Shown here: positions 1 through 64,000 of the stretch, one piece after another | Layout of the letters: every line of letters starts with the position of its first letter | How positions within the stretch are numbered: the first letter of the stretch is position 1 | From: Candidatus Saccharimonadales bacterium | GTDB lineage: Bacteria > Patescibacteriota > Saccharimonadia > Saccharimonadales > JANWIN01 | Length of the DNA: 64,000 nucleotides | Direction: 5' to 3' | Assembly (NCBI GenBank): GCA_025449905.1 | Contig: JANWIN010000011.1 | Coordinates: 724 to 64,723, forward strand | Translations under genes and position numbers: made by a program | Notes under the pieces: generated by a model | Told to the model about the DNA's origin: nothing | Databases searched by the model: none | The model's input: the letters and a program-made list of their open reading frames with translations, nothing else

Positions 1-2306
1 AAGGGTTGAGTTGGTACACCACCAATTAAAATTTGAGACACCGTATTAAAGTTTGGCAAACGCAAGATGTCATCGCGTTCAAAAACCGGTTGGAATTTTT
101 TAGTTAAGGCATCGGCATCAACATCAGCGCCGACTCTGAAGGCAATCAACGAACCAATGTTGCCAAATACGGCATCACGAATTTCATCTGTTAATTGAGT
201 AGTAAATTGGTTAGCTACTACTAGATTCAAGCGGTATTTACGAGCTTCGCTTAAAATCGTAGCGAATGAGTCGGTTGAAAAGTTTTGGAACTCGTCGACG
301 TACAGACAAAAGTCCTGGCGATCTTCCTCGTCAACGTTGGCCCGGCTCATAGCCGCCGCCTGGAACTTCATAACAAAAATCATACCTAGCAACTTGGAGT
401 TAAGTTCGCCAGTGCGGCCTTTGCTAAGATTCACGAACAATATCTTTTTATTGTCCATAATCTCGCGTAAATTGAAGGAACTTTTTGACTGTCCAATAAC
501 ATTTCTCATCATTTCGTTACTTAAAAAGGCGCCAAATTTGCTGACGAACCAGCCTAAGACTTCGCTTTTATGGTAGTCGCTGGTTTGAGCCATTTCCCTA
601 TCCCAAAAGTCTAGGACTGTTCTATCCGTTACATATTGTTTGAGCTCTTTTTCATATTGTTTATCGGTGAATACTTTAGGAATATCAATAAACGTACCGC
701 CTTCGGGGTTGGCCATAACCGTCAGTGCGGCGTTCCTAAACCAGTGTTCGTAGCGAGGGCCAATTATGCCCTGATGCTGGGGGTCATAAAGCTTATAGAG
801 CATATTTATAGCTTCCTGGATTAAAAAGTCTCTCTGATCGGGCGTATGGAATTCAAACATGTTAAGTCCCATCGGGTAGTCCATATCGGCTGGACAAAAG
901 TATATGACGTCTTCTGTGCGTTCCCTAGGCACCATAGCCATGAGTTTTTCGACTACATCGCCGTGCGGATCGACAAAAGCAAAACCATTGCCGGCCAGCA
1001 TGTCTTGCAAGGCCAAGTTTTCCATAAATGTAGACTTACCGGTACCGGTTTGACCAACGGTATAAATATGCCGGCGGCGGTCATCGTGACTCAAGCGAAT
1101 CGGCTTTTTAACCCCCCGAAAGATGTTGTAGCCGAGCAAAAAACCTTCTTCCGATACATTACGCGGGCCATCAACCTGTTTGGTCGCCTGACGTTCCAAT
1201 TGAGTTGTTGGAATATTTTTTTCGTCTGGAAAATGGAATAGGGTGGCAAGCTCAATGGAGTTTAAGATATTATCGACGTTTTCCGGCGGAAAAAATCTCA
1301 AGATGTAGGCGGTAATAAAGGATTCAATGTCACGTGACGGCGTGAATTTAAAGCCGTTCTTTCCGGCCGAATCAAACAGCGAGAATGCGGCTACGACATT
1401 GCTTAAAATAGCCTGGGCACGCTGGGAAACGTTAGAAGAAGCCACTACCCTAATTAAGACTTGATATCCAGGATAACGAGTTTTGTCTTCAATGGCATCT
1501 ACAAGACTTTGATCAACTCCGCTTAGTTCATGCCTCTTTTCACCATCCTTACCGGATTTATCTTCGGGTGCTTTATACCACGCCGTGCCAAGCTGTTTGA
1601 CCCACCACATGGTTTCGCCGCCTTTTTTGTCGTTGCCGTCTTTTTTCTTTTTGGCCAAAGCTTGGGCAGTTTTGCGCCAACCGGATTCAGCCGGACGAAT
1701 TAAAATCTGAATACCAGCACCATCTTCTTTGTCTAAGGTTGAAAGGGCGTTTAGTAGCGCCTGCATGGCATCACGCTTGACTTCTTGATAGGTGGCAATC
1801 GGGTAGGCAAAAGGCTCTTTCAGGGTTAATTCGCCGCCTACAGTGCCGCTTAGACGTCCGACAGGGCTAAATATGTTGTGTTCGGCAACTTCTTGCAGCT
1901 GAGCGGTTGGATAGGCGCTAATTACAGCCTGTTTAATGACGTCAACCAGAGCTACTGGTACAGCTGCATAAAAGTGAACGAAGCCACGGCTGCCAACTAT
2001 TTCAAAAGCAAAATGACGCTGTCCATAAAACTTGCTCTTAAAATCTTTCTTAATGGTTGAAGCAATGATGCTATATAAAACTTGAGCTTTAGAGATATTT
2101 TCCTCGACAACATCGCGGACATCGCGCTGGCCGATCTCTGTATCTTCGCTTATCGGCGGTAAATGAATAAGTAGCGGCACCATCTTTAGGCCGCGCTCAA
2201 AATTCTTTTGTTCCCTCAGTAGTTTGCGTGACCTCAGATAAATAGCCAGCCCCACACAGGTGGTCAGGCTTAGTAGGATGAAAAGAACTATTATAAAAGT
2301 TGTCAT
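1..2306 (-). CDS. Type IV secretion coupling-protein-like ATPase (VirD4/TraG/TrwB type), partial; C-terminus lies beyond window start
   Basis: Absent from the ORF track because its stop is off-window. My manual minus-strand translation from the ATG at 2306-2304 is stop-free to position 1 (MTTFIIVLFILLSLTT..., one N-terminal TM helix). It has Walker A GQTGTGKST, Walker B-like LYVDEFQNF, and a TraG/TraD-like C-terminal region. Only short ORFs occur on the plus strand here. Confidence 0.75.
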   Translation of the reverse strand, partial: MTTFIIVLFILLSLTTCVGLAIYLRSRKLLREQKNFERGLKMVPLLIHLPPISEDTEIGQRDVRDVVEENISKAQVLYSIIASTIKKDFKSKFYGQRHFAFEIVGSRGFVHFYAAVPVALVDVIKQAVISAYPTAQLQEVAEHNIFSPVGRLSGTVGGELTLKEPFAYPIATYQEVKRDAMQALLNALSTLDKEDGAGIQILIRPAESGWRKTAQALAKKKKDGNDKKGGETMWWVKQLGTAWYKAPEDKSGKDGEKRHELSGVDQSLVDAIEDKTRYPGYQVLIRVVASSNVSQRAQAILSNVVAAFSLFDSAGKNGFKFTPSRDIESFITAYILRFFPPENVDNILNSIELATLFHFPDEKNIPTTQLERQATKQVDGPRNVSEEGFLLGYNIFRGVKKPIRLSHDDRRRHIYTVGQTGTGKSTFMENLALQDMLAGNGFAFVDPHGDVVEKLMAMVPRERTEDVIYFCPADMDYPMGLNMFEFHTPDQRDFLIQEAINMLYKLYDPQHQGIIGPRYEHWFRNAALTVMANPEGGTFIDIPKVFTDKQYEKELKQYVTDRTVLDFWDREMAQTSDYHKSEVLGWFVSKFGAFLSNEMMRNVIGQSKSSFNLREIMDNKKILFVNLSKGRTGELNSKLLGMIFVMKFQAAAMSRANVDEEDRQDFCLYVDEFQNFSTDSFATILSEARKYRLNLVVANQFTTQLTDEIRDAVFGNIGSLIAFRVGADVDADALTKKFQPVFERDDILRLPNFNTVSQILIGGVPTQP

Positions 2307-2309
2307 GGC

Positions 2310-2630
2310 CTATTCATTTGTTGTTTGAATATCTTTGTTATAGCGTTTTTTAATATAGTCAGCTTTAATTTTATTTATTTCTTTATTCCTTAGATGTGGG
2401 TTATCTTTAGTTTGTTCGACGATGTGTTTGGCTTTTTCAACCCATTCTTTCTCTATTAAATCGGTGTCATCAGCGATAGCCGGATTAGCAGGCGCTGGCA
2501 TTGCGGCGGGAACGGCTGGACTTGAACCATCTGACGGAGGAATTTGAGGCAAATTGGGCACTGTTGATGGCAGATTACCATCAGTAGGCACATTGTTATC
2601 TGGCGATAATTGATTACTTCCCGAATCCAT
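2310..2630 (-). CDS. Hypothetical small protein with Pro-rich N-terminus and Lys-rich helical C-terminus
   Basis: 106-aa ORF. Its stop lies 3 nt upstream of the coupling-protein ATG, implying an operon. No recognisable domain. Confidence 0.5.
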   Translation of the reverse strand: MDSGSNQLSPDNNVPTDGNLPSTVPNLPQIPPSDGSSPAVPAAMPAPANPAIADDTDLIEKEWVEKAKHIVEQTKDNPHLRNKEINKIKADYIKKRYNKDIQTTNE

Positions 2631-2667
2631 TTCTTTGCTAAATTATACAGTAATAAAGGGCTTGTGG

Positions 2668-3066
2668 TTATACGTACTTACTAAGATCGAGCTTGGATAT
2701 GTAGAAAATCGTCAGTGCATATACGCTGAGTAAAATAATCGTGTCTTTAGCCGTAAGCTGGTCTATAGATTTAAGAAGTAGTAGTAAGGTGGGCAGGGCC
2801 GCCGCTAGTAAACTGAATTCATAACGCTTAACCCTTGATGGTAGAAGTGATTTTTTAGCCAATAAGTTAAAAATCATTATGAAACTGAGAAATAAACAGA
2901 TGAAAAGCCATACAAAAGGTAAAATTAACAGCCCGGCGGGTAGTTTGTCTGGGTCTGTACTAAAGAGGAATACAAACAACCCAAGATAGAGGAGGATTAG
3001 TACTATGATTTTTTTTCTAGGCATCTTTAGTATCGGCATATATCTATAATAACCCAAATAAATCAA
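2668..3066 (-). CDS. Small integral membrane protein, function unknown
   Basis: 132-aa ORF with several hydrophobic segments. The start is uncertain; alternative Met codons lie at 3039 and 3024. Confidence 0.5.
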   Translation of the reverse strand: MIYLGYYRYMPILKMPRKKIIVLILLYLGLFVFLFSTDPDKLPAGLLILPFVWLFICLFLSFIMIFNLLAKKSLLPSRVKRYEFSLLAAALPTLLLLLKSIDQLTAKDTIILLSVYALTIFYISKLDLSKYV

Positions 3067-3698
3067 GGAAGCCGGTGGTAAAACCGCCCTTAATTATTAT
3101 TGTTAAGCGCTTACCGTACCGGCTTTAGACTGACCGCTCTTTAGCCCTTTCGGACCTCAGAGCGATGACTTGGAAGTTAAATTTTTGTTTTTAACTCACC
3201 CCTAAAATCTATCTTATTATTATGCTTATGTCAATAATTATTGATGTTATTTATACACTAATAGTAAAATTATACCTGTTATTTGAGTATATTTTTTATT
3301 AAAGTTCGTTGTATAATTTATCTATTATTTGTTAATAATTTGTACGAGATGCAGATTGATGATATAAAATTTATCTTTTCCCGCCTATCATTTAAGTTAT
3401 TCAAAGTTATCCACCCTGCATCCCCAAATATGCTGAACTAATTTGTTCTTTTCGTGGAGTACAAAAATTATTATTTCGGTCGTCGAAATATTTAATGACA
3501 ATTTATTGTTAGGAATTATTATGCTCAGCAACTACCCAATTTAAGAAGCCAGCCTTACAAGCAAGCCAATAAGACAGCTGGTAAACATAGCAATGCCGGT
3601 AGCTTATTTTGAGTCTTTAGCAAGATTTTTTGCCACGCATTAAGCCTTAATCACGAAAAGTTATGCACAGGTTTATTTAAAACTAAGCATTAAGGCTA

Positions 3699-3727
3699 TT
3701 GACAGTACTTTATGCAATTTATAAGAT
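3699..3727 (+). promoter_or_regulatory. Candidate sigma70-type promoter upstream of comM
   Basis: TTGACA (3699-3704), 17-nt spacer, TAAGAT (3722-3727), inside an AT-rich gene-free region. Confidence 0.3.
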
Positions 3728-3857
3728 AGCTTTAGCGCTTGAATAAAAAAAGTGCTCAAAAACAAAAATGCTTAAAGTAACAACGGCTTCTCGCAAGCCG
3801 TTGTTCTATTAAGACAAGCATTTTAATTAATGTCCGGTTGGCTTTAAAATATTTGGC

Positions 3858-5390
3858 ATGGGAGTCAAACTACAGAGCATTGTAGAGACTGGTTTACAAG
3901 GGGTTATAGTCGACATTGAGTGCCAGATATCAAATGGTCTACCCTCAATTATTATTGTCGGCTTTGCTAATAAGGCTGTTGACGAAGCCAAAGAAAGAAT
4001 TCGCGGCGCTTTTGTTAATTCTGATGTAGATTTACCGCGCAAGCGAATTACTATCAACTTGGCGCCAGCTGACATGCCTAAAGACAGTTCGAGCTTTGAT
4101 TTAGCAATAGCCGTAGCGATTATGTTAAGCGCCAAACAATGCAAAGAAGAGATTCCAGAAGGTCATTTGATAATTGGTGAGCTGGGTTTAGACGGTGCTG
4201 TCAGATCAGTTCGCGGCATAATCGGCAAGCTTTTGGCAGCCCGCCAAATGGGCCTCAAACATTTTTTTATCCCTGTTGGAAATCTAAATCAAGCCAGTTT
4301 AATTCCCGATGTGGTACTTTACCCGGTTAATAACCTGCGTGATTTGTACTTACACTTAAATTCTACAGTTCCTATTAAGCCGGCCGTTGTTGGACCGGTT
4401 AAACTTGGTTCTAAAAGACCAAAATCAAACCAGGATTTTAAGCATATTGTTGGCCAAATTAGAGCCAAACGTGCTCTGGAAATTGCTGCCGCTGGTGGCC
4501 ACAATGTACTGCTGAACGGTCCGCCGGGCACCGGTAAAAGTATGCTAGCCAAAGCCCTGCCCTCAATTTTACCGCCAATGTCCCAAGAGGAAATACTAGA
4601 GGTTACTCATCTGCACAGTCTGGCTAGCAAGAATTATGACGTAATTATCGCCGAACGGCCTTTTCGCTCACCCCACCACAGCGCCAGTGACAATTCAATT
4701 ATCGGCGGTGGCCAAAATCCCCGACCCGGTGAAATAAGTTTAAGCCATAATGGTGTCCTATTTTTAGATGAATTTCCAGAGTTTCATCGGCCATCTATTG
4801 AAGCCTTAAGACAACCTCTGGAAGATCGAATCATATCTGTTGCCCGCACTAAGGATACTGTTGAATTTCCGGCTCATTTTATGCTGATAGCCACCGCCAA
4901 CCCCTGCCCTTGCGGTTATTACGGCATAGCTAATAAGTCCTGTGTTTGTTTGCCGCATCAAATTCTTAAGTATCGTCGCAAGTTATCGGGTCCGATAATT
5001 GACCGTATTGATATGTACGTTGATGTTGATGAGGTTCTGCATAAAAAATTACTGACTGATGAGGCTCAAGAAGATAGTGAAGCTATCGCTAAGCGGGTGG
5101 TTTTAGCCAGACAAAAGCAAACTAAACGCTTTGATAGCGCCAGCAAAACCAATGGCGATATGAGCAATCAGGACATAAAAAAGCTAGCTCTTTTATCTGA
5201 TGAAGCTCGTGAGCTTTTAAATCAAGCCGCCGAAAAACTACAAATTTCGGCTCGTAGTTATATGCGCTCGATCAAAATAGCTCGCACCATAGCTGACCTA
5301 GAAAATTCTGAGTATATTGAGGCTGGCCATATGAGTGAAGCTTTGCAATACCGGCGACGCCCCGCCGAAGTCAGCGCAAGTCTTTATTGA
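3858..5390 (+). CDS. comM: YifB/ComM-family Mg-chelatase-like AAA+ ATPase
   Basis: 510 aa with Lon-like N-terminal region, Walker A GPPGTGKS, Walker B VLFLDE, and the C-terminal ARTIADLE...EALQYR motif typical of ComM. Confidence 0.9.
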   Translation: MGVKLQSIVETGLQGVIVDIECQISNGLPSIIIVGFANKAVDEAKERIRGAFVNSDVDLPRKRITINLAPADMPKDSSSFDLAIAVAIMLSAKQCKEEIPEGHLIIGELGLDGAVRSVRGIIGKLLAARQMGLKHFFIPVGNLNQASLIPDVVLYPVNNLRDLYLHLNSTVPIKPAVVGPVKLGSKRPKSNQDFKHIVGQIRAKRALEIAAAGGHNVLLNGPPGTGKSMLAKALPSILPPMSQEEILEVTHLHSLASKNYDVIIAERPFRSPHHSASDNSIIGGGQNPRPGEISLSHNGVLFLDEFPEFHRPSIEALRQPLEDRIISVARTKDTVEFPAHFMLIATANPCPCGYYGIANKSCVCLPHQILKYRRKLSGPIIDRIDMYVDVDEVLHKKLLTDEAQEDSEAIAKRVVLARQKQTKRFDSASKTNGDMSNQDIKKLALLSDEARELLNQAAEKLQISARSYMRSIKIARTIADLENSEYIEAGHMSEALQYRRRPAEVSASLY

Positions 5391-5450
5391 CCCCTGTTTC
5401 AGTGTCTGCTAAAATTGCTTTGACCTAATCGATATTAAGGAGAGACGGGT

Positions 5451-5972
5451 ATCGCTAGTACCAATCGCCTGAATGAAGCCATTCGGGCACCAAGTTTAAG
5501 AATCATCGACCAAAACGGAAAACAGATTGGTGTGTTAAGCCGCGTCGAAGCATTAAACTTGGCACGCGAACAAGATTTAGACCTAGTAGAAATCTCTCCC
5601 GACGCCAAACCACCAGTGGCAAAAATAGTTGATTGGGGTAAATATAATTATCAGCGGACCAAACAGTCCCAAAAAAATAAGCGGCGAACGCTAGAGGTTA
5701 AGCAGATGAGAATAGGCCTAAAAATTGGTGAACACGATCTTGACGTCAAGCTCTCTAAAGTGAGCAACTTTTTAGAATTGGGCCATAAAGTTAAGATTAC
5801 GATTTTTTATCGAGGCCGCGAGCTAGCCCATAAAGATTTGGGGTTTAAGTTAGCAGATAAAGTTATTGACCTTCTTGGCGACAAAGCGATTGTCGAACAA
5901 AAACCCGAACTTTACGGCAAGCAGTTAAATTTTGTTATAAGAGGTAAGGTGGTTTCCAGTGCCAAAGCTTAA
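5451..5972 (+). CDS. infC: Translation initiation factor IF-3, with non-canonical ATC start
   Basis: The track ORF (5532) lacks the conserved N-terminal INEAIRAP..LRIID segment. The in-frame extension back to ATC at 5451 restores it. AAGGAG (5437-5442) lies 8 nt upstream, and an in-frame TAA sits at 5436. Confidence 0.85.
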   Translation: MASTNRLNEAIRAPSLRIIDQNGKQIGVLSRVEALNLAREQDLDLVEISPDAKPPVAKIVDWGKYNYQRTKQSQKNKRRTLEVKQMRIGLKIGEHDLDVKLSKVSNFLELGHKVKITIFYRGRELAHKDLGFKLADKVIDLLGDKAIVEQKPELYGKQLNFVIRGKVVSSAKA

Positions 5973-6153
5973 GACGCACAGCGGTACCCAAAAACGGGTT
6001 AAGATAACTAAAAATGGCAAAGTTCTGCGCCGTCATACAATGCGCAGTCACTTTTTGCAGAAAAAAAGCGCTAGCCGTAAGCGTAAATTTAGTGGGTTCG
6101 ACCAAGTACCTGGCAAGAATGCAGCCAATATAAAGCGGAAGTTAGGATTATAA
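5959..6153 (+). CDS. rpmI: 50S ribosomal protein L35
   Basis: MPKLKTHSGTQKR... 64 aa. GTG start overlaps the infC end, with an AAGGTGG Shine-Dalgarno sequence upstream. Confidence 0.9.
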   Translation: MPKLKTHSGTQKRVKITKNGKVLRRHTMRSHFLQKKSASRKRKFSGFDQVPGKNAANIKRKLGL

Positions 6154-6154
6154 A

Positions 6155-6499
6155 ATGCGAGTTAAACGCGGCGTAGCTGGCCATAAAAAGCATCTGAAAG
6201 TGCGCAAGGCCACCAAGGGTATGACTCATGCCCACACCTCAAGTATTAAAAGAGGCCGCCAGGCGCACGTCAAGGCTCTACAGAACGCTTACCGGGACCG
6301 TCGTAACCGTAAGCGCGAGTTTAGGTCGCTCTGGAACATTCGTATCAATGCGGCCGCACGGCAGAATAATTCTACTTACAGCCAGCTGATAGCTGGTTTA
6401 AAGAAGTCTAATATTGGTCTTAACCGCAAAGTTTTAAGTGAACTAGCTGTTAACGAGCCTGAAGCCTTCGCCGAAATCGTTAAGACATCCACAAAATAG
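6155..6499 (+). CDS. rplT: 50S ribosomal protein L20
   Basis: MRVKRGVAGHKKH... 114 aa, in the classic infC-rpmI-rplT order. Confidence 0.92.
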   Translation: MRVKRGVAGHKKHLKVRKATKGMTHAHTSSIKRGRQAHVKALQNAYRDRRNRKREFRSLWNIRINAAARQNNSTYSQLIAGLKKSNIGLNRKVLSELAVNEPEAFAEIVKTSTK

Positions 6500-7870
6500 C
6501 TAGAATAGGTGTCGGGTATCTTTTACTCTTTGTTTAAATTCAGTACTTAAGACTTTTTTACCAACATCGCCACGCATAACTGGTCGTTCACCGTCAAACT
6601 TAATCCTGCTGGCGGCTTCATAATTCTCTTCTAATACTACTTCCAGACTTTCACCTTTGTAGGCAGTACGGCCGACTGATAATGACCGGCCAGCATTGGC
6701 TATATAATTTCCTTCTTCGTCTATTCTAGTTCCGTAATCAAAAACTCTAGCTAAATTATCATCAATATCTTTTAAGCCGGTAATAACTTGGCCTGCTTCG
6801 GTCGCGTCCGGATAACCCCGGGCGGCTAAGATTAAACAAGTGCTGGCAGCTTTACGCCAGTGAATTTCAGGCAGTTCACTTAGGCGATCTTGAGAACAGG
6901 CTAAAGCAATTTCTATAAAGTCGCTTTTATCGGTATCTAATAAGGGAGCCCAGACTTGAGTTTCTGGGTCGCCGGGGCGGGCGTTGTCTTCCAACTTCAT
7001 TGGCCCTTCGGCAGTTAGAATTAAGCCAGAGTAAAGAACGCCGGTGAAAGACCGTCCCGATTCGTATAGCTCATTTATCGTAGGTGCTACAAATTGACGA
7101 CCAAGTTTTTCGATATCATCAACTGCAATGCCAGGTGCTGGCGCCACAACCCCCATACCGCCAGTCATCGAACCTTCATCATTTTCGTCAACGGTTTTGT
7201 GATCAACCATGGCAAAGGGGTACATTACGTAGTCCCGTCCATTAACCCACGCATGCAAACCTATCTCGAAACCCACAAGGCCTTTTTCTAATATGACGCG
7301 CTGAGTTAACGAAAAGTCATTTTCTATGTCGGTTATTGGCATTAGAGCCTTGTGTAAGTCATCTAGGCAAGTTATTTTATCGACACCCTTGCCTCTTGCC
7401 GGCCTATCGCGTTTAGAATATAAGGGATTCTCAAAAGTAGCTCTAGGTGTAGCGTATTTTATGGCCTCGTCATAGGTTTTACAGACCACAAAATCCGCAG
7501 TTGGCTGGCCTGTTTTTACCATCAACTCTTTAGAAAAAACTTTAGAGGTCTCTACTTCAGCTGCTTTTTGTGATGGACCAAAAACTGCAATGCCGTACTC
7601 TGTTAGTGCATCACTGGTGCCGGCTAATAGAGCATCTTCTTGGCTTACTATTGCCAGGTCAATATTGTTGTTGCGCGCAAATTCAGCTACGCCCTCGGGG
7701 TCTGTGTGTAAAAGATGTTCACCGCTTTTATCTATTGCTAGGTCAGCTATGTTTTGCACCAGATCACTTCGTTGAGTAGTCCATAGCCTATTGGTGTGAG
7801 GAGATTCATTTGCCAACCAGGCCTCAGCATGAGCCCGAGCCGAGGTGGTATCAACAATCAATACATTCAT
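6500..7870 (-). CDS. Phosphoribosylamine-glycine ligase (PurD)-like ATP-grasp protein
   Basis: 456 aa with PurD-like N domain (MNVLIVD...), ATP-grasp core and C domain. Its stop codon abuts the rplT stop with a 0-nt gap. Confidence 0.65.
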   Translation of the reverse strand: MNVLIVDTTSARAHAEAWLANESPHTNRLWTTQRSDLVQNIADLAIDKSGEHLLHTDPEGVAEFARNNNIDLAIVSQEDALLAGTSDALTEYGIAVFGPSQKAAEVETSKVFSKELMVKTGQPTADFVVCKTYDEAIKYATPRATFENPLYSKRDRPARGKGVDKITCLDDLHKALMPITDIENDFSLTQRVILEKGLVGFEIGLHAWVNGRDYVMYPFAMVDHKTVDENDEGSMTGGMGVVAPAPGIAVDDIEKLGRQFVAPTINELYESGRSFTGVLYSGLILTAEGPMKLEDNARPGDPETQVWAPLLDTDKSDFIEIALACSQDRLSELPEIHWRKAASTCLILAARGYPDATEAGQVITGLKDIDDNLARVFDYGTRIDEEGNYIANAGRSLSVGRTAYKGESLEVVLEENYEAASRIKFDGERPVMRGDVGKKVLSTEFKQRVKDTRHLF

Positions 7871-7920
7871 AAGGTATAGTTTTGCTAAATTAAGCGGCTA
7901 CTGCAAGCATGAGCAAATTA

Positions 7921-7946
7921 AAAAATCCCAAAACGGGATTTTTTAA
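7921..7946 (-). terminator. Intrinsic terminator after rnpB
   Basis: Palindrome AAAUCCCGUUUUGGGAUUU followed by a U-run on the minus strand, immediately 3' of the RNase P RNA. Confidence 0.7.
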
Positions 7947-8297
7947 TGCCAGATTATCTGTAAGCCGGGTTTTGTCTGTCTGGTCATCTATCTAGGCCTT
8001 AAGTTGCCCTAAGGCTCGAGCGGTTCTTGTGACGCTTTTAAGGCAGGATACCATTGTTTAAAAGCATCTCCTTGCAGCAAACAGGGTTTACCACTTCGCC
8101 GTGTCACCACTGCGAATTGCGAGCTCTTACCTCGCTCTTTTCACCCTTGCCACCAGCTTTAGGCTGGCTTAGCGGTATAGTTTCTGTGGCACTTTCCCTA
8201 GAGTCGCCTCTGGTTGCCGTTAGCAACTGTCTTTTCCTTGAGCTGCCCGGACTTTCCTCGACAGGGCTACCTGTCGCGACCAGTCGATAATCTGGCA
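7947..8297 (-). ncRNA. rnpB: RNase P RNA (bacterial type A-like)
   Basis: The minus strand contains GAGGAAAGUCCGGGC (P4 5' strand) and ACAAAACCCGGCUUA (P4 3' strand). P1 forms by CCAGAUUAUC/GAUAAUCUGG. The two track ORFs here (8054-8290 and 8104-8298) are artefacts. Confidence 0.92.
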
Positions 8298-8323
8298 AGA
8301 GTTATTATAACACAACGCTTAAG

Positions 8324-9121
8324 CTAGCTCAAGTCGCTGGCGTCAAGAATTTCGTTTACCATGGCGTCTGCCAGCTTGTTTTGTTCTCTTGGCACATGAG
8401 TATAAGTTATTTGCTCAAAACGCGGCTCTAGGGCCTTAATAGCCTGATAGATGGGTAATAGTTCCCTATGCTTTACCCTGTATTGGCCGGTCATTTGGTT
8501 AACTACTAGCTGGCTGTCCATAAATACATGAATAATTTGCACTCTTCGTTCTAGGGCTTCCTCCATACCGGCCTTCAAAGCTTGGTATTCAGCTTGGTTA
8601 TTGGTGGTTTTGCCCAGATAGTCCCCGCCCTGCGAAACTACTAAGTCATCCATGGTCATTAGCACATAACCGCTGGCTGAAGGTCCTGGGTTGCCGCGCG
8701 AGCCGCCGTCGGAAAATAATTTTACTTCTTTTTCGAACGGCTTAGTGTCTTCAATATCATTAAGTAGTTTTGGCGGAGTTGATTTGAAGGTAAAATGAAT
8801 GACTTTTACGGGTGTGTTCTCGTTTATATCTTGGCCATAATACTCTTGGAAAGTCTTTATCATGGCTTCTTTGGACGAATATTCCTCGTGACCACCAAGC
8901 TCATCACCTTTCATTTCACCTAGATGTTTGGCTAAGATCTGATTTATTCTTGCTGTACCAATTGCTTGCCAAGTTTCGGGATTCTTGCGCTCGACTTTGT
9001 CTACAATCCACACTTCGTCATCTACGCTTAAATTCTTCTCGTCATTAACTCGCCAAGTGACTGTTTTTTGGCCGCTTGCAACTTGTTGGGCCAATTCGTG
9101 ATTAAACTTCAAAGTCTTCAA
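8324..9121 (-). CDS. ASCH-domain / RNase HI fusion protein
   Basis: The N-terminus [19 protein letters not shown] is ASCH/PUA-like. The C-terminal half has RNase H type-1 D-E-D-D residues ([33 protein letters not shown]). Confidence 0.65.
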
Positions 9122-9354
9122 GCTTGTGCTACCTCGTCTATTTCTTTGGCTAATTGGTGGTCTTTATCTGTTACTTTATCACCAGCCTCATGCGTATTAA
9201 GCCAAATCTCGACTTTATTGTAGGTGTTAGTCCAAGTTGGGTGGTGGTGGTACTTCTCGGCTAGTTCAGCTACCTGCCCCATAAATTCAAATGCCTCTTT
9301 AAAGTCTTTAAATTTAAATTTTTTATAGAGAGAGTTGTTTTTTTCTTGCCACAT
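9118..9354 (-). CDS. Pterin-4-alpha-carbinolamine dehydratase (PCD/DCoH family)
   Basis: 78 aa with [11 protein letters not shown]...HHPTW...[17 protein letters not shown] signature. Confidence 0.75.
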
Positions 9355-9369
9355 GCATACATCCTAACA

Positions 9370-9446
9370 TGGTCGGGGTGACAGGACTCGAACCTGCGAC
9401 CTCACGGCCCCCAGCCGTACGCGCTAGCCAACTGCGCCACACCCCG
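9370..9446 (-). tRNA. tRNA-Pro (GGG)
   Basis: Cloverleaf folded by hand: acceptor CGGGGUG/CACCCCG, anticodon loop CUGGGGG, T-loop UUCGAGU, encoded CCA. Confidence 0.9.
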
Positions 9447-9480
9447 ACAATATTGGGCTATTATAGGGAAAAACTTTGGA

Positions 9481-9636
9481 CTTTGCATTTAAGTATTCTA
9501 GTAGGCGGCAATGAAGCGCGCAGTGAGGCGTACAAGCTGTACGGTGAACGAGCACTGCAATTGATAACAACGTAGAACACCAAAAGCACCAGCGGGGTTC
9601 GAGCTGCGCTCGAAAGCAGGCTGGTGCGGTGCAAAG
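9481..9636 (+). repeat. Structured repeat family, copy G
   Basis: Closing helix CUUUGCA/UGCAAAG, GGCGGCA box, P1 GCAGUG/CACUGC, CGUAC-AAGCU-GUACG hairpin, and second domain CACCAGC-GGGG-UUCGAGC-UGC-GCUCGAA-AGCAG-GCUGGUG. Confidence 0.6.
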
Positions 9637-9794
9637 CTCAAATTAAAAAGCTGAGAAGTCAGTGTGACAACCTGTAATATTGATTACAGGTGGGTGCTCT
9701 CACGAATTGGCCACGGCCAGTTCAAATCTTGAGCTCCCCAATGATAAGTATTCAGATTATCATTTATGGCTTCCCAGCCTAACTACATTATAGC

Positions 9795-10412
9795 TTAAGT
9801 TATAAATCTTAGAATAGCTTCATCGATATTAACCAGTAAGTCTGTAAATTGGGGTACCAATAATATTAAGCCAAAGACAACAAATATGCCAAATTGCTCA
9901 AGCTGGGCCATTACATTCTGCAAAGCCTCAGGGGCGAAAGCATAAAGCACCCGTGAACCATCCAGGGGTGGTATAGGTATCATATTAAACACAAACAGCG
10001 CAACGTTAAGCTGAACGAAGGCGTGAATCCATAGATAAGTATTACTGATAAGGCTAGGGTTTAAAATATTTAAGAAAAGCGCTGATAAAATAGCCAAGAC
10101 CAAGTTTGTCAGCGGCCCGGCAACGGCAATTAAAGCGGCACCAAATTCCTCGTATTTAACTCGGTTTGGATTAAAGGGTACCGGTTTGGCTGCCAGTATC
10201 GGAATGCCGAAGGCTATAGTGGTAATAATCGGTAAAATCAGCGTGCTAAACGGATCAATATGTTTAAGAGGATTAAGGCTTATACGGCCTTCTAGTTTAG
10301 CGGTGTCATCACCTAGCCAGTAACCTGTGAAAGCATGCATGGCTTCGTGTATGGTTATGGAAATCAGCAGGGCCAAGATAAGCACAACTAAGTTTGTTGT
10401 ATCTAAATCCAT
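9795..10412 (-). CDS. Site-2 protease family (M50) membrane metalloprotease
   Basis: 205 aa, multi-TM, with the HEAMHAF zinc motif. Confidence 0.75.
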   Translation of the reverse strand: MDLDTTNLVVLILALLISITIHEAMHAFTGYWLGDDTAKLEGRISLNPLKHIDPFSTLILPIITTIAFGIPILAAKPVPFNPNRVKYEEFGAALIAVAGPLTNLVLAILSALFLNILNPSLISNTYLWIHAFVQLNVALFVFNMIPIPPLDGSRVLYAFAPEALQNVMAQLEQFGIFVVFGLILLVPQFTDLLVNIDEAILRFIT

Positions 10413-10473
10413 TAGCCCAGTATAGCTTATTTATAGTTGACTCTAACGGTTAAAATCAGTAAAATAACACCTT

Positions 10474-10665
10474 ATGCAAAAGAGTGATTTAACCGGCAAG
10501 GGCAAGCAGTTTGGGCACAACGTTAGCTTTTCTCAGCGTCACACCCAAAAAGTTTGGAAACCCAACCTACAGACCAAAACTGTTGAGATTAATGGCCAAA
10601 AGCATAAATTTAAATTAAGTACTCAAGATATACGAACCCTGAAGAAAAAAGGTCTCTTAAAGTAG
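10474..10665 (+). CDS. rpmB: 50S ribosomal protein L28
   Basis: 63 aa, GHNVSFSQRHTQKVWKPNLQ pattern. Confidence 0.88.
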   Translation: MQKSDLTGKGKQFGHNVSFSQRHTQKVWKPNLQTKTVEINGQKHKFKLSTQDIRTLKKKGLLK

Positions 10666-10667
10666 CG

Positions 10668-11294
10668 TTATTGTCTCTCTAAGACAATTAACTGAGCGGT
10701 ATCAGTCAGTTCAGCCAGTTTTACTTTAAGCTTGGCGGCTTTTTGATGAACCTCCATGGCCAATCCTGTGGTGGCTTCTTCCAGGCTCTGCAAGCTTCCG
10801 GGGTACTTCATGGCCTTGTCGGCGTAATAAGTTGGAATGATTACTCTTGGTTCAACTTTTTTAACTATTTTCAGGGCTTCTTGGCCGCTTAAGGTAAAGT
10901 CCGAGTCGCCAACCGGCACTACCATAACGTCAACCGGCCCAATAGCTTCTACTTCCGGATCTGTTAGCTCCGGATAGATATGACCGGTAACTAATAGTCG
11001 AACATCTTCGGCGGTGATTTTATAAATAATAGCTGATTTTTGCTTTGGTTCATCGCCGTGCGCCCGAGTAGCGATACCGTGCACAGAAACCCCTGAAACT
11101 TCATATTCTCCGGGGCTATCAATATTAAGCTTGGTGTCAGCCGCGTGTGGCTTCAGATCAGCGGTAAATAGAGCTACTGCACCCTCCTTAGTGACTGATT
11201 TGAGGCCAAGCTCAGTTAAATTATCATCAACTATTAAGGTAGCTTTTTTTGTATTTATTCTTAGGCAATTACCCCCGAAATACTCAATCTCCAT
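10668..11294 (-). CDS. MBL-fold (UPF0173-like) metal-dependent hydrolase
   Basis: 208 aa with MEIEYFGGNCLRI... N-terminus and beta-lactamase-fold-like pattern. Confidence 0.5.
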   Translation of the reverse strand: MEIEYFGGNCLRINTKKATLIVDDNLTELGLKSVTKEGAVALFTADLKPHAADTKLNIDSPGEYEVSGVSVHGIATRAHGDEPKQKSAIIYKITAEDVRLLVTGHIYPELTDPEVEAIGPVDVMVVPVGDSDFTLSGQEALKIVKKVEPRVIIPTYYADKAMKYPGSLQSLEEATTGLAMEVHQKAAKLKVKLAELTDTAQLIVLERQ

Positions 11295-11300
11295 ATATTT

Positions 11301-11903
11301 TTAGCCCTCACCGCTTAATAAGTTAGCTTTATCAATCAAAATTTGTTTTTTGGCATCCATTACGACACCTAAAAATCGATCATTAATCTGCAAACGATAA
11401 TTAAATTCATCTAGAGGCATAACAGCGTAGCGTATTTCTTTACCCTCTTTTTCTTCCAGCTCATTTATAAATTTTGTCAGTTTAGATTGGTTAATGTCGC
11501 CGACTATTACAAAATCTACGCCACTGGTCTCATCTCGAGTAAATTGACCGGTGTAAAGTGCCAGTTCAATGTTGCCAAGCGCCAATAAGTCTTGGTTTTG
11601 AACACTTTGCGGTTCGTCCTTTTTTGTACCTTTCTTCTTTTTTGTGGCAACACCACCGAAGATAGCCGACAACGGCCCATAATATTCATACGACTGATTA
11701 ACTTCATAGTACAGCCGGTTATTGGTGTTTTCCGAAGAAATAATTCCAATACTTAATAAGTTAGCCAGTTCGCGGCGAACCGAGTTAATTTGCTCATCAA
11801 TCTTTCTGGTAATTTCTCGAACGTAAAAAGAGCGGTTAGGATTGCTATAAAATAGCTGTAGCAGCTTTACCCTCGTCTTGGAACCAAATAGTTGCTCAAC
11901 CAT
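11301..11903 (-). CDS. Winged-helix (ArsR-like) transcriptional regulator
   Basis: N-terminal LFGSKTRVKLLQLF...YVREITRKI...NSVRRELANL wHTH. Confidence 0.55.
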   Translation of the reverse strand: MVEQLFGSKTRVKLLQLFYSNPNRSFYVREITRKIDEQINSVRRELANLLSIGIISSENTNNRLYYEVNQSYEYYGPLSAIFGGVATKKKKGTKKDEPQSVQNQDLLALGNIELALYTGQFTRDETSGVDFVIVGDINQSKLTKFINELEEKEGKEIRYAVMPLDEFNYRLQINDRFLGVVMDAKKQILIDKANLLSGEG

Positions 11904-11940
11904 GACAATATTGTATCAGAATATAATGCTTATGTAGATG

Positions 11941-12711
11941 TTATTTGTTCAAGAACGTTGTAACTAACTCTACAGCTATCTCTCTGTCATTTAGCCAGTG
12001 AATACTTTTGTTTCGCTTAAACCAAGTCATTTGACGCTTGGCTAGGGCTAAGTCATTGGCTTCGAATAATCTTTTTGCTTGCTCTAGGCTAATTTCCCCC
12101 TTTAGGTATTTTATTAAAGGTTTATAGCCTGGAGCATTAAAGGCTTCAGTATTTGGACCATATTTATCAAGCAGTTTGCTTGCTTCATCAATAACTCCTC
12201 GTTTAATCATTTCCTCAACCCGCTGATGAATTCTAATCTTTAAACTATCCCTATCAATGTCGAGTCCAAGGATAAGAGTGTTGGATCGAAGTTGCTGTTT
12301 TGTGCCCGGAGTTAGGCGATGTCTGGGGTTCTCAGGGTCATTGCCGCTCTTGGGGTTAAAATCATAATCAAAAAGTATACTGTCAACATAAAGGCCGCTG
12401 CCGCCTGCTAAAATTGGCAATTTACTGCGACTATGGATACTTTTTATAGCTTCTTGAGCTAATTTTTTAAATTCACTGGCATTAAACTTCTCATCCGGTT
12501 TTTTGATATCAATTAAATGGTGTTTGACCGTCGCCTGCTCTTCTTCGGTCGGTTTGGCAGTGCCAACATCCATGCCTCTGTAAACCGTTCGTGAATCAGC
12601 ACATATAATTTCGCCGTTAAACTTCATGGCAATATCTATAGCCAGAGCCGACTTTCCGCTAGCCGTCGGACCAACAATAACTAGTAGCGGCCCTATTTTT
12701 GAGGCCACCAT
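11941..12711 (-). CDS. miaA: tRNA dimethylallyltransferase
   Basis: P-loop GPTASGKSALA, then DSRTVYRGMDVGTAKPT and HHLID motifs. Confidence 0.88.
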   Translation of the reverse strand: MVASKIGPLLVIVGPTASGKSALAIDIAMKFNGEIICADSRTVYRGMDVGTAKPTEEEQATVKHHLIDIKKPDEKFNASEFKKLAQEAIKSIHSRSKLPILAGGSGLYVDSILFDYDFNPKSGNDPENPRHRLTPGTKQQLRSNTLILGLDIDRDSLKIRIHQRVEEMIKRGVIDEASKLLDKYGPNTEAFNAPGYKPLIKYLKGEISLEQAKRLFEANDLALAKRQMTWFKRNKSIHWLNDREIAVELVTTFLNK

Positions 12712-13007
12712 AACAATTTTTCTATATCCACCTGGTAATCTTTAACTTTAACGCCTTCGGCCTCTAAAACTTGCCTGTGGCCCTCTACACCACCCGGAAA
12801 GCCGGTAGCTAGCTTACCGTCCTTATGAACAACTCTCTGCCAAGGCAGGCTTTCATCACCCCAGTGGGCAACCCCGCCAACAATCCTCGCCGCCCGCGGT
12901 TGGCCACACAACGCCGCAATCTGCCCATAGGTCATAACTCTGCCCTTGGGTATTTGAGCCACAAGTTTATATACTTGTTCTTTAAATTTATTGCTTGGTT
13001 TCTTCAT
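12693..13007 (-). CDS. Alkyltransferase-like protein (ATL; MGMT DNA-binding domain without catalytic Cys)
   Basis: 104 aa with the MGMT fold, but PWQRVV replaces the PCHRV active site. Confidence 0.7.
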   Translation of the reverse strand: MKKPSNKFKEQVYKLVAQIPKGRVMTYGQIAALCGQPRAARIVGGVAHWGDESLPWQRVVHKDGKLATGFPGGVEGHRQVLEAEGVKVKDYQVDIEKLLWWPQK

Positions 13008-13290
13008 CTACTGGCCTGCCACCTACTCGAGGTTCAGCTAATTGATCTAAGCTTCCTGCCCCTACGCAGGCATCAAAATAAACAGCCAGAGCATCTTCAA
13101 GTTGCCAACCAGCCTCTAAACGGGTTGAACCCATTGTGCCTACATTTAGTTCAGGGACCCAAACCTCATACTGTTTTGTTTCGGGATCAAACGAATAACA
13201 AACTGACCAAGGTTTTTGAAGATAAGTATCTACGAGAAATTCGGTTTCAGTATCGGGTTGTTGAGGTTCTAACTCAGGTGCTTCTGACAT
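12988..13290 (-). CDS. Hypothetical; HicB/UPF0150-like fold suspected
   Basis: 100 aa. The pattern YEVWVPELNVGTMGSTRLEAGWQLEDAL resembles HicB-type antitoxin N domains. Weak call. Confidence 0.3.
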   Translation of the reverse strand: MSEAPELEPQQPDTETEFLVDTYLQKPWSVCYSFDPETKQYEVWVPELNVGTMGSTRLEAGWQLEDALAVYFDACVGAGSLDQLAEPRVGGRPVDEETKQ

Positions 13291-13299
13291 TAAACTCTC

Positions 13300-14592
13300 C
13301 TATAGGGAAGTTTTGCTGGCGCGAGATTTGGCTTCTTCAGCTAGAGAATGTAAGAATTCTTCGGCATCCATACTAGCCCTAGTCTCTTTGGTCGCTATAT
13401 CCTTCCGGATTCTAGGCGTTAGCTTGCCAGATTCTATCTCTTTTTCACCAATCACCACCGTATATGGTACCTTCATAACCTCAGCACTACGAATTTTCTT
13501 GCTTACAGATTCATTTGAATTATCAACTTCTACTCTAATCCCCAGTTCTTTAGCCTGTTCAAGTATCTGATTAGCAAATTTAACAGTTGCTTTTTCTTGG
13601 TTTACGGTCAGTAATCGGATTTGCTCTGGCGCCAACCACAGCGGAAAATGACCCCTAGTGTGTTCTAGGTAAACTGATAAAAACCTCTCAAACGACCCTA
13701 GTAAGGCTTTATGTATCATAACTATCGGTTTCTCGCTGCCGTCTTTATCAATATAAGTTAGACCAAACCGTTCGGGCATAACAAAATCTAGCTGTTCGGT
13801 GGCTAATTGGTGCTCTTTGCCCAAGGCCGAAACCATAATATCGATTTTGGGTCCGTAAAAAGCTGCATCGCCTTCGGCAATAAAGTAGTCTAACTCTAGT
13901 TTTTTAGCTACACCTTCTATAGTTTTTTGGGCCAAATCCCAGTTAGCTTTCTCTCCTAAATACCCGGGTCCATTGTCGCGAAACGACAACCTAGCCCTAA
14001 ATTTTAGGTCAAATACCCCATACAACTCCTTGATCATTGACATAATGCTGGCGAATTCTTGGTCAATTTCATCTATCCTACAAAAAATGTGGGCATCGTC
14101 TATAGAAATAGAACGAACCCGTGATAAACCATTTAGCTCGCCCTTTTTTTCATCTCTGTATTGGATGGTATTTTCAAAATATCGGATCGGCAGTTCGCGG
14201 TAACTGCGCGGGCGGCTACTGTATATCTGTATATGATGCGGGCAATTCATGGGTTTTAGAACCATTTCGTCTTTGGTCTCTTGGCTTTTAACTAAAAACA
14301 GCTCGTCACCAAACTTATCCCAGTGTCCGGATGTCTTATAAAGCAAGTCCTTAGTAATATGCGGAATAGCTACCTTTTGGTAGCCATTTTTACGCTGTAA
14401 TTCTTCAGAAAAGCCCAGCAACTGATCACGCAACACTGTCCCCCTGGGCGTAAATAGCGGTAAGCCTGAACCAACTAGGTCAGAAAACACAAACAAGTCT
14501 AGTTCTTTACCGAGTCTACGGTGGTCATTTTCACTCAGTTTATCTGTCTCTTCCATATTGAGATTAATCATAACACTACCGACGAAGCTCAT
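13300..14592 (-). CDS. thrS: Threonyl-tRNA synthetase, catalytic core plus anticodon-binding domain only
   Basis: Class II motifs are present (DHRRLGKELDLF, FRDEKKGELNGLSRVR, GFERF-like). The track start at 14652 would translate through a terminator hairpin, so I place the start at ATG 14592, with alternatives at 14571 and 14556. Confidence 0.85.
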   Translation of the reverse strand: MSFVGSVMINLNMEETDKLSENDHRRLGKELDLFVFSDLVGSGLPLFTPRGTVLRDQLLGFSEELQRKNGYQKVAIPHITKDLLYKTSGHWDKFGDELFLVKSQETKDEMVLKPMNCPHHIQIYSSRPRSYRELPIRYFENTIQYRDEKKGELNGLSRVRSISIDDAHIFCRIDEIDQEFASIMSMIKELYGVFDLKFRARLSFRDNGPGYLGEKANWDLAQKTIEGVAKKLELDYFIAEGDAAFYGPKIDIMVSALGKEHQLATEQLDFVMPERFGLTYIDKDGSEKPIVMIHKALLGSFERFLSVYLEHTRGHFPLWLAPEQIRLLTVNQEKATVKFANQILEQAKELGIRVEVDNSNESVSKKIRSAEVMKVPYTVVIGEKEIESGKLTPRIRKDIATKETRASMDAEEFLHSLAEEAKSRASKTSL

Positions 14593-14638
14593 AAAATAGA
14601 AAAACCGCTTAAACACTCTCGCAATTGTATTTAAGCGG
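14593..14638 (-). terminator. Intrinsic terminator/attenuator in the thrS leader
   Basis: 12-bp stem CCGCUUAAAUAC/GUGUUUAAGCGG, then UUUUUCUAUUUU directly before the thrS ATG. Confidence 0.6.
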
Positions 14639-14836
14639 CGGCTTCTCGGCAAGTAAAACTACTCACAAAACTTCACCTGGTAGAACCTAGCATAGCATAC
14701 TGGTACTATCAGGCTAGTATTAAAGTATTGTTAATAATACATGGTTCTCTGGGGACAATGGGGATAACTCCAGTTAAACTCATATATGGTATATGTTCTC
14801 TTTTTGGTCTCTATTTGCTATGCTTACCCCTGTAGT

Positions 14837-14913
14837 GGGTATGTAGCTCAGTTGGCTAGAGCGCCACATTGACGTTGTGGATGTCGGGGGTTCAAGTCCC
14901 TCCATACCCACCA
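14837..14913 (+). tRNA. tRNA-Val (GAC)
   Basis: Acceptor GGGUAUG/CAUACCC, anticodon loop UUGACGU, T-loop UUCAAGU, encoded CCA. Confidence 0.92.
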
Positions 14914-14941
14914 TTTTATTATGCTTAAGGTGGTAAACTTA

Positions 14942-14970
14942 TTGACTATTGCGTACTTTTATGTTAACAT
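14942..14970 (+). promoter_or_regulatory. Candidate promoter of the sRNA candidate
   Basis: TTGACT (14942-14947), 17-nt spacer, TAACAT (14965-14970). Confidence 0.4.
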
Positions 14971-14977
14971 AAGCGAG

Positions 14978-15191
14978 TTAAATGGGAGGCACTCAATACG
15001 AGTACCACTAAACCTAGTGCGCTTAGTAGCTTTCAGCTTTTCTACGAAGAACTGAACTCCGCTAAGCAAACTGGTCGCATCAGGCGAATCCGTCCCGCGG
15101 CGATCAGCAAATTAGTTTAACAGAGGTGGTGAGATAAAATAGACGGAGAGACCCAGCTGGTTAAAACTAACAAGCTGGGTTTTTGCTTTTT
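14978..15191 (+). ncRNA. Candidate small RNA of unknown class
   Basis: No ORF in the region. It is bounded by a promoter-like element and a strong intrinsic terminator. Internal helices include GCUUAG/CUAAGC, CUGGUCGC/GCGAUCAG, and long-range UAAAC/GUUUA plus ACCAC/GUGGU. Confidence 0.45.
15151..15191 (+). terminator. Intrinsic terminator
   Basis: ACCCAGCU/AGCUGGGU stem followed by UUUUUGCUUUUU. Confidence 0.75.
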
Positions 15192-15246
15192 AACTGCCCT
15201 TCTAGGCCATTTATAGCCCGCTGCAACGGTTTTTAACATCCTTATG

Positions 15247-16884
15247 CTATCTTCGTATCATCTTGGGTATAACGGCCTTTTCGGTAACGTCAAAAGTACC
15301 GATATAACGCCTAAAGGCCAAGTGAGTCTGCGAGTTAATCGCTGCCACCGAGTTAAAAATCACGCCTACTACCGGAGTCAGCACCCACTGCCAGAAAAAG
15401 CCAAAGATTCGGATGCGCTTGTGGTGAGGTGGTCGTTGCGGCAGAGTGGCCAGACCGATGTAAACCATAAATAACAGAGCTAGGATGCCTATGGTGTTAA
15501 TGCTGCTAACAAAATTCGGCAGCAGTTGGGTGGCGATAAGTTGGTCGGAGTTTTTAGTTAAATACAGGGGTATCCAGCCCGATAATAAGATAAGTGGCGC
15601 AGAGGTTGCCCATCCTACGTGAGACTCAATCAGCCGGCCAAACTTAGGCAGTAGATCGCGCTTAGAAATATTGTTTTTCGTAAAAAACCCTCTGGTGGCC
15701 ACGTAGGCGATGTCAGATGCTCCGTAAGTCCAGCGTCTTATCTGTTTAAACTGGGCAATGGTGGTTTTTTTTCTACCGCCAGCGTAGACCGCATCCTGAT
15801 AAATCGGCGCATAAATTGGCAATACTTCATGTTTGCCGTCGTAGCGAAAATAGGTTCGCCAAAATTGATGCCCATCCTCGACTATTGTTCTGACACTCCA
15901 AAAGTCGGTATCTATTAGGGCGTCCAGGCTTTGGGCGTGAGCCGAAAAGTTCCTAAGCGCATGAAGGCGCATCGAGTTGGCGGTGTGGAAATAGGTATTG
16001 GAAATAGCGCATATGCGCATAATTGCCGGCACATCCCAGATATTATTGTTATACATTGCTGTTGGCTGGTAAGACTTATGTTTGCGATCTTCGGCCGATA
16101 AATAAACATAAGTTAGGAGTGAGAAGAAGTTTTTATCCGGGCGGTTATCGGCATCTAGGGTTGTTACCAGGACTCTAGAGGGGTCAATGCCCTTTCTCTT
16201 AACCAAACGAGCTAAATGCCGACCGGCGTTGGTAGCATTTGCACCCTTGCCCGGCAATTCGCCTTCCACCAGCTTGTGCTCCACGGCTTCAGCGTGAAAG
16301 AACTTCTTTTTATATAGATTAATTGTCTCCAGAGTCTCTTTTTTCTTCTGCTGGCCTGCCCGTTCTTCATAGGCAATTAAAAGAATTGTTTTGCGCTCGT
16401 CAAAGCCGTTGGAACTAATAACATGCTCAACTGACGGGTGAAGAATAGCTTGAGACTCGTTGTAGGTAGCAATAATTACGGCGTGAAATACTTCATCCGG
16501 CAGCATATCAATATGATTGCCGGCTACCAGCCGCTGCATATTACGGATATGCCCTTTTATCAGAGTATTTTTGGCCCGCTTGTGGCGCTCATAGGCGTCT
16601 TCTGGCTTATAAAAATCTTGTAGCAGTGATTCCCAATTAACCTTGCGAGCTTTTTTTATGTTGCCGTATCCCTCTACCACCCGGACTGACATGGCTGTGG
16701 CCCGAATAAGCAAGATTAGAATGTAGGCGATGATGAAAAAGGCGGCGGCAGTGACGTAAAAAATGCTCAAGATTATTGGAATCAAGAAAATAGTCAGCGA
16801 CAAAAGTCCGGGGAATATCTCAAAAAACCGATAAATACCGTGGCGATCTTTGGGATACGGTATTTCTATGTTTTGAATATTCAT
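15247..16884 (-). CDS. Processive family-2 glycosyltransferase (cellulose/chitin-synthase-like), multi-TM
   Basis: 545 aa with TLDADNRPD, a QxxRW motif (FKQIRRWTYGA), and N- and C-terminal TM helices. Confidence 0.7.
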   Translation of the reverse strand: MNIQNIEIPYPKDRHGIYRFFEIFPGLLSLTIFLIPIILSIFYVTAAAFFIIAYILILLIRATAMSVRVVEGYGNIKKARKVNWESLLQDFYKPEDAYERHKRAKNTLIKGHIRNMQRLVAGNHIDMLPDEVFHAVIIATYNESQAILHPSVEHVISSNGFDERKTILLIAYEERAGQQKKKETLETINLYKKKFFHAEAVEHKLVEGELPGKGANATNAGRHLARLVKRKGIDPSRVLVTTLDADNRPDKNFFSLLTYVYLSAEDRKHKSYQPTAMYNNNIWDVPAIMRICAISNTYFHTANSMRLHALRNFSAHAQSLDALIDTDFWSVRTIVEDGHQFWRTYFRYDGKHEVLPIYAPIYQDAVYAGGRKKTTIAQFKQIRRWTYGASDIAYVATRGFFTKNNISKRDLLPKFGRLIESHVGWATSAPLILLSGWIPLYLTKNSDQLIATQLLPNFVSSINTIGILALLFMVYIGLATLPQRPPHHKRIRIFGFFWQWVLTPVVGVIFNSVAAINSQTHLAFRRYIGTFDVTEKAVIPKMIRR

Positions 16885-16896
16885 CGATCTAATCAG

Positions 16897-17250
16897 CTAG
16901 CGCAGGACCAGTAGCGCATTACTGACAATAATAGCTAGAACGATTAACAGCGTACCAAGGGCTAAAATTCCAACCCCGAAGTGGCGGTTAAATTGATAAG
17001 CGCGCAGCCCCAATATAGTGTTAAGGCCTAGCACCATAATGGCGAAAATTATAAAGGCTATTAAAGATGATGTGCCGCCGGTTTTAAAATCATCTATTCC
17101 GCCACTGCCCCGAAATTCTACAATATAGCCGTTTACGCGGCTGTCTAGACGAAGCAAAATTAGCAGTCCGCATAAAGCAGTCAAAAAACTGTTGACTGTT
17201 AAAAGTAGCAGAACCTGTCTGTCATGTAAAAATTTCTTTTCTGTTTGCAT
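16897..17250 (-). CDS. Small 4-TM membrane protein, unknown function
   Basis: 117 aa, hydrophobic. Located 12 nt upstream of the GT2 gene on the same strand. Confidence 0.5.
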   Translation of the reverse strand: MQTEKKFLHDRQVLLLLTVNSFLTALCGLLILLRLDSRVNGYIVEFRGSGGIDDFKTGGTSSLIAFIIFAIMVLGLNTILGLRAYQFNRHFGVGILALGTLLIVLAIIVSNALLVLR

Positions 17251-17281
17251 TTATATTAATTCTACACCTTGTTTGAAGTTT

Positions 17282-17358
17282 TGGCGGGCCCGACCGGATT
17301 TGAACCGGCGATCTCCTCCGTGACAGGGAGGCGTGTTAGGCCACTACACTACGAGCCC
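17282..17358 (-). tRNA. tRNA-Asp (GUC)
   Basis: Acceptor GGGCUCG/CGGGCCC, anticodon loop CUGUCAC, T-loop UUCAAAU, encoded CCA. Confidence 0.9.
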
Positions 17359-17435
17359 GCAACTGTCAGATAATATCAATAACAGAGGTAAAAAGCAATT
17401 TGGCGGGCCTTTCTTTGATATAATTCAGCACAATC

Positions 17436-17512
17436 GCCACCTTAGCTCAGCTGGCTAGAGCATCACTTTCGTAAAGTGGGGGTCCGGGGTTCGAGTCCCC
17501 GAGGTGGCTCCA
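17436..17512 (+). tRNA. tRNA-Thr (CGU)
   Basis: Acceptor GCCACCU/AGGUGGC, anticodon loop UUCGUAA, T-loop UUCGAGU, encoded CCA. Confidence 0.9.
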
Positions 17513-17517
17513 GAATC

Positions 17518-17591
17518 GCGGGTATAGTACAGCGGCAGTATGTGACCTTCCCAAGGTTGAGACGCGGGTTCGACTCCCGCTACCCGCACCA
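17518..17591 (+). tRNA. tRNA-Gly (CCC)
   Basis: Acceptor GCGGGUA/UACCCGC, anticodon loop UUCCCAA, T-loop UUCGACU, encoded CCA. Confidence 0.9.
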
Positions 17592-17641
17592 TTATTTGAC
17601 ATATCTAAGTATTTATGCTAGTGTTAGCTTAGGTTACAAAA

Positions 17642-17992
17642 ATGAAAACACCTCACAACTTAAGTAATCCTTTCCCAGCTGCTCCCCTTGAAGGAGAAAG
17701 TTTAGAAGTTTTAGCCGCATCTCATGAAGTGTTTGAGCAAAGCGTCGTAAATGCCACGCGCTGGATAGACAGGAACTTGGGTGAAAAGGCCCTAGCTTTA
17801 GCACTTGTCTTCTTTAACACACCGGTCGGTCGGCCAATTGGCGAAGTTGCAATGGCTGAAATTAGTGCTACTAGCAAAATGAGCCCGGGTGGAATTGCTG
17901 TAGGCCTACTGACGCTTGGGGGGGCGCATTTATCTCAAAGGGTTAGACGACCCGCTACTCGGGAAGCTCTTCCCGTAGACCTCGTTCAATAA
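17642..17992 (+). CDS. Hypothetical protein
   Basis: 116-aa ORF with no recognisable motif. It overlaps the convergent ORF 17955-18176 by 38 nt. Confidence 0.35.
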   Translation: MKTPHNLSNPFPAAPLEGESLEVLAASHEVFEQSVVNATRWIDRNLGEKALALALVFFNTPVGRPIGEVAMAEISATSKMSPGGIAVGLLTLGGAHLSQRVRRPATREALPVDLVQ

Positions 17993-18176
17993 GCATTCTT
18001 TCAATTCGTTTTTGTTCATTATCATCAATTGCCCCTTCCAACAAACCGATTTCATAGGCAAAAGCTAATTCTCCATAGGTTCTAACACCGAGTTTTTGGA
18101 AAACTAGGTTGCCCAAATTTCTGTCTCGAAAATCCATAATCCAAATAAACTCATTGCTTCTATCTTCGGCTTCCAT
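17955..18176 (-). CDS. Hypothetical protein
   Basis: 73-aa ORF with no recognisable motif. Confidence 0.35.
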   Translation of the reverse strand: MEAEDRSNEFIWIMDFRDRNLGNLVFQKLGVRTYGELAFAYEIGLLEGAIDDNEQKRIERMLIERGLREELPE

Positions 18177-18266
18177 GTATTTTATTTAGCATGGATGATA
18201 AAGAAACAGCAATATATTTAATCAATGCACCTTTTAGTAGTTATTATTATATCACTAACGAGATTT

Positions 18267-19355
18267 TTAGAGCTTGATATAGGTGTGGGTTTTTTCTTTA
18301 TCTTTAAGGTCGTTCAAGTACGTATTGATGCTTTTGAAGTTGAACAATATATGAGCTGCACGAATTTTACTGCCCTGCTTTTCTATATTTTTAAGTAGCT
18401 CCAGCCCTACACCATTGTTAACTAATTCGGATACTTGGCCTTTTTTAAGCGCGAACAAAGCGGCCGTTGTCTGTGCTGATAAATCACGGTTAGTAGTGTC
18501 CACTAAAAAGCTGAATTCACCACCGTTATTCTTGGTTGCTGAATCGTCGGAATATTTTTTAGCAACCTTGGCAAAACTTTTATCCTTAGCTAGGGCTGCC
18601 AGCGCCTTTTTGGCTTGGGATTGAGTGCGTGTATCGAGTGCCGCGGCTACCTTTTGATTTAGCAGCTGCTGCTTTAGTGAACGGCGATAATCTTTAAGCG
18701 TCCAGCCGAAATTCTCTTGCAAGGCATCTTCTAAACCTTTTTCGCTGGCGCCAAGCCGGTTTTGCTTGCGGGCAACTTCTATTTGATCGTCTAGCTCTTG
18801 TTTACTGACCGAAATATTGTGCTCTTCGGCCAATTGTTTGATATAGGCATCGTTGATAACTTTATCAAGGGCTCGTTTTTTATACTCTTTCAGCTGTTGT
18901 TTGCCGGATTCACTGTTAAAGTCCAGTTTTTGCTGATTTTCGTAATAATGTATGTAGTGTCTGAGCTCAAAAAGATAGCTTTCGTAAGAGACATATTTTG
19001 AGCCAGCTTTGGCCACCGGAAATGGGATAACTCTAGTCACCACGTAAAGCAAGCCGGTGTTAGATTTGGCTTTATAGAGAGCAAAGGTGCAATAACTAAA
19101 AAATATAACCAGCGCGGCAATGAAGATTCCGGTCGAAATTAAAACGATGCGATGCTTAGAATGCTGCAGCGGATAGATATATTTTCGGCCGCCAGCCAGA
19201 ACTTCTTCGCGATGCTCGCTTAGCTTTTCAGTAGTAACTGGTTCAGCCGGCTCGGCAACAGGATTTTTAGTCACTTCTTTTTTTCGATGGGCCAATTTAC
19301 TCAGTTTCTTCTTCATTGTCCTCTTCTTCGTTTTCGCCAGCGTTTTTAGACCCAC
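18267..19355 (-). CDS. Membrane-anchored SurA/PrsA-like peptidyl-prolyl isomerase
   Basis: One TM helix, a SurA_N-like region, and a parvulin-like segment FAKVAKKYSDDSATKNNGGEF. An alternative start lies at 19316. Confidence 0.55.
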   Translation of the reverse strand: MGLKTLAKTKKRTMKKKLSKLAHRKKEVTKNPVAEPAEPVTTEKLSEHREEVLAGGRKYIYPLQHSKHRIVLISTGIFIAALVIFFSYCTFALYKAKSNTGLLYVVTRVIPFPVAKAGSKYVSYESYLFELRHYIHYYENQQKLDFNSESGKQQLKEYKKRALDKVINDAYIKQLAEEHNISVSKQELDDQIEVARKQNRLGASEKGLEDALQENFGWTLKDYRRSLKQQLLNQKVAAALDTRTQSQAKKALAALAKDKSFAKVAKKYSDDSATKNNGGEFSFLVDTTNRDLSAQTTAALFALKKGQVSELVNNGVGLELLKNIEKQGSKIRAAHILFNFKSINTYLNDLKDKEKTHTYIKL

Positions 19356-19902
19356 CCATTGGTCGGCTAACCGCTGACACTCCCTGTTCTCTTAAAATTG
19401 TTAATAGTTTCTTTTGTATCTTGGCCGGGTGATGGACATTATGGATTACCAAGTCGCCCACATAGGTTTGCATCATTATTGTACCAAACCCTAGCAGTGT
19501 TGCTTGTATGCCGCCAACTTCATAGTTAACCATTTGGATTTGGTTAAGGCTAAGGTCAACAACACTGCGGGTAAATAAGCCTTTTTGGGTAATCTGAATT
19601 AGCCGCTGGTCTGTGACAATAAACACACTAAAAAACCAGCTTATAAACGACGGCGAGAACACTAAGCAGCCTAGTAAAAAGCCAGCGCCAAGGCCGCCAA
19701 AAAAGTATGTCATTTCAGGCTTGATTAACGCTGGAACCGTGCCGAGCAAAATAGCCAGCATGAAAAAAATTAAGCCTTTTCGCATAACTACTGGGTGTTT
19801 TCGAAAAACAAACAACACCTCTTCGTCATCAAATTGATCGGCGAAATGTTTTTGCTTGTCGGATTTTTTATCTTTTTTGGTTTTTTCTTCTTTTTCGGCC
19901 AT
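19297..19902 (-). CDS. Bacterial PH-domain (YdbT/bPH_2-like) membrane protein
   Basis: DEEVLFVFRKHPVVM followed by two TM helices, with acidic and basic low-complexity termini. Confidence 0.5.
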   Translation of the reverse strand: MAEKEEKTKKDKKSDKQKHFADQFDDEEVLFVFRKHPVVMRKGLIFFMLAILLGTVPALIKPEMTYFFGGLGAGFLLGCLVFSPSFISWFFSVFIVTDQRLIQITQKGLFTRSVVDLSLNQIQMVNYEVGGIQATLLGFGTIMMQTYVGDLVIHNVHHPAKIQKKLLTILREQGVSAVSRPMGGSKNAGENEEEDNEEETE

Positions 19903-19919
19903 AAGCGTATTGTACCAAA

Positions 19920-19994
19920 TGGTGCCCCCGGAGGGAGTCGAACCCCCAGCTTCTCCTTAGGACGGAGCTATTTTATCCATTGAACTACAGGGGC
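19920..19994 (-). tRNA. tRNA-Arg (CCU)
   Basis: Acceptor GCCCCUG/CGGGGGC, anticodon loop GUCCUAA, T-loop UUCGACU, encoded CCA. Confidence 0.85.
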
Positions 19995-20013
19995 ATTTAA
20001 CTTCGACATTGTA

Positions 20014-20523
20014 TCACTTGCGAGCTTTAGCTTGAGTGTAATATTCATGGACGGCTTCATAGTCAAAAATTTCTTGTTCATTAAACCAGTGTTTGATTTC
20101 AGCTTGAGCTTCTTTTGCGTCTCCTGAAGCATGAATAACATTAGGAACACCTATACCCTCTTTGTTAGCATGCTCAAAACCCATGTGGGCGTAGTCTCCT
20201 CTGACCGTTCCCGGTGCGGCTTTTTCCGGTTCTGTGTCACCTACCATTTTGCGCACCAATGAAACAGCTTTGACACCTTCTAGAACCGCCAAAATAACCG
20301 GACCCTCCTGCATCATAGCCAAGGTTGAATCAAAAGCTGGCTGGCCCCGGCGGGAAATCATTTTGCTAATACCCTCATAATGTTCGTGAAACTGTTTGGA
20401 ATCTGGTTTTAGCATTTTAAAGGCCACAATTTTTAGACCAGCCCGTTCAAAACGAGTCAAAATTTCACCTACAACTGCTCTTTTGACTGCATCAGGTTTT
20501 AGAATAATTAAAGTCTGTTCCAC
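20014..20523 (-). CDS. ndk: Nucleoside diphosphate kinase
   Basis: MEQTLIILKPDAV..., catalytic-His region NVIHASG, plus a C-terminal extension. Confidence 0.88.
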   Translation of the reverse strand: MEQTLIILKPDAVKRAVVGEILTRFERAGLKIVAFKMLKPDSKQFHEHYEGISKMISRRGQPAFDSTLAMMQEGPVILAVLEGVKAVSLVRKMVGDTEPEKAAPGTVRGDYAHMGFEHANKEGIGVPNVIHASGDAKEAQAEIKHWFNEQEIFDYEAVHEYYTQAKARK

Positions 20524-20627
20524 AATTTTTCCTTTAACTTAGATTTGCTTATTGATAATTATAACAGATGTAAAATAATAACTAGCGTCGCACAATAATA
20601 ATTATGCTTTACAATTAGAATATGTAC

Positions 20628-20795
20628 AGAATTAATGCATTTGGATGCAAAACAGTATTTCTTTACGAGGAACTCCAGCGAAGCGTACATACGACGTACG
20701 TTGAAGCGAGTACCGCAGTAAAAAATGCTGTTTTGCGCCAAAATCCCGTGGCGCAGCCAGCTCCGCTGGATGGCAGGCGGGAGGTGCATAATTCT
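20628..20795 (+). repeat. Structured repeat family, copy E, immediately upstream of xerC
   Basis: P0 AGAAUUAAUGCA/UGCAUAAUUCU, GGAUGCA box, P1 GCAAAACAG/CUGUUUUGC, CGUAC-AUACGAC-GUACG hairpin, and second domain UCCCGU-GGCGCAG-CCAGC-UCC-GCUGG-AUGGCAG-GCGGGA. Confidence 0.7.
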
Positions 20796-20796
20796 G

Positions 20797-21714
20797 ATGC
20801 TGTTTCAGAAGGCTAAAACTGATTTTTTAGAATATCTAGAAATTGAGCAAAACCGCTCGCAAAAAACAATTTCTAACTACGACCACTATCTGACTCGCCT
20901 GCAGGACTACGCCGGTGATATAAAAGTTAGTGATATCGACGGCGACTTAATTCGCAAGTGGCGGATCTGGCTTAATCGTTTGGGAACAAATACTAGCGAA
21001 GAGTTAGAGAAAACCACTCAAAATTACCACTTGATTGCCCTTAGATCCTTTCTAAAGTTTTGTGCTAAAAACAACATTCCAGCCTTGTCAGCCGACAAAA
21101 TTGATTTAGCCAGAACGCGCCGCAAACAAGTAACATTTTTGAGCCCAGAGGAAGTGGAAAGACTGATAGCCCAACCCAAAACCGATACTCTGCCTGGACT
21201 GCGTGACCGCGCTATTTTAGAGCTGCTATTTTCCAGCGGACTGCGGGTTTCTGAGCTAGTCAATTTAAACAAAGATCATATAAATTTAAAACGGCGCGAA
21301 TTCACCGTCCGGGGTAAAGGTCAAAAAGACCGTCCGGTCTTTATCAGCCCGGCGGCGGCGCACTGGCTAGAGCTTTATTTGGACAAGCGAACAGATACGG
21401 TTAGTCCGCTTTTTGTGCGTTACAGCGGCAGCAAGCAAGTTGACCGCAGCGGTAATTTTCACCGTTTAACAGCCCGTAGTATTCAGCGAATGGTTGGCCG
21501 TCAGGCTAGACTGGCTGGTATTACTAAGCATGTTTCGCCGCATACACTGCGGCACTCTTTTGCCACCGATTTACTGATGAACGGCGCCGATTTGCGCAGC
21601 GTTCAAGCCCTTCTAGGACACAGTAATATTGCTACTACTCAGATTTATACGCATATTACCGACCCGCACCTGCGGGCCGTCCACGAGAAGTTTCATAACT
21701 CTGGCAAAGATTAA
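20797..21714 (+). CDS. XerC/XerD-family tyrosine recombinase
   Basis: SAM-like N domain plus catalytic R...HxxR...Y (HTLRHSFATDLL, LLGHSNIATTQIYTH). The start is moved to ATG 20797, which is preceded by GGGAGGUG; the track start at 20725 lies inside the repeat. Confidence 0.85.
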   Translation: MLFQKAKTDFLEYLEIEQNRSQKTISNYDHYLTRLQDYAGDIKVSDIDGDLIRKWRIWLNRLGTNTSEELEKTTQNYHLIALRSFLKFCAKNNIPALSADKIDLARTRRKQVTFLSPEEVERLIAQPKTDTLPGLRDRAILELLFSSGLRVSELVNLNKDHINLKRREFTVRGKGQKDRPVFISPAAAHWLELYLDKRTDTVSPLFVRYSGSKQVDRSGNFHRLTARSIQRMVGRQARLAGITKHVSPHTLRHSFATDLLMNGADLRSVQALLGHSNIATTQIYTHITDPHLRAVHEKFHNSGKD

Positions 21715-22745
21715 TTAATTTGACAGCTTGCTACCGAGCTATAGGTAGGATCAACGTTAGCAAAGCCTGATCCAACCTGCAACTTTTTACAAATAGTGTC
21801 TCTAGATTGAATCGCAAAAACAGGCGTGTTATCACCCAGGCTTTTACCTATAGAAACCCGGGCGACAACTCTCCTAAGTACATCACCGGCTTTGCCGGTA
21901 GAGTCAATAACAGCTTGAGCACCGGTCAAGCTCACACTATGACCACCGTTATCAGTCGGTGTAACTATTAAATCAATATCTTTATAAATTGCACGGATGC
22001 GCAAGTAATAATTGCTAGCCGTCAGTCCTGAAATGTTAAAGTTGCAGCGCAGCGGCGTATTTCCAGAACTACAGCCCGCCCCTTTTATTACGCCTTTGGC
22101 AGCTGGTGGAAATGTCAAACTCTCCGCTCCAGATACATTCCTGGGCTTTAGAAAGGCTGTTAGGGTGTTAGTGGTCAAATAATCTCTTGTAAAAGAACCA
22201 GCTTGGACCAAATCGACTCGCAACACACCAGCGTCACAGTTTACCCATGCACCGTTTGCTGGAAATTGGCCGATAATCGCCGGACAGCCCGTAAAGCTGG
22301 GGCTGGGTGGAATAGTCGAGTTCTGCCAGCTCAAGGCAATGTTATCTATATTTCCGCTCTCGGCCTTTATTGGTATCAGGGTTTGTTCGTTTTGCTTTAT
22401 AGTATATTGCAAATTATCGGGTGATCTATCTATTAACAAGCAGGTATAAGAAACGCCTGTCGCCTCGTTTATTTTATAATTAATCCCGTCTACAGCATTA
22501 GTGCAGTTGGTTTTATTACCGGTGATTTTGTTAGCTTGCATAGCTTTTATGGCGTCATTAATGCCCGTTTCGGCAGCGTAAAAAGCTTGGGTGCTAAGCT
22601 GATCATCCAACGACTGGCGCTGTTCGCGGCGCACCAGCCGGGCGAAACCTACAACTATAAGACTAATAATAATCATCAAAATCATGGTCACCATAATAGA
22701 AACCACTCCGGCTTGATTTTGGTGTTTATGGTTTTGTCTGCTCAT
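21711..22745 (-). CDS. PilX-like minor pilin / pilus assembly protein
   Basis: N-terminal hydrophobic segment followed by QAFYAAETGINDAI, as in PilX_N. Confidence 0.6.
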   Translation of the reverse strand: MSRQNHKHQNQAGVVSIMVTMILMIIISLIVVGFARLVRREQRQSLDDQLSTQAFYAAETGINDAIKAMQANKITGNKTNCTNAVDGINYKINEATGVSYTCLLIDRSPDNLQYTIKQNEQTLIPIKAESGNIDNIALSWQNSTIPPSPSFTGCPAIIGQFPANGAWVNCDAGVLRVDLVQAGSFTRDYLTTNTLTAFLKPRNVSGAESLTFPPAAKGVIKGAGCSSGNTPLRCNFNISGLTASNYYLRIRAIYKDIDLIVTPTDNGGHSVSLTGAQAVIDSTGKAGDVLRRVVARVSIGKSLGDNTPVFAIQSRDTICKKLQVGSGFANVDPTYSSVASCQIN

Positions 22746-22770
22746 TATGCTTATCTTTTATAATATACCT

Positions 22771-23532
22771 TTAGAGACGCTTTTCAACTACGGTTGACAG
22801 TTCAGATACCGCGCAAAATTGCCCGCCCTGCCTTGTGCTGCTACAACTATCACGCACGCCATCAGTCCCTGGATTACCGTTAGCATCGAGCTTGTCATCC
22901 AAGAGATCACTATCGCCATATACAACTCTAATCGTTACTTGATAAAGATTGCTATCGGCGATTTTTTTTACTACTAATTTTGCCAGTCGCATATGGGTTT
23001 CAAGCAATTCCCGTCCTGCGGGGTGGCCTGACTCGCCCGGATTAGCCGTATCAAAACCACTTATTTTAGGTGAACTACCGTTGCAACCAGCGTAAGAGTC
23101 AACTACTAGAGCATGATAGCCTTGATTAAGTGGCGTGTTAATGCTATTTTCCACCTGTTGGTTCAACTTATAACTGTATCTTTGGTCACCAATGCAAAAT
23201 GGCTTAGAGTCATTAGTGGTTTCGGTAATTCCAGAGCCGCTAAATTGAATGGCGCGCGATATTTCATCCGTCACGTTGCGGCTTGTTTGCTGAGTTTTAT
23301 TAGTAGTAATGCCTTTGTAATAAGTCCGACCAATCTGTAATAGCGCAAAAGTCGCCATTAGTAAGATTATTGAAAACACAGCTGTAGCAATAATTAATTC
23401 AATAATCGTAAACCCCGCCTTTTGGTTTCCAAGGGGCGGGGTAAAGCCCGCCATAACTTTTTGAGAGTTTGCCCGAGTTAACATACTGTTCTTTGAACCA
23501 CTCATTGGATTTTTTCTGTGTATCAGGTTCAT
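22771..23532 (-). CDS. Prepilin-type minor pilin (PilW-like)
   Basis: KAG/FTIIELIIATAVFSIILL class III signal. The likely true start is M27 at 23454. Confidence 0.7.
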   Translation of the reverse strand: MNLIHRKNPMSGSKNSMLTRANSQKVMAGFTPPLGNQKAGFTIIELIIATAVFSIILLMATFALLQIGRTYYKGITTNKTQQTSRNVTDEISRAIQFSGSGITETTNDSKPFCIGDQRYSYKLNQQVENSINTPLNQGYHALVVDSYAGCNGSSPKISGFDTANPGESGHPAGRELLETHMRLAKLVVKKIADSNLYQVTIRVVYGDSDLLDDKLDANGNPGTDGVRDSCSSTRQGGQFCAVSELSTVVEKRL

Positions 23533-23644
23533 ATCAACGTAGTATCCTAGTTATGTTTAAGGTAATAGTTATTAACTTTATACTGGTGTTTGATAGTGCT
23601 GAATTAATGAACATAAGCTCGCATATATCTTAATTTGTTGCAAT

Positions 23645-24514
23645 CTAGGGGTAATAATAATTGCATTGAAGCAATATATTCCCATCAGGCCCTCTTAAAT
23701 ACCAGAAAACATAAATTTGATAGGTGGGCATAATACCAGAGCCTAGAGTTTTATAAATAGAACTTCCATTGTCTGAATAATTTATGTCGAAGCCGTAGGG
23801 AAAATAATTAGTGGATATCGCTTCCATTTTATAATCTGGGCGAGTTGGTGCAGGACCGCTAGGATTATAGTTTATTCGTACAGTTTCCGTATAGCTTTGG
23901 CCTGGAGAAGGATGAGAAGGATTAATTACATTATTATAGTCGCAGGAAAGTCCATATGGTGTTGCTGAAGGTGGTGTAGATGGCGGCGTTGAAGGAGGAG
24001 TGGAAGGTGCAGAAGGAATAGTAAGCAGGCCTTTTGATAATCTGTAAATCAATTGAGTCTCCAGATGCCCGCCACCACCACCGCGCTCCCACCTAACGTA
24101 AACAGTAAACTGGGTATGGTCATCGTTGTCGCGTACGACTGCGACTTTATACAGCTTACTTAGGCCCTTGTCCTTGCAGTCTGGAGTATACTTGCTGAAA
24201 TCATCGGCGGCAGAGTTTAAAACCGGCATTGGCAAAGTAGATGGTGTAAAGGCGTCCTTAACATCGTTAGAGTCATCAACGCAAAAAACCGTGGCCTTAT
24301 TAAAAATAGCATCTGGATCGCTGGCAGCTAGGCTTTTGAGATTTTCGAGCTGGCTTTCAGCTTGTTTTAGAGCCTCGCCGCGTTCTTGTGATTGGCGGCT
24401 AAAGCTAAGGCTGCGGTTGGCTGATAAATAAGCCCCACCCAAAATAGTGCTAATGACCAGTATGGCTATCAACACTTCAACAATGGTGTCGCCTTTTATA
24501 TTTAACCGCTTCAT
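23645..24514 (-). CDS. Modular minor pilin: pilin domain, PSTPP linker, extra C-terminal domain
   Basis: N-terminal KGDTIVEVLIAILVIS prepilin-like helix, GGGG and PSTPPSTPPSTPPS linker, then a roughly 100-aa Tyr/Asn-rich C-terminal module. Confidence 0.65.
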   Translation of the reverse strand: MKRLNIKGDTIVEVLIAILVISTILGGAYLSANRSLSFSRQSQERGEALKQAESQLENLKSLAASDPDAIFNKATVFCVDDSNDVKDAFTPSTLPMPVLNSAADDFSKYTPDCKDKGLSKLYKVAVVRDNDDHTQFTVYVRWERGGGGGHLETQLIYRLSKGLLTIPSAPSTPPSTPPSTPPSATPYGLSCDYNNVINPSHPSPGQSYTETVRINYNPSGPAPTRPDYKMEAISTNYFPYGFDINYSDNGSSIYKTLGSGIMPTYQIYVFWYLRGPDGNILLQCNYYYP

Positions 24515-25374
24515 GGTAAATCCTTACATTTCCCTGATCCAATTGATGAACTGGTGCTTAGTTGTCGGCCATTATTGCCAATTGTAATGGTGCCGTGTTG
24601 GTTAGTGCCGCCGCTATCAAAACAAATGGTGACGCCGCCGCTGGGATTTATTGGGCTGCTGTTATTGATGAGATTAATTTTATCCACCGCCTGCTTTGAG
24701 GTGTTATTTAAAAGTGTGCCGCTAACAGGTATTAAGGTGGCCGTCGGTGTGCCAGTAGCTAAGTTACTGCTACTGTCATAGCTGCCAAACGTCGAGAAAA
24801 AGCCGACTGAACCGATTGATTGATCTCCACTGCTGTTATATTTCATATATTTAATGTTAGTGGTCGGGTCGTTGCTGATATTTAGACCATATAGCAGAGT
24901 TTTTTGGTCGGTATTATCAGCTGTAGCGGCATCAGCAGAAGACGGGGCTACAGCCGTTGGCATAGCTTCGTTTAGGTTTTGTACTTCCTTGCCACCTACA
25001 GTTTTTCGCCGCCCTACAACTGTATATATATTAAAACCTTCTCCGTTTGTTCCAAGCCCAAATTGCATAACCTTACCAATAAAAATACATTCTTCGCTAC
25101 TGCCTTGTTCCTTACTGCCAGTGACAGGTTTTGGTTTGCCACCGGCACCAATTTGGCAATCTATATTATTCGAGCTGGGGTAAAACCCAGTTGATACGTC
25201 GTTAATGACGTCACTTATTTGCGATTCAATGTCGCGGATGGCTTGGCTAAATTGGGTCTTCTGCTGCTGTCCTGAAATTAATAAAACAGCGCTGACAAAT
25301 AAGGCGCTAGTTACTACTAGCACGATTAAGACTTCAACAATTGAAAAGGCCTTCTGGTTCAGCCTCTGTTTCAT
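24511..25374 (-). CDS. Prepilin-type minor pilin (FimT/GspH-like)
   Basis: QKAFSIVEVLIVLVVTSALF N-terminal methylation motif. Confidence 0.65.
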   Translation of the reverse strand: MKQRLNQKAFSIVEVLIVLVVTSALFVSAVLLISGQQQKTQFSQAIRDIESQISDVINDVSTGFYPSSNNIDCQIGAGGKPKPVTGSKEQGSSEECIFIGKVMQFGLGTNGEGFNIYTVVGRRKTVGGKEVQNLNEAMPTAVAPSSADAATADNTDQKTLLYGLNISNDPTTNIKYMKYNSSGDQSIGSVGFFSTFGSYDSSSNLATGTPTATLIPVSGTLLNNTSKQAVDKINLINNSSPINPSGGVTICFDSGGTNQHGTITIGNNGRQLSTSSSIGSGKCKDLP

Positions 25375-25418
25375 AGGCCTAAGTATAGCATAAGCAATTA
25401 GCGATTATCAGGGATAAA

Positions 25419-26237
25419 TCACAGTAATAATAGGCTTCTGTACCAGTCAATTATGGAAGCTCCAAATAGCGTAACTATAAAAGCAGCGGCTATTAAAAAT
25501 GGTCCAAATGGCAAGTGAGTATCGCGCTTTGCCCGACCGCTTAAAAGTAGCGGCAGCGCAATTAGACTACCAATTAAAGAAGCTAGGAATATTAATAATA
25601 AGCTGGAGGCCGGACCGCCAACGAGCATGCCAAGTAAAATACCTAGGCTAACATCACCGCCGCCAATCCATTTATGTTTTGACAGTTTATAAATCAGATA
25701 AAAAATCCCGCCGCCAATTAATAATCCCCAAAGGGTAGTAATAAAAATTTGACCAGGATTTGTTGAGATAACCATTAAAAATACTGTCTGGATTAAGGCT
25801 AGTGCAATTAATGGGTAAACAATGGAATTAGGCAGTAAAAACCATTTTAAGTCGTAAACAGCCAAGGCCAGTAGGCCGGTTGTTAGTAAAAGCCAAAAGC
25901 CAAATAAGATTTGCTGATTTGAATTAAAGTCAACTGGCCAAAAAACATAGGAAAAAATAAAAACGGTGGCCGTCAGAACTTCTACCAAGGGATATTGAAC
26001 AGATATGGGTTTATGACAATAGCGACATTTGCCTTTTAAGCTCAACCACGAAAAAACCGGCACAAGATCTCTCGCCGCTAACTGACGATGGCATTTAGGA
26101 CATATGGAACGACCATTCCAAATTGAAAGATTGTTGGTTTTTTTAGTCTTTGTGTCTTCTTCGTGGAGCCGCCAGACCAAAGCATTAATAAAACTGCCCA
26201 GGCATAAACCCAGAATCAGTAAAATAATATAAATCAT
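25419..26237 (-). CDS. pilD: Prepilin peptidase (A24 family)
   Basis: Multi-TM, with the CPKCHRQL...CRYCHKPIS zinc cluster and GGGDV aspartyl motif. Confidence 0.88.
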   Translation of the reverse strand: MIYIILLILGLCLGSFINALVWRLHEEDTKTKKTNNLSIWNGRSICPKCHRQLAARDLVPVFSWLSLKGKCRYCHKPISVQYPLVEVLTATVFIFSYVFWPVDFNSNQQILFGFWLLLTTGLLALAVYDLKWFLLPNSIVYPLIALALIQTVFLMVISTNPGQIFITTLWGLLIGGGIFYLIYKLSKHKWIGGGDVSLGILLGMLVGGPASSLLLIFLASLIGSLIALPLLLSGRAKRDTHLPFGPFLIAAAFIVTLFGASIIDWYRSLLLL

Positions 26238-26255
26238 TAAGCTTATCCTAACATG

Positions 26256-26285
26256 AAAGCAGGCCTTTTTAGGGGCCTGCTTTTT
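26256..26285 (-). terminator. Hairpin between pilA and pilD (partial or bidirectional terminator)
   Basis: GCAGGCC/GGCCUGC stem. The U-run is stronger on the plus strand, with only UUU on the minus strand. Confidence 0.45.
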
Positions 26286-26306
26286 AAGCTATTAAAGTGA
26301 TGTTCT

Positions 26307-26786
26307 TTAGCTTTGAATACACTGCGGAGTTGTAGTGCTGCTGGAATTCTCAATATTGAATGCAGCTACAAACGCCCGTCCTGGGCCGCTTGCCGGTGAG
26401 TTACCGCTACAGACACTATTTGTGCGAATGGCAATATCTACTGGCGTTGGTGTAGTGGCGCCGTTGAAGCTACTAGAAAAGCCTACTGTGGTACCACCGC
26501 GAATATTTGCAGTCGTTGAGCTTGTACTGGCGCCGCCAGATACTGTAACCGTACCTGACGCAGCAGAAATTGCTGTTGGTGGCTGGCCATTATTATTACT
26601 AATGAACTCATTAACAGCCGCCAAGACATTGGCCGCATCATTGCGAATTTGAGTATTACGCGAATTACGTTGAAGAGCCGGTACTGCCAAGAAAATTATT
26701 AACATAATTAGCCCGGCAATGGCAAGAACAATCAAGACTTCAATTATAGTAAAGCCTTCTCTGTTGCCTTTTAATTTTTTAAACAT
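26307..26786 (-). CDS. pilA: Major type IV pilin
   Basis: MFKKLKGNREG/FTIIEVLIVLAIAGLI class III signal peptide. 159 aa, Ser/Thr-rich globular part with a C-terminal Cys pair. Confidence 0.85.
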   Translation of the reverse strand: MFKKLKGNREGFTIIEVLIVLAIAGLIMLIIFLAVPALQRNSRNTQIRNDAANVLAAVNEFISNNNGQPPTAISAASGTVTVSGGASTSSTTANIRGGTTVGFSSSFNGATTPTPVDIAIRTNSVCSGNSPASGPGRAFVAAFNIENSSSTTTPQCIQS

Positions 26787-26827
26787 ATTGTGGTGCCCCT
26801 TTGATTATTTTTAGTGCTTATGCCTAA

Positions 26828-26856
26828 AATATACTAATTTATTGCCCTAATTGCAA
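26828..26856 (-). promoter_or_regulatory. Candidate pilA promoter
   Basis: Minus strand: TTGCAA, 17-nt spacer, TATATT. An AAAGGGG Shine-Dalgarno sequence lies before the ATG. Confidence 0.45.
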
Positions 26857-26862
26857 ATGTTT

Positions 26863-28080
26863 TTACCTAATGATGGACTTGCCGGCCAAGCCGTAAATTG
26901 GCAGCAGTACGGCCGCGACAATAATAAAGGCCATAATACCTAGTATTACCATTAGAACCGGCTCAATGATGGTTGAAATGGCCTTAATTTGGCCATCAAC
27001 CTCTCGCTCATAATAGCTGGCGGTTTTATCCATCATTTGCTCAATCGCACCAGATTGTTCGCCGATTTTAAGCATATTTGGGACTAGTTCCAAGAAGTTA
27101 GGATCGTTAGTCAGAGCTTCAGATAACGACTTACCGCCTCTTACCTTTTCGGTGGCTTTTTTTAGCGAGTCTTCAATGTGTACATTATTGACTGCGTCGC
27201 CGGTAATTTCTAGGGTTTGAATTAAGGGTACGCCGGTTGATATCAAAGTGGCGCCGGTTCGAGCAAAACGGGCCATATACATCTTCATAAACAGCTGGCC
27301 AATTGGCCACATGCGCATCTTGAGTTTGTCAATGAACCGCTTCCCGCCTAAAGTTCGCACCCAGCGGGATAAAAAGAAAACTCCGATAACAACAAGGGTT
27401 ATAAATAGCCACCAATAATTTCTTATAAAGTCTGAAATCGTTAATAAAATCCGCGTCAAAAAAGGTAGGTTGGCGCCCGGAATATCGCTGTACAGTCCCT
27501 TAACCTGTGGTAAAACCGAGACGACCATGAAACCGACCACCGCAAACATAACTGCTAAGACAATTATTGGATATATCATAGCGCCGCGGACTTTGCTTAA
27601 AATTTCGGCATCTTTTTCTTGTTGAACAGCTAAGCGCTCCAGGGCTTTATCAAGCGTTCCCGAGGCTTCACCAGCCGATATAAGGCTTATATAAACTCGA
27701 TTGAAGATTTTTGGATGCATCGATAAAGCCACCGACAGCGGTTTACCAGCTTCGACATCAGAAATAACTTTATTGATAATGGCTTTGAGGCTTTTTGAGG
27801 TCGTTTGATTAGCAACACTTCGAAGACTTTGAACCAGTGGCAGCCCGGCATTGATTAGGGTGGCAAGTTGCCGCGAAAATAAGATTTTGTCTTTGGCTCT
27901 AACTTTATTGAAAAATTTCTTAAAACCTTGAATATCTTCCTCGTCTAGTTTTATATCCAGCGGTGATAGTCCCTGCTTAATAAGTACTTTGGCAGCTGTT
28001 TGTTCGTTTTCTGCTTCAATTTCAGAGGATACCTTTTCGCCTGTAGTCGTGTTGCGGGCAGTATATTTATAGGTCAGCAT
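26863..28080 (-). CDS. pilC: Type IV pilus platform protein (GspF/PilC family)
   Basis: 405 aa with two T2SF repeats and 3 TM helices. Confidence 0.88.
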   Translation of the reverse strand: MLTYKYTARNTTTGEKVSSEIEAENEQTAAKVLIKQGLSPLDIKLDEEDIQGFKKFFNKVRAKDKILFSRQLATLINAGLPLVQSLRSVANQTTSKSLKAIINKVISDVEAGKPLSVALSMHPKIFNRVYISLISAGEASGTLDKALERLAVQQEKDAEILSKVRGAMIYPIIVLAVMFAVVGFMVVSVLPQVKGLYSDIPGANLPFLTRILLTISDFIRNYWWLFITLVVIGVFFLSRWVRTLGGKRFIDKLKMRMWPIGQLFMKMYMARFARTGATLISTGVPLIQTLEITGDAVNNVHIEDSLKKATEKVRGGKSLSEALTNDPNFLELVPNMLKIGEQSGAIEQMMDKTASYYEREVDGQIKAISTIIEPVLMVILGIMAFIIVAAVLLPIYGLAGKSIIR

Positions 28081-28086
28081 GAAGTT

Positions 28087-29154
28087 TTAACCCCTCATCA
28101 GCCTATCAAGTTCTTCAATATCAACGGCAACATTGCGAGCTTCATCATAGCTGATAGTGCCTTGGTGGATTAATGAAACCAGAGTCTTGTCCATTGACTG
28201 CATGCCGTATTCGGCACCGGTTTGAATAACGGCTTCCAGTTGATGGCTTTTGCCTTCGCGGATTATGTTTCGGACGGCCGAAGTAGCAATTAGAATTTCA
28301 GCCGCTGCCATACGCCCGCCGCCAATAGCTGGAATTAAGCGCTGAGAGCAAATAGCCATTAGCATATTAGACAATTGAGTACGAATTTGCGGCTGCTGGT
28401 GCGGGGGGAAAACATCAATCATACGGTCAATACTTTGCGAAGCCGAGTTGGTGTGAAGCGTAGCCAGCACCAAATGGCCGGTTTCGGCAATGGTAATAGC
28501 CGCTGCAATAGTCTCTAGATCGCGCATTTCGCCGATCAAAACTACATCCGGGTCTTGCCGCAAACTCGAGCGCAAGGCGGCTGAAAATGAGTAGGTGTCA
28601 TAGTGCACTTCCCGCTGCACTACCACTGATTTTTTTGATTTATGGGTAAACTCGATGGGGTCTTCGATGGTCACAATATGAGCAGCGCGTTCATTGTTTA
28701 TTTTGTCAATAATCGCCGCTAGGCTGGTTGATTTACCTGAACCGGTTGGCCCGGTAATAAGTACTAGCCCCCGCGGATAGTCAGCAAATTTACTTACAAT
28801 TGCCGGCAGACCAAGTTGCTCAATAGACAATATTTCGGTTGGGATAAGCCTAAGCGCTGCAGCTAGGTTACCGCGTTCATGAAAAGCGTTAACTCGAAAA
28901 CGGCCAATATCTCCGAAGGCAAAGCTAAAATCAAATTCCTTGTCTTTTAGTAAAATCTGTTTTTGGTCTTCATCTAAAATGGCAAATAATAGCAGCTCAA
29001 TAGATTCCTCATTTAAGATATCGGTACCATTAATTGGCGCCAGGCTGCCATCTATTCGGAGTATTGGCGGTAGGCCTACTTGCAAGTGCAGGTCTGAAGC
29101 TTTCTTTTTGATGACTTCTTCGAGTAAGACTTCTATTCGTGGTTGACCTTGCAT
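28087..29154 (-). CDS. pilT: Twitching-motility retraction ATPase
   Basis: 355 aa with GPTGSGKSTS, TIEDPIEF and LVLATLHTNSA motifs. Confidence 0.88.
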   Translation of the reverse strand: MQGQPRIEVLLEEVIKKKASDLHLQVGLPPILRIDGSLAPINGTDILNEESIELLLFAILDEDQKQILLKDKEFDFSFAFGDIGRFRVNAFHERGNLAAALRLIPTEILSIEQLGLPAIVSKFADYPRGLVLITGPTGSGKSTSLAAIIDKINNERAAHIVTIEDPIEFTHKSKKSVVVQREVHYDTYSFSAALRSSLRQDPDVVLIGEMRDLETIAAAITIAETGHLVLATLHTNSASQSIDRMIDVFPPHQQPQIRTQLSNMLMAICSQRLIPAIGGGRMAAAEILIATSAVRNIIREGKSHQLEAVIQTGAEYGMQSMDKTLVSLIHQGTISYDEARNVAVDIEELDRLMRG

Positions 29155-29170
29155 ATTTTTCCCTTAACCT

Positions 29171-30964
29171 TTAAACGGCATCGGCGGCCGCTACTCGATT
29201 AATTTCATTTAATGTTGTGTGGCCAGCCAGCGCTTTTAAGTAGCCGTCTTGGCGCATGGTAACCATACCTTGTTCTACCTGAGCAGCTTTTTGAATTTGG
29301 CTGCTGGTAGCACGTTTGAGAATTAGTGACTGTATGGCGTCAGTAATCTCAAAAACCTCATATAATCCCACTCGGCCCTGAAAGCCGCTTGGCGAATCAG
29401 GACCCTCACGGCCCTTGTACAAAGTATAAGCATTTTGGCCTTTAACTGGCAAGTTGGCATAACCTAAGTCCTCGGACTTGGCTTTGCGCTCGGCTTCACT
29501 AGCCGGCAGTAAGTTATTTAAAACTTCGTTTATGGCCTGAGTTTCGGCTTTATCCGATTTATAAGTTTCTTTTTGCTCTGTCAGGCTCCTTACTAAACGC
29601 TGGCCAATGACTGTATGGACGGTTGAGGCAATCAAAAATGGTTCAATACCCATATCCAAAAGTCTGGGTAAAATGCCAGCCGCTGAATTGGTGTGTAGCG
29701 TTGAGAATACTAAATGCCCTGTTAAAGCCGCTTGCACAGCTAAAGTAGCTGTTTCTTTGTCGCGAATTTCCCCGACCATAACGACATTGGGGTCTTGACG
29801 CAAAATTGAACGCAGACCAATCGGAAAAGTCAGGCCAACTTCTGGATTTACCTGAATTTGATTGATGTTTTCAATCTTGTATTCAACTGGGTCCTCTAAG
29901 GTTACGATGTTGATGCCCTCGTTTTTAACTTCTTGAATTAGGGCATAAAGTGAAGTGGTTTTACCCGACCCGGTTGGCCCGCTGGTTAAAATCATGCCAT
30001 TGGTTTTAGTCAAACCCTTGCGAATGGTTCTAAGCGCCCGGCCATGAAAGCCTAGATCTTCTAATTTAAAGCTGGTACTGGTTTTGTCCAGCAACCGTAT
30101 TACCACCTGCTCACCCCAAACTACCGGTGAAATGGCTATTCTAAGGTCGATATCGTGCCCGGCGACTTTAATCGTAAATTGGCCGTCTTGCGGTATTCGA
30201 TGTTCGTCAATTTTCAAATTGGATAAAATTTTTATGCGCGAGACTAGTGGTGGTTCGGTGGCTTTTGGCAGACGCATAATTTCTCGAAGTACGCCGTCAA
30301 CCCGACAGCGAATTTTTAATTCGTTTTCCAAAGGTTCCAAATGAATATCGCTGGCGCGATTTTTAGCTGCATACTCCAATATAGCTGATAAAGCTTTCGA
30401 TACCGGTGAATCCTGTACAATCGTTTTGATAGCTTGGCTTTGTGGCACAATTTCAGGGTTCTGGGACTCTTCAACCAATGAATCAAGTGTCGAGAAGGCT
30501 CCCGCCACATCTTTTTGGATATCGGCTTGATATTGTTTTAGTACATTATGAATGCCTTCTTCACTAGCGGCATAGACCTTGATTGGTCGGCCGATTTTAT
30601 TCGACAAAAAGTCAACCGCTTGCACATTATCAGAGTCCAGCATGGCTACCACCAGTCGGTTTTGCATTTCACCAAGCGGTACGGCCATATAGCGCTCAGC
30701 TGTCTCTTGAGATAAGAGGTTGAGGGTTTTGGGGCTAATTCTGGCTTTGCTTAAATTTACATATGGAATCCTGTTAGCTTCGGCTAGAATTTTAGTTAGT
30801 ATTTCATTGGTAACCAAGCCTTCACTTTCCAATAAGCTAAACAAGGGTATATTTTGTTGTGAGGCTTTTAGCTTTACTTGAGCAAGTTTCTCGTTGGCAA
30901 TAATGCCATCTTTTATTAGCCTTGCTTCAACTTGTTGCTGTGCGGCTACCGATAAAACGCTCAT
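29171..30964 (-). CDS. pilB: Type IV pilus assembly ATPase (GspE/PilB family)
   Basis: 597 aa with a GSPII_E N domain, GPTGSGKTTSLYA, and the His-box TGHLVFSTLHTN. Confidence 0.9.
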   Translation of the reverse strand: MSVLSVAAQQQVEARLIKDGIIANEKLAQVKLKASQQNIPLFSLLESEGLVTNEILTKILAEANRIPYVNLSKARISPKTLNLLSQETAERYMAVPLGEMQNRLVVAMLDSDNVQAVDFLSNKIGRPIKVYAASEEGIHNVLKQYQADIQKDVAGAFSTLDSLVEESQNPEIVPQSQAIKTIVQDSPVSKALSAILEYAAKNRASDIHLEPLENELKIRCRVDGVLREIMRLPKATEPPLVSRIKILSNLKIDEHRIPQDGQFTIKVAGHDIDLRIAISPVVWGEQVVIRLLDKTSTSFKLEDLGFHGRALRTIRKGLTKTNGMILTSGPTGSGKTTSLYALIQEVKNEGINIVTLEDPVEYKIENINQIQVNPEVGLTFPIGLRSILRQDPNVVMVGEIRDKETATLAVQAALTGHLVFSTLHTNSAAGILPRLLDMGIEPFLIASTVHTVIGQRLVRSLTEQKETYKSDKAETQAINEVLNNLLPASEAERKAKSEDLGYANLPVKGQNAYTLYKGREGPDSPSGFQGRVGLYEVFEITDAIQSLILKRATSSQIQKAAQVEQGMVTMRQDGYLKALAGHTTLNEINRVAAADAV

Positions 30965-30984
30965 GACTGTTTGTTGATTTTCCT

Positions 30985-31230
30985 TTAATGGCCGTTAAAT
31001 GGATCCGGGTTCTCGCCTTCACCTATTCGAATATTCTTGGTTGGATCAATTGAGTTTTTGTTAAAGTATTTTGTATCAGGCGGCTTAAATTCAGCATTAA
31101 TTTTTTCAACTACTTCTACTTTGGTTAAACGATTTTTAGGCGAATTTATAAATACGCTGGAAATAATCAGCGAAAAGATGCCGCTAACAAACACAATAAC
31201 CAGCAGTAGTTTTATATCCTTGTCTTTCAT
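30985..31230 (-). CDS. Small single-TM protein in the pilMNO operon (PilP-position)
   Basis: 81 aa. Its start overlaps the upstream gene's stop. No sequence-level assignment. Confidence 0.45.
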   Translation of the reverse strand: MKDKDIKLLLVIVFVSGIFSLIISSVFINSPKNRLTKVEVVEKINAEFKPPDTKYFNKNSIDPTKNIRIGEGENPDPFNGH

Positions 31231-31901
31231 TTGATATCCTTACTGGTAATATTTAGGTCTTTGGTCGGCTGATAATAAGTTATGGCGTTAATAGTCGTAT
31301 TTATATTATTACCTTGAGCCACCAAACTTACAGATTGGATTTTAATCGGCCTGATCGAGGCTTGGAGAGTCTGAATCAGCTGTTTGGTTGAACTATAGGT
31401 GCCGCTGACAGAAATCTCAAAAGGAATTTCTATTGGGGTTGGCGTGGCACTGGTGGGGGTTTTTTGTTGATTTATTTCATCATCGGTACCAGTTATAGAG
31501 TTAATATTAAAATTCTTTTCACTCAAAATCTTTTCCAAGCTAGTAGCTAGAGCCGGAAAATCGTATTTGCTAGGCAAAGCATCCAGAATTATTTTGGCGT
31601 TGTCGCCATCTTTATCACCGTTACCCGAGGGATCCCCTTCCAAAACATTTTGCGGGGTGCTAACAAAGTCTTTATAAGAATTTACCAAGCTATTAACCGC
31701 ACCAATATTTTCCTTAAGTTGGTCAACAGCTTTGCTTTTTTCACTAATTACTCGCTTTTGGTAGTGGCTTTGGCTAAGCAGAGCCTTGGAAGCCACCAAT
31801 GAAAATATAATCACAAAGGCTGCAATCCCGACAATTAGAACCATCTGTGAGTTTGCCTTGTTTATCTGCAGTTGTTTGACTGAAAGTTTGATGTCTGCCA
31901 T
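31227..31901 (-). CDS. PilO-like pilus alignment protein
   Basis: 224 aa with one TM, a coiled-coil region and a ferredoxin-like C-terminus. It sits after pilN. Confidence 0.55.
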   Translation of the reverse strand: MADIKLSVKQLQINKANSQMVLIVGIAAFVIIFSLVASKALLSQSHYQKRVISEKSKAVDQLKENIGAVNSLVNSYKDFVSTPQNVLEGDPSGNGDKDGDNAKIILDALPSKYDFPALATSLEKILSEKNFNINSITGTDDEINQQKTPTSATPTPIEIPFEISVSGTYSSTKQLIQTLQASIRPIKIQSVSLVAQGNNINTTINAITYYQPTKDLNITSKDIK

Positions 31902-31902
31902 G

Positions 31903-32583
31903 TTATTGAGCCTGATTATTGTTAAATTCTTGGAACAAGTCTTTAGGTTTTTCGGTTTCTGAGCGAGTGCTGATGATGCTAGGTACTGTTAACTTTATCT
32001 CGTGGGTGCTGTCAAAAATTATCGGATCAAATTTAATATCAATTTGATATTCAGTACCTGTGGGGGCGCGATTAAAATTAGCCAGTACAACTTCCGGAAA
32101 AGCCGGCAGACTTTGGCTGCCCTGTTGGTCGCTATATTTAGTGAATTTTAGGCTGTCTGTGAATTTATTTATGACATTTAAGCTACTTGCCACGCCTTTT
32201 ATAGCCAGTTTATTTTGGGCAAAATCAATATTAAGGTCAGAAATGCTAGCTTGGGTCGGAGTTAATTGAGTTATGTAGCCAAATAACCTCGAAGATACTG
32301 CTTTTTTGTCATGCAAGCCCGGTAAGCTATTAAGCTGGTTTTGTATAGTTAAAATTTTACCGAGATCCGGCACATTCTTTAGCTCACCGCTGTACTTATT
32401 AATGTCATTATTCAAATTATGAATGTGGTGTTTTTGCAGGCCGAAAACACTAATCAATAAAAGAATAGTTAAAAGCAGCATAAAACCGCCGACGCCGACA
32501 GATATAAGTGTAACTAAGCGTCTGGTTCGACTGGCTTTTATGTACTCTAACTTTACGGCTGGTAATAAATTAAACTGTATCAT
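31903..32583 (-). CDS. pilN: PilN-like pilus alignment protein
   Basis: MIQFNLLP... N-terminal motif followed by a single TM helix. Confidence 0.7.
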   Translation of the reverse strand: MIQFNLLPAVKLEYIKASRTRRLVTLISVGVGGFMLLLTILLLISVFGLQKHHIHNLNNDINKYSGELKNVPDLGKILTIQNQLNSLPGLHDKKAVSSRLFGYITQLTPTQASISDLNIDFAQNKLAIKGVASSLNVINKFTDSLKFTKYSDQQGSQSLPAFPEVVLANFNRAPTGTEYQIDIKFDPIIFDSTHEIKLTVPSIISTRSETEKPKDLFQEFNNNQAQ

Positions 32584-33620
32584 TCGCTGCGCTCCGCTAA
32601 GCCTACTGCTACTCCAAACGAGCTGGCAACAGCCAATAACTCATTTTGCTGAGTTTGAGGGAAAGAAACATTCCGCCAAGCATTACCGATTTCTACATTT
32701 AGGTTAAACTTATTTGCTAGATAAAGTGGAAATTCCGGCAGGGTTGAAGCCGCTCCAGTAACTATGATGCGGTCAAGCTTAACGCCGTTGTAGCGAGCTT
32801 GAAAAAATTTAATTGACTTGTCGATTTCGCTGACTAAAGTGTCGACAGTATTTAATATAGCTTGGTAAATTTGCCCTTCGAGCTTATCTTTATTAAGACC
32901 AAATTTAAAGATGAATTGCTGCGCCTGATGCTCATCAATATTGAGATTCTGCGAGCCGGCCCGCACTAAAGCGCTGGAACCAGTTGGTATTGAACGCGTT
33001 AGGCGCGGTCCGTCGTTCATTGACACTACAATATCGGTACTTCTGGTGCCGATATCCAAGACCATCACCGCTGAGGTTGTGCCGCTGGGAATAATCGCTC
33101 GGGCCAGAGCTAAGTTATCCGGTTCAAAAGCTATGACGTTTAAGCCGATTGACTCAAGCATATCCAGTCGGCCTTCAATAAATTCATTGGAAACACTGGA
33201 AAGCAGTATTTCCAACTTAGATCTGTCTTTGGGTGAATCACCCAGCACCGCCCAATCTAACTTTGACTCGTTTAACGGCGTTGGAATTAGTGAATCAGCT
33301 TGATATTGAATGGTTTTAGCCAGTTCGTTAAGCGGCAGGCGCTCAATATCAATAACCGTAGTAAATACTCTGCCGGAAGGTATACCCACAGCAACATTCT
33401 TAGTCGTAATACCAGCTTGCTCAATTAAGCTTTTTAAGCTTTGAAGTATCTTTTGCTGGTCGACTTTAGCGTCACTAGAAGCAGTCTTAGCTTCTATTGG
33501 TACATAAGCATACTTTACTAGGGCTTTGGTTGGCCCACTGCCCTGGAGTTGAGCGATTCTTATAGCACTTGTGCCGATGTCCAGTCCAAAAAATTCAGAT
33601 ATCCCACTCAGTAGACTCAT
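32580..33620 (-). CDS. pilM: PilM, actin-like ATPase of the pilus alignment complex
   Basis: 346 aa with GLDIGTSAIRIAQL and LDIGTRSTDIVV phosphate-binding motifs. Confidence 0.85.
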   Translation of the reverse strand: MSLLSGISEFFGLDIGTSAIRIAQLQGSGPTKALVKYAYVPIEAKTASSDAKVDQQKILQSLKSLIEQAGITTKNVAVGIPSGRVFTTVIDIERLPLNELAKTIQYQADSLIPTPLNESKLDWAVLGDSPKDRSKLEILLSSVSNEFIEGRLDMLESIGLNVIAFEPDNLALARAIIPSGTTSAVMVLDIGTRSTDIVVSMNDGPRLTRSIPTGSSALVRAGSQNLNIDEHQAQQFIFKFGLNKDKLEGQIYQAILNTVDTLVSEIDKSIKFFQARYNGVKLDRIIVTGAASTLPEFPLYLANKFNLNVEIGNAWRNVSFPQTQQNELLAVASSFGVAVGLAERSE

Positions 33621-33694
33621 TTGTTGGTAATTATACTAATGCTTAGGTATAAACTCAATGTTCTTTTACCTCATTTATTAATCTGGAAGTTCCA

Positions 33695-35683
33695 CTAAAA
33701 CGCTGGTGGTAAGCTAGTCAGTGAATCGTAGCTATTGGCCGGTGCGTCAGTCAGATTGGGATTAACCAGCCATAGTTCGGGGAGATAATTTATGACTTCA
33801 GCGATGTTGCCCGAGGTGCTTTGCTCGTTAGCGACGGCGTCTTTAACGTTGCCATTGACGCGCAAAAAGCGTATTTGGTCAGCCAGTAAGGCACCGTTTA
33901 CGGTTAATTTGTTTCTACATTTGTCACTATCGTATAACTGAGCTCCTGAGTACAGACTGCCGCCATTGGTACAAGTATATATATTACCGCCTTGAGCAAT
34001 GTAAACGCCGTCCAGATTAGTTACATCATTGTCTATATATATGTCGCCTTTCACTATTAGGTAAAAGGATGGTATCTGTTCCAAACTTGCCCAACTAGCA
34101 CTGCCTGAATAAGTAACATTGCCAGTAATTACCACTTTGCCGGTGTGTTTTATGACTTTATGCTGGCTGTCGCTAATTGAATCACCGTTATAGTTTCCAC
34201 CAACAATTGGGTCTGTGGAATTAGTAGTAATGTCAAAGTAATTGGGGGCACAAAGTTGGGCGGGCTGGAAATTCCCTCCCCACGTGCCGCTGGTGTTGGC
34301 AAAGGTTAAACCTGTCGGCGGTTGAGGATCCGTAGTACGCAAGTTGGCACTAGCAAATTCATTAATGGCACTGGGAGCTTGAGCCGCAAACTGCGTACCG
34401 GCACCGATGCCGTTACCGTCGTTGTAAGTTAATATGCCAGCGCTACCATTAGCGCTACAGCTGCTGCTACTGTCTAGAAAACCGTTGCCGGCTAGCACGT
34501 CGCCGCCATAGACTCTGACGTATGGTTTGTTGGCAATTGTTATATCTGCGTCACAGCCGCTAACGCTTCCAACTCCGCTTACATTAACACTGTAGCTGCC
34601 GTTATAAGTTCCCGCTGGAAAACCAGGAATATTTATATTGGGCGTTGTGGTTGCGCCGCCGCCCGCTGCCAGTGGAGGATTAGTTGCTGTGAAAGGCGGC
34701 GCGCCGGTAATTGTTAGCGTCAAGTTGTAACTATATGACGGACTTGAATTGCCGTTCTTAATTACAAAACCTGGCTTAGCAGTAAAGCCGGCCTCGTCAT
34801 TGGGTGGAGATGGGCTGGTTGAAAAAGTACCACACTCTATAGTTGGTGACGGTGTTGGAGGAGGTAGTGGTACACAATTACCTGAAGAGTCTAAATAGTA
34901 GCCAGTCGGCACACTTGATTGGTTACCGGGCAGATTAGGACATACATCAATCGGCTGATTTGGATAACAATTGCCTGACGAGTCTCTATAGTAGCCTGCC
35001 GGCACGGATGATTGATTGCCGGCAATGTTAAGACAAAGATCGGTTGGATTTGGATAACAATTGCCTGACGAGTCTCTATAGTAGCCTGCCGGCACGGATG
35101 ATTGATTCCCGGCAATATTCTTGCAAAGGTCGGTTGGCGGCGGTGGAGGAGGTGGAGGACTGGTAAGTTTTACCTTAAAACATGTTTTGACTCCATCAGT
35201 TTCGTGAGCACTACCATTAATTACAGCCTTGCCTGCCCACGCGTAACAAAGATCGTGTGTACCGGCACTTAGGCTGGAAACATCTAGTTTTATGCCAAAG
35301 TGCTGGTGATAAACTTGGCCTTTTCCAGATTGATAGGCAAAAAGGACTTGGCTTGGCATATTATTAATCTTAGAGTCTACAAAACCGGTATTAACTTGCG
35401 GAAATCCCGTAGCATTGTATGAAGCTCCATTACAAATATAATGTTCAGCAACCATGGTAGCGTTGAGGGTATTAGTGCTAGTGGTACCTGTATAAAGACC
35501 TTTGTCCGGCATTGTTAGAAAGCCAGTATATTTGAAGCCTGATCCGCTCCCACTTGGGCACCTAGAATTCCACCAGCTAACGCTGTTGTGAGCAGAAATT
35601 TTATTACTAATTAACAAAATAATTAACAAGCCTACGGCGGTAGTTATTAATAAAAGTTTTGATTTATTAGTTCGTTGTTTCAT
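33695..35683 (-). CDS. Large secreted/anchored repeat protein directly upstream of pilM
   Basis: 662 aa. Features in order: N-terminal TM or signal, a poly-Pro run, three 30-aa Cys-bracketed repeats (C.N..GNQSSVP.GYY.DSSGNC.P), and a C-terminal region with beta-helix-like VITGNVTY...IYIDNDVTNLDGVYIA. Confidence 0.7.
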   Translation of the reverse strand: MKQRTNKSKLLLITTAVGLLIILLISNKISAHNSVSWWNSRCPSGSGSGFKYTGFLTMPDKGLYTGTTSTNTLNATMVAEHYICNGASYNATGFPQVNTGFVDSKINNMPSQVLFAYQSGKGQVYHQHFGIKLDVSSLSAGTHDLCYAWAGKAVINGSAHETDGVKTCFKVKLTSPPPPPPPPTDLCKNIAGNQSSVPAGYYRDSSGNCYPNPTDLCLNIAGNQSSVPAGYYRDSSGNCYPNQPIDVCPNLPGNQSSVPTGYYLDSSGNCVPLPPPTPSPTIECGTFSTSPSPPNDEAGFTAKPGFVIKNGNSSPSYSYNLTLTITGAPPFTATNPPLAAGGGATTTPNINIPGFPAGTYNGSYSVNVSGVGSVSGCDADITIANKPYVRVYGGDVLAGNGFLDSSSSCSANGSAGILTYNDGNGIGAGTQFAAQAPSAINEFASANLRTTDPQPPTGLTFANTSGTWGGNFQPAQLCAPNYFDITTNSTDPIVGGNYNGDSISDSQHKVIKHTGKVVITGNVTYSGSASWASLEQIPSFYLIVKGDIYIDNDVTNLDGVYIAQGGNIYTCTNGGSLYSGAQLYDSDKCRNKLTVNGALLADQIRFLRVNGNVKDAVANEQSTSGNIAEVINYLPELWLVNPNLTDAPANSYDSLTSLPPAF
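34868..35137 (-). repeat. Three tandem 90-nt coding repeats
   Basis: Positions 34958-35017 and 35048-35107 are identical over 60 nt. A third unit (34868-34957) is diverged. The period is 90 nt, or 30 codons. Confidence 0.85.
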
Positions 35684-35684
35684 A

Positions 35685-35915
35685 TTAATCCAAAAAGGCC
35701 GGCCTAGCGTTTTCCGGTCCGGTTATGGGTTCAGTTGAGTTTTGTTGATGATTGAATTTAGCCTGCTGGATCGCGCGATATATGTAAACCGTGCTGATGG
35801 TTATAGTAGCGGCGACCAAACTAGATATTATAAACAACTTCAACATACTTTGACGCGTGGTTAAGTTTTTAACGGTGTCAATCATAATGAATCGCCCTCT
35901 CGATTTTTTTGCCAA
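35685..35915 (-). CDS. Small single-TM protein
   Basis: 76-aa ORF whose stop lies 2 nt from the start of the 662-aa gene. Confidence 0.4.
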   Translation of the reverse strand: MAKKSRGRFIMIDTVKNLTTRQSMLKLFIISSLVAATITISTVYIYRAIQQAKFNHQQNSTEPITGPENARPAFLD

Positions 35916-36478
35916 TTAATTGTGACTGCACTTCGGACTCCATCTTTTTTGATGATAAAGCTGTACTTCTCATTTTTACGTTCAAACACATAATATGTTT
36001 GTTTTGAATCCTCAGTTTGTATAGGCGCTAGTCTGCTCCAGCCAGTTTTTACAAGCATTTTATCCAAATTATATAAGATAGTTGTTGGTGCATCATTGGT
36101 GGTTAAAATAATTTGAGCGCTGTCTTCATAAAGTGTGCTCTTTAAATCGTTCTTGCTGTTTAAATCATAAACATCGGCTTTTGGATATTTTGGTAAATTT
36201 GCCTCGAGATAATTGCCCGGGTACTTTTTTGCCGGTGGGTTAGCAGCCAAAATATTAGCTAAATTTTCCTTGGGACTATCTTCAATCCCTTTGTTAGCTG
36301 ATGATTTATCGATTATATAAACCAAACTAAAAGCTAGAACTATACCGCTAGTAATGCCTAAAACAATGGCCAGAATAGGTTTTTTGGTCTTTTTAATAAC
36401 CCCCGTCTGCGGGCCCGAGCCTGTGTTAGTCACCTTAGCATTTTTTGATTGAGCCATTTCTGGTTTAACCTTTACCAT
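35882..36478 (-). CDS. Membrane-anchored hypothetical protein
   Basis: 198 aa with one TM helix and an extracytoplasmic domain. Confidence 0.45.
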   Translation of the reverse strand: MVKVKPEMAQSKNAKVTNTGSGPQTGVIKKTKKPILAIVLGITSGIVLAFSLVYIIDKSSANKGIEDSPKENLANILAANPPAKKYPGNYLEANLPKYPKADVYDLNSKNDLKSTLYEDSAQIILTTNDAPTTILYNLDKMLVKTGWSRLAPIQTEDSKQTYYVFERKNEKYSFIIKKDGVRSAVTINWQKNREGDSL

Positions 36479-36524
36479 TATTATATTAGCAGACCCATAC
36501 TAAAGTTAAGCTACAATACAGTAT

Positions 36525-37598
36525 ATGTCTCTGTCTATAGGTATTGTTGGTTTGCCTAACGTCGGTAAGTCGACACTGTTTAATGCCCTTACCAATAATA
36601 AAGTACTGGCCGCTAACTACCCTTTCGCCACTATTGAACCAAATACCGGTGCCGTACCCGTGCCGGATGATAGATTAAAAAAATTAGCTGAGTTTTATCC
36701 GGCCGCCAAAATTATTCCCGCCAACGTCACTTTTGTCGATATTGCTGGACTGGTGGCCGGCGCCAGCCAAGGCGAAGGTTTGGGCAATCAGTTTTTGGCA
36801 CACATTCGCAGCGCCAATGCCATTGTTCAGGTGGTTCGCGCTTTTGAAGACTCTAATGTTCAGCATGTTGATATTAAGCACAATCCCAAAAGTGACATTG
36901 AAATTATAAACACTGAGCTAGCTCTAGCTGACCTTCAGACTGTCGAAAAACGCCTACACCATTTGGAAAAAGAGGCCAAAGCCAATCCCAAACTAAGGCC
37001 AGTACTTGATAGCCTGCACACTGCGCATAAATTATTGAACCAGGGTCAGGCCTTAACTGCAGAAAATGGTGTTAATTTGGAGCATTTAACAGATTTGGGA
37101 CTCCTAAGTGCTAAACCCATAATTTATGTATTCAACGTTGATGAGAAGACGCTTGATAATGATAAACATCAAGAATTATCTAGCCTGGTTTCACCAGCCA
37201 AAGCACTGTTTTTATCAGCCAAGTTGGAGGATGAGCTAAAAGATTTAGACGAAACAGATGCGCGCGAGCTGCTAAAAAGTTACGGCCAAAATGAGTCGGG
37301 CTTAGTCCAATTAATTCACGCCGCTTATGCTGCGCTTAAGCTACAAAGCTTCCTAACAGCTGGCGATACGGAAGTGCGGGCTTGGACAATTAAACAAAGT
37401 TCGACAGCACCACAAGCCGCTGGAGTTATTCACAGTGACTTTGAACGCGGCTTTATAGCCGCCGATGTCATTAATTTTAACGATCTTATGGAAGTTGGCT
37501 CTTGGCCAGCTGCTCGCAGTGCTGGAAAAGTCCGCACCGAAGGTAAAACCTACATTGTTGGTCCAAATGATGTTATAGAATTTCGTTTTAATGTGTAG
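36525..37598 (+). CDS. ychF: Redox-regulated ATPase YchF
   Basis: GIVGLPNVGKSTLFNAL G1 motif, a TGS-like C-terminus, ending ...IEFRFNV. Confidence 0.92.
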   Translation: MSLSIGIVGLPNVGKSTLFNALTNNKVLAANYPFATIEPNTGAVPVPDDRLKKLAEFYPAAKIIPANVTFVDIAGLVAGASQGEGLGNQFLAHIRSANAIVQVVRAFEDSNVQHVDIKHNPKSDIEIINTELALADLQTVEKRLHHLEKEAKANPKLRPVLDSLHTAHKLLNQGQALTAENGVNLEHLTDLGLLSAKPIIYVFNVDEKTLDNDKHQELSSLVSPAKALFLSAKLEDELKDLDETDARELLKSYGQNESGLVQLIHAAYAALKLQSFLTAGDTEVRAWTIKQSSTAPQAAGVIHSDFERGFIAADVINFNDLMEVGSWPAARSAGKVRTEGKTYIVGPNDVIEFRFNV

Positions 37599-37652
37599 CC
37601 TGATGACGCCTGCTCCGCACCAAATCCTGAGCGGAGTAGTTTGTAATCAGAT

Positions 37653-37707
37653 TATGGAGCTTCAAGATTTTGGTGCTGGGGTTGTCGAATTCAAGTTTAA
37701 TGTGTAG
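37653..37707 (+). pseudogene. Relic second copy of the ychF 3' end
   Basis: It reads YMELQDFGAGVVEFKFNV-stop, against EGKTYIVGPNDVIEFRFNV-stop in the real gene. TTTAATGTGTAG is identical at 37587-37598 and 37696-37707. Confidence 0.4.
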
Positions 37708-37711
37708 TCGG

Positions 37712-38365
37712 CTAGCGCCAATTAAGGACTACGCCTTTGATGGTTTCGATGATCTTATCGTGTTCAGGTAGTTTATTGTCCTGATAATAATGATTAGTCT
37801 CCATGTAATTATCTATTACGCTTAGGCAATGTATTTCATCAGCAACTACATGCATTCTATCTACGGCTGGTACGCTGGCCAGCGGCGTTGCCACTATTAA
37901 TTTTTCCATTTTAACTGGCTTTAAGTACTCGCTTGCGGCATCTAGTGAAAAAGCATTTTTTAGTCCGTCAGAAACTAAAATTACGTTATGTCCATAAAGT
38001 AAATCGCGGCGCAGCAGCCCGCCCTGGCCTAGTAGTTGGTTGATATCATGAAGTTTTTGCAGTCGGCCTTCGGCTATAGTGTTTTGAAATTCGGTTTTCA
38101 GTTCTTCCAGCTGGCCGCCCGAGTACATATTATTGTAAGTAAAGCCGCCATCTTGATCGACCGCTCCAATTGCTTCCGGTTCGCCGGGAATCTTGACGGC
38201 CTCTGTTAAAAACAGAGTCAGCACACAGTGCAAGGCTTGGGCAATTTGAGCAGCAACCACAACCCCGCCATCGCTCAAAGCCACTACAGCACAGTTTTCA
38301 TAGCGATATGGCTCAAGTTCTTTGGCCAATTTTTGACCGGCTTCCACTCGACTGGCGAAGTACAT
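37712..38365 (-). CDS. Phosphoribosyltransferase-family protein
   Basis: 217 aa with a PRPP-loop-like VILVSDGLKNAFS. Confidence 0.55.
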   Translation of the reverse strand: MYFASRVEAGQKLAKELEPYRYENCAVVALSDGGVVVAAQIAQALHCVLTLFLTEAVKIPGEPEAIGAVDQDGGFTYNNMYSGGQLEELKTEFQNTIAEGRLQKLHDINQLLGQGGLLRRDLLYGHNVILVSDGLKNAFSLDAASEYLKPVKMEKLIVATPLASVPAVDRMHVVADEIHCLSVIDNYMETNHYYQDNKLPEHDKIIETIKGVVLNWR

Positions 38366-38368
38366 ACC

Positions 38369-38536
38369 ACAAGTTTCGCATCAGATTGACCTGCTGTCCA
38401 GCAAAGCTGGTCACTCAGTCAATCTTCTTGGCGCATCGCTTTGTCAGCTACGCTCTATCTCTCGCTCATCGTACTTTTGTACGTCTCGCTCGCTTTTCTC
38501 TACTTCCTAGCGCTGCATCCAAGTGCGAAAACTTGT
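38369..38536 (-). repeat. Structured repeat family, copy A, filling the tlyA-PRTase intergenic region
   Basis: P0 ACAAGUUUUCGCA/UGCGAAACUUGU, GGAUGCA box, CGUAC-AAAA-GUACG hairpin flanked by GCGAG-rich strands, and second domain GAUUGAC-UGAGUGA-CCAGC-UUU-GCUGG-ACAGCAG-GUCAAUC. Confidence 0.7.
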
Positions 38537-38543
38537 ATTTATT

Positions 38544-39107
38544 TTATAGTTTTCGCAGAAGGTAAAAACGTTCTAAGTTGCCTTTATTGCCCGGAACTGT
38601 CGAGTCGGTTTTGGCCTTAATAACAAAGTGTTTTTTAGCCCATGTTTCAAAATCTTTGAGAATTTGTCGGCGAATACGCTCGTTTTTAATAATTCCTCTT
38701 TGCTTCTGATCAGTTAATGCTTCAAATTGCGGCTTAACCATTGCAACAACTTCTGTTTGGGACCCAAAAAACTTATTTATTCCAGCCAAGACCCGCCTTA
38801 TAGATATAAAAGAAGTATCTATTAATATGTAGTCAATCTTTTGGTCGGTAGAAAAGTCAAAAATGTCGGTTTGTTCATGAAGTTCTATTTTAGAGTTTTT
38901 GTGCAGGCTCGAATGCAGCTGATTTTTACCTTTTTCTACGGCTATAACTTTTTTTGCCTCGTTTTGAAGAGCAAAATCCGTAAAACCGCCTGTTGATGAA
39001 CCAATATCTAAGATGACCTTGTTTTTAAAGTCCAGCTTAAGAGCCAAAGTGACTGAAGCCAACTTGTCGCCGCCGCGAGATACGTAGGCTTTACTTTTGT
39101 CGTTCAC
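38544..39107 (-). CDS. tlyA: TlyA-family rRNA 2'-O-methyltransferase (FtsJ-like), no S4 domain
   Basis: YVSRGGDKL... and the SAM motif LDIGSSTGGFTD. Confidence 0.75.
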   Translation of the reverse strand: MNDKSKAYVSRGGDKLASVTLALKLDFKNKVILDIGSSTGGFTDFALQNEAKKVIAVEKGKNQLHSSLHKNSKIELHEQTDIFDFSTDQKIDYILIDTSFISIRRVLAGINKFFGSQTEVVAMVKPQFEALTDQKQRGIIKNERIRRQILKDFETWAKKHFVIKAKTDSTVPGNKGNLERFYLLRKL

Positions 39108-39651
39108 GATAGGCTCCAGTTGCAGTATCTACACTGACAATATCGCCCGATTTAATAAAGGCTGGTACTTTTATGGTTATGCCGGTTTCCAGCACAGCGC
39201 TTTTAGTAATAGATGAACTGGTGTCACCTTTAACAGCGTCTTCGGTGTAAGTAACCTTGAGCGGTAGATTTTTAGGCAGTTCAATATTAATGATACGTCC
39301 GCCAAAAAGTTGGGCCAAAACCTGGTCGCCGTCTTTCATAAAACCACCCCGCTCGCCAATTATCTTTTTACCTAGCTCAAACTGCTCATAGGTTCTAGAG
39401 TCCATAAAAAAGTATGAGTCGTTGTCTTTATATAAGTATTGAACATCAATATTAGTAATATCAGCAGGCTCAATCTGTTCGTTGCCCTTAAAAGTTTTTT
39501 CCAGCACTCGTCCGTCAAGCAAACTCTTTATGCGGACGTTAACAATACTGCCGCCGCGGCCCATAACTTTTTGCGAGTAATCAACAACTTTATAAGGAAC
39601 ATTTTCCAGTTGAAAAATTGTTCCCTTTTTAAGATCGGTTATGTTTAGCAT
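39091..39651 (-). CDS. efp: Elongation factor P
   Basis: 186 aa with the conserved MGRGGS loop region (KVMGRGGSIVNV). Confidence 0.9.
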   Translation of the reverse strand: MLNITDLKKGTIFQLENVPYKVVDYSQKVMGRGGSIVNVRIKSLLDGRVLEKTFKGNEQIEPADITNIDVQYLYKDNDSYFFMDSRTYEQFELGKKIIGERGGFMKDGDQVLAQLFGGRIINIELPKNLPLKVTYTEDAVKGDTSSSITKSAVLETGITIKVPAFIKSGDIVSVDTATGAYRERQK

Positions 39652-40059
39652 CTATATGCCTTGATCCTCTAAAACTTTGCTCTTTAAATCTTCAATATCA
39701 GTATATTCAAAGTTATGATCTGCCATGTTTGGTATATATGTATTTTCGACCCCTCTGCGTTTAGCAACAACTGTTTTTAAGCCCTTAGCTGCACAGTAAC
39801 CAACTTCCATAAGCATGCCTTCGCTTTTTTCTTCACCGTCAATTATTACAAACAGTCCGCCCATTTTCTCAATTTTCTCAAAAGCATGCTCCATAATCCG
39901 TCGAGGTTTGTGTCCAGCTGATTTGAATTCTTCTTCTTGAAAATATGTACAATATACTTCTTCACCGCGCTCGCGAAGACTTTCACATACAGCGGGTAAC
40001 AAGTCACCTAAACGTCCTGGATCAGCTCCAGTGTGTCGATAAGCAACAAAGTAACCCAT
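39652..40059 (-). CDS. Nucleoside 2-deoxyribosyltransferase-like protein
   Basis: 135 aa. A flavodoxin-like pattern with SEGMLMEVGYCAAKG resembles the NDT family. Confidence 0.4.
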   Translation of the reverse strand: MGYFVAYRHTGADPGRLGDLLPAVCESLRERGEEVYCTYFQEEEFKSAGHKPRRIMEHAFEKIEKMGGLFVIIDGEEKSEGMLMEVGYCAAKGLKTVVAKRRGVENTYIPNMADHNFEYTDIEDLKSKVLEDQGI

Positions 40060-40066
40060 GGTTTTC

Positions 40067-40270
40067 CTAACCGTTCGCTACAAAAGGCAGCAACGCAATG
40101 TGTCTAGCGCGCTTGATAGCTTTAGCCAAATGCTTTTGCTGGCTTTCGGTTAAGCCGGTCTTTTTGCGCGGTTCAATTTGTCCATAAACGTTGATATAGC
40201 GCTGTAAGTTCTTAAAGTCTTTGTAGTCAAAGAATGGTACGTCAACTTTGTGCTTAAAAATCTTTGCCAT
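40067..40270 (-). CDS. rpsR: 30S ribosomal protein S18
   Basis: 67 aa with the LQRYI....GQIEPRKKTGL pattern. Confidence 0.88.
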   Translation of the reverse strand: MAKIFKHKVDVPFFDYKDFKNLQRYINVYGQIEPRKKTGLTESQQKHLAKAIKRARHIALLPFVANG

Positions 40271-40279
40271 ATTTACTCC

Positions 40280-40756
40280 TTAAAACGGGATGTCATCCAG
40301 GTTAATAGGTTCATCACCGATATCTTCAATTTTAATATCATCCTTTTTAGCTGTCTTAGTCGCTTTTGGCTTCTCATCAGCAGGTCTTTTGTCCATTGAG
40401 TCACTCCTATCACCGCCACCAGTTCCACGACTGTCCAAGAAGGTTACATCGTTAGCTAAAACTTCAACCTTTGTTCGTTTATTGCCATCCTGTTCCCAGC
40501 TACGGCTTTGCAAGCGGCCTTGGACTAGACAGCGCCGGCCCTTGGTTAGGTACTGGGCTACTCTTTCGCCCAAAGGACCCCACGCTACGATATCAATGTA
40601 GTCGGTGACTTCTTTCCACTCATCATCCGAGCCCTTATAGCTGCGATTTAACGCCAAACTAAAGCCGCAAACGCTTTGCCCGGTCGGCGTTTGCCGCAGT
40701 TCTGGGTCCCTAGTGAGATTCCCCATTAAAAACACTTGGTTAAGAGATCTGGCCAT
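40280..40756 (-). CDS. ssb: Single-stranded DNA-binding protein
   Basis: OB fold NQVFLMGNLTRDPELR and an acidic tail ending DDIPF. Confidence 0.92.
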   Translation of the reverse strand: MARSLNQVFLMGNLTRDPELRQTPTGQSVCGFSLALNRSYKGSDDEWKEVTDYIDIVAWGPLGERVAQYLTKGRRCLVQGRLQSRSWEQDGNKRTKVEVLANDVTFLDSRGTGGGDRSDSMDKRPADEKPKATKTAKKDDIKIEDIGDEPINLDDIPF

Positions 40757-40839
40757 AACTCCTCCTTATAAGACATATGTCTTGAGTTATTTTATTAATG
40801 TATTTCCACATTACTCCGCCTATTGTTGGGCTGTCAAGT

Positions 40840-41211
40840 TTACGCATTTTCAGTTTCTGTCTGATCCTTTTCTTTGGCTTCACTTTCTTCTTGCTCGGCC
40901 TTGGCAGCCTTGGCTTTAGCCTCAGCTTTAGGGTCAATTTTGGTGATTAAAAAGCGGATTACTTCATCAGTAATATTAAATTCGTTTTCTATTGTCTGAG
41001 TATTTTCCGGCGCCATTTCTACCATATAGAACACATAAATAGCATGGTCCTGTCCATCAATTGGATAAGCCAGTTTGCGTTTCCCCCAGTTGTCGGTATT
41101 TTTAACTGTCACCGGCGTTTCTTTAAAGATTTTATCAACCTTATTGGTGGCTTTTTCCAGGTCTACTTCTAGACCAGGATCATATAAAACTGCAATTTCG
41201 TACTTGTTCAA
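40840..41211 (-). CDS. rpsF: 30S ribosomal protein S6
   Basis: TTG start after GAAGGAG. Begins MNKYEIAVLYDP... and carries an acidic/Lys-rich C-terminal tail. Confidence 0.88.
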   Translation of the reverse strand: MNKYEIAVLYDPGLEVDLEKATNKVDKIFKETPVTVKNTDNWGKRKLAYPIDGQDHAIYVFYMVEMAPENTQTIENEFNITDEVIRFLITKIDPKAEAKAKAAKAEQEESEAKEKDQTETENA

Positions 41212-41388
41212 TCCTAACTCCTTCTTTTGGCCTCGGGCTGCCCGCTCAAAGTAGCAGCAACCTGAATTTGTTTTATGGGGTAATTATAGTAAATTTAGTC
41301 GTTTTTAGCAACTCTTTGACCTCTTTTATTGACAGTTAGCTTTAGAGGTGCCAAGATTAACATAAGCATAAAATCAAGGGGAGAATTT

Positions 41389-43059
41389 ATGGATAATGTA
41401 ATAAGGCCCGGACAACCTAATCAGCCGTCAGCTAATCCCACACCGCCATCGCCGCAACCAACTGAGCAACAGCCCCCTGCACCAACACCAACACCAGAAC
41501 CTGAAAAAAGAAAATTTGCCAAAAAACCCATTTTAATAATCCTCGCTGTAATTTTAATAATTGGCGGTGGTATTTTTGCCCTAACTCAAGCTAATAAAAA
41601 GACTCAGGCACCACCGGAAGTAGTTAAAAATGAGATCCCGCTAATAACTTACGGCACTGCTGATGGTGCCGTTGGCTCTATTTACCCGAGCATGCCGCTT
41701 TTTACTACAAATACCGAAATAAATTCGCAAATATTTGAGGGCCTGGTGCAATTTGAAAATGGAACAAAGATTACACCGCTTTTAGCTGCTAGTTGGACCA
41801 ATCCTGATGATACAACCTGGGTTTTTAACTTAAAACAGAACGTTAAATTCCACAGTGGCCGACCGATGACCGCTAAAGATGTTAAGTTTAGTCTAGAGGG
41901 CTTTAAAGATAATAAGGTTTGGAACGATGGTACTGGAAATATCTTCGGCTCAACCATAAAAAAGGTGGATGTTGTTAATGATTACCAGGTTAAGATAACC
42001 ACCCATGGCCCTGACCCGATTTTACTTAATCGCTTAGTCTTTCTTTATATTATAGATTCGCAGTCCAAAGAAAAAGACAGTCCCGTCAATGGTACTGGTG
42101 CCTACACCATTAAGCCCGACACCAAGCCAACCGATACCAAAACCGAGTTAGTGGCTTTTGACGGCTACCATGGCGGCCGGCCTTTAACCCGCGCCCTAGT
42201 ATTTCGCTTCTATGAGGACGATAAAGATAAATCGGGTGAAGAAAAGTTAACTGAAGCCCGCTTAAAAGGTCAGGTTTCTATTGCCGGCGATGTTTTTGAC
42301 CAAGCAAATGTTGATAAATTGAAGGTTGACTCGGCTAACTTACCAATCCAAGACATCGGGCTTTACAATTTAAGCCCAAATGTTAACAAAGCTGGTTCGC
42401 CACTTGCCAAATTAAAAGTTCGAGAAGCCGTTTATCATGCTATTGATGCTGATGCCCTAATTAAAGCCAGGAACGTATCTGGTCAGCCGGCTAATCAACT
42501 AGTAACCCAGGATATCCCGGGCTATAACCCGTTAATTAAGCGTCCTGAGACTGATGCGGAACATGCCAAAATGCTTTTAAAAGAGGCTGGTTATCCTAAC
42601 GGCGTTACCATAACCTTAAGTTACTTCAATGGCGCCCAAGATGCTGCCGATGAATTGGTTAAGCAACTAGCTAAGGCTGGTATTACCCTTAAACTAGATG
42701 GCTACGATGATACTGATATATTGGGTGAAAAGATATTAAATGGTGATTTAGCAATGGATTTTAACCATTACGCCACCGACACACTAGACGCTATGCAAGT
42801 TTTCGTTGATAACTTCCAAACTGCCAAATACAACAACCCGACAATAAACAAAGTAATCGCCAAGGCAAATACAACTTTGGACTCAGCAAAAAGATTAGAA
42901 TTACTCCAAACTATCTCTAAAATGCTAATGGACGATGTTGCATGGATACCGCTCTATTCATATACGACTTATTGGCTATATGACCCCTCCTATGTCATTA
43001 CTCAAGACTTGCCCGGTACAACTATCGGTGCTTACTATTGGAAGGTTTACGCCAAGTAA
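41389..43059 (+). CDS. ABC transporter substrate-binding protein, family 5 (peptide/nickel type), membrane-anchored
   Basis: Start moved to ATG 41389, preceded by AAGGGGAG. It has a Pro-rich linker, one TM, and SBP_bac_5-like core motifs. Confidence 0.75.
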   Translation: MDNVIRPGQPNQPSANPTPPSPQPTEQQPPAPTPTPEPEKRKFAKKPILIILAVILIIGGGIFALTQANKKTQAPPEVVKNEIPLITYGTADGAVGSIYPSMPLFTTNTEINSQIFEGLVQFENGTKITPLLAASWTNPDDTTWVFNLKQNVKFHSGRPMTAKDVKFSLEGFKDNKVWNDGTGNIFGSTIKKVDVVNDYQVKITTHGPDPILLNRLVFLYIIDSQSKEKDSPVNGTGAYTIKPDTKPTDTKTELVAFDGYHGGRPLTRALVFRFYEDDKDKSGEEKLTEARLKGQVSIAGDVFDQANVDKLKVDSANLPIQDIGLYNLSPNVNKAGSPLAKLKVREAVYHAIDADALIKARNVSGQPANQLVTQDIPGYNPLIKRPETDAEHAKMLLKEAGYPNGVTITLSYFNGAQDAADELVKQLAKAGITLKLDGYDDTDILGEKILNGDLAMDFNHYATDTLDAMQVFVDNFQTAKYNNPTINKVIAKANTTLDSAKRLELLQTISKMLMDDVAWIPLYSYTTYWLYDPSYVITQDLPGTTIGAYYWKVYAK

Positions 43060-43068
43060 AATAGAAGC

Positions 43069-44535
43069 GTGAAACGGGTTGGGCTTAGAGCCAAATTTAT
43101 TCTTCTAATCCTAGCCGTTCTGATTATAATTTTTTCCATTATCTCGGTTGTCTTAATTCGTTTTACGACCGATAATCTGCGCCGTGATTTGACCAACCAG
43201 TCCAAAGCTTTCGCCTCATTAGCTACCGAACCAATCGGTAACGCTTATGTTTTATATAAAGATTCCGGTCGTATCCGCATTCTGCAACAAATTGAAAAGT
43301 TTACAGACCTTGATAAACACATTAGTAACGTCCAGGTCGTTGATAATTCCGGCAAAGTTTTGTTTGCCCAGCGTGATGGCGCTAGTGCCTCTTTATCCAG
43401 TTCTCAAGCCACCAGTTTCGAACCGATTTTTGAAAATAAAAACGGTACAATTTCACGAATTATCTCACCTTACCTAGAGGAGTTTGGCGGACATCGCTAT
43501 TCAGTTGTCTATGACATTTCGGCGCAAAGTATTGACGATGCCATTAGCCGAGAGACTATATATATTGCTGTGCTAACAGTTTTTGCCCTTCTAGTTACGG
43601 CCTTTTTGTTTTATCTGGCTATTAACCGCTACTTTCTGCAGCCCATGCAAAAGCTAAGCACTACTGCTCTATTGGTCAGTAAAGGTGATCTGGACAAAGA
43701 AATTAAAGTTGATCGTAATGACGAAATTTCGGATCTGGCTAAGTCGGTCAACACTATGGCCGATTCACTAAAAGCCGACATTAGTAAGTTAAAAGACGTT
43801 GATAAGCTCAAGACCGAATTTATGATGATTGCCTCCCATAATCTACGCACACCGCTAACCATAATTCAAGGTTATCTGGATACGATCAAACAGCTAAAAC
43901 TAGACGCTGAAGTTAGTAAGTTGATTGACGTAATTACTGCTAATAGTGAACGGCTGCATATTCTAGCTGAAGATATATTAACGATTTCGCAAATTGAGGC
44001 TAACGAGAAGTTGTCGCTTGACCCGCAGCCGGTTGACTTAACGGCTTTGGCCCGCTCTATTGGCAACGAGTTTACAGTCCTAGCTAAAGAAAAGGGTGTG
44101 ATTTTTAATCAGGACTTGCCAGAGCGGTCAGTCAATATTAAAGGCGCCAGTGCTCACATTAGAAGTGCTGTCTGGAATCTACTTGATAATGCCCTTAAAT
44201 TTAACCGCAAAGGTGGACAAGTGTCCTTAACTTTAATTACTGATAGTGATAGTGCCTCAATTACTGTCAAAGACACCGGCATTGGTATTGCGGCGGAGGA
44301 GATATCTAAGTTATTTACTAAGTTTCACCGCGGTACCAGCACGCTTAATTACGACTATGAGGGTGTTGGCATCGGCCTATACATCAGCCAGCTAATTATT
44401 AAACAGCACGGCGGTTTGATTACCGCTAATAGCACGCTGGGCGAAGGTAGTACTTTCGTAATAAAACTACCGCTAACTAGCGCTCAGGCTTCAGTCTCTG
44501 AGCCTTCATCACCGTCTACCGGTACTTCATCATAA
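43069..44535 (+). CDS. Sensor histidine kinase (HAMP-HisKA-HATPase)
   Basis: Two TM helices, H-box FMMIASHNLRTPLT, plus N, G1 and G2 boxes. No response regulator is adjacent. Confidence 0.85.
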   Translation: MKRVGLRAKFILLILAVLIIIFSIISVVLIRFTTDNLRRDLTNQSKAFASLATEPIGNAYVLYKDSGRIRILQQIEKFTDLDKHISNVQVVDNSGKVLFAQRDGASASLSSSQATSFEPIFENKNGTISRIISPYLEEFGGHRYSVVYDISAQSIDDAISRETIYIAVLTVFALLVTAFLFYLAINRYFLQPMQKLSTTALLVSKGDLDKEIKVDRNDEISDLAKSVNTMADSLKADISKLKDVDKLKTEFMMIASHNLRTPLTIIQGYLDTIKQLKLDAEVSKLIDVITANSERLHILAEDILTISQIEANEKLSLDPQPVDLTALARSIGNEFTVLAKEKGVIFNQDLPERSVNIKGASAHIRSAVWNLLDNALKFNRKGGQVSLTLITDSDSASITVKDTGIGIAAEEISKLFTKFHRGTSTLNYDYEGVGIGLYISQLIIKQHGGLITANSTLGEGSTFVIKLPLTSAQASVSEPSSPSTGTSS

Positions 44536-46685
44536 ACGTCTTCTTGGACGTCTTGAGCCTGAGTCACTGGAGCCGGTTCGCTGCGGTTAAAGACTTCATC
44601 AACGCTATTCACTAAGACTTCTCGGGGTCTGGAGCCATCGGCCGGACCAACAATGCCCTGTTCTTCCATGGTTTCGACTAGCCTGGCGGCTTTACCATAA
44701 CCAATTCTAAGGCGCCGCTGCAGCAAACTAGTACTGGCCTTGCGGGCTTCGACGACGACGCGCACAGCGTCCTGAAAAATAGGCTCATCAGCATCATCAA
44801 CATCACCCAAAACATTGCTGCGACCGCCAATTTTGACCGGCTGGGTAATGATTTCATTGTCATAATCCGGCTCGCGCTGAGCCCGAATGAAGTCAGTAAC
44901 CTTACGAGTTTCGACGTCGCTAATTAACGCACCTTGGACACGTTTAGGCTTAGGCATTTCAGCAGTTTGCAGCAGCATATCACCTTGGTTGAGCAACTTT
45001 TCTGCACCCATCTGGTCAATAATTGTGCGCGAATCTACTTGACTGGCCGTGGTGAAAGCAATGCGGGCTGGAACGTTAGCTTTAATTAGTCCGGTAATTA
45101 CATTGACGCTAGGGCGCTGGGTGGCCAAAACCAAATGGATACCAACCGCTCGGGCCTTTTGGGCAATGCGTACAACCAGCGCTTCAACGTCGCGCGAAGA
45201 AATCATCATTAGTTCGGCTAACTCATCAATGACAATCACCACGTAGGGCATACCCTCTTCTTTTTTGAGTTGGTTGTACTCCTGAATGTTACGGCGATGA
45301 ACTTCACTCAAAGCTTTATAGCGGCGTTCCATCTCGGCGACTGTCCATTTAAGCGCGCTGATACACTTTTCCGGCTCGGTAATTACCGGTGTTAACAGAT
45401 GCGGGATGCCGTCATAAGGCTTAAGTTCTACCTGCTTTGGATCAACTAGTATTAGCTTTAGGTCACTGGGGCTATTTTTATATAAAAGACTGGTTAAAAT
45501 AGTGTTAATCATCACCGATTTACCAGAGCCGGTTTGACCGGCAATCAAAAGATGCGGCATCTTGTCCAGCTCGCCAATTATTGGACTACCGGAAATATCT
45601 TTACCAATGGCTACCGTCAGCGGACTTTTAGCATCTTGCCATTCGCTCGAGCCTAGGATTGAGCTAATCCTAACGGTTGCCGCCTTAACATTTGGCACTT
45701 CAATACCAACCAATTTTTTACCCGGAATTGGCGCCTCAATACGTATAGAATGAGCTGCTAAGTCAAGGGCTAAGTTGTTTTCCAGGGCGGTAATTTTTGT
45801 TAGTTTTACCCCTGTTGGCGGCTTCATGGTGTATTGGGTTACGCGCGGGCCGACATTGGCACCTTCCATGTCGACGTCTAAGTTAAAGTTAGTAAATGTT
45901 TCTTTAATGCTTTTAGCATTGCCTTCTATGTCGCCGGCATCGGCTTTATCCTGCTTCTGATCCAATAAATCAATGCCCGGAAACTTCCAATTTGGATCGC
46001 TGGCTACGGTTAGGGCCTCTTGGTTTTCACTGCCGGCCATTTTTTGAGCAGTTCCACGCAACGAACCTAACCTGGCAGCGCCATGTCGTTCAACTGGCAC
46101 ACCCTCGTTAAGGTGAAAGCCTTTTTGTTCTTTTAGGTCTTCAAGATCTGTATCTTCTTTGTTTTTAAATGGTTCAAATAGTTTTAGTAAGACTTTTGGC
46201 GATACACCAAATGTATAAAATAGTGCTAAAATTGCAAAAATAAAGAATAATAACCCTGTTGGCCATCTATCAAGAATATTTAGTGAAATTGAGGAAATTA
46301 CTCTGCCAACTTCACCGCCGTGACCTCCGCTATAGTTACCAGCCCCGTCTTTAGAAGCAAAAGCCACGTAAAACCAGCCTGAGGCAAAAACCACTGTAGC
46401 CGTCATGCCGATAAATTTATCCAAGGGTATTTTTTTATCTTCGCTAATAAACTTTAATACCCCTAAGTAGCCCAACGCCAATGGTGTTAAGTAGGCTGCC
46501 CAGCCAAAAGCCCAATAGGCGCCATCAAATAAGTGCTTTGGTAGTGAACCCCCTGTGCCAAAGCCGCCCAATAGCAGTAAAAACGCCAAAACCAGCATAC
46601 CAATACCGCCAACTAGCGGCCAAAAAGAGGATTGACTGGAGACATCAGTCTTTTTTTTCTTTGCAGTAGTTTTTCTTTTTGCCAT
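44484..46685 (-). CDS. ftsK: DNA translocase FtsK/SpoIIIE
   Basis: N-terminal TM helices, motor GQTGSGKSV, and a gamma wHTH domain at the C-terminus. Confidence 0.92.
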   Translation of the reverse strand: MAKRKTTAKKKKTDVSSQSSFWPLVGGIGMLVLAFLLLLGGFGTGGSLPKHLFDGAYWAFGWAAYLTPLALGYLGVLKFISEDKKIPLDKFIGMTATVVFASGWFYVAFASKDGAGNYSGGHGGEVGRVISSISLNILDRWPTGLLFFIFAILALFYTFGVSPKVLLKLFEPFKNKEDTDLEDLKEQKGFHLNEGVPVERHGAARLGSLRGTAQKMAGSENQEALTVASDPNWKFPGIDLLDQKQDKADAGDIEGNAKSIKETFTNFNLDVDMEGANVGPRVTQYTMKPPTGVKLTKITALENNLALDLAAHSIRIEAPIPGKKLVGIEVPNVKAATVRISSILGSSEWQDAKSPLTVAIGKDISGSPIIGELDKMPHLLIAGQTGSGKSVMINTILTSLLYKNSPSDLKLILVDPKQVELKPYDGIPHLLTPVITEPEKCISALKWTVAEMERRYKALSEVHRRNIQEYNQLKKEEGMPYVVIVIDELAELMMISSRDVEALVVRIAQKARAVGIHLVLATQRPSVNVITGLIKANVPARIAFTTASQVDSRTIIDQMGAEKLLNQGDMLLQTAEMPKPKRVQGALISDVETRKVTDFIRAQREPDYDNEIITQPVKIGGRSNVLGDVDDADEPIFQDAVRVVVEARKASTSLLQRRLRIGYGKAARLVETMEEQGIVGPADGSRPREVLVNSVDEVFNRSEPAPVTQAQDVQEDVYDEVPVDGDEGSETEA

Positions 46686-46713
46686 AACCGTTGATTATTA
46701 TATCAGTTTAATG

Positions 46714-46962
46714 CTATTCGTATGGGTCAAGGTTAAGGGCTTCTCTAAGGGTTTTTATTTGTCTATTCATATCTTTAACTTTTTCAAGGTGATCTTCAGA
46801 AATTTCACCACTCTCCTGTCTTTGGTTTACACCTGCGTCGAATAACTCTTCTCGCTTTACCAATAAATCAAGTAGTTCATCGCTCCCGTGAGCGGCTCGG
46901 ACAAGAGCTGGATTGTCGTAAAGCGGACTTCTTTCCGGCTGTTCCTCAGGAGATTCTGACAT
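46714..46962 (-). CDS. Hypothetical acidic protein
   Basis: 82-aa ORF with no recognisable motif. Confidence 0.4.
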   Translation of the reverse strand: MSESPEEQPERSPLYDNPALVRAAHGSDELLDLLVKREELFDAGVNQRQESGEISEDHLEKVKDMNRQIKTLREALNLDPYE

Positions 46963-47003
46963 AAATATATTGTAGCAGAATTTACATCACTTGTCAACTC
47001 AAG

Positions 47004-47627
47004 CTAGCTTCTTAATACACCGGCTTTATTAAATAGTGTAGCAATTAAACGAGCCTGGTTATCTTTCGGCCCATGTGCTTGATGCCATGTGGCAGGTTTA
47101 CCCTCCTTGTCTAACCCTTCTTCTCTAATAATTGTTAAATCACCAGGTTTAAGTTCCATAGTATGTTTTGGACCTACTAACTTAGTGGCATCATTGTTGC
47201 CAATTCCGGGCTCATACCAGTCAAAGTCTGCACGGCCCGTTAAAGACAAGACAAAACCTACTAATTCTGCAGTGTCAGTGTGTAATGGGCCCCAGTTGAC
47301 TTCCCCCGGTCCGTAAGCTCCAATTAAATCAAACCAATGTTGCCAGTCAGGAAAAATTTTCTGTGCTTGCTCTTCTATATAAAGAGCCACATTTTGCAAA
47401 GTTGGAGACTGATTTTGATTAAAGGCTACTGCTTCCCCAACTTTTTTGCCGGTACTTTTCTCCAGCTCTGTCACAATTTGCGTAGTTATCTCTGGGGGCA
47501 AAAAACTATGGATAATGTTCGCCCCTGATTCAATAGCTTCGGCAATATTTGGTCCAATATTTGGTAACTGTTCGGATAGCTGAGTAAACTCAGTTGTATT
47601 TGGCGATCTTGTGAGTGTTTCTACCAT
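47004..47627 (-). CDS. Hypothetical; possible cupin/2OG-Fe(II)-oxygenase-like fold
   Basis: 207 aa. An HxD (LHTD) and a distal His (WHQAHG) are suggestive only. Confidence 0.35.
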   Translation of the reverse strand: MVETLTRSPNTTEFTQLSEQLPNIGPNIAEAIESGANIIHSFLPPEITTQIVTELEKSTGKKVGEAVAFNQNQSPTLQNVALYIEEQAQKIFPDWQHWFDLIGAYGPGEVNWGPLHTDTAELVGFVLSLTGRADFDWYEPGIGNNDATKLVGPKHTMELKPGDLTIIREEGLDKEGKPATWHQAHGPKDNQARLIATLFNKAGVLRS

Positions 47628-47651
47628 ATTTATTTTTAGCTAACAGAGATA

Positions 47652-47680
47652 ATATTAACATAAATACTTAAACAAGTCAA
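47652..47680 (-). promoter_or_regulatory. Candidate promoter for 47004-47627
   Basis: Minus strand: TTGACT, 17-nt spacer, TAATAT. Confidence 0.4.
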
Positions 47681-47844
47681 GGCTTCCCTTCCTTCCAGGC
47701 TCTGGCAGTTCCTGATGAGTGAATGTCAAAAGCACATTTAGAATGAGGAGATGTTTGAGGAGTGATTAGCGAAGAGTTCTCCGAATATTGTGTCTTTTGA
47801 CTATGAAATCATAAAGTGCTGACAGTCGCCTGTCGTTTCTTTGC

Positions 47845-47875
47845 ATACTTTCTTTCGCGACCAAAGAAAGTATGT
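47845..47875. other. Perfect 12-bp hairpin downstream of rnj
   Basis: CATACTTTCTTT-cgcgacc-AAAGAAAGTATG, with no flanking U-run on either strand. Confidence 0.6.
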
Positions 47876-47904
47876 CGATAAAAAGCTGAAGGCTTTATCG
47901 AAAA

Positions 47905-49881
47905 CTAATCGGGCTGATCGGCACCCAGTAATTTGGCGCGCATTTCTTCAAACCGTTTTTGCTGATCTGTTGCCCCGTCTTCGGGTTTGGCTGCTTGGCC
48001 GTTAGCATGAACGGTTTGAGCCTCAACTTTGCCGCCAATGACGTTAACTACCGGTATAACTATCGGGCTGCGCTGGGTGCGCTCATATAAGAAATGCGTA
48101 ACATGTTCTTTTAGTTCTTGCTTAAACCTATCCAGGTCAATGCGTTTAAAGCGCTGGGTGGCCGCCCGACGCAGTTCAGTTCTAAGATCATTCATCAGTT
48201 CTTCGTTATCTCTTATATATATAAAGCCTCGGCTAATAATATCCGGACTAGATAGTAATTGACCGCTCTTTTTATCGATAGTTAAGACAACTGTCACTAG
48301 GCCGGCATCAGCCAGCATAATGCGGTCTTTTATAACTACATTGGGCACAATCTGGCCGGTTTGATCCACCAGCAGACTACCGTGTGGCACCTGGCCGGCT
48401 TCTTCGACGCTATCACTGCTAAACAACAGACTATCACCGTTATTTGGCAGCAAGATCTTATTACGAGGTATACCTTCCTGAACAGCAATTTCAGCATGAT
48501 ATTTACGGCGCAAAGCGCCGCCATGAACCGGAATTAGATATTTTGGTTTAATCATTTGTATCATTTCTCTTAGCTCTTCGCGTCGAGCGTGACCGGACAC
48601 GTGCAAAGGCCCGCAACCATCAAGTTCATGGGTCGGATGACGGAATAGGTTGACACCTTTGCGAGCAAGATTATTGCTGATCTGATCGTAGCGAATCTCG
48701 TTACCCGGAATGGGACTGGAGCTAATAACTACCGTGTCGCCCTCTTTAAGCTTGATGTATTTGTGATCGCCTTCGCTCATACGCTGCAAGGCCGCGCCCG
48801 GCTCGCCTTGTCCTCCGGTACACATAACCAAAATCTTGTTATCAGCAATGTTGGCACTATCACGCATTGGCACAATAGTCCCCTTCGGAACTTTAAGTAT
48901 GCCTTGCCTGACCGCAATTTCGGCGTAGCTCATCATACTGCGGCCGTCCAAAGCGACTCTGCGCCCGGCATTTACAGCTGCATTAACAACCATCTGGATA
49001 CGGTTCATATTACTGGAGAAAATTGCTATAAAGATTCGCCCGCTAGAGGCTGCTATTACATCATGAAAACTTTGCTGCAAAGTATCTTCAGTCGGCGTCC
49101 GACCCTCCTCATTTGAATAACTACTCTCACTAAGTAGTAGCAAAACTCCTTGGCTGGCTAGTTCGTTTAGGCGTTTTGTGTCGCTTGGCAAATGATCCAG
49201 TGGTTCTGGGTCGAGTCGGAAGTCGCCGGTAACAATTATTCTGCCTACGGGCGTATCAATGCAAACGCTCGACGCTTCTGGAATAGAATGCGTAATTCGT
49301 ATTAATTCAACAGTAAACTCACCAAGTTTGAGTCTCTCGTGATTATCCATGTTCATAATAATCAACTTGGGGGTAAAATCCAGCCCAGATTCAGCTTTGG
49401 CATCTTCAAAAGTCTTCTCTACTATGCCCATCGTAAAGCGCGAGCCGTAAATTGGCGCCGGCACTCTCGGCACAATATGTTTTAACCCGCCGACATGGTC
49501 AAGATGCCCATGAGTTACTACATAGCCTTTAACTTTGCGTTTGATAGATTCAAGATAAGTAGGGTCTGCAATGGCATAGTTTACGCCGGGTAAATCGATA
49601 CCTAGACTGTTTCCGCAGTCAACAACTATTGCTTCGTTTTTATACTCAATAATCGCCATATTTTTTTCGCCAACGTCTTCAAGGCCACCCAGAAATGTAA
49701 TCTTTAACTTGTTGGCCTCGTCAGCTATAACGTTTGCCCGACGCTCCAGCTTATTAGCCGACGCATCTAAGTATTCGTTGGCAATATCTTTGGCATTTTC
49801 AGATGCGCGTTTTTGGGCACGCAAAGCAGCGCCGCGAGAAACTTTTGGCGGTGTATTTGGCTTTGGTTTAGGTTGATTCAT
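47905..49881 (-). CDS. rnj: Ribonuclease J
   Basis: Beta-lactamase/beta-CASP with the HGHLDHVGG motif. It has a Lys-rich N-terminal extension of about 60 aa and a C-terminal tail. Confidence 0.88.
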   Translation of the reverse strand: MNQPKPKPNTPPKVSRGAALRAQKRASENAKDIANEYLDASANKLERRANVIADEANKLKITFLGGLEDVGEKNMAIIEYKNEAIVVDCGNSLGIDLPGVNYAIADPTYLESIKRKVKGYVVTHGHLDHVGGLKHIVPRVPAPIYGSRFTMGIVEKTFEDAKAESGLDFTPKLIIMNMDNHERLKLGEFTVELIRITHSIPEASSVCIDTPVGRIIVTGDFRLDPEPLDHLPSDTKRLNELASQGVLLLLSESSYSNEEGRTPTEDTLQQSFHDVIAASSGRIFIAIFSSNMNRIQMVVNAAVNAGRRVALDGRSMMSYAEIAVRQGILKVPKGTIVPMRDSANIADNKILVMCTGGQGEPGAALQRMSEGDHKYIKLKEGDTVVISSSPIPGNEIRYDQISNNLARKGVNLFRHPTHELDGCGPLHVSGHARREELREMIQMIKPKYLIPVHGGALRRKYHAEIAVQEGIPRNKILLPNNGDSLLFSSDSVEEAGQVPHGSLLVDQTGQIVPNVVIKDRIMLADAGLVTVVLTIDKKSGQLLSSPDIISRGFIYIRDNEELMNDLRTELRRAATQRFKRIDLDRFKQELKEHVTHFLYERTQRSPIVIPVVNVIGGKVEAQTVHANGQAAKPEDGATDQQKRFEEMRAKLLGADQPD

Positions 49882-49899
49882 ATTATTAATTTTCCTTTC

Positions 49900-50673
49900 T
49901 TAGGCTGTCTTTTTTATAAGTTTTAAGATGTCCGGAATCCGGGCAAAGTCATCTATTAAAGTTTGGCGCATAGCGCCGTTATAAAGAGCGGCCGCCGGAT
50001 GAAACAGCGGCAGGATGACCAAGGACGTAATAGACTGCTCGTCGGCTGAGCCGCCGACTCTGCTATTACTTGCGACGAATTGCTGCGTCAGCTGCGTGCG
50101 AGACTCACTCTTCGTACCATCTGTACGTTTCGTTCGTTTCTCCTTGCTTCCTTGCACTTCATCCGCCCCTAGGTCTCCTGTAGGTCTGGACTGTGTGCTG
50201 TCAGCTGTCAGCTGTAACCTAATCCTCTTGGGCTGTCCGTGAACTTCGCCGATTGATAAATCTGGCAAGAAACAATTCATGCTATGACGGCCCAATGTAG
50301 CTACAATTTTGGGCTTAATTACTTTCAATTGAGTCTGCAAAAACGGCAAGAAAGCCACCTTCTCTTCCGGCAATGGATCACGGTTATTGGGTGGGCGGTA
50401 TTTAACAATGTTTGTTATGTATACGTCGGTTCTTTTTAGGCCTATCATCTCCAGCATTTCGTTTAAAAACTTGCCAGCGGCGCCAACGAATGGCAAGCCT
50501 TGCAGGTCTTCGTTTTTACCCGGTGCTTCGCCGACAAAAACAATGTCGGCATCAGCATTGCCGTCGCCAAACACCAGTTGGGTGGCCTCTTTTGCCAGTT
50601 CAGGACAAACTTTTTGCTCAATTATTGATTTAGCAATTTTATCCAGCTGGTTTTGCTTGGCTATTTTAGTCAT
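49900..50673 (-). CDS. Family-4 uracil-DNA glycosylase carrying an in-frame insertion of about 60-65 codons
   Basis: GEAPG motif A and HPAA motif B are present. About 85 residues separate VHGQP from HPAA, far more than the roughly 15-25 residues I recall for typical family-4 enzymes. Confidence 0.8.
   Translation of the reverse strand: MTKIAKQNQLDKIAKSIIEQKVCPELAKEATQLVFGDGNADADIVFVGEAPGKNEDLQGLPFVGAAGKFLNEMLEMIGLKRTDVYITNIVKYRPPNNRDPLPEEKVAFLPFLQTQLKVIKPKIVATLGRHSMNCFLPDLSIGEVHGQPKRIRLQLTADSTQSRPTGDLGADEVQGSKEKRTKRTDGTKSESRTQLTQQFVASNSRVGGSADEQSITSLVILPLFHPAAALYNGAMRQTLIDDFARIPDILKLIKKTA
50017..50175 (-). repeat. Structured repeat family, copy B, inside the UDG ORF
   Basis: P0 GACCUAGGG/UCCUUGGUC, GGAUGAA box, CGUAC-AGAUG-GUACG hairpin, and second domain GUAAUAG-CAGA-GUCGGC-GGCUCA-GCCGAC-GAGCAGU-CUAUUAC. 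The central 60 nt are about 75% identical to copy A. Confidence 0.7.
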
Positions 50674-50674
50674 T

Positions 50675-50863
50675 TTATTTTCCGCGAATAGCTTTTATCA
50701 GACGATTTATGGTAAAAACAATTAAAATCAGTACAAAAAGATACAGCCACTGGCTGCCAGTATCAATAGCCCTAATTGCAATTACATAAAGAGCAATTAG
50801 TGCTAGAGCGGCTGATAAAACGTAGCCACTTCGACTGTTTAATTCAAACTTGGTTTTATTCAT
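50675..50863 (-). CDS. Small 2-TM membrane protein
   Basis: The ATG at 50863 overlaps the pnp stop (ATGAATAA), suggesting translational coupling. The track start at 50917 lies inside pnp. Confidence 0.45.
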   Translation of the reverse strand: MNKTKFELNSRSGYVLSAALALIALYVIAIRAIDTGSQWLYLFVLILIVFTINRLIKAIRGK

Positions 50864-53027
50864 TGTTCTCATTTCTTTTAGCGGCCCGCATTGATAGCTG
50901 CAAGCGACCGCGGTCATCTATCGCCACCAGTTTTACGTCAACTCTATCGCCTTCTTTAACGACATCACTGGGTTTATTAACCCGTTCTTCGGCCATTTCG
51001 CTAACATGTACCAAGCCGTCTTTGCCAGGCAGAATTTGCACGAATGCTCCAAAATCCATGACCGAAACAACCGGTGCATCTCTGTAGATTTTGCCAACTT
51101 CCGGCTCTTCAGTAATATTTTGTACCCATTGTATAGCCGCATCAATGCTGCTCTTGTCCGGACTAGCAATCATTACCGTACCATCGTCTTTAATATCAAT
51201 CTCGGCACCAGTTTCGGCAATAATCTTGTTGATTGTCTCGCCGCCCTTGCCAATAACTTCGCGAATCTTATCAGGGTTAATCTTAATGGCTTCCACGCGC
51301 GGAGCAAATGGGCTCATTTCTTTGTTCGACTGGGGCATAGTTTCCAGCATATGGGCTAAAATTTCGGCCCGGCCTTGCTTGCCCTGCTGCAGCGCTTTAG
51401 ACAAAATTTCCACCGGCAGACCATGGACTTTCATGTCCATCTGCAAGGCTGTAATGCCCTTTTCGGTACCAGCAACTTTAAAGTCCATATCGCCGGCAAA
51501 ATCTTCGGCATCGGCAATATCGCTTAAAATATAAGGCTTATCATTATCGAGCATCAACCCCATGGCGATACCGCTAACCGGTCTCGTCAAAGGTACGCCA
51601 GCGTCCATTAAAGCTAAGCAGCTTGAGCAAGTTGCCGCCATAGAAGTACTGCCGTTTTGGCTCATAATTTCGGTTACTGAGCGAATAGTGTACGGAAAGT
51701 CAGCAGCGTCCGGCAAAACGGCATCAAGAGCTCGTTCTGCAAGGTAGCCATGACCGATTTCTCGCCGTCCGGGGCTGCCTAGGCGCTTAACTTCGCCAAC
51801 TGTGTAGCCTGGCGCGTTGTAGTGGTGCAGGAAGCGCCGTTCACCCTCTTTTTCCATAGTGTCTACCAGCTGAACATAGCTCAGTGGTGCTAGGGTTACG
51901 ATATTTAGGGCTTGCGTCACGCCGCGGGTAAATAAGCTCGAGCCGTGGGCCCTCGGTAACAGTCCAACTTCACTGGACAAAGGCCGAATTTCAGTTAATT
52001 TACGGCCATCGGGGCGAATATTTTCAGCAACTATGCCAGCTCGAACATCTTTGTGTAAGGCCAGCGTAAATGCATCGTTATATTCAGCTTTTTGCTCGCC
52101 AAAATCTTCACCAAGCTCTTCTTCAAAATGAGCATGCATGCTTTCACGCAGTCTATTTACCAGATCATTTCGTTCCGGATACGGCATTCTCAAGCCGGCA
52201 CCTAGTTTTCCAGCCAGCCAAGTTTCCACTCGCTGCATAATATCGCTATCCGGTAGAGTTAATTCATATTCTTGAGGCGTAACTCCAACTTTTTTAATTA
52301 ATTCTTCTTGTAACTCAATTGCCGGTTGGATAGCTTTTTGGGCAAATTCTAAGGCCTTAACAACCTCATCCTCGCTGACTTCATTAGCACCAGCTTCTAC
52401 CATCATGATGCCGTCTTTGGTGCCAGCCACAACTAGGTCTAAGCCGTTATCAAGCTCCTCTGCGCTGGCAAAGGCTTTAAACTCGCCTTTGACTTGGCCT
52501 ACGCGAACACCGGCTACAGGGCCGTCAAACGGTGCGCCAGTCAACATAAAAGCTGCACTCATAGCAATCATAGCTACAGCATCAGGCCTAAACTCCGGGT
52601 CCATACTTAACACCGTAGCTACGCCCTGGACTTCGTTGTGATAGCCCTTTGGCCATAGCGGACGAATTGGCCGGTCAATTAATCTGCTGATCAAAACGGC
52701 GTCATCAGATGGGCGGCCTTCTCTTTTTATGAATCTACTGCCGCTAATTTTGCCGGCGGCGTACATTTTTTCTTCGTAATCGATGGACAGCGGAAAATAG
52801 TCAAAACCGTGCGCCGGTTTATCGCTGACCATGGCTGTACCTAGCACCACAGTGTCACCATAGCGCGCTAAAACTGCCGCTGAGCTTCTAAAGCCAACGC
52901 GGCCAACTTCCAGTGATAGTTTTTGACCGGCAAAGTCGGTCTCTACTTTTATTATTTCTTTACCAAACGGATTAATAGTACTCACCTCGTTTGTTTCCTT
53001 TCCAATAGGCAGTATTTTCGTTTGCAC
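50856..53027 (-). CDS. pnp: Polyribonucleotide nucleotidyltransferase (PNPase)
   Basis: 723 aa with two RNase PH domains, a KH domain and an S1 domain. Confidence 0.93.
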   Translation of the reverse strand: MQTKILPIGKETNEVSTINPFGKEIIKVETDFAGQKLSLEVGRVGFRSSAAVLARYGDTVVLGTAMVSDKPAHGFDYFPLSIDYEEKMYAAGKISGSRFIKREGRPSDDAVLISRLIDRPIRPLWPKGYHNEVQGVATVLSMDPEFRPDAVAMIAMSAAFMLTGAPFDGPVAGVRVGQVKGEFKAFASAEELDNGLDLVVAGTKDGIMMVEAGANEVSEDEVVKALEFAQKAIQPAIELQEELIKKVGVTPQEYELTLPDSDIMQRVETWLAGKLGAGLRMPYPERNDLVNRLRESMHAHFEEELGEDFGEQKAEYNDAFTLALHKDVRAGIVAENIRPDGRKLTEIRPLSSEVGLLPRAHGSSLFTRGVTQALNIVTLAPLSYVQLVDTMEKEGERRFLHHYNAPGYTVGEVKRLGSPGRREIGHGYLAERALDAVLPDAADFPYTIRSVTEIMSQNGSTSMAATCSSCLALMDAGVPLTRPVSGIAMGLMLDNDKPYILSDIADAEDFAGDMDFKVAGTEKGITALQMDMKVHGLPVEILSKALQQGKQGRAEILAHMLETMPQSNKEMSPFAPRVEAIKINPDKIREVIGKGGETINKIIAETGAEIDIKDDGTVMIASPDKSSIDAAIQWVQNITEEPEVGKIYRDAPVVSVMDFGAFVQILPGKDGLVHVSEMAEERVNKPSDVVKEGDRVDVKLVAIDDRGRLQLSMRAAKRNENNE

Positions 53028-53163
53028 AGTTCAAATATATGCCTTGTGCTGGTTCATATATCTGTCGCTTTGCAAACGAAGTCGCCCCTTAATAGTTATA
53101 TTAGTGACTTGTTAATGTGCACAAGCTCTGTTGCCCGCTTTGGGCAGCATCAGTCTGAGCAAA

Positions 53164-53430
53164 TTAGCGTCGTAGGCCTAGTTTTTTTATTAGTTCAAGG
53201 TATTCATTACTATCTTTATCGGCGATATATTGCAGTAAGCGGCGGCGCTGGCCAACCATTTGCAGCAGCCCGCGGCGAGTAGCAAAGTCTTTTTTGTGAG
53301 TCTTTAAATGAGCCGTCAATTCCTCAATGCGTTTGGTCAAAATACCAACTTGAACTGCGCTACTACCGGTGTCTTTTTTGTGCTTTGCCAGATCGGCAAT
53401 TACAGCACTCTTCTTCTCACCACTAATCAT
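53164..53430 (-). CDS. rpsO: 30S ribosomal protein S15
   Basis: 88 aa with GSSAVQVGILTKRIEELTAHLKTHKKD. Confidence 0.92.
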   Translation of the reverse strand: MISGEKKSAVIADLAKHKKDTGSSAVQVGILTKRIEELTAHLKTHKKDFATRRGLLQMVGQRRRLLQYIADKDSNEYLELIKKLGLRR

Positions 53431-53460
53431 CGTTACCTAGATACTAGCATATTTACTCTG

Positions 53461-54135
53461 TTAGAGCAATAGCAATTTGTGTTCAATTGAATCAAAGTTT
53501 AGTTCAGTTATTGAGTCTTTTAAATCGTAGTCACCGACTTGAATACGTTTTAGGTTCGTCATGTAGGCGCCGGTGCCCAATTTTTGGCCTACGTCTTCAA
53601 CCAACGAGCGAATGTATGTGCCGCTTGATACTTTGGTGGTGAATGAAATTAGCGGATATTTGTACTTAATATCAGCTATTTCGTGGACCGTCACCTGCCT
53701 AGGTTCAATTTTTACTTCTTTTCCGGCCCTAGCCAGTTTATAAGCGCGCTGCCCACCGACTTTTAAAGCTGAAAATGCGTGCGGGGTTTGCTCAATCTCG
53801 CCCAAAAAGCTTTTTAGGGCCTCGTTTACTGCTTTTTCTGAAGGTTTTTTGTCGGAAATGACCGTTTTATCCCCTTCCTCATCACCGGTTGTGCTGGTTT
53901 CACCTAGTTTCATTTCAACTTCATAAGTTTTGTCCAGTTTCAAAAATTCTTGGGCTGTTTTAGTGTAATTGCCAACTAAAATAATCAATAAACCAGTAGC
54001 TAATGGATCCAAAGTCCCTGCATGACCAACTTTGGGCTTAGTAGTTCCCTGCTTTTTGAGCAAGCCGCGAATTTTAGCCACGACATCATGCGACGTCCAG
54101 CTCTTTGGCTTATTAACCAGTAAAAATCCGTTCAT
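53461..54135 (-). CDS. truB: tRNA pseudouridine-55 synthase (short form)
   Basis: MNGFLLVNKP...HAGTLDPLATGLL catalytic Asp motif. Confidence 0.88.
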   Translation of the reverse strand: MNGFLLVNKPKSWTSHDVVAKIRGLLKKQGTTKPKVGHAGTLDPLATGLLIILVGNYTKTAQEFLKLDKTYEVEMKLGETSTTGDEEGDKTVISDKKPSEKAVNEALKSFLGEIEQTPHAFSALKVGGQRAYKLARAGKEVKIEPRQVTVHEIADIKYKYPLISFTTKVSSGTYIRSLVEDVGQKLGTGAYMTNLKRIQVGDYDLKDSITELNFDSIEHKLLLL

Positions 54136-55295
54136 GCAGCTTTTGGATAAAACAACTTTTTGCCAGGTGTCATTGCAGCTGCACTTCTTAGGGTAATTCC
54201 TTGTTTTTTAGTAACTATTCCTATTACTTTTGCTTCCACTCCATTTTCAGTAGCAACTTTAATAAGTTCATCCGGCTGGCTGGTGGCATTAATTGTGCCA
54301 TGTCCCAGGCCAAGTATGCCATACATGACTTCATCTGTTATTTCTGCTTCTGCTTGCAATAGTTTAGCCGATTCAGGTGCTGGCATTGGCTCCTCTATGT
54401 CAGCACCATACCCATTTACAGCCAACATATCGCCTAGTTTTCCGGGTATCCCGCCACCAGTAATGTGCACCGAACCTTCGATTTTAGCTCTCTCCTTGTG
54501 GCGCAAATCCATACCACCCAAAGCATCAATATATACCGGCGTATAAATTGTAGATCCTCGAAGTAAAGCGTGGCCAAGCTTTTGCCTTCCCTCATCAAAA
54601 TCAAATTCTTTATTAAACCACCGGGGACCAAAATGTTCTTTGGCTAATTCTTGAAGCTTAGTGTAACCATTTGATCTGTTGCCTAGTTCGCGCAGTGCAA
54701 CAAGCGCCATACCCGGCTCAATCTTGGTGTTGTCAACCAGTCTATCGGGGTGCCCCTTGGCCACAGCTGTTGCAGTCCAGTCATAATGTAGATGTAGATC
54801 GGGGTTGCCATATCCTCTAATCATATTGCCTAAAATGGCTGTTTCGCCGCCAAATACCGCCACGCGGCCAACTTTAGCAGCCATAATCATACCGTTCGCT
54901 AGCTGCTCCATGTATTTCTTTAAGTGGTCATTCAGGCGATTAACAGCTAGTGAGGTATTGATAACAGCCGGCTCAAAACCGCGAATAGCAGCATCATCAA
55001 TGCACATAGCGAATAAATCAAAAGCAGCGGTATCATACAGAGATGTCATCTGGCTTATCTTAATCTTGGTGCCTATGCCGTCGGTTTCCAATGAATTAAC
55101 CAATTTTTGGTGTTCTGGCATCTCATATAAAGGACCGTCTGTCCAGAACCGCATACCGCGAAAATGGTCTATGTCGGCAACCACTTCGCCATATTTACCA
55201 GTTCTATTGGGCCAAGTATATGTATTGGCGTGGTAAATCATATCTGATGCATCATCGCCTAAATTAATCACAGCTTCTCTGTAAGTATCACTCAT
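54132..55295 (-). CDS. AIR-synthase-related (PurM-like) protein
   Basis: 387 aa with DGIGTK, GGETA and HITGGG PurM-superfamily motifs and an unusual N-terminus. Confidence 0.6.
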   Translation of the reverse strand: MSDTYREAVINLGDDASDMIYHANTYTWPNRTGKYGEVVADIDHFRGMRFWTDGPLYEMPEHQKLVNSLETDGIGTKIKISQMTSLYDTAAFDLFAMCIDDAAIRGFEPAVINTSLAVNRLNDHLKKYMEQLANGMIMAAKVGRVAVFGGETAILGNMIRGYGNPDLHLHYDWTATAVAKGHPDRLVDNTKIEPGMALVALRELGNRSNGYTKLQELAKEHFGPRWFNKEFDFDEGRQKLGHALLRGSTIYTPVYIDALGGMDLRHKERAKIEGSVHITGGGIPGKLGDMLAVNGYGADIEEPMPAPESAKLLQAEAEITDEVMYGILGLGHGTINATSQPDELIKVATENGVEAKVIGIVTKKQGITLRSAAAMTPGKKLFYPKAA

Positions 55296-55343
55296 TCAGT
55301 TCAATTATGAATTTGGGCCTTTAAAACTGCAAGCAAAAGAGTT

Positions 55344-56951
55344 TTAGGCTGTTGGCGGCATCATTGGTGGTGGAACTGGCGGTGGCGGACCAGTTGGCCC
55401 TTGAGCAGAAGTTGGATTACCCGCTGGGCTATTTTGGCCTAGGTCAATCGGCTGTGCATTAAGTGCCGCAATTGGTTTTAGGGGCTCGCTTTGACCATTT
55501 TGGGCGGCATTTACACCTTGTCGGGCGCCTGCGACAGTAGGCGGGGTTTGGGCACCAAATAATCGACTATCGACGGTGTTAGAACCAAAGTCTGACGTCG
55601 GCAGATTTTGGACCGCGCTGGCAGCCGGAGCATTTGCTGGCTGGCTAAGCGGGTCGGCTGATGGCGGTTCTAATTCCGGAGTAGTATTGGCAGTCAAAGT
55701 TCCGCCATGAGTTGGTGGTTGAAGCACCATATGTGTTGAACCTTGACCGCTAGACGGTGGAGCTACTGGCGGTTGAGGCATTGCGGGCGGTTGATTTATA
55801 GTTGCCAAGTTTTCGTTTTCACTATGTAGTTCACCCTGCTCATCGATGCGAATGCGATCGACTTTATCCGACGCGATTTTTGAATCATCTTCCCCCGGTA
55901 GACTGACATCTTTACCGGTGGTTTTGCTCAAATCAATTGGCGGTGGGGCTGGTGGCTTTTCTTCATGAGGAACTTGTAATGTACCGTCAGTCTTCTTTGA
56001 ATCAACGTGAGGTATTGGTTTGGAGCTTTCTGGTGGTTTTTTAGCTACTGGCGGCTCCGGCACAGGTAGCGGTTCTTCAAGCTTGGTAGCAATTAACTGC
56101 TGGTTGGCACCGGCTTTCATTAGTTGAGAAGCAATTCCCATAGTGACAGCTGAAGTTTTGTTGTTACTAAAGCGGTCAGTTTCGGCAACAATGCCGGTTA
56201 GAAACGACGTGGCGATTTGGGCATCAAGCGAATTTGGTTTTAGTGATTCACCTAGACTAACCATTAGCTCACATAAACTGCTGGAGCCGGTTTCGCGCCA
56301 ATTTATAGCGCCGATGTCGCTGGTTTGCTGATTATTAACACTTATAACGGTAGCATCGTGCAAAATCCGGCCGTGCGCTGTTATGGCTTGATCAAGCTCT
56401 TCTTTTTTAGTGACGCCGATTGCTAAGACCACTTCGACATTGAAGTCGCCTTGGCTAAATTCCAGATCTTGCTCGCCTAGTGATGTCCTGTAAGGAGTTA
56501 TAAAAATTTTGACGTACTTATCTTCAATTTTGTAGCGCAACTTATCAGCTTTAGCTTTGTCCAGTGCAATAATAAAATCGCGTAGGCTATCGGTATTCTT
56601 TTCAATGGTTTCTTCCGGCTTCAAAAACTCAATAGTTGAGGGCACTGCTCCGCTAAAAACAGCCGTACCGTGTTTGCCAATTTTATTTAGCAGCAAAGTA
56701 ACACCTATACAGGCGGCAAGTTGGTCAACGCTGGGGTTATTACTAACCGTTATCAACACATTGTTGGCTTGTTTTAGACGTTCAACTACCTCCTGTTTAG
56801 CCGATGCTGTAGGCGCTGGAGCCGGTTGGGCCGCAATAGGCTGCCATGGTTGGGGCTGATTCAAGGGTGCAGGTGGCGGCAAATTACCAGCTGGACCACT
56901 GGGAGGTGGCATGGGTGGCGGAATTTGTGGTGGAGGATTATTTGGGTCCAT
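55344..56951 (-). CDS. DHH-family (NrnA-like, degenerate motifs) protein with Pro-rich disordered termini
   Basis: The core has LTGIVAETDRF (a DHH motif III/IV-like segment). The N- and C-terminal tails of about 60 and 230 aa are Pro/Gln/Ala-rich. Confidence 0.5.
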   Translation of the reverse strand: MDPNNPPPQIPPPMPPPSGPAGNLPPPAPLNQPQPWQPIAAQPAPAPTASAKQEVVERLKQANNVLITVSNNPSVDQLAACIGVTLLLNKIGKHGTAVFSGAVPSTIEFLKPEETIEKNTDSLRDFIIALDKAKADKLRYKIEDKYVKIFITPYRTSLGEQDLEFSQGDFNVEVVLAIGVTKKEELDQAITAHGRILHDATVISVNNQQTSDIGAINWRETGSSSLCELMVSLGESLKPNSLDAQIATSFLTGIVAETDRFSNNKTSAVTMGIASQLMKAGANQQLIATKLEEPLPVPEPPVAKKPPESSKPIPHVDSKKTDGTLQVPHEEKPPAPPPIDLSKTTGKDVSLPGEDDSKIASDKVDRIRIDEQGELHSENENLATINQPPAMPQPPVAPPSSGQGSTHMVLQPPTHGGTLTANTTPELEPPSADPLSQPANAPAASAVQNLPTSDFGSNTVDSRLFGAQTPPTVAGARQGVNAAQNGQSEPLKPIAALNAQPIDLGQNSPAGNPTSAQGPTGPPPPVPPPMMPPTA

Positions 56952-57091
56952 CTATTTAGTTTTTATTTTTAAAACGCTCTCTGGGAATATACCATAAACG
57001 CTTATGTCTGTCTACTCTGTTTGCAAAGAGTTGGCTTCTGGGTTATAGTCTAGCTTCGATATCAGTTAAATAACAGATGAAAGATTAATTA

Positions 57092-57436
57092 ATGCCGATA
57101 ATCAAATCAGCTAAGAAACGTGTCCGCCAAACCCGTAAGGCTTCTGTTCGTAATACTAGAACTCGCCGTAACCTGCGGGCTGCCTTAAAAAACTTGCAAG
57201 TCGCATTGGATAACAAGGACAGTAAAAAACTAACCGAAGCTCAGCGGGCCGCTCAAAGCGCTCTGGATACGGCTGTTAAAAAGGGCTTAATGCATAAGAA
57301 TAAGGCTGCTCGTCAGAAAGCCCGCATTAGTGCCCAGTCTAAAGCCAGTGGCGCCAAAGTTACCAAATCTGCCCCTAAAACCCCAGCCAAAAAACCAGCT
57401 GCTAAGAAGCCAAGCTCAACAAAAAGTGGCGCATAG
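57092..57436 (+). CDS. rpsT: 30S ribosomal protein S20 with Lys/Ala/Pro-rich C-terminal tail
   Basis: MPIIKSAKKRVRQT..., with an extra tail of about 25 aa (AKKPAAKKP). Confidence 0.88.
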   Translation: MPIIKSAKKRVRQTRKASVRNTRTRRNLRAALKNLQVALDNKDSKKLTEAQRAAQSALDTAVKKGLMHKNKAARQKARISAQSKASGAKVTKSAPKTPAKKPAAKKPSSTKSGA

Positions 57437-58322
57437 CATCGTCAGCGTCAATGATCTGACTCTTCAGACTGACATCTTGTTTTAAAGCTCTGTTTATTAA
57501 TGCTTTTAATTCAGCAAGACTTAAATTATGGGCAATTTCATAACTTTTGCGTACCACAAATGGATTGAGTTTTGCCTCTTTGGCAATATCATCAATACTG
57601 CGCTGCCCACCCGCCTTAATGGTCGCTAAAATATGTAGCTGCCAGCCAATCATAGCCATAATTTCCAGTGGTTCTACTCTTTTTTGCCGTTGCTCGTTGT
57701 ATAGAGCCATTGTTTTTTCGCTGTTACCGCTAAACGCCGTATCTAACAAATCAAAAATACTGCTCTGGGGGCTTGGCTCGGTCAATAAATCGATGGTTCC
57801 GCGGGTAACACTAGGCTGATAAATTAATAATTTGTTAAGTTCGTTAAAAAGCAGTTCTTGATTAACGCCTACTCTATCAATTAAATATCTAGCTTCACCA
57901 AAACCAAGTTGGCCACCGGCCTTTTTAGCGCTTTCACTTAGCCATTTGGCAAGAGTGATATCATCTTGTTCACTAAGTTCCCTAAACTCGGTTTTAGATT
58001 TCAAAACTTTAAAATAATTTTGTCTTTTATCTATTTTTGACTCAATAATGACGACTTCAATACTGTCAGGAATTGAACTAATTATTTGTTCAATCTTTTC
58101 GCTAAACTGCTTGTTCTTACTGGGGTCGCGTAATATTACCAGCTTCTTTTCTAGTAAAAATGGCAGGTTTTGCAGAGCTTCATTTATCGGTCCAATCTCA
58201 GCCTCCTCGCCATCCAGTCTTTCAACTGCCAAATCATTATATTGCTTAATGAATTTGCTGCTTAATTCATTAAGTTTTTGAATAATTTGAAAGTGGTTAT
58301 TGCCAGTTAAGGTAGTTATCAT
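57402..58322 (-). CDS. holA: DNA polymerase III delta subunit
   Basis: 306 aa with HolA-like length and helical C domain. It overlaps the rpsT end by 35 nt. Confidence 0.6.
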   Translation of the reverse strand: MITTLTGNNHFQIIQKLNELSSKFIKQYNDLAVERLDGEEAEIGPINEALQNLPFLLEKKLVILRDPSKNKQFSEKIEQIISSIPDSIEVVIIESKIDKRQNYFKVLKSKTEFRELSEQDDITLAKWLSESAKKAGGQLGFGEARYLIDRVGVNQELLFNELNKLLIYQPSVTRGTIDLLTEPSPQSSIFDLLDTAFSGNSEKTMALYNEQRQKRVEPLEIMAMIGWQLHILATIKAGGQRSIDDIAKEAKLNPFVVRKSYEIAHNLSLAELKALINRALKQDVSLKSQIIDADDAMRHFLLSLAS

Positions 58323-59188
58323 GATTTAAGCCTTTGGCATTTAGGGCATAAATGAGTGCCCCTGCCTGCCACCCTTATCTTTATTATAGTACTTCCACAA
58401 CGCGGACAAGGCTGACCTTCACGCCTAAAAACCCGGGCAAAACTCATATAACTGCCTTTTTTGCCCTCGGCATTAACGTAATTTCTATCAGTACTGCCGC
58501 CTTTTTCAATACTCAATCGCAAAACATACTGTAATTCTTCAAATAGATTATTAATTTTTTGAGTTGATAAGTCCCTAACAGGAGTTAAGGGATGGATTTT
58601 CGCGCCCCACAGCGACTCATCGGCGTAAATATTACCCACACCAGCAATTATTGACTGATCAAGCAGCACGGTTTTAACAGATGAATTTGGCCGTTTTTTA
58701 AGTCGGGCAGCAAAAGCTTTGGCACCAAAGCTGGCGGCTAGCGGCTCCGGACCAATTTTCTTGAAAAAGTCGATACTGGGAACTTCGGCCGTTGGTATTA
58801 ATCTCATCCAGCCAAATTTTCTTTGGTCGTTAAAGAATAATTTCCCCTCATTTAGCTCTAATGTAACCCTGGTAGACTTGTCCGGGAGATGGCCAATTAA
58901 AGATTCGCTAGGGTGCCCCGCTCCAAAACGTTCACGCCCCACAAAAACTAGTTGGCCAGTCATTTTTAGGTGTATGACTAAGCTATATTTACTACTAAGC
59001 TCAATTAAAAGTACCTTGGCTCGGCGTTTTACTAAGACTATTTTGGCGCCGATTAAAAAACTATCTGTATCGGCTTGAGAGTTTGGGAACGATTTGAGCC
59101 AGTCCCAGGTGACATTCTTGATAGTTTTGCCCGGTAATAGCTTAGCCAGCCCAATTTTAACAGTTTCTACCTCTGGCAACTCTGGCAT
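58319..59188 (-). CDS. mutM: Formamidopyrimidine-DNA glycosylase
   Basis: MPELPEVE N-terminus, an H2TH region, and the C-terminal zinc finger CPRCGS...CPKCQ. Confidence 0.92.
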   Translation of the reverse strand: MPELPEVETVKIGLAKLLPGKTIKNVTWDWLKSFPNSQADTDSFLIGAKIVLVKRRAKVLLIELSSKYSLVIHLKMTGQLVFVGRERFGAGHPSESLIGHLPDKSTRVTLELNEGKLFFNDQRKFGWMRLIPTAEVPSIDFFKKIGPEPLAASFGAKAFAARLKKRPNSSVKTVLLDQSIIAGVGNIYADESLWGAKIHPLTPVRDLSTQKINNLFEELQYVLRLSIEKGGSTDRNYVNAEGKKGSYMSFARVFRREGQPCPRCGSTIIKIRVAGRGTHLCPKCQRLKS

Positions 59189-59213
59189 AGTCTATTTATT
59201 GTAGCAGTTTGGG

Positions 59214-59555
59214 TTAAGCGGCTATCTCTAGTTCTTGAGAATTATTAAGAATATGTGCAGCTTGAGCTTCATCATGAGTACGGGCTGAGTCGGCGCTATC
59301 TTTTAAAACTTGAAGTATCGTTTCAAGCTCTTCGGTTTTCACAAATAAAGCCATTGACTGCCTGTCTTCAGCAATTGCTTTGCGAATCATCTTTCTTAAG
59401 TGAAAAACCAGAGTATGCTCTTCTCGAGGTATATAAACAGCTTCCGGTGAAAGGTCTTCTTCCGGCGGCCTAAAGTGATTGTCTACTAGTCTATAGGTGG
59501 TAATGGCCTCTGGAAGAGATTCAAATCTTAAAATGTTTGGGTCAGGTAATCGCAT
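59214..59555 (-). CDS. Hypothetical protein
   Basis: 113-aa ORF with no recognisable motif. Confidence 0.4.
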   Translation of the reverse strand: MRLPDPNILRFESLPEAITTYRLVDNHFRPPEEDLSPEAVYIPREEHTLVFHLRKMIRKAIAEDRQSMALFVKTEELETILQVLKDSADSARTHDEAQAAHILNNSQELEIAA

Positions 59556-59687
59556 AATTTTTTTAGCCTTGAAACATAATCAACTATAAGCTTTAAAATT
59601 ATTTATTTCAACATCATTTTAAGTTTTTAGCTAAAATTCATCTATTTAAACCCCTTGTGATATATTCACTGCCCGTATAATGAAAAC

Positions 59688-59924
59688 ATGGATAATTTAG
59701 GTGACTTACTGCCCAGCCGCAAATTTACCCAGCCGCCGGAAATTAAGATTATCAAAAAGTTTGTACGTGATAAGTTTGATGAAGAGGTCGGTGTAGAGGC
59801 TAAACCTAATGCAATAGTCATTAATGCTCCTAATGCTGCTCTGGCTGGCACACTTCGCATGCATCTTCACGAATTAAGTGAAATCTGCCAAACAGATAAA
59901 CGTTTAGTTGTTAAGATCGGCTAG
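59688..59924 (+). CDS. Hypothetical small protein (possibly DUF721/DciA-like); candidate leaderless mRNA
   Basis: 78 aa. TATAAT at 59676-59681 lies 6 nt before the ATG, and no Shine-Dalgarno sequence is present. Confidence 0.4.
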   Translation: MDNLGDLLPSRKFTQPPEIKIIKKFVRDKFDEEVGVEAKPNAIVINAPNAALAGTLRMHLHELSEICQTDKRLVVKIG

Positions 59925-60138
59925 CTTCAACTATCGATATGCGGCTCATGTTTTTTGCGCGGCTAAATTTTCCCACTTCTATGGCCGCATCTATGACCGG
60001 TCCTTCTAAGTCAGAAGGATATGCGTCCGGGTGTTTTTCCCGGGCTAGGGTTTCCCCCAGTTGTCCCGGTACTACCATGTCACCAGCAACGAATGCAGTG
60101 GTGTCGCCACGGCTTGTCTCGAGGTGAGTGATGCTCAT
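59911..60138 (-). CDS. Hypothetical protein
   Basis: 75-aa ORF, locally GC-richer, with no recognisable motif. Confidence 0.3.
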   Translation of the reverse strand: MSITHLETSRGDTTAFVAGDMVVPGQLGETLAREKHPDAYPSDLEGPVIDAAIEVGKFSRAKNMSRISIVEASRS

Positions 60139-60198
60139 TTTATTTTCCTTTTTTATTGTCGACCTCTGCCTTCGGTATATACCTCTTATGCTAATTTG

Positions 60199-60777
60199 TC
60201 AAGTACTTTGTGAAAGAAGTTTTTCCAGCCCCTCTCTCATCTGTCCAAAATCCTCATACAAGATGGCTTGCATACCGCTGTTTACCGCACCATCGACGTG
60301 CTTTTGGCGATCGTCAATCATCACACACTCGTCGGTTTTAACCCCTAGTTTTTGGGCCATTAATTTATAAATTTCAGGCTGTGGCTTTATAAAACTAGCC
60401 TCGTACGACAATATATAGTCGTCAATAAGAGTTAGTTGCTCTGGCGTGAATATTTCTTCTAGCCAATTGGCTCCGGCATTAGAGAGTAGCCCGATTTTGT
60501 ATTTGGGTCTTAAATTGTCTTTTATATAAGCAAAAAGTGGTTCATTGGGCACATTATCATCAATGACAGCAATAGCCTGTTCTTCACTGATATTAGCTAG
60601 TTTGGCAACTTTAGTTATAAAAATTTTATAGTTAATGTTGCCCATATTCAGCTGCTTTACCAGCCTGTGAGCTTCGCTCAACTGCTCTGGCTTATCCGCA
60701 AAATGTTTTTGATAGTAAGGTTCCCAGCCCTCGGTTGCCAGCACCCCAAAACAGTCAAAGATAATAGCTTTTATCAT
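60199..60777 (-). CDS. HAD-superfamily hydrolase
   Basis: MIKAIIFDCFGV (DxD-type motif I) and a distal DD motif (VMIDDRQKH). Confidence 0.75.
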   Translation of the reverse strand: MIKAIIFDCFGVLATEGWEPYYQKHFADKPEQLSEAHRLVKQLNMGNINYKIFITKVAKLANISEEQAIAVIDDNVPNEPLFAYIKDNLRPKYKIGLLSNAGANWLEEIFTPEQLTLIDDYILSYEASFIKPQPEIYKLMAQKLGVKTDECVMIDDRQKHVDGAVNSGMQAILYEDFGQMREGLEKLLSQST

Positions 60778-60800
60778 GCCCTAACTATAGCTGAAAGTGA

Positions 60801-61457
60801 TTAATTTAAGTTGACTCTGTGGGTAAGGTCATCGTAGTCAGGGATCTGTCTTTCAAATAGAGTTGTAACATTAAAAGTTTTGCCGCCAAACGAGCCTCGC
60901 GCGTCCCCCGAGCAGGTTGAACTCCATAGTCGACTAATATTGCTGCCACCCTCTTCTAGTTTAAATACATAGCGATTGCCTGCCGCACAAACACCAGCTT
61001 CGCTTGGCAAGTCGGTACCTCTTTCTTTAGTAAAATTGGCGTAGCTTAAAGCGTATAAAAACTGGCTGTAAGCAGATTCGTCATTAGAATAATTTTTTTC
61101 TTTAATTACATCGCCTTGATAGCCCTTGATAACTTGAAGTGTCCGAAAATCCCGTCCGACGATAACTTTGATTTCGCGGTAATTTTCCCGCGCAACTATC
61201 TCACCTTCGGTGGTAGAACTTACAACCGCGTCAGTTGAAGCGTAATCTGGCAATGGTTTTGGAACTGTACCTTCAGGCTTAGGCTCCTTGCCTCCACCGC
61301 TGGTAAATAGAATAACAACCCCTATAAAAAGGATAAAAATACCTAAACCTAAAAAAATAGACCTCATACCCCGGTTCATGGCGTTATAATACCACTTATT
61401 TAACTTTTTTGCAATACTATTTAGTGGTTTCTGTTTGGCCATCATCCAAGCAGTCAA
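60801..61457 (-). CDS. Membrane-anchored hypothetical protein
   Basis: One TM helix and an extracytoplasmic domain with Cys residues. An alternative start lies at 61379. Confidence 0.45.
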   Translation of the reverse strand: MTAWMMAKQKPLNSIAKKLNKWYYNAMNRGMRSIFLGLGIFILFIGVVILFTSGGGKEPKPEGTVPKPLPDYASTDAVVSSTTEGEIVARENYREIKVIVGRDFRTLQVIKGYQGDVIKEKNYSNDESAYSQFLYALSYANFTKERGTDLPSEAGVCAAGNRYVFKLEEGGSNISRLWSSTCSGDARGSFGGKTFNVTTLFERQIPDYDDLTHRVNLN

Positions 61458-61854
61458 TAGCCAAATAATCAGGACTCAGGATCTTATAATCTGAATGGTT
61501 ATTAGGCTCAATCCATGCATATTTATCGTGTTCGGTACTAAGTCTTATCTTATTAGTAAGTGGGCGGCAATAAACAAAGACCCCCATTATTTGATGTTGC
61601 TGTCCTTTTATAATCGGGCGCCATTCGCCCACATAAACTGGATGTTTAATTTCTATTTTAAGTCCCGTTTCTTCCAAAACTTCACGCTTCAATGCTTCTT
61701 CTAGTTTTTCACCTTTTTCTACTCTCCCACCGGGCAGATGGTACTTTCCTCGATTTGTGCCCTGTCCATAAGTCGGTGCTTCTCTAAGCACCAAAACTTT
61801 ATCGTTTTTGACAATCAAAGCTTTCATAGCAAGCTGCTGAGCTATGTTTTTCAT
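61417..61854 (-). CDS. NUDIX hydrolase
   Basis: Nudix box GGRVEKGEKLEEALKREVLEETG. Confidence 0.85.
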   Translation of the reverse strand: MKNIAQQLAMKALIVKNDKVLVLREAPTYGQGTNRGKYHLPGGRVEKGEKLEEALKREVLEETGLKIEIKHPVYVGEWRPIIKGQQHQIMGVFVYCRPLTNKIRLSTEHDKYAWIEPNNHSDYKILSPDYLAIDCLDDGQTETTK

Positions 61855-62162
61855 TCTTCGACTTCTTCCAAGAAAATTTTATCTTTGAAGGAACCTCTTT
61901 TTTGAGCTTTTTCGATACGAACTTTTTCAAGTTCGGCTTTATTGCTATTAAAAACTTCCAAAATAGCAAAGAGCACTTCCTGAATATCAGCTAATTCTTC
62001 AATCGTCTGGTCTGCCTCTAGCTCCTCAGTTTCTTCTTTAAGTTTCTCAATTAGTTCTTTCAGGTATTCTTCATTATTCAAGATTCTAGTTACTGGTTTC
62101 CTGCCCTCTGCTTTGATTATCTCTGGTATCTTGTCTCTGACTAATTTCTTATCAATTTTCAT
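61851..62162 (-). CDS. MazG-like nucleoside triphosphate pyrophosphohydrolase (all-alpha NTP-PPase)
   Basis: KLVRDKIPEII... with EETEELE and ELADIQEV acidic metal-binding helices. Confidence 0.55.
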   Translation of the reverse strand: MKIDKKLVRDKIPEIIKAEGRKPVTRILNNEEYLKELIEKLKEETEELEADQTIEELADIQEVLFAILEVFNSNKAELEKVRIEKAQKRGSFKDKIFLEEVEE

Positions 62163-62566
62163 AGCTGAATTCGTTCTACCTTCATTGTCCTTGGTAATTT
62201 TTTGGCGAAGTCTTGAATACTAAAATCTTTGAATTCATACATAAAATCTTCCTGTTCAGAAGCAGGTGTGCAATAAGCTACTTTGTCGATATGCGCCCAC
62301 GAAGCGCAACTCATACACATCATGCAAGGTTCATGACTGGCATAAAGCACTGCACCGTCAATATTGTGAGATTTTAACTTTTTACAGGCTTTTATTATTG
62401 CTGCCATCTCAGCATGTAGAGTCGGGTTATAAGTTTCCTGAACATGGCCGTAATCGGCAGCAATAATTTCACCATCTTTTACGATAACAGCGCCAAAATT
62501 GTAGGGTTTAGCCTTTTTGTTGCCAGTTTTTATGGCTTGGCTGAGAAAATATTTATCATCTTTCAC
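62159..62566 (-). CDS. Cytidine/deoxycytidylate-type zinc deaminase
   Basis: HAE (LHAEMAAI) and PCxxC (EPCMMCMSC) motifs. Confidence 0.75.
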   Translation of the reverse strand: MKDDKYFLSQAIKTGNKKAKPYNFGAVIVKDGEIIAADYGHVQETYNPTLHAEMAAIIKACKKLKSHNIDGAVLYASHEPCMMCMSCASWAHIDKVAYCTPASEQEDFMYEFKDFSIQDFAKKLPRTMKVERIQL

Positions 62567-64000
62567 AGATCGCCCCAGTTTTCACCAATTGCTGTATCGA
62601 CAGTCAGCTTTACCGGCAGCTTAACGACGTTTTCCATGGTGTTTTTGAGAATTTTGGCGACGTTTTTAGCATCGGCTTTTGGACATTCAACAATTAGGCT
62701 GTCGTGGATTTGCAGTAGCAGTTTACTGTCTTTTTTAAGTTTTTCTGCGACTTCAATCATGGCCATTTTCATAATATCAGCGGCTGTGCCCTGAAACGGC
62801 ATGTTCACTGCTGCGCGCAGGGCGGCCTCGCGTACGGCAAAATTAGACGAATGTACATCCGGCGACGGCCGGCGGCGCCCATACAAAGTCTCGACATAGC
62901 CATTTTTCTGCGCCTGTTCTTTCACGCTCGCAATGTATTTAAGCAATTTGGGCCGAACTTCAAAGTAACGGTCTATAAAATGTTTGGCCTGCTCATAAGT
63001 TATGCCGGTAGCCGCTGTTAAACCATGCGGTCCCAGGCCATACATGATGCCAAAATTTACCACTTTGGCATCGCGCCGCATATTTTTAGTAACGTCTTCC
63101 GGACTGCGGTCATAAATCTGTGCAGCGGTTATGGTATGAATATCAGCATCTTCATTAAAAAGCTTAATCATATCCCGGTCTTCAGATAAAACGGCTGCCA
63201 GTCGCAACTCAAACTGTGAATAATCGGCGCTAACCAATGTCATACCCTTGTCAGCTACAAAGGCAGTGCGGATGCGTTTGCCCAGTTCAGTTTTGACTGG
63301 AATATTCTGCAAGTTCGGATCCGATGAACTCAACCGGCCAGTTGGCGCAATGGTGAGTGAAAAAGTTGTATGCACCCGCGAAGACTCATCAATCATTTTG
63401 GGCAACGTATCAATATATGTGTTCTTTAGTTTAGTGACTTCGCGGTATTGAGTAATTAAATCAATAACTGGATGGGTCCCGCGCAGCTTTTCTAGCTCTG
63501 GCGCGGCCGTTGAAAAAGCGGTTTTTCCCTTCTTGATTCCAGTCACCGGCAACTTTAGTTTGTTAAACAAGACATCAGCCAGCTGGCCGGGGCTGGAAAT
63601 ATTAAATTCCTGGTTGGCAAAACCGTAAATTTGTTGCTCGAGGTCAGAAATCATGTCCTCAACTTGCGCCGACATAAGCTTTAAGTAGCTGGTGTCGAGT
63701 TTTATACCCTCATATTCCATATCAGCTAAGACTTGAATGATCGGCCACTCCACGTCCTCGGCCAGTTTTACAACTTTGGGCAACGGCTTAAGCTCTTTAG
63801 TTTGTTTTTCATGGAGCGCCCGTACTACGGCGACTGTATCGGCTTCGCTGCTGTCAGCCGTCAGGTGAATATTTAGCTCTTCGCCAGCCAGGTCCTCCAG
63901 ATTTAAAACGCGGCGAAGTGGATTTATCAAAAACGCACCTATCATAACGTCATGAGCGATTTTAGTCGGATAAATTTCGAGGCTTCTAAGGGTTTGTAGG
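62563..64000 (-). CDS. polA: DNA polymerase I (polymerase domain visible), partial; N-terminus beyond window end
   Basis: Family A motifs are present: DYSQFELR, RRDAKVVNFGIMYG and QIHDSLIVE. My manual check shows the frame stays open from 63945 to 64000. Confidence 0.92.
   Translation of the reverse strand, partial: LQTLRSLEIYPTKIAHDVMIGAFLINPLRRVLNLEDLAGEELNIHLTADSSEADTVAVVRALHEKQTKELKPLPKVVKLAEDVEWPIIQVLADMEYEGIKLDTSYLKLMSAQVEDMISDLEQQIYGFANQEFNISSPGQLADVLFNKLKLPVTGIKKGKTAFSTAAPELEKLRGTHPVIDLITQYREVTKLKNTYIDTLPKMIDESSRVHTTFSLTIAPTGRLSSSDPNLQNIPVKTELGKRIRTAFVADKGMTLVSADYSQFELRLAAVLSEDRDMIKLFNEDADIHTITAAQIYDRSPEDVTKNMRRDAKVVNFGIMYGLGPHGLTAATGITYEQAKHFIDRYFEVRPKLLKYIASVKEQAQKNGYVETLYGRRRPSPDVHSSNFAVREAALRAAVNMPFQGTAADIMKMAMIEVAEKLKKDSKLLLQIHDSLIVECPKADAKNVAKILKNTMENVVKLPVKLTVDTAIGENWGDL

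Follow-up and report, generated by a model that had tools for sequence, protein, structure and literature searches.

Within a 64,000-nt stretch of a Saccharimonadales genome (contig JANWIN010000011.1; hereafter the window), a small and highly structured repeat appears to have inserted itself at the very start codon of a leaderless recombinase gene, and the gene to have survived the experience. The explanation that we favour, at a probability of roughly 0.55, has three parts: the element is an insertion into a formerly leaderless xerC, the burial of the ribosome binding site within its fold is a generic consequence of how the repeat family is built, and XerC would now be translated by coupling to a short upstream open reading frame (uORF) that runs from the old start codon through the whole element.

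The gene itself (20797-21714, + strand) is an intact xerC/xerD-type tyrosine recombinase gene encoding 305 aa with Pfam Phage_integrase and SAM-like domains. An exact-protein look-up of the product gave no match; its nearest relative (L162) is 88% identical, with pN 0.08 versus pS 0.82. XerC orthologues align from residue 1 (MLFS, MQFS and similar), which places the start at 20797 and makes the longer start at 20725 spurious, as suspected in the first-pass annotation, where it was put down to the element.

The state of the site before insertion can be read from the nearest relative, which carries a clean empty site, TACAAT-GAGGTT-ATG. Aligned with it, the window retains TACAAT at 20610-20615 (+), the putative ancestral -10 box of a leaderless promoter, followed 6 nt later by an ATG at 20622-20624 (+) that is the ancestral start codon, split from the rest of xerC by the insertion. 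TACAAT or TATAAT lies 6-9 nt before the ATG in all xerC orthologues, and leaderless geometry is enriched genome-wide: of 55 genes, 14 have a -10-like hexamer 6-9 nt ahead of their start. No element stands in the xerC leader at the roughly 24 orthologous loci that were read directly, among some 120 close homologues or in the nearest relative; ndk-xerC spacers at the ~24 loci measure 70-100 nt without it, and BLAST alignments with relatives end at 20535 and restart at 20791-20797. A filled site in the window versus an empty one in all relatives examined is a presence/absence polymorphism, and the ATG is all that was duplicated at xerC. Because the xerC leader of every relative examined is free of the element, comparison of the sites identifies this copy (copy E) as a lineage-specific insertion at the start codon of a gene that used to be leaderless, and not as a conserved leader. 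A more distant ATG at 20604, with an ATGCT(G)TT target duplication, was considered as the ancestral start and rejected, since ATGTTTTACAAT also stands upstream of the gene in the nearest relative, which makes ATG 20622 the true old start. An internal promoter (CATAAT, 20787-20792) is also unlikely, lying 4 nt from the ATG against the genome's range of 6-9 nt and carrying neither a -35 box nor a TG motif. Since no promoter fits between the element and the xerC ATG and the ancestral -10 box stands just upstream of the element, we infer that copy E lies within the xerC transcript, the transcription start being placed from the layout of these motifs.

The proposal that a structured repeat lies over the Shine-Dalgarno (SD) sequence of xerC is borne out by folding. 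A three-way junction is predicted for 20627-20796, with a minimum free energy (MFE) of -80.3 kcal/mol (z = -7.4); shuffled sequences average -50.9 +/- 4.0 kcal/mol, and none of 200 reaches the native energy. Pairing was read from the MFE structure and ensemble of the transcript 20604-20835. In both, the 5' strand of the closing helix P0 (20627-20640, +) pairs with a 3' strand at 20784-20796 (+) that directly adjoins the xerC AUG. Enclosed by P0 are domain 1 (20641-20741, +), a long hairpin whose internal loops are GA-rich and conserved and whose apical stem is CGUACA...GUACG, and the domain 2 hairpin (20744-20782, +), in whose outer helix G20777-A20782 pair with U20749-U20744. The 3' strand of this outer helix (GCGGGA, 20777-20782) covers the 5' part of the SD-like GGGAGGUG (20779-20786, +), so that the overlap and base-pairing described in the first-pass annotation are recovered. 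That annotation also had the P0 3' strand stop 2 nt before the ATG; the strand is present, but pairing continues into the AUG itself, with U20798-C20800 paired to A20626-G20624.

The predicted occlusion is severe. Unpaired probability is below 0.001 per base at 20778-20781 and 20786-20787, and near the xerC start only G20783 (0.73) and A20797 (0.98) are mostly free. Opening the 8-mer GGGAGGUG would cost 13.5 kcal/mol, with a probability of ~3e-10 that all of it is unpaired, in keeping with the earlier expectation of a paired site; its GGAGG core would cost 8.5 kcal/mol and the region from -20 to +13 of xerC 22-23 kcal/mol, values that are the same whether the transcript begins at 20560, 20604 or 20622. 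At 22.8 kcal/mol xerC is the most buried of 55 gene starts in the window (median ~8-9). The SD-like run is made up of a variable covarying helix and a conserved junction GG. One fold dominates the ensemble, in which no alternative pairing competes with P0, as computed with energy models that leave out co-transcriptional folding and proteins. In the predicted fold, then, both the SD and the AUG of xerC are buried.

Copy E is one of a family. Covariance-type models find four copies in the window, scoring 84-168 bits, and neither model finds a fifth with filters off, so that the five copies implied at first are reduced by one. Copy A (38368-38535, -; 168 bits with model R1) lies between an FtsJ-like methyltransferase gene, whose stop is 9 nt upstream, and a PRTase gene, whose ATG is 3 nt downstream, both neighbours being assigned by Pfam. 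Another copy (9476-9642, +) adjoins a tRNA gene, identified as tRNA-Pro from metagenome locus L095, where the copy is conserved together with its flanks; both neighbouring genes lie on the opposite strand. The fourth, a model hit at 50012-50179 (-), lies in frame inside a family-4 uracil-DNA glycosylase (UDG) gene (49900-50673), the true insertion boundaries being a few codons off the model ends. Metagenome loci hold 72 family matches. In the family alignment 90% of cells are paired (29-40% in slid-alignment controls), with double changes in 42 of 48 pairs, a result that none of 500 shuffles matched. All six modelled P0 pairs show double changes, so that this helix (helix 1) covaries family-wide while the copy ends differ in sequence; helices 8 and 9, in domain 2, covary as well, and conserved G-U pairs make the fold strand-specific. 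Window copies are ~50-70% identical to each other. The family consists of dispersed ~168-nt three-way-junction elements in Saccharibacteria, in each of which P0 closes a short hairpin and a long one with GA-rich loops.

An Rfam 15 scan of the window at gathering thresholds returned RNase P RNA and tRNAs only, and sensitive scans of copy E, copy A and the tRNA-side copy gave nothing but noise (E at least 0.5). The related metagenome loci had no Rfam match, viral contigs gave no match to the family core pattern, and a search for literature on repeats or non-coding RNAs of this kind in Saccharibacteria or the CPR found nothing relevant. Within the libraries searched, the family has neither an Rfam model nor a paper and is apparently undescribed.

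Intergenic family copies are found in either orientation, and others adjoin tRNA and tmRNA genes, lie inside open reading frames or form tandem arrays; some are antisense to both neighbours, and the genes that they adjoin (xerC, PRTase, rpmA, rnhB, tRNA, tmRNA) are unrelated. Five lie within coding sequences (UDG, LigA, Dus and two sites in a methyltransferase gene), and all five are stop-free, share one orientation and register and measure 168 or 171 nt, multiples of 3; intergenic copies range from 165 to 178 nt and carry stops. This difference fits read-through translation and not splicing, and a self-splicing (group I/II) intron, for which Rfam gave no match, was rejected on the same ground. 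Among UDG orthologues of 60-85% identity both long and short forms occur, and orthologous copies retain the fold via compensatory changes. A split, intron-like rpmA in L088 was also discarded, the copy being domain 1 only and the model having aligned rpmA codons to domain 2. Retrons, integron attC sites, IS200/605 ends, hammerheads and SRP/6S RNAs were set aside on architecture, dispersal or lack of an Rfam match.

Burial of a start codon is by no means peculiar to xerC. The P0 terminus lies 0-4 nt from a start codon in six independent copies; at one tmRNA and one tRNA it falls 0-3 nt from the mature 5' end. Several start-abutting copies carry SD-like runs in the P0 3' strand. Some copies have a stop codon 9-14 nt upstream of P0. 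Every start-abutting copy is predicted to bury that start, including that of rpmA (ribosomal protein L27), with opening energies of 23.8 kcal/mol for rpmA, 27.5 for the L152 gene, 21.9 for the L118 gene and 23.2 for rnhB. For the PRTase the figure is 14-17 kcal/mol, and copy A indeed repeats the geometry first noted for it, its P0 3' strand ending 3 nt before the ATG at 38365; where 19 nt separate a copy from its gene, opening costs 6.9 kcal/mol. The two ends of the element pair with each other in the family fold, which at xerC draws GGGAGGUG and the AUG into P0 and the domain 2 helix; start burial is, as modelled, a generic by-product of family architecture and not a switch evolved for xerC.

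This bears directly on the suggestion in the first-pass annotation that the module acts as a translational gate when it sits in a 5' UTR, of which the predicted burial is supported and the gate function is not. A regulated gate would have the conserved loops sense a ligand, temperature or a protein, with P0 opening or closing for XerC (and the PRTase). Such a device would make sense of the buried SD and AUG, of the SD-like runs in several P0 3' strands, of conserved unpaired nucleotides and covarying stems that resemble aptamer-like RNAs, and of a fold kept even in coding regions, which suggests function. Yet the element is not conserved at xerC, and a family that occupies unrelated contexts (unrelated genes, both orientations, in-ORF, tRNA- and tmRNA-side and tandem-array copies) does not fit a cis-regulator; the start of the essential rpmA has the same geometry, Rfam offers no match, the copy E ensemble shows no rival to P0, and neither an alternative conformer nor a ligand signature nor a conserved SD was found. 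We regard a regulated gate as unlikely.

The closest known systems are the Rickettsia palindromic elements (RPE; Ogata et al. 2000, reviewed in PMC2229807 and PMC10969869). Both groups are dispersed self-folding repeats of ~100-170 nt without an attached transposase, found between genes, at RNA genes and in frame inside conserved housekeeping genes, where they encode hydrophilic peptides that seem to be tolerated; the Saccharibacteria family shares with RPEs stop-free in-frame insertions in conserved genes as well as intergenic and RNA-gene copies. The host phylum differs, however, and whereas an RPE is a simple long hairpin, the present family folds into a three-way junction in which unpaired nucleotides are conserved, its copies deeply diverged, its stems kept by compensatory change even in orthologous in-ORF copies, and its terminal pairing conserved as structure and not as sequence. 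We treat the relation as analogy, not membership; no sequence relationship emerged from the Rfam scans, and given phylum and fold, homology is unlikely. Correia/NEMIS, ERIC, YPAL and BOX are transcribed MITE-like repeats that alter the expression of neighbouring genes (PMC2229807), likewise small and non-autonomous, giving transcripts with stable 5'-3' pairing; they are co-transcribed with neighbours, and their insertion can incidentally change how the mRNA is processed, how stable it is or how it is translated. In contrast to their sequence-conserved terminal inverted repeats, usual TA target duplications and near-identical copies per genome, the Saccharibacteria family has a covarying P0 conserved as pairing only, window copies of the divergence given above and no consistent target duplication in the flanks compared, where repeats average 5.7 nt versus 5.3 nt in mismatched controls, none beyond chance. 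It shares with them presence/absence at orthologous sites, seen for xerC and UDG.

In SD-sequestering platforms such as translational riboswitches, RNA thermometers and the IS10 transposase fold-back, an upstream-paired helix buries SD and AUG, as predicted for xerC. Each of these either can switch to an open conformer or answers to a defined trigger, and its link to the regulated gene is conserved; none of these features was found for copy E. At xerC the ~24 orthologous loci and the nearest relative have no such element in the ndk-xerC spacer, and the family as a whole takes no consistent sense position before a related gene set. A different precedent is the MS2 coat-replicase pair, in which translation is coupled through long-range mRNA structure. 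There an upstream ribosome melts the helix that hides a downstream start, as we propose for the uORF and for copies placed 9-14 nt past a stop codon; the xerC helix, unlike that of MS2, belongs to an inserted repeat, and the coupling is argued from geometry alone.

By the coupling route, xerC mRNA would still begin near 20622, with the whole element as its leader, and XerC would be made from the second ATG, at 20797. Ribosomes would most likely load on the 5'-terminal AUG at 20622, which has the canonical -10-N6-ATG geometry, read a 64-codon ORF (20622-20816, +) through the element and melt it as they go; termination 17 nt past the xerC AUG would let them initiate there in a coupled manner or reinitiate. 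On balance, XerC synthesis would be damped constitutively and coupled to the uORF, with no gating by ligand or temperature. The uORF frame is stop-free in only one of 28 family copies, the others carrying 1-4 stops, and the probability that it would be open by chance is ~4-8%, a figure that can only be called suggestive. Reinitiation can occur 17 nt ahead of a stop codon, though as a rule inefficiently. Two further observations pull against the favoured explanation: at 12 nt, the spacing between the GGAGG core and the xerC AUG exceeds the optimum, and the in-ORF fold kept by compensatory change points to a possible host-level RNA function, perhaps including regulation.

The same stretch of sequence allows a second route, in which an extended XerC is made as a fusion from ATG 20622, copy E being one more in-frame insertion, and the internal SD is irrelevant. 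An A6 run (20720-20725, +) lies at the junction of the uORF and xerC frames, and +1 slippage of the ribosome there, transcriptional slippage, or a true sequence of A5 would join them: frame 0 meets no stop between 20622 and the run, the xerC frame meets none from 20722 on, its sole stop within the element (TAA, 20719-20721) overlaps the run, and with one A deleted ATG 20622 and xerC form one continuous ORF. That five other family copies are in frame inside genes, all with lengths in multiples of 3, lends the fusion some plausibility. We nonetheless hold it to be very unlikely, for six A residues make a short tract for slippage or phase variation, the composite path would be open by chance with a probability of ~8%, the 5' half is in a register other than that of the five in-ORF copies, and the duplicated ATG with its upstream SD-like run fits internal initiation.

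Access to the start might instead be restored by RNA processing at the 3' boundary of the element, which would regenerate a leaderless or near-leaderless xerC mRNA and leave the buried SD unused. The tight abutment of P0 to six start codons and to mature tmRNA and tRNA 5' ends speaks for processing, leaderless mRNAs are common here, and the essential rpmA tolerates the same geometry; on the other hand, abutment is also expected from very short intergenic spacers, Rfam gives no ribozyme family match, and in-ORF copies that were cleaved would destroy their own mRNAs, so that processing seems quite unlikely. We find it about as unlikely that the insertion is neutral or slightly harmful junk, with low XerC from rare opening or a gene on its way to loss, and a uORF and SD unshaped by selection. 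The lineage-specific insertion, the very strong occlusion and the weak uORF statistics would suit such a history, as would the view of RPEs as tolerated selfish insertions (PMC2229807). Against it, the xerC ORF is intact over a branch with saturated synonymous sites, and spontaneous opening, which would cost 23 kcal/mol, gives negligible access to the start (P ~1e-16).

Of the family at large a more ambitious reading may be entertained, although we think it doubtful: it may be a host-functional RNA module, a three-way junction that binds a trans-acting factor via conserved tandem-GA loops and links starts to upstream translation. The observation that points this way is that orthologous copies in the UDG gene keep their fold by compensatory change. 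Because its paired ends keep the flanks adjacent, such a module could sit anywhere in a transcript, in leaders, between cistrons or in frame, and in the first two positions a downstream start could be linked to upstream translation (stop 9-14 nt before P0, start 0-4 nt after). If the fold is selected in place, this would be a reusable mRNA-embedded RNA module; if it is not, the family would represent an unusually structure-dependent spread of small repeats. RPE-like behaviour appears here in the reduced genomes of Saccharibacteria, with an RNA-type fold kept within housekeeping coding sequences. For its part, xerC offers a small natural experiment, a leaderless gene that gained a 175-nt structured leader and survived. 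It is a test case for how ribosomes get to a start hidden in structure, the candidate routes being uORF coupling, slippage and processing. For annotation, the elements create spurious ORFs and false long starts, such as the 20725 start and the N-terminal extensions of database XerC entries; in mis-called XerC homologues, those extensions spell out the -10 box.

Repeats of about 168 nt, folded as a three-way junction in which a closing helix (P0) encloses a long hairpin (domain 1) and a short one (domain 2), constitute a new, strongly supported family of structured elements whose behaviour is like that of Rickettsia palindromic elements (RPE). A covariance model built on three window copies recovers exactly four in the window: copy A (38368-38535, minus strand, 168 bits), a copy beside a tRNA gene (9476-9642, plus, 157 bits), copy E (20628-20797, plus, 137 bits) and a copy within a uracil-DNA glycosylase (UDG) gene (50012-50179, minus, 84 bits); a second, broader model found no fifth. 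The conserved core pattern occurs at 72 loci in metagenome contigs, within which the model gives 72 matches. When these are aligned, 90% of cells are paired and 42 of 48 pairs carry two-sided changes (540 cells), values reached by none of 500 shuffles, while sliding the partner by 1-3 columns lowers pairing to 29-40%; fitting the alignment to the model somewhat inflates these figures, and the margin is still very large. The fold is strand-specific owing to conserved G-U pairs. Among the conserved unpaired positions are two tandem-GA loops flanking a CGUACA...GUACG stem, an AAGGAAG/CUGAC loop and, within domain 2, GCAGG. Rfam 15 holds no matching family, a literature search found no description of one, and viral contigs gave no match to the core pattern. 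Shorter relatives also occur, some with domain 1 only and others consisting of one long hairpin; a few lie on contigs of about 70% G+C. Single hairpins on such contigs (metagenome loci L127 289-364, L106 915-989, L113 4364-4437 and L093 1386-1460) share the family apex GAGCGAG-CGUAC...GUACG-UGAGCGAG amid a composition far from that of Saccharibacteria.

Five independent copies lie within conserved protein genes and interrupt recognised domains, namely those of the window's family-4 UDG, NAD-dependent DNA ligase, tRNA-dihydrouridine synthase and, at two different sites, a methyltransferase. All five are in sense orientation and one common register, stop-free and 168 or 171 nt long, whereas intergenic copies span 165-178 nt without favouring multiples of three, and two thirds of them carry stops in that register. 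This contrast fits read-through translation and not splicing, which the open frames and the lengths disfavour. In-frame read-through insertion in protein genes has been described for RPE (PMC2229807, PMC10969869), and the family's behaviour resembles theirs; unlike RPE, the family has a three-way-junction fold, upheld by compensatory change even in coding sequence. The UDG gene (49900-50673, minus strand) illustrates this, its copy adding about 56-63 amino acids in frame. The insertion, recognisable by the peptide VQGSKEKRT.RT.GT.SESR.QLTQQ, is present in many Saccharibacteria orthologues at 62-83% identity and thus is not recent, and is absent from others at up to 85% identity. When the DNA of six long and two short forms was compared, every long form matched the covariance model (75-117 bits) and neither short form did; the last ~30 nt of the UDG match overlap sequence also found in one short-form class, so the ends of the insertion are approximate. 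An alignment of the copies in the six long forms has 90% of its cells paired and two-sided changes at 25 of 48 pairs, against 2-6 in slid controls; none of 500 shuffles reaches the observed value. The fold looks as though it has been kept by compensatory evolution in place, and the helices are more alike between closer genomes; repeated conversion by other copies could also have produced the pattern.

Copy E, directly 5' of the recombinase gene xerC (ATG at 20797) of the window's Saccharibacterium, was by comparison of orthologous loci inserted in this lineage only, at a start that had been leaderless. In about 24 such loci the ndk-xerC spacer measures 70-100 nt, lacks the element and places TACAAT or TATAAT 6-9 nt 5' of the xerC ATG; BLAST alignments to the window break off on the ndk side near 20535 and restart at 20791-20797. 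The nearest relative (88% identity) offers a clean empty site, TACAAT-GAGGTT-ATGCTATTT, against which the window reads TACAAT (20610-20615)-TAGAAT-ATG (20622)-(TAC...element...CTG)-ATG (20797)-CTGTTT, and hence copy E was inserted at the old xerC start codon. ATG flanks the element on either side, and no target duplication is consistent across copies. The gene itself is intact and conserved (pN 0.08, pS 0.82, the latter saturated, against the nearest relative). None of about 120 close XerC homologues has an element-derived N-terminal extension; the extensions added by gene callers are translated -10 boxes (...FYNEV-M or ...SYNMV-M), and start-codon mis-annotation of XerC is systematic in these genomes. 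The database proteins P0122, P0125, P0126 and P0131 are extended upstream across the leaderless promoter in this way (...FYNEV-M...). Leaderless mRNAs appear common in the window genome, given the pile-up of -10-like hexamers (TACAAT, TATAAT) 6-9 nt before the start in 14 of 55 window genes (for example 36525, 19902, 59188 and 11903), or 14 of 51 hexamer matches where about 3.7 were expected. The old promoter should therefore now start transcription at about 20622. A putative internal promoter, CATAAT at 20787-20792, would instead place the transcription start after the element, but it lies only 4 nt from the xerC ATG and is unlikely; no hexamer match in the window falls 3-5 nt before a start. 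As no promoter-like site fits between element and ATG, a start downstream of the element, which the first-pass annotation had named as fatal to its proposal that the element gates xerC translation, is improbable.

The fold on which that proposal drew is borne out in silico. P0 pairs 20627-20640 with 20784-20796, enclosing domain 1 (20641-20741) and domain 2 (20744-20782), all on the plus strand, and the minimum free energy of 20620-20810 is -80.3 kcal/mol against -50.9 +/- 4.0 in dinucleotide shuffles (z = -7.4). In the ensemble of a transcript extending into xerC, G20777-A20782 pair with U20749-U20744, 20784-20796 with 20640-20627, and the U and G of the xerC AUG with A20626 and U20625. Forcing open the Shine-Dalgarno-like GGGAGGUG costs 13.5 kcal/mol and forcing open -20 to +13 of xerC 22-23 kcal/mol, regardless of the assumed 5' end, making xerC the most buried of 55 window gene starts under an identical calculation (median about 8-9 kcal/mol). 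Its GGAGG core is 12 nt distant from the AUG, so the Shine-Dalgarno-like run is not ideal. Nor is the run a feature of the family: it is composed of the conserved junction GG and the final bases of the domain-2 helix, which is variable and covarying.

Burial is, furthermore, general: the start codon is buried in every copy abutting one, because the element's two ends pair. Opening energies are 23.8 kcal/mol at rpmA, 23.2 at rnhB, 27.5 at an unnamed gene (L152) and 21.9 at its orthologue (L118), against 6.9 for a gene starting 19 nt beyond its copy. The PRTase start (ATG 38365) behind copy A is the fourth most buried in the window, at 16.8 kcal/mol (14.3 in the start-abutting series). An essential ribosomal protein gene, rpmA, tolerates burial, so cells must be able to circumvent it routinely. 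Mechanical occlusion thus stands in the predicted fold; a dedicated gate is unproven and unlikely as a selected function, with no competing conformer of copy E and no conserved association of the family with any gene class found.

XerC is probably made through initiation coupled to an upstream ORF (uORF). ATG 20622 keeps canonical leaderless geometry and opens 64 codons that span the entire element and stop at 20814-20816, 17 nt past the xerC AUG, in a frame that is stop-free in one of 28 family copies, the remainder carrying 1-4 stops. Ribosomes reading it would unfold P0 and domain 2 and come off close to the xerC start, allowing coupled initiation or reinitiation. The uORF and xerC frames meet exactly at an A6 run (20720-20725), which overlaps the sole xerC-frame stop inside the element (TAA, 20719-20721); deleting one A puts ATG 20622 in frame with xerC as a single ORF. 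XerC could then carry an N-terminal extension, through slippage there or because the assembly has the homopolymer length wrong. Such open paths would arise by chance with a probability of roughly 4-8%, so both the uORF route and the A6 fusion are tentative. A similar passage may operate elsewhere. Of 11 sense intergenic copies, 6 have P0 9-14 nt after the stop of a same-strand upstream gene; a ribosome terminating there would extend into the 5' strand of P0, and P0 would keep the downstream start adjacent to it. One such stop is at 38544, the element starting at 38535.

Intergenic copies occur in either orientation relative to their neighbours (~16 sense to 6 antisense), and those ending 0-4 nt before a start codon precede xerC, PRTase, rpmA, rnhB and the unnamed gene in two genomes. 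The L149 copy (6495-6661) abuts the mature 5' end of a tmRNA (6662-7053) with no gap, and the L110 copy (45-215) stops 3 nt before that of tRNA-Asp (219-296); at both places the element would be an RNase P leader. The window copy at the tRNA gene is 30 nt away from that gene's 5' end, on the strand opposite both neighbours; a related contig (L095, 5878-6045) keeps this copy together with its flanks and a hairpin downstream of it (about 9672-9693 in the window). This copy may be an RNA gene in its own right. Tandem arrays of domain-1-only copies separate pilC from the major pilin gene in two animal-associated genomes, on the strand opposite those genes (L049 3461-3900; L075 3742-3881 and 4749-5087). 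The methyltransferase-rpmA neighbourhood may be an insertion hot spot. Across genomes it carries elements at three places, two of them in-ORF and one in the spacer that precedes rpmA (L150 619-1350 and 439-606; L088 2825-2991; L082 7267-7434). The window also contains a class A bacterial RNase P RNA (7945-8295, minus strand, 248 bits), six tRNA genes and, inside a 662-aa ORF (33695-35683, minus strand), three tandem 90-nt repeats (34864-35136) that are 70-92% identical.

Follow-up and report, generated by a model that had tools for sequence, protein, structure and literature searches.

The uracil-DNA glycosylase gene and its extra segment

The window (the whole 64,000-nucleotide stretch of Saccharibacteria DNA that was analysed) contains an open reading frame (ORF) for a family-4 uracil-DNA glycosylase (UDG) that carries a long in-frame insert (Table 1). 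The ORF matches Pfam PF03167 (E 1.1e-32) and retains both GEAPG (motif A) and LFHPAAA (motif B). Solved family-4 enzymes of 192–205 residues (PDB 4zbx, 1vk2 and 1ui0) match it with E-values from 1e-30 to 1e-43, and they do so in two aligned blocks, query residues 9–136 and 217–249, that flank the insert. By its Pfam match, its PDB relatives and its two motifs, the host ORF meets the requirements for membership of the UDG superfamily. As a separate observation, VCPEL of the query lies opposite CKKC of 4zbx, and NIVKYRPP opposite VKCRPP; the 4Fe-4S cluster cysteines of family-4 UDGs are apparently absent from the clade of the window UDG, as judged from the 4zbx alignment only.

The extent of the insert was defined against L093, the closest genomic relative found (88% amino acid identity for RNase J, 90% for PNPase), whose UDG lacks it. 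The window and L093 are ~78% identical in DNA throughout, and codons 151–220 of the window UDG stand in place of six L093 codons, LAAQVY, giving a net gain of 64 codons. The initial annotation, made from the sequence alone, had put the extra segment at roughly 60–65 codons in a gene that keeps motifs A and B, and had described a translated, stop-free peptide in sense orientation together with 5' CAGCTGA tandem units and a duplicated AGACCTA. All of this held. The CAGCTGA run comprises 2.5 units (50197–50214) within the low-complexity 5' linker. It had also suggested modelling the structure to see whether the insert falls in a surface loop; AlphaFold2 predicts a disordered surface loop at the tip of a β-hairpin, with pLDDT below 50 for residues 156–213 and flanking strands at residues 149–154 and 215–223. 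Other UDGs carry differing short tandem duplications at that same hairpin tip. No target-site duplication was visible at the UDG junction compared with L093, or at intergenic copies of the repeat described below, the insertions being too old for this to count as a firm negative.

Of the 120 highest-ranking UDG homologues, about 85 have an insert at this same site, and peptide motifs such as VQG..EKRT and TQQ.A can be recognised in the UDG inserts. Among close relatives, alleles with and without the insert alternate, and both forms are interleaved in a tree of the UDG core (Fitch count of 40 changes over 143 taxa). This tree rests on ~190 residues and is poorly resolved, so that the history of gain and loss remains unsettled.

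Table 1. Features of the UDG locus and copies of the repeat in the window
Feature	Position	Strand	Basis
Family-4 UDG ORF, 257 aa, insert-bearing	49900..50673	-	ORF list, Pfam, PDB relatives
Whole extra segment, codons 151–220 (IRLQL...SLVI), 70 codons	50014..50223	-	Codon-by-codon comparison with L093 and L088
Low-complexity 5' linker, including CAGCTGA tandem run	50192..50223	-	Sequence
P0 5' strand, CAGGAGACCUA, with duplicated AGACCTA (50170–50176, 50181–50187)	50170..50191	-	Duplex prediction, -26.8 kcal/mol
Repeat core (covariance-model match): P0 core, rod P1, hairpin P2	50022..50169	-	Model R1, 132.7 bits, E 5e-31
P1, long irregular hairpin, tip CGUAC-AGAUG-GUACG at 50113–50127	50067..50166	-	Folds, pair counts
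P2, second hairpin: two helices and internal loop	50024..50066	-	Covariation
P0 3' strand, host codons (L)VILP immediately ahead of motif B LFHPAAA	50005..50021	-	Codon comparison, duplex prediction
Intergenic copy with extended P0	38366..38540 (core 38378–38526)	-	R1, 143 bits; fold z-score -5.5
Intergenic copy antisense to flanking tRNA-Pro gene and ORF 9795–10412	9485..9632	+	R1, 109 bits
Intergenic copy directly upstream of XerC/D-type recombinase gene, overlapping its longest ORF	20637..20787	+	R1, 92 bits

Copies of the repeat and their predicted fold

The repeat core within the UDG gene is 65% identical to positions 38391–38520 of the window (blastn E 2e-9; nhmmer E 1e-6). These belong to an intergenic copy that fills the spacer between an ftsJ/tlyA-like and a phosphoribosyltransferase-like gene, lies sense to both and has stops in all three sense frames. 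A covariance model recovered four full copies in the 64 kb window, scoring 92–143 bits (E 1e-21 to 1e-33); the recombinase ORF beside one of them, 20725–21714, matches Pfam PF00589. Run over the whole window with filters off, the model returned nothing beyond these four below E 0.1, and an nhmmer profile built from 33 copies found no fifth copy in the window. An exact-seed repeat finder reported no family at the UDG locus, because the copies are too diverged for such a method and profile or covariance methods are needed.

Another 29 copies were found in other Saccharibacteria loci, in UDG, Fpg and TruB genes and at intergenic sites. The in-gene copies occupy four independent sites, one in UDG, two in Fpg and one in TruB, always in frame and sense, and intergenic copies occur in both orientations, some of them antisense to both neighbours. 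We also observed that gene callers run ORFs through antisense copies, as at the L092 fpg. Scanning metagenomes with the insert peptides yielded only 7 loci. A pattern scan of IMG/VR gave 48 matches, none of which was confirmed by the covariance model; these are attributed to chance, and the scan gave no sign of a phage vehicle. The copies group by genomic position and not by genome: the UDG copies of the window and L088 share 88% identity, no other window copy exceeds 67% identity to the window UDG copy, and copies within one genome are only 55–67% identical. This within-genome divergence is unlike that of active MITEs, which are short transposon-like repeats of a non-autonomous kind, and argues against recent mobility. 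No parent transposase was found in the available genomic context, which amounts to ~20 kb per genome, complete genomes not having been scanned. As neither a transposase nor a target-site duplication was found, the mobility of the family is inferred from its dispersed homologous copies.

The repeat has a core of ~150 nt (148–149 nt), or ~170 nt with its closing stem, and is predicted to fold into a Y-shaped three-way junction composed of a closing helix (P0), a long rod (P1) and a hairpin (P2). Conserved features of P1 are purine-rich internal loops, tandem G.A motifs and one U.G pair, present in 27 of 32 copies; its fourth helical segment, P1d, harbors a conserved non-pair. In the pair counts, 91% of cells are paired, compared to 27–47% in slid controls, and double changes are seen in 25 of the 31 pairs. 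When the 13 UDG copies were aligned with MAFFT alone, 89% of cells were paired (30–46% in controls), compensatory changes affected 25 of 42 pairs, and every one of the eight pairs in the outer helix of P2 covaried. The helices outside the covariance model, P0 and P1d, covary too. The excess of G.U over A.C is modest once the conserved U.G column is left out (23 vs 18). Rfam gave no match at gathering thresholds across the window and none that was meaningful up to E 10 for the two best copies. A hammerhead-like reading of CUGAUG...GAAAC, seen in two copies, was rejected on inspection, as there is no stem II and the position of the motif differs between the copies.

P0 forms a terminal helix of 10–25 bp in every copy. 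Its sequence is not conserved between subfamilies, and intergenic members of a subfamily have both P0 strands in common even at different loci. In the window UDG, an unconstrained linker supplies the 5' strand and complements the host codons LVILP, and in orthologues the linker sequence follows the synonymous variants of the paired host codons. At each of the four in-gene sites the 5' linker has complementarity to the host codons that directly follow the insert, and in every in-gene copy these codons lie just before the most conserved motif of the protein. Such an arrangement could be taken to reflect pairing-guided insertion, in which pairing between the 5' terminal strand and a conserved stretch of coding sequence lets the element home into naive alleles. 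This reading would explain the complementarity at the four sites, the closeness to conserved motifs and the patchy distribution, with filled and empty alleles alternating among close relatives. However, it would require a separate guide for each target, whereas intergenic subfamily members share both P0 strands, and clustering by position with deep divergence implies little recent movement. Moreover, the repeat is not known to have an associated enzyme, and homologous recombination of whole alleles is a simpler account of the patchiness. We therefore consider guided insertion very unlikely. Separately, UDGs with a 17-residue 'long hairpin' were considered as scars of the closing helix or as pre-insertion hairpins and were rejected, since their DNA holds no significant inverted repeat (z-scores near 0).

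Nucleotide-level constraint and reading of the insert

Among the insert-bearing orthologues compared, the UDG core shows a pS of 0.69–0.87 and a dN/dS of 0.03–0.07, whereas the insert shows a pS of 0.19–0.47 and a dN/dS of 0.4–1.1. Paired and unpaired positions of the element have mean pairwise identities of 0.64 and 0.66, as compared to 0.41 at third codon positions of the UDG core. Likewise, the intergenic pair L025/L092 is 73% identical, against 37% for fpg third codon positions. The peptide subfamilies, RTSGT, PYKST and SYKEY, represent local frameshifts over one nucleotide hairpin. The insert is constrained as nucleic acid and not as peptide, evolving like a structured RNA, and compensatory substitutions keep its fold in positional orthologues in which synonymous sites nearby have reached saturation. 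Positional orthologues share the insertion, which is old, and a recent transposition is improbable.

One caveat on selection for the fold is that stem upkeep might partly reflect template-switch correction of quasi-palindromes. As a full explanation, the element would be maintained at the DNA level without any host function, either by such correction and extension or because the folded single strand aids the element's own propagation. In favour of this view, copies are conserved in both orientations relative to transcription, P0 reaches into the host flank at four independent in-gene sites, and the linker contains short tandem duplications. However, template switching should perfect palindromes, whereas the mismatches, the G.A motifs, the U.G pair and the P1d non-pair are conserved instead, and unpaired positions are conserved as much as paired ones. 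Selfish selection, in turn, cannot preserve copies in place since the divergence of the lineages. DNA-level upkeep without host function is thus an unlikely account.

A different objection is that UDG has here a genuine lineage-specific domain or functional loop, and that shared peptide modules account for the resemblance to other loci. The prevalence of same-site inserts among the best UDG homologues and their recognisable peptide motifs speak for this possibility. Against it stand the insert dN/dS of 0.4–1.1 with its depressed synonymous change, the local frameshifts that separate the peptide subfamilies, and the different frames used in UDG, Fpg and TruB. Homologous intergenic copies contain stops, AlphaFold2 predicts disorder, and L093 does without the insert. 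Together these points all but exclude a protein domain.

In-gene copies are free of stops and their insert lengths are always multiples of three: 17 UDG copies available as DNA, and ~85 available as protein only, are all open and in frame. In most intergenic copies, in contrast, each of the three sense frames is interrupted by stops. UDG, Fpg and TruB read the element in three different frames, and the frame also survives secondary insertions of 57 and 42 nt within the element. The segment downstream of the insert shows a pS of 0.76 and a pN of 0.19, and compared to L088 a pS of 0.70 and a pN of 0.036. Because the insert is stop-free, has a length that is a multiple of three and is followed by codons under strong protein-level selection, we infer read-through rather than excision. 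Transcription, retention of the element in the mRNA and its translation by the ribosome are inferred as likely on these grounds, in the absence of expression data.

The competing view, raised in the initial annotation as an unusually small excised intervening sequence, is that P0 joins the ends for cleavage and ligation of the RNA, or that the ribosome bypasses the segment, so that the protein lacks the insert. A long covarying closing helix does juxtapose the boundaries, structural conservation is RNA-like, and in-gene copies share with homing introns and inteins a position beside the most conserved motifs. Yet excision or bypass would make an open frame needless, and it is the in-gene copies that are uniformly open and the intergenic ones that are usually stop-laden. 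Furthermore, no Rfam intron or ribozyme family gives a meaningful match up to E 10 for the two best copies, and the core, at 148–149 nt, is not divisible by three. Excision or bypass is therefore disfavoured and appears very unlikely.

The central claim of the initial annotation, that a dispersed structured repeat lies in frame and sense inside the UDG gene, held under alignment and covariance-model scoring, and its proposal that a P0 helix brings the insertion boundaries together held as a prediction, P0 closing the insert. It had named two outcomes that would refute it. The first, an equivalent conserved segment in orthologues, is met only superficially, since conservation is at the nucleotide and not the protein level; the second, loss of similarity to other copies under computed alignment, did not occur. 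The age of the shared insertion, its compensatory upkeep, the extension of the closing helix into host codons and the copies in Fpg and TruB had not been described.

Proposed origin, possible roles and relation to known elements

The UDG insert is homologous to the intergenic copies, lies in sense orientation, is open and in frame in all orthologue sequences available and is flanked by protein-selected codons. It likely represents a repeat copy resembling the Rickettsia palindromic elements (RPEs), kept and translated in frame while being constrained at the nucleotide level, although expression data to support this are lacking. In the mechanism we propose, the extra 64 codons would be an old copy of a dispersed, non-autonomous structured Saccharibacteria repeat, analogous to MITEs and RPEs, that landed at the tip of the β-hairpin preceding motif B. 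The element would stay in the mRNA, and the ribosome would read through it to produce a hydrophilic, disordered loop of 50–60 residues that the enzyme tolerates. The purine-rich strand, the only one found in genes, would encode Lys, Arg, Glu, Ser, Thr, Gln and Gly; we infer that its complement is missing from genes because it would encode a hydrophobic, Cys-rich peptide. P0 itself has been lengthened, the free linker pairing with the essential LVILP codons. Differences in presence among close relatives would most likely reflect decay by deletion together with homologous recombination that exchanges alleles.

As to what the fold is maintained for, our leading option is recognition at the RNA level. 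Folded within an mRNA or an intercistronic spacer, the purine-rich strand might, for instance, direct processing, affect stability or bind a protein. This option falls a little short of being probable. A purely mRNA-level role cannot cover copies antisense to both neighbours unless these have their own promoters. Action as single-stranded or cruciform DNA is conceivable and ranks below the RNA role. A bolder reading, which we can only put forward as a possibility, is that the element is no inert passenger but a functional nucleic-acid module that the cell or the element itself requires where it lies, a three-way-junction RNA or a single-stranded DNA fold with conserved G.A and U.G features, selected even inside coding sequence. 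Equally speculative is the extension that this module is anchored by pairing with the codons directly ahead of the most conserved motifs of the base-flipping enzymes UDG, Fpg and TruB. If true, it could reflect homing-like targeting guided by pairing or a cis-regulatory mRNA switch, a form of dual coding undescribed for RPEs and MITEs.

The full-text literature that we searched holds no described Saccharibacteria or CPR element of this sort, and within these limits no RPE-like 'protein-coding palindrome' family would have been reported for the Candidate Phyla Radiation before this one. It offers an unusually clean natural experiment, in which a 150-nt segment read by the ribosome is nevertheless under structural constraint and can be compared across dozens of positional orthologues and intergenic paralogues. 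The system bears on how far ultra-small genomes tolerate, and perhaps use, selfish repeats, on how new disordered loops enter conserved enzymes, and on the extent to which embedded structure constrains synonymous sites. In practical terms, alignments of Saccharibacteria enzyme families will contain such inserts.

Homing introns and inteins resemble the repeat in that they interrupt or adjoin the most conserved motifs of conserved nucleic-acid enzymes and are patchy among close relatives. The Saccharibacteria repeat, however, lacks splicing motifs and an endonuclease gene and matches no intron in Rfam, and, because an open frame is required, we take the insert to stay in the translated message, unlike introns and inteins. 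REP/BIME sequences and other extragenic palindromes are likewise structured repeats, scattered over the ends of genes in either orientation, with proposed roles in mRNA stability or DNA topology. REPs, though, are 20–40 nt long, strictly extragenic and tagged GTAG or CGTC (PMC3733652), whereas the present repeat measures ~170 nt, has two arms and is also intragenic.

Closer in size are the intragenic MITEs of enterobacteria and Neisseria, ERIC/RU-1, YPAL/RU-2, RU-3 and the 107-bp Correia element, which span 100–170 bp with terminal inverted repeats and form stable RNA stem-loops; some of them contribute open frames fused to host ORFs, and some alter mRNA processing or stability (PMC2229807). 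With four copies in 64 kb and 29 elsewhere, the repeat qualifies as a small dispersed non-coding unit, and P0 satisfies the requirement for terminal inverted repeats, although its sequence varies between subfamilies. In those MITEs the terminal inverted repeats are conserved, TA target sites are duplicated and copies are almost identical; in the Saccharibacteria repeat, in contrast, the terminal helix varies, no target duplication is seen, within-genome identity is low, and positional orthologues persist across lineages with saturated synonymous sites.

The resemblance to in-frame palindromic insertions in Rickettsia genes, which the initial annotation had drawn, is supported by analogy. In both systems, small stem-loop elements of ~100–150 bp in a reduced genome are scattered between genes and also occur as in-frame fusions within conserved protein genes, the insertions being old (PMC2229807), and an RPE-bearing Rickettsia gmk (guanylate kinase) is translated into an enzymatically active product (Delihas 2007, PMC2229807). 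The RPE-type criterion of in-frame fusion with preservation of the frame is met at UDG, both Fpg sites and TruB. Phylum and base composition differ, and we propose a functional analogy only, without claiming sequence kinship. Compared to RPEs, the Saccharibacteria repeat forms a three-way junction with purine-rich loops rather than a simple long palindrome, and nucleotide-level purifying selection and compensatory change have been measured inside its coding sequence. Its closing helix, moreover, recruits essential host codons, and the element is read in three frames across genes.

The element copy in the UDG gene and its relatives in the window

The UDG ORF matched Pfam family PF03167 (E 1.1e-32) and retained both GEAPG and LFHPAAA. 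Solved family-4 UDGs (4zbx, 1vk2 and 1ui0; 192-205 aa) aligned to residues 9-136 and 217-249 of the query, leaving about 80 residues unmatched between the two blocks. In L093, the closest genomic relative that we found for the window (amino-acid identity 88% for RNase J and 90% for PNPase; DNA identity ~78% over the whole syntenic stretch), six codons (LAAQVY) occupy the UDG position taken by 70 codons in the window.

Positions 50035-50165 were linked to 38391-38520 at 65% identity (blastn E 2e-9; nhmmer E 1e-6), and a profile of two sequences recovered two more window copies, near 9.5 kb and 20.7 kb. R1, a covariance model built from six copies, matched these four with scores of 92-143 bits. 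With filters off, R1 returned nothing else in the window at E <0.1, a 33-sequence profile did not find a fifth window copy, and an exact-seed repeat finder run on the window missed the family. The initial annotation had proposed an in-frame repeat copy within the UDG gene; this claim held, based on the R1, blastn and nhmmer matches and the comparison with L093, and the CAGCTGA tandem units and duplicated AGACCTA that it described are present as claimed.

Coordinates of the element copies and associated features (L numbers, loci of related Saccharibacteria DNA)
Feature	Locus	Position	Orientation	Remark
UDG ORF	window	49900-50673	minus	257 aa
Extra UDG codons	window	50014-50223		IRLQL...SLVI
Element, UDG insert	window	50022-50169	minus	full-length, R1 match
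Element	window	38378-38526	minus	full-length, R1 match
Element	window	9485-9632	plus	full-length, R1 match
Element	window	20637-20787	plus	full-length, R1 match
CAGCTGA units	window	50197-50214
AGACCTA duplicates	window	50170-50176, 50181-50187
Fpg without element	window	58319-59188		289 aa
TruB without element	window	53461-54135		224 aa
XerC/D-type gene	window	20725-21714		PF00589
Tandem repeats	window	34864-35136		three, 90-93 nt
RNase P RNA	window	7945-8295		class A, 248 bits
Element in Fpg/MutM	L001	2221-2369	sense, in frame	before ERFGAGHP
Element in Fpg/MutM	L089	414-562	sense, in frame	before LFFNDQRKFG
Element in Fpg/MutM	L094	2087-2235	sense, in frame	before LFFNDQRKFG
Element in TruB	L020	6301-6449	sense, in frame	before KVGHTGTLDP
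Element in TruB	L082	1429-1577	sense, in frame	before KVGHTGTLDP
UDG copy with secondary insertion	L090	10487-10691
UDG copy with secondary insertion	L095	8807-8997
Intergenic element	L009	12783-12929	antisense to neighbours
Intergenic element	L089	12836-12982	antisense to neighbours
Intergenic element	L018	16376-16480	antisense to neighbours
Intergenic element	L019	727-875	antisense to neighbours
Intergenic element	L014	17647-17795	antisense to neighbours
Called fpg	L092	1947-3041		74 extra N-terminal codons
Element at called fpg	L092	1970-2120	antisense
Low-complexity tip insert	L001	10433-10588
Low-complexity tip insert	L003	854-1003
bAvd/23S_rRNA_IVP-family gene	L091	17932-18333		adjoins efp

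Several side observations concern the host gene and the rest of the window. The Saccharibacteria UDG clade has NIVKYRPP for the VKCRPP of solved family-4 enzymes and retains a single Cys (VCPEL) of the N-terminal CxxC region; judged by sequence alone, the clade therefore seems to lack the ligands of the Fe-S cluster that is typical of family 4. Immediately downstream of the 20.7-kb copy is a XerC/D-type tyrosine recombinase gene. Because the longest ORF of this gene begins inside the element, its true start probably lies further downstream. The window also holds three tandem repeats (70-92% identical to the reference copy), an ordinary bacterial RNase P RNA and, elsewhere, six ordinary tRNA genes.

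A common fold and its extended closing helix

All copies folded into one common Y shape, composed of the closing helix P0, a P1 rod of ~95 nt that comprises five helical segments and ends in a CGUAY-loop-RUACG tip, and a P2 hairpin of ~45 nt. The internal loops of P1, which are rich in purines (GCAAGG, GAG), are conserved; they include a U.G pair, present in 27 of 32 copies, as well as two tandem G.A motifs. Covariation support for the fold is strong. In the first alignment, 91% of cells were paired compared to 27-47% with partners slid, and 25 of 31 pairs showed double changes; helices left out of R1 covaried as well, namely P1d (the fourth P1 segment), the pairs next to the tip, and P0 (95% paired; 11-13 double changes for each pair). 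Only the purine-rich strand has the G.A and U.G features, which makes the fold strand-specific; in general, G.U pairs outnumber A.C pairs only modestly.

In every copy, P0 runs 10-25 bp beyond the model-defined core. Both P0 strands are part of the element in intergenic copies, and CAAGTTT/AAACTTG is common to the 38-kb window copy and those of L025 and L092 despite their different loci. At all four genic sites, the P0 3' strand consists of host codons that immediately precede the protein's most conserved motif: (L)VILP before LFHPAAA in UDG, (H)LFF before NDQRKFG and EER(F/W) before GAGHP in Fpg, and RIK before VGHTGTLDP in TruB. The 5' strand at these sites is an unconstrained linker, encoding xVGGQx in UDG, that tracks synonymous variants of the host codons: CTA CC is matched by GGTAG, CTG CC by GGCAG or CAGG, CTC TTG by CAAGAG, and GTC TTA CC by GGTAAGAC. 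Element-free UDGs with a 17-residue hairpin lack a P0-like inverted repeat. The closing helix may have been selected in place, the palindrome may have been extended and corrected by template switching, or the target may have been chosen through base pairing; the data do not separate these three possibilities.

Nucleotide-level constraint and inferred reading of the genic copies

Among the 120 best UDG homologues, about 85 have the insert, and the modal KR-to-LPLF distance is 64 residues with it vs 6 or ~17 without. According to the initial annotation, orthologues sharing a conserved protein segment would point to a genuine domain; most carry the insert, yet the domain reading failed. Nine pairs were compared by Nei-Gojobori counts of synonymous and non-synonymous differences per site, which gave a saturated pS of 0.69-0.87 and dN/dS of 0.03-0.07 in the UDG core, as compared to a pS of only 0.19-0.47 and dN/dS of 0.4-1.1 in the insert. 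Core identity at codon positions 1, 2 and 3 was 0.78, 0.87 and 0.41, and paired positions of the element had a mean pairwise identity of 0.64, unpaired ones of 0.66. The peptide subfamilies RTSGT, PYKST and SYKEY are a single hairpin tip read after small indels. When 13 UDG copies were aligned by MAFFT alone, 89% of cells were paired (30-46% in controls), and 25 of 42 pairs had changed in a compensatory manner, among them all eight of the outer P2 helix. Moreover, an intergenic pair (L025/L092) is 73% identical vs 37% at the adjacent fpg third codon positions, and the constraint on the element is thus independent of coding context. We rejected the protein-domain interpretation on the depressed pS, the dN/dS, the indel-shifted peptides, the compensatory change and the intergenic constraint.

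Copies group by genomic position rather than by genome, the window UDG copy being 88% identical to that of L088, another insert-bearing locus, vs <=67% to the other window copies. The copies in UDG are therefore old and positionally orthologous, and their fold has been kept through compensatory evolution, a role as RNA or single-stranded DNA not being settled. Why the fold is maintained, in either form, is the most interesting question raised.

Intergenic copies usually contain stops in all three sense frames (3, 3 and 4 in the 38-kb window copy); all copies within genes are open, with UDG, Fpg and TruB reading different element frames. Within the element itself, the UDG copies of L090 and L095 contain secondary insertions (57 nt and 42 nt) that preserve the frame and fall at the P1 tip and in the 3' arm of P1. 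Strong selection at the protein level acts on the 36 codons following the insert (mean pS 0.76, pN 0.19; window vs L088, 0.70 and 0.036). The initial annotation had offered an excised intervening sequence as an alternative. Because an excised or bypassed element would need no open frame, this is disfavoured, and read-through translation is much the better explanation, an inference from evolution without expression data. AlphaFold2 modelled the UDG core confidently and residues 156-213 with pLDDT <50 between strands 149-154 and 215-223, predicting that the insert sits at a β-hairpin tip. Intergenic-spacer copies occur in both orientations, and every copy within a gene is in sense. This bias can readily be explained at the protein level, since the purine-rich strand encodes hydrophilic residues and its complement would encode a peptide like LLLLATNCCVSCV...FVRFSLLPC.

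Distribution, history and known systems

Within 1.4 Mb of Saccharibacteria DNA collected around UDG genes, R1 identified 29 additional copies, of which only the L004 and L020 UDG copies had been used to build it. UDG copies occupy the same site in 17 loci; Fpg is entered at two distinct sites and TruB at one. Fpg measures 342-349 aa in genomes with the Fpg insert and 289 aa in L093, where an R1 search of 20 kb found no element copy. No Rfam family matches the element, and we did not find it described in the searchable literature.

The 3' end of the five antisense intergenic copies lies 6-10 nt past the upstream gene's stop codon, so that an operon mRNA would hold the element's complement as an intercistronic structure. 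In L092, the extension of the called fpg is the open frame of an antisense copy; the real start is MPELPEVE and the extension a repeat-caused annotation artefact. In a related genome, efp is adjoined by a gene of the bAvd/23S_rRNA_IVP family, an accessory gene of diversity-generating retroelements.

In a poorly resolved UDG core tree, short-hairpin, long-hairpin and element-bearing forms interleave (Fitch, 40 changes, 143 taxa). The window genome is nearest to insert-free L093, whereas its UDG protein is nearer to that of insert-bearing L088; allele exchange by homologous recombination is plausible. Hairpin lengths are continuous (17-26, 36, 40, 50, 53, then 60-94 residues) and truncated copies exist, for example in L005 and L018, which together suggest repeated decay by deletion. 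No indication of recent transposition was seen. In the UDGs of L001 and L003, low-complexity sequence is inserted at this hairpin tip; it contains short tandem repeats, for example CAGAATTCGGAA units, and was not matched by R1. The tip is apparently a general hotspot of length expansion.

The initial annotation had likened the insertion to Rickettsia palindromic elements (RPEs), a reading that is supported by analogy. RPEs and genic MITEs (ERIC/RU, YPAL, the 107-bp Correia element) are likewise small folded repeats found between genes and as in-frame fusions with conserved genes, and an RPE-bearing gmk gene is translated into an active product (PMC2229807). The likeness is one of behaviour, and we claim no family membership. 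Compared to RPEs and MITEs as in PMC2229807, the element differs in its three-way-junction fold with conserved non-canonical features, in the purifying selection at the nucleotide level and the compensatory change that were measured within coding sequence across deep positional orthologues, and in the recruitment of essential host codons beside catalytic motifs into its closing helix.
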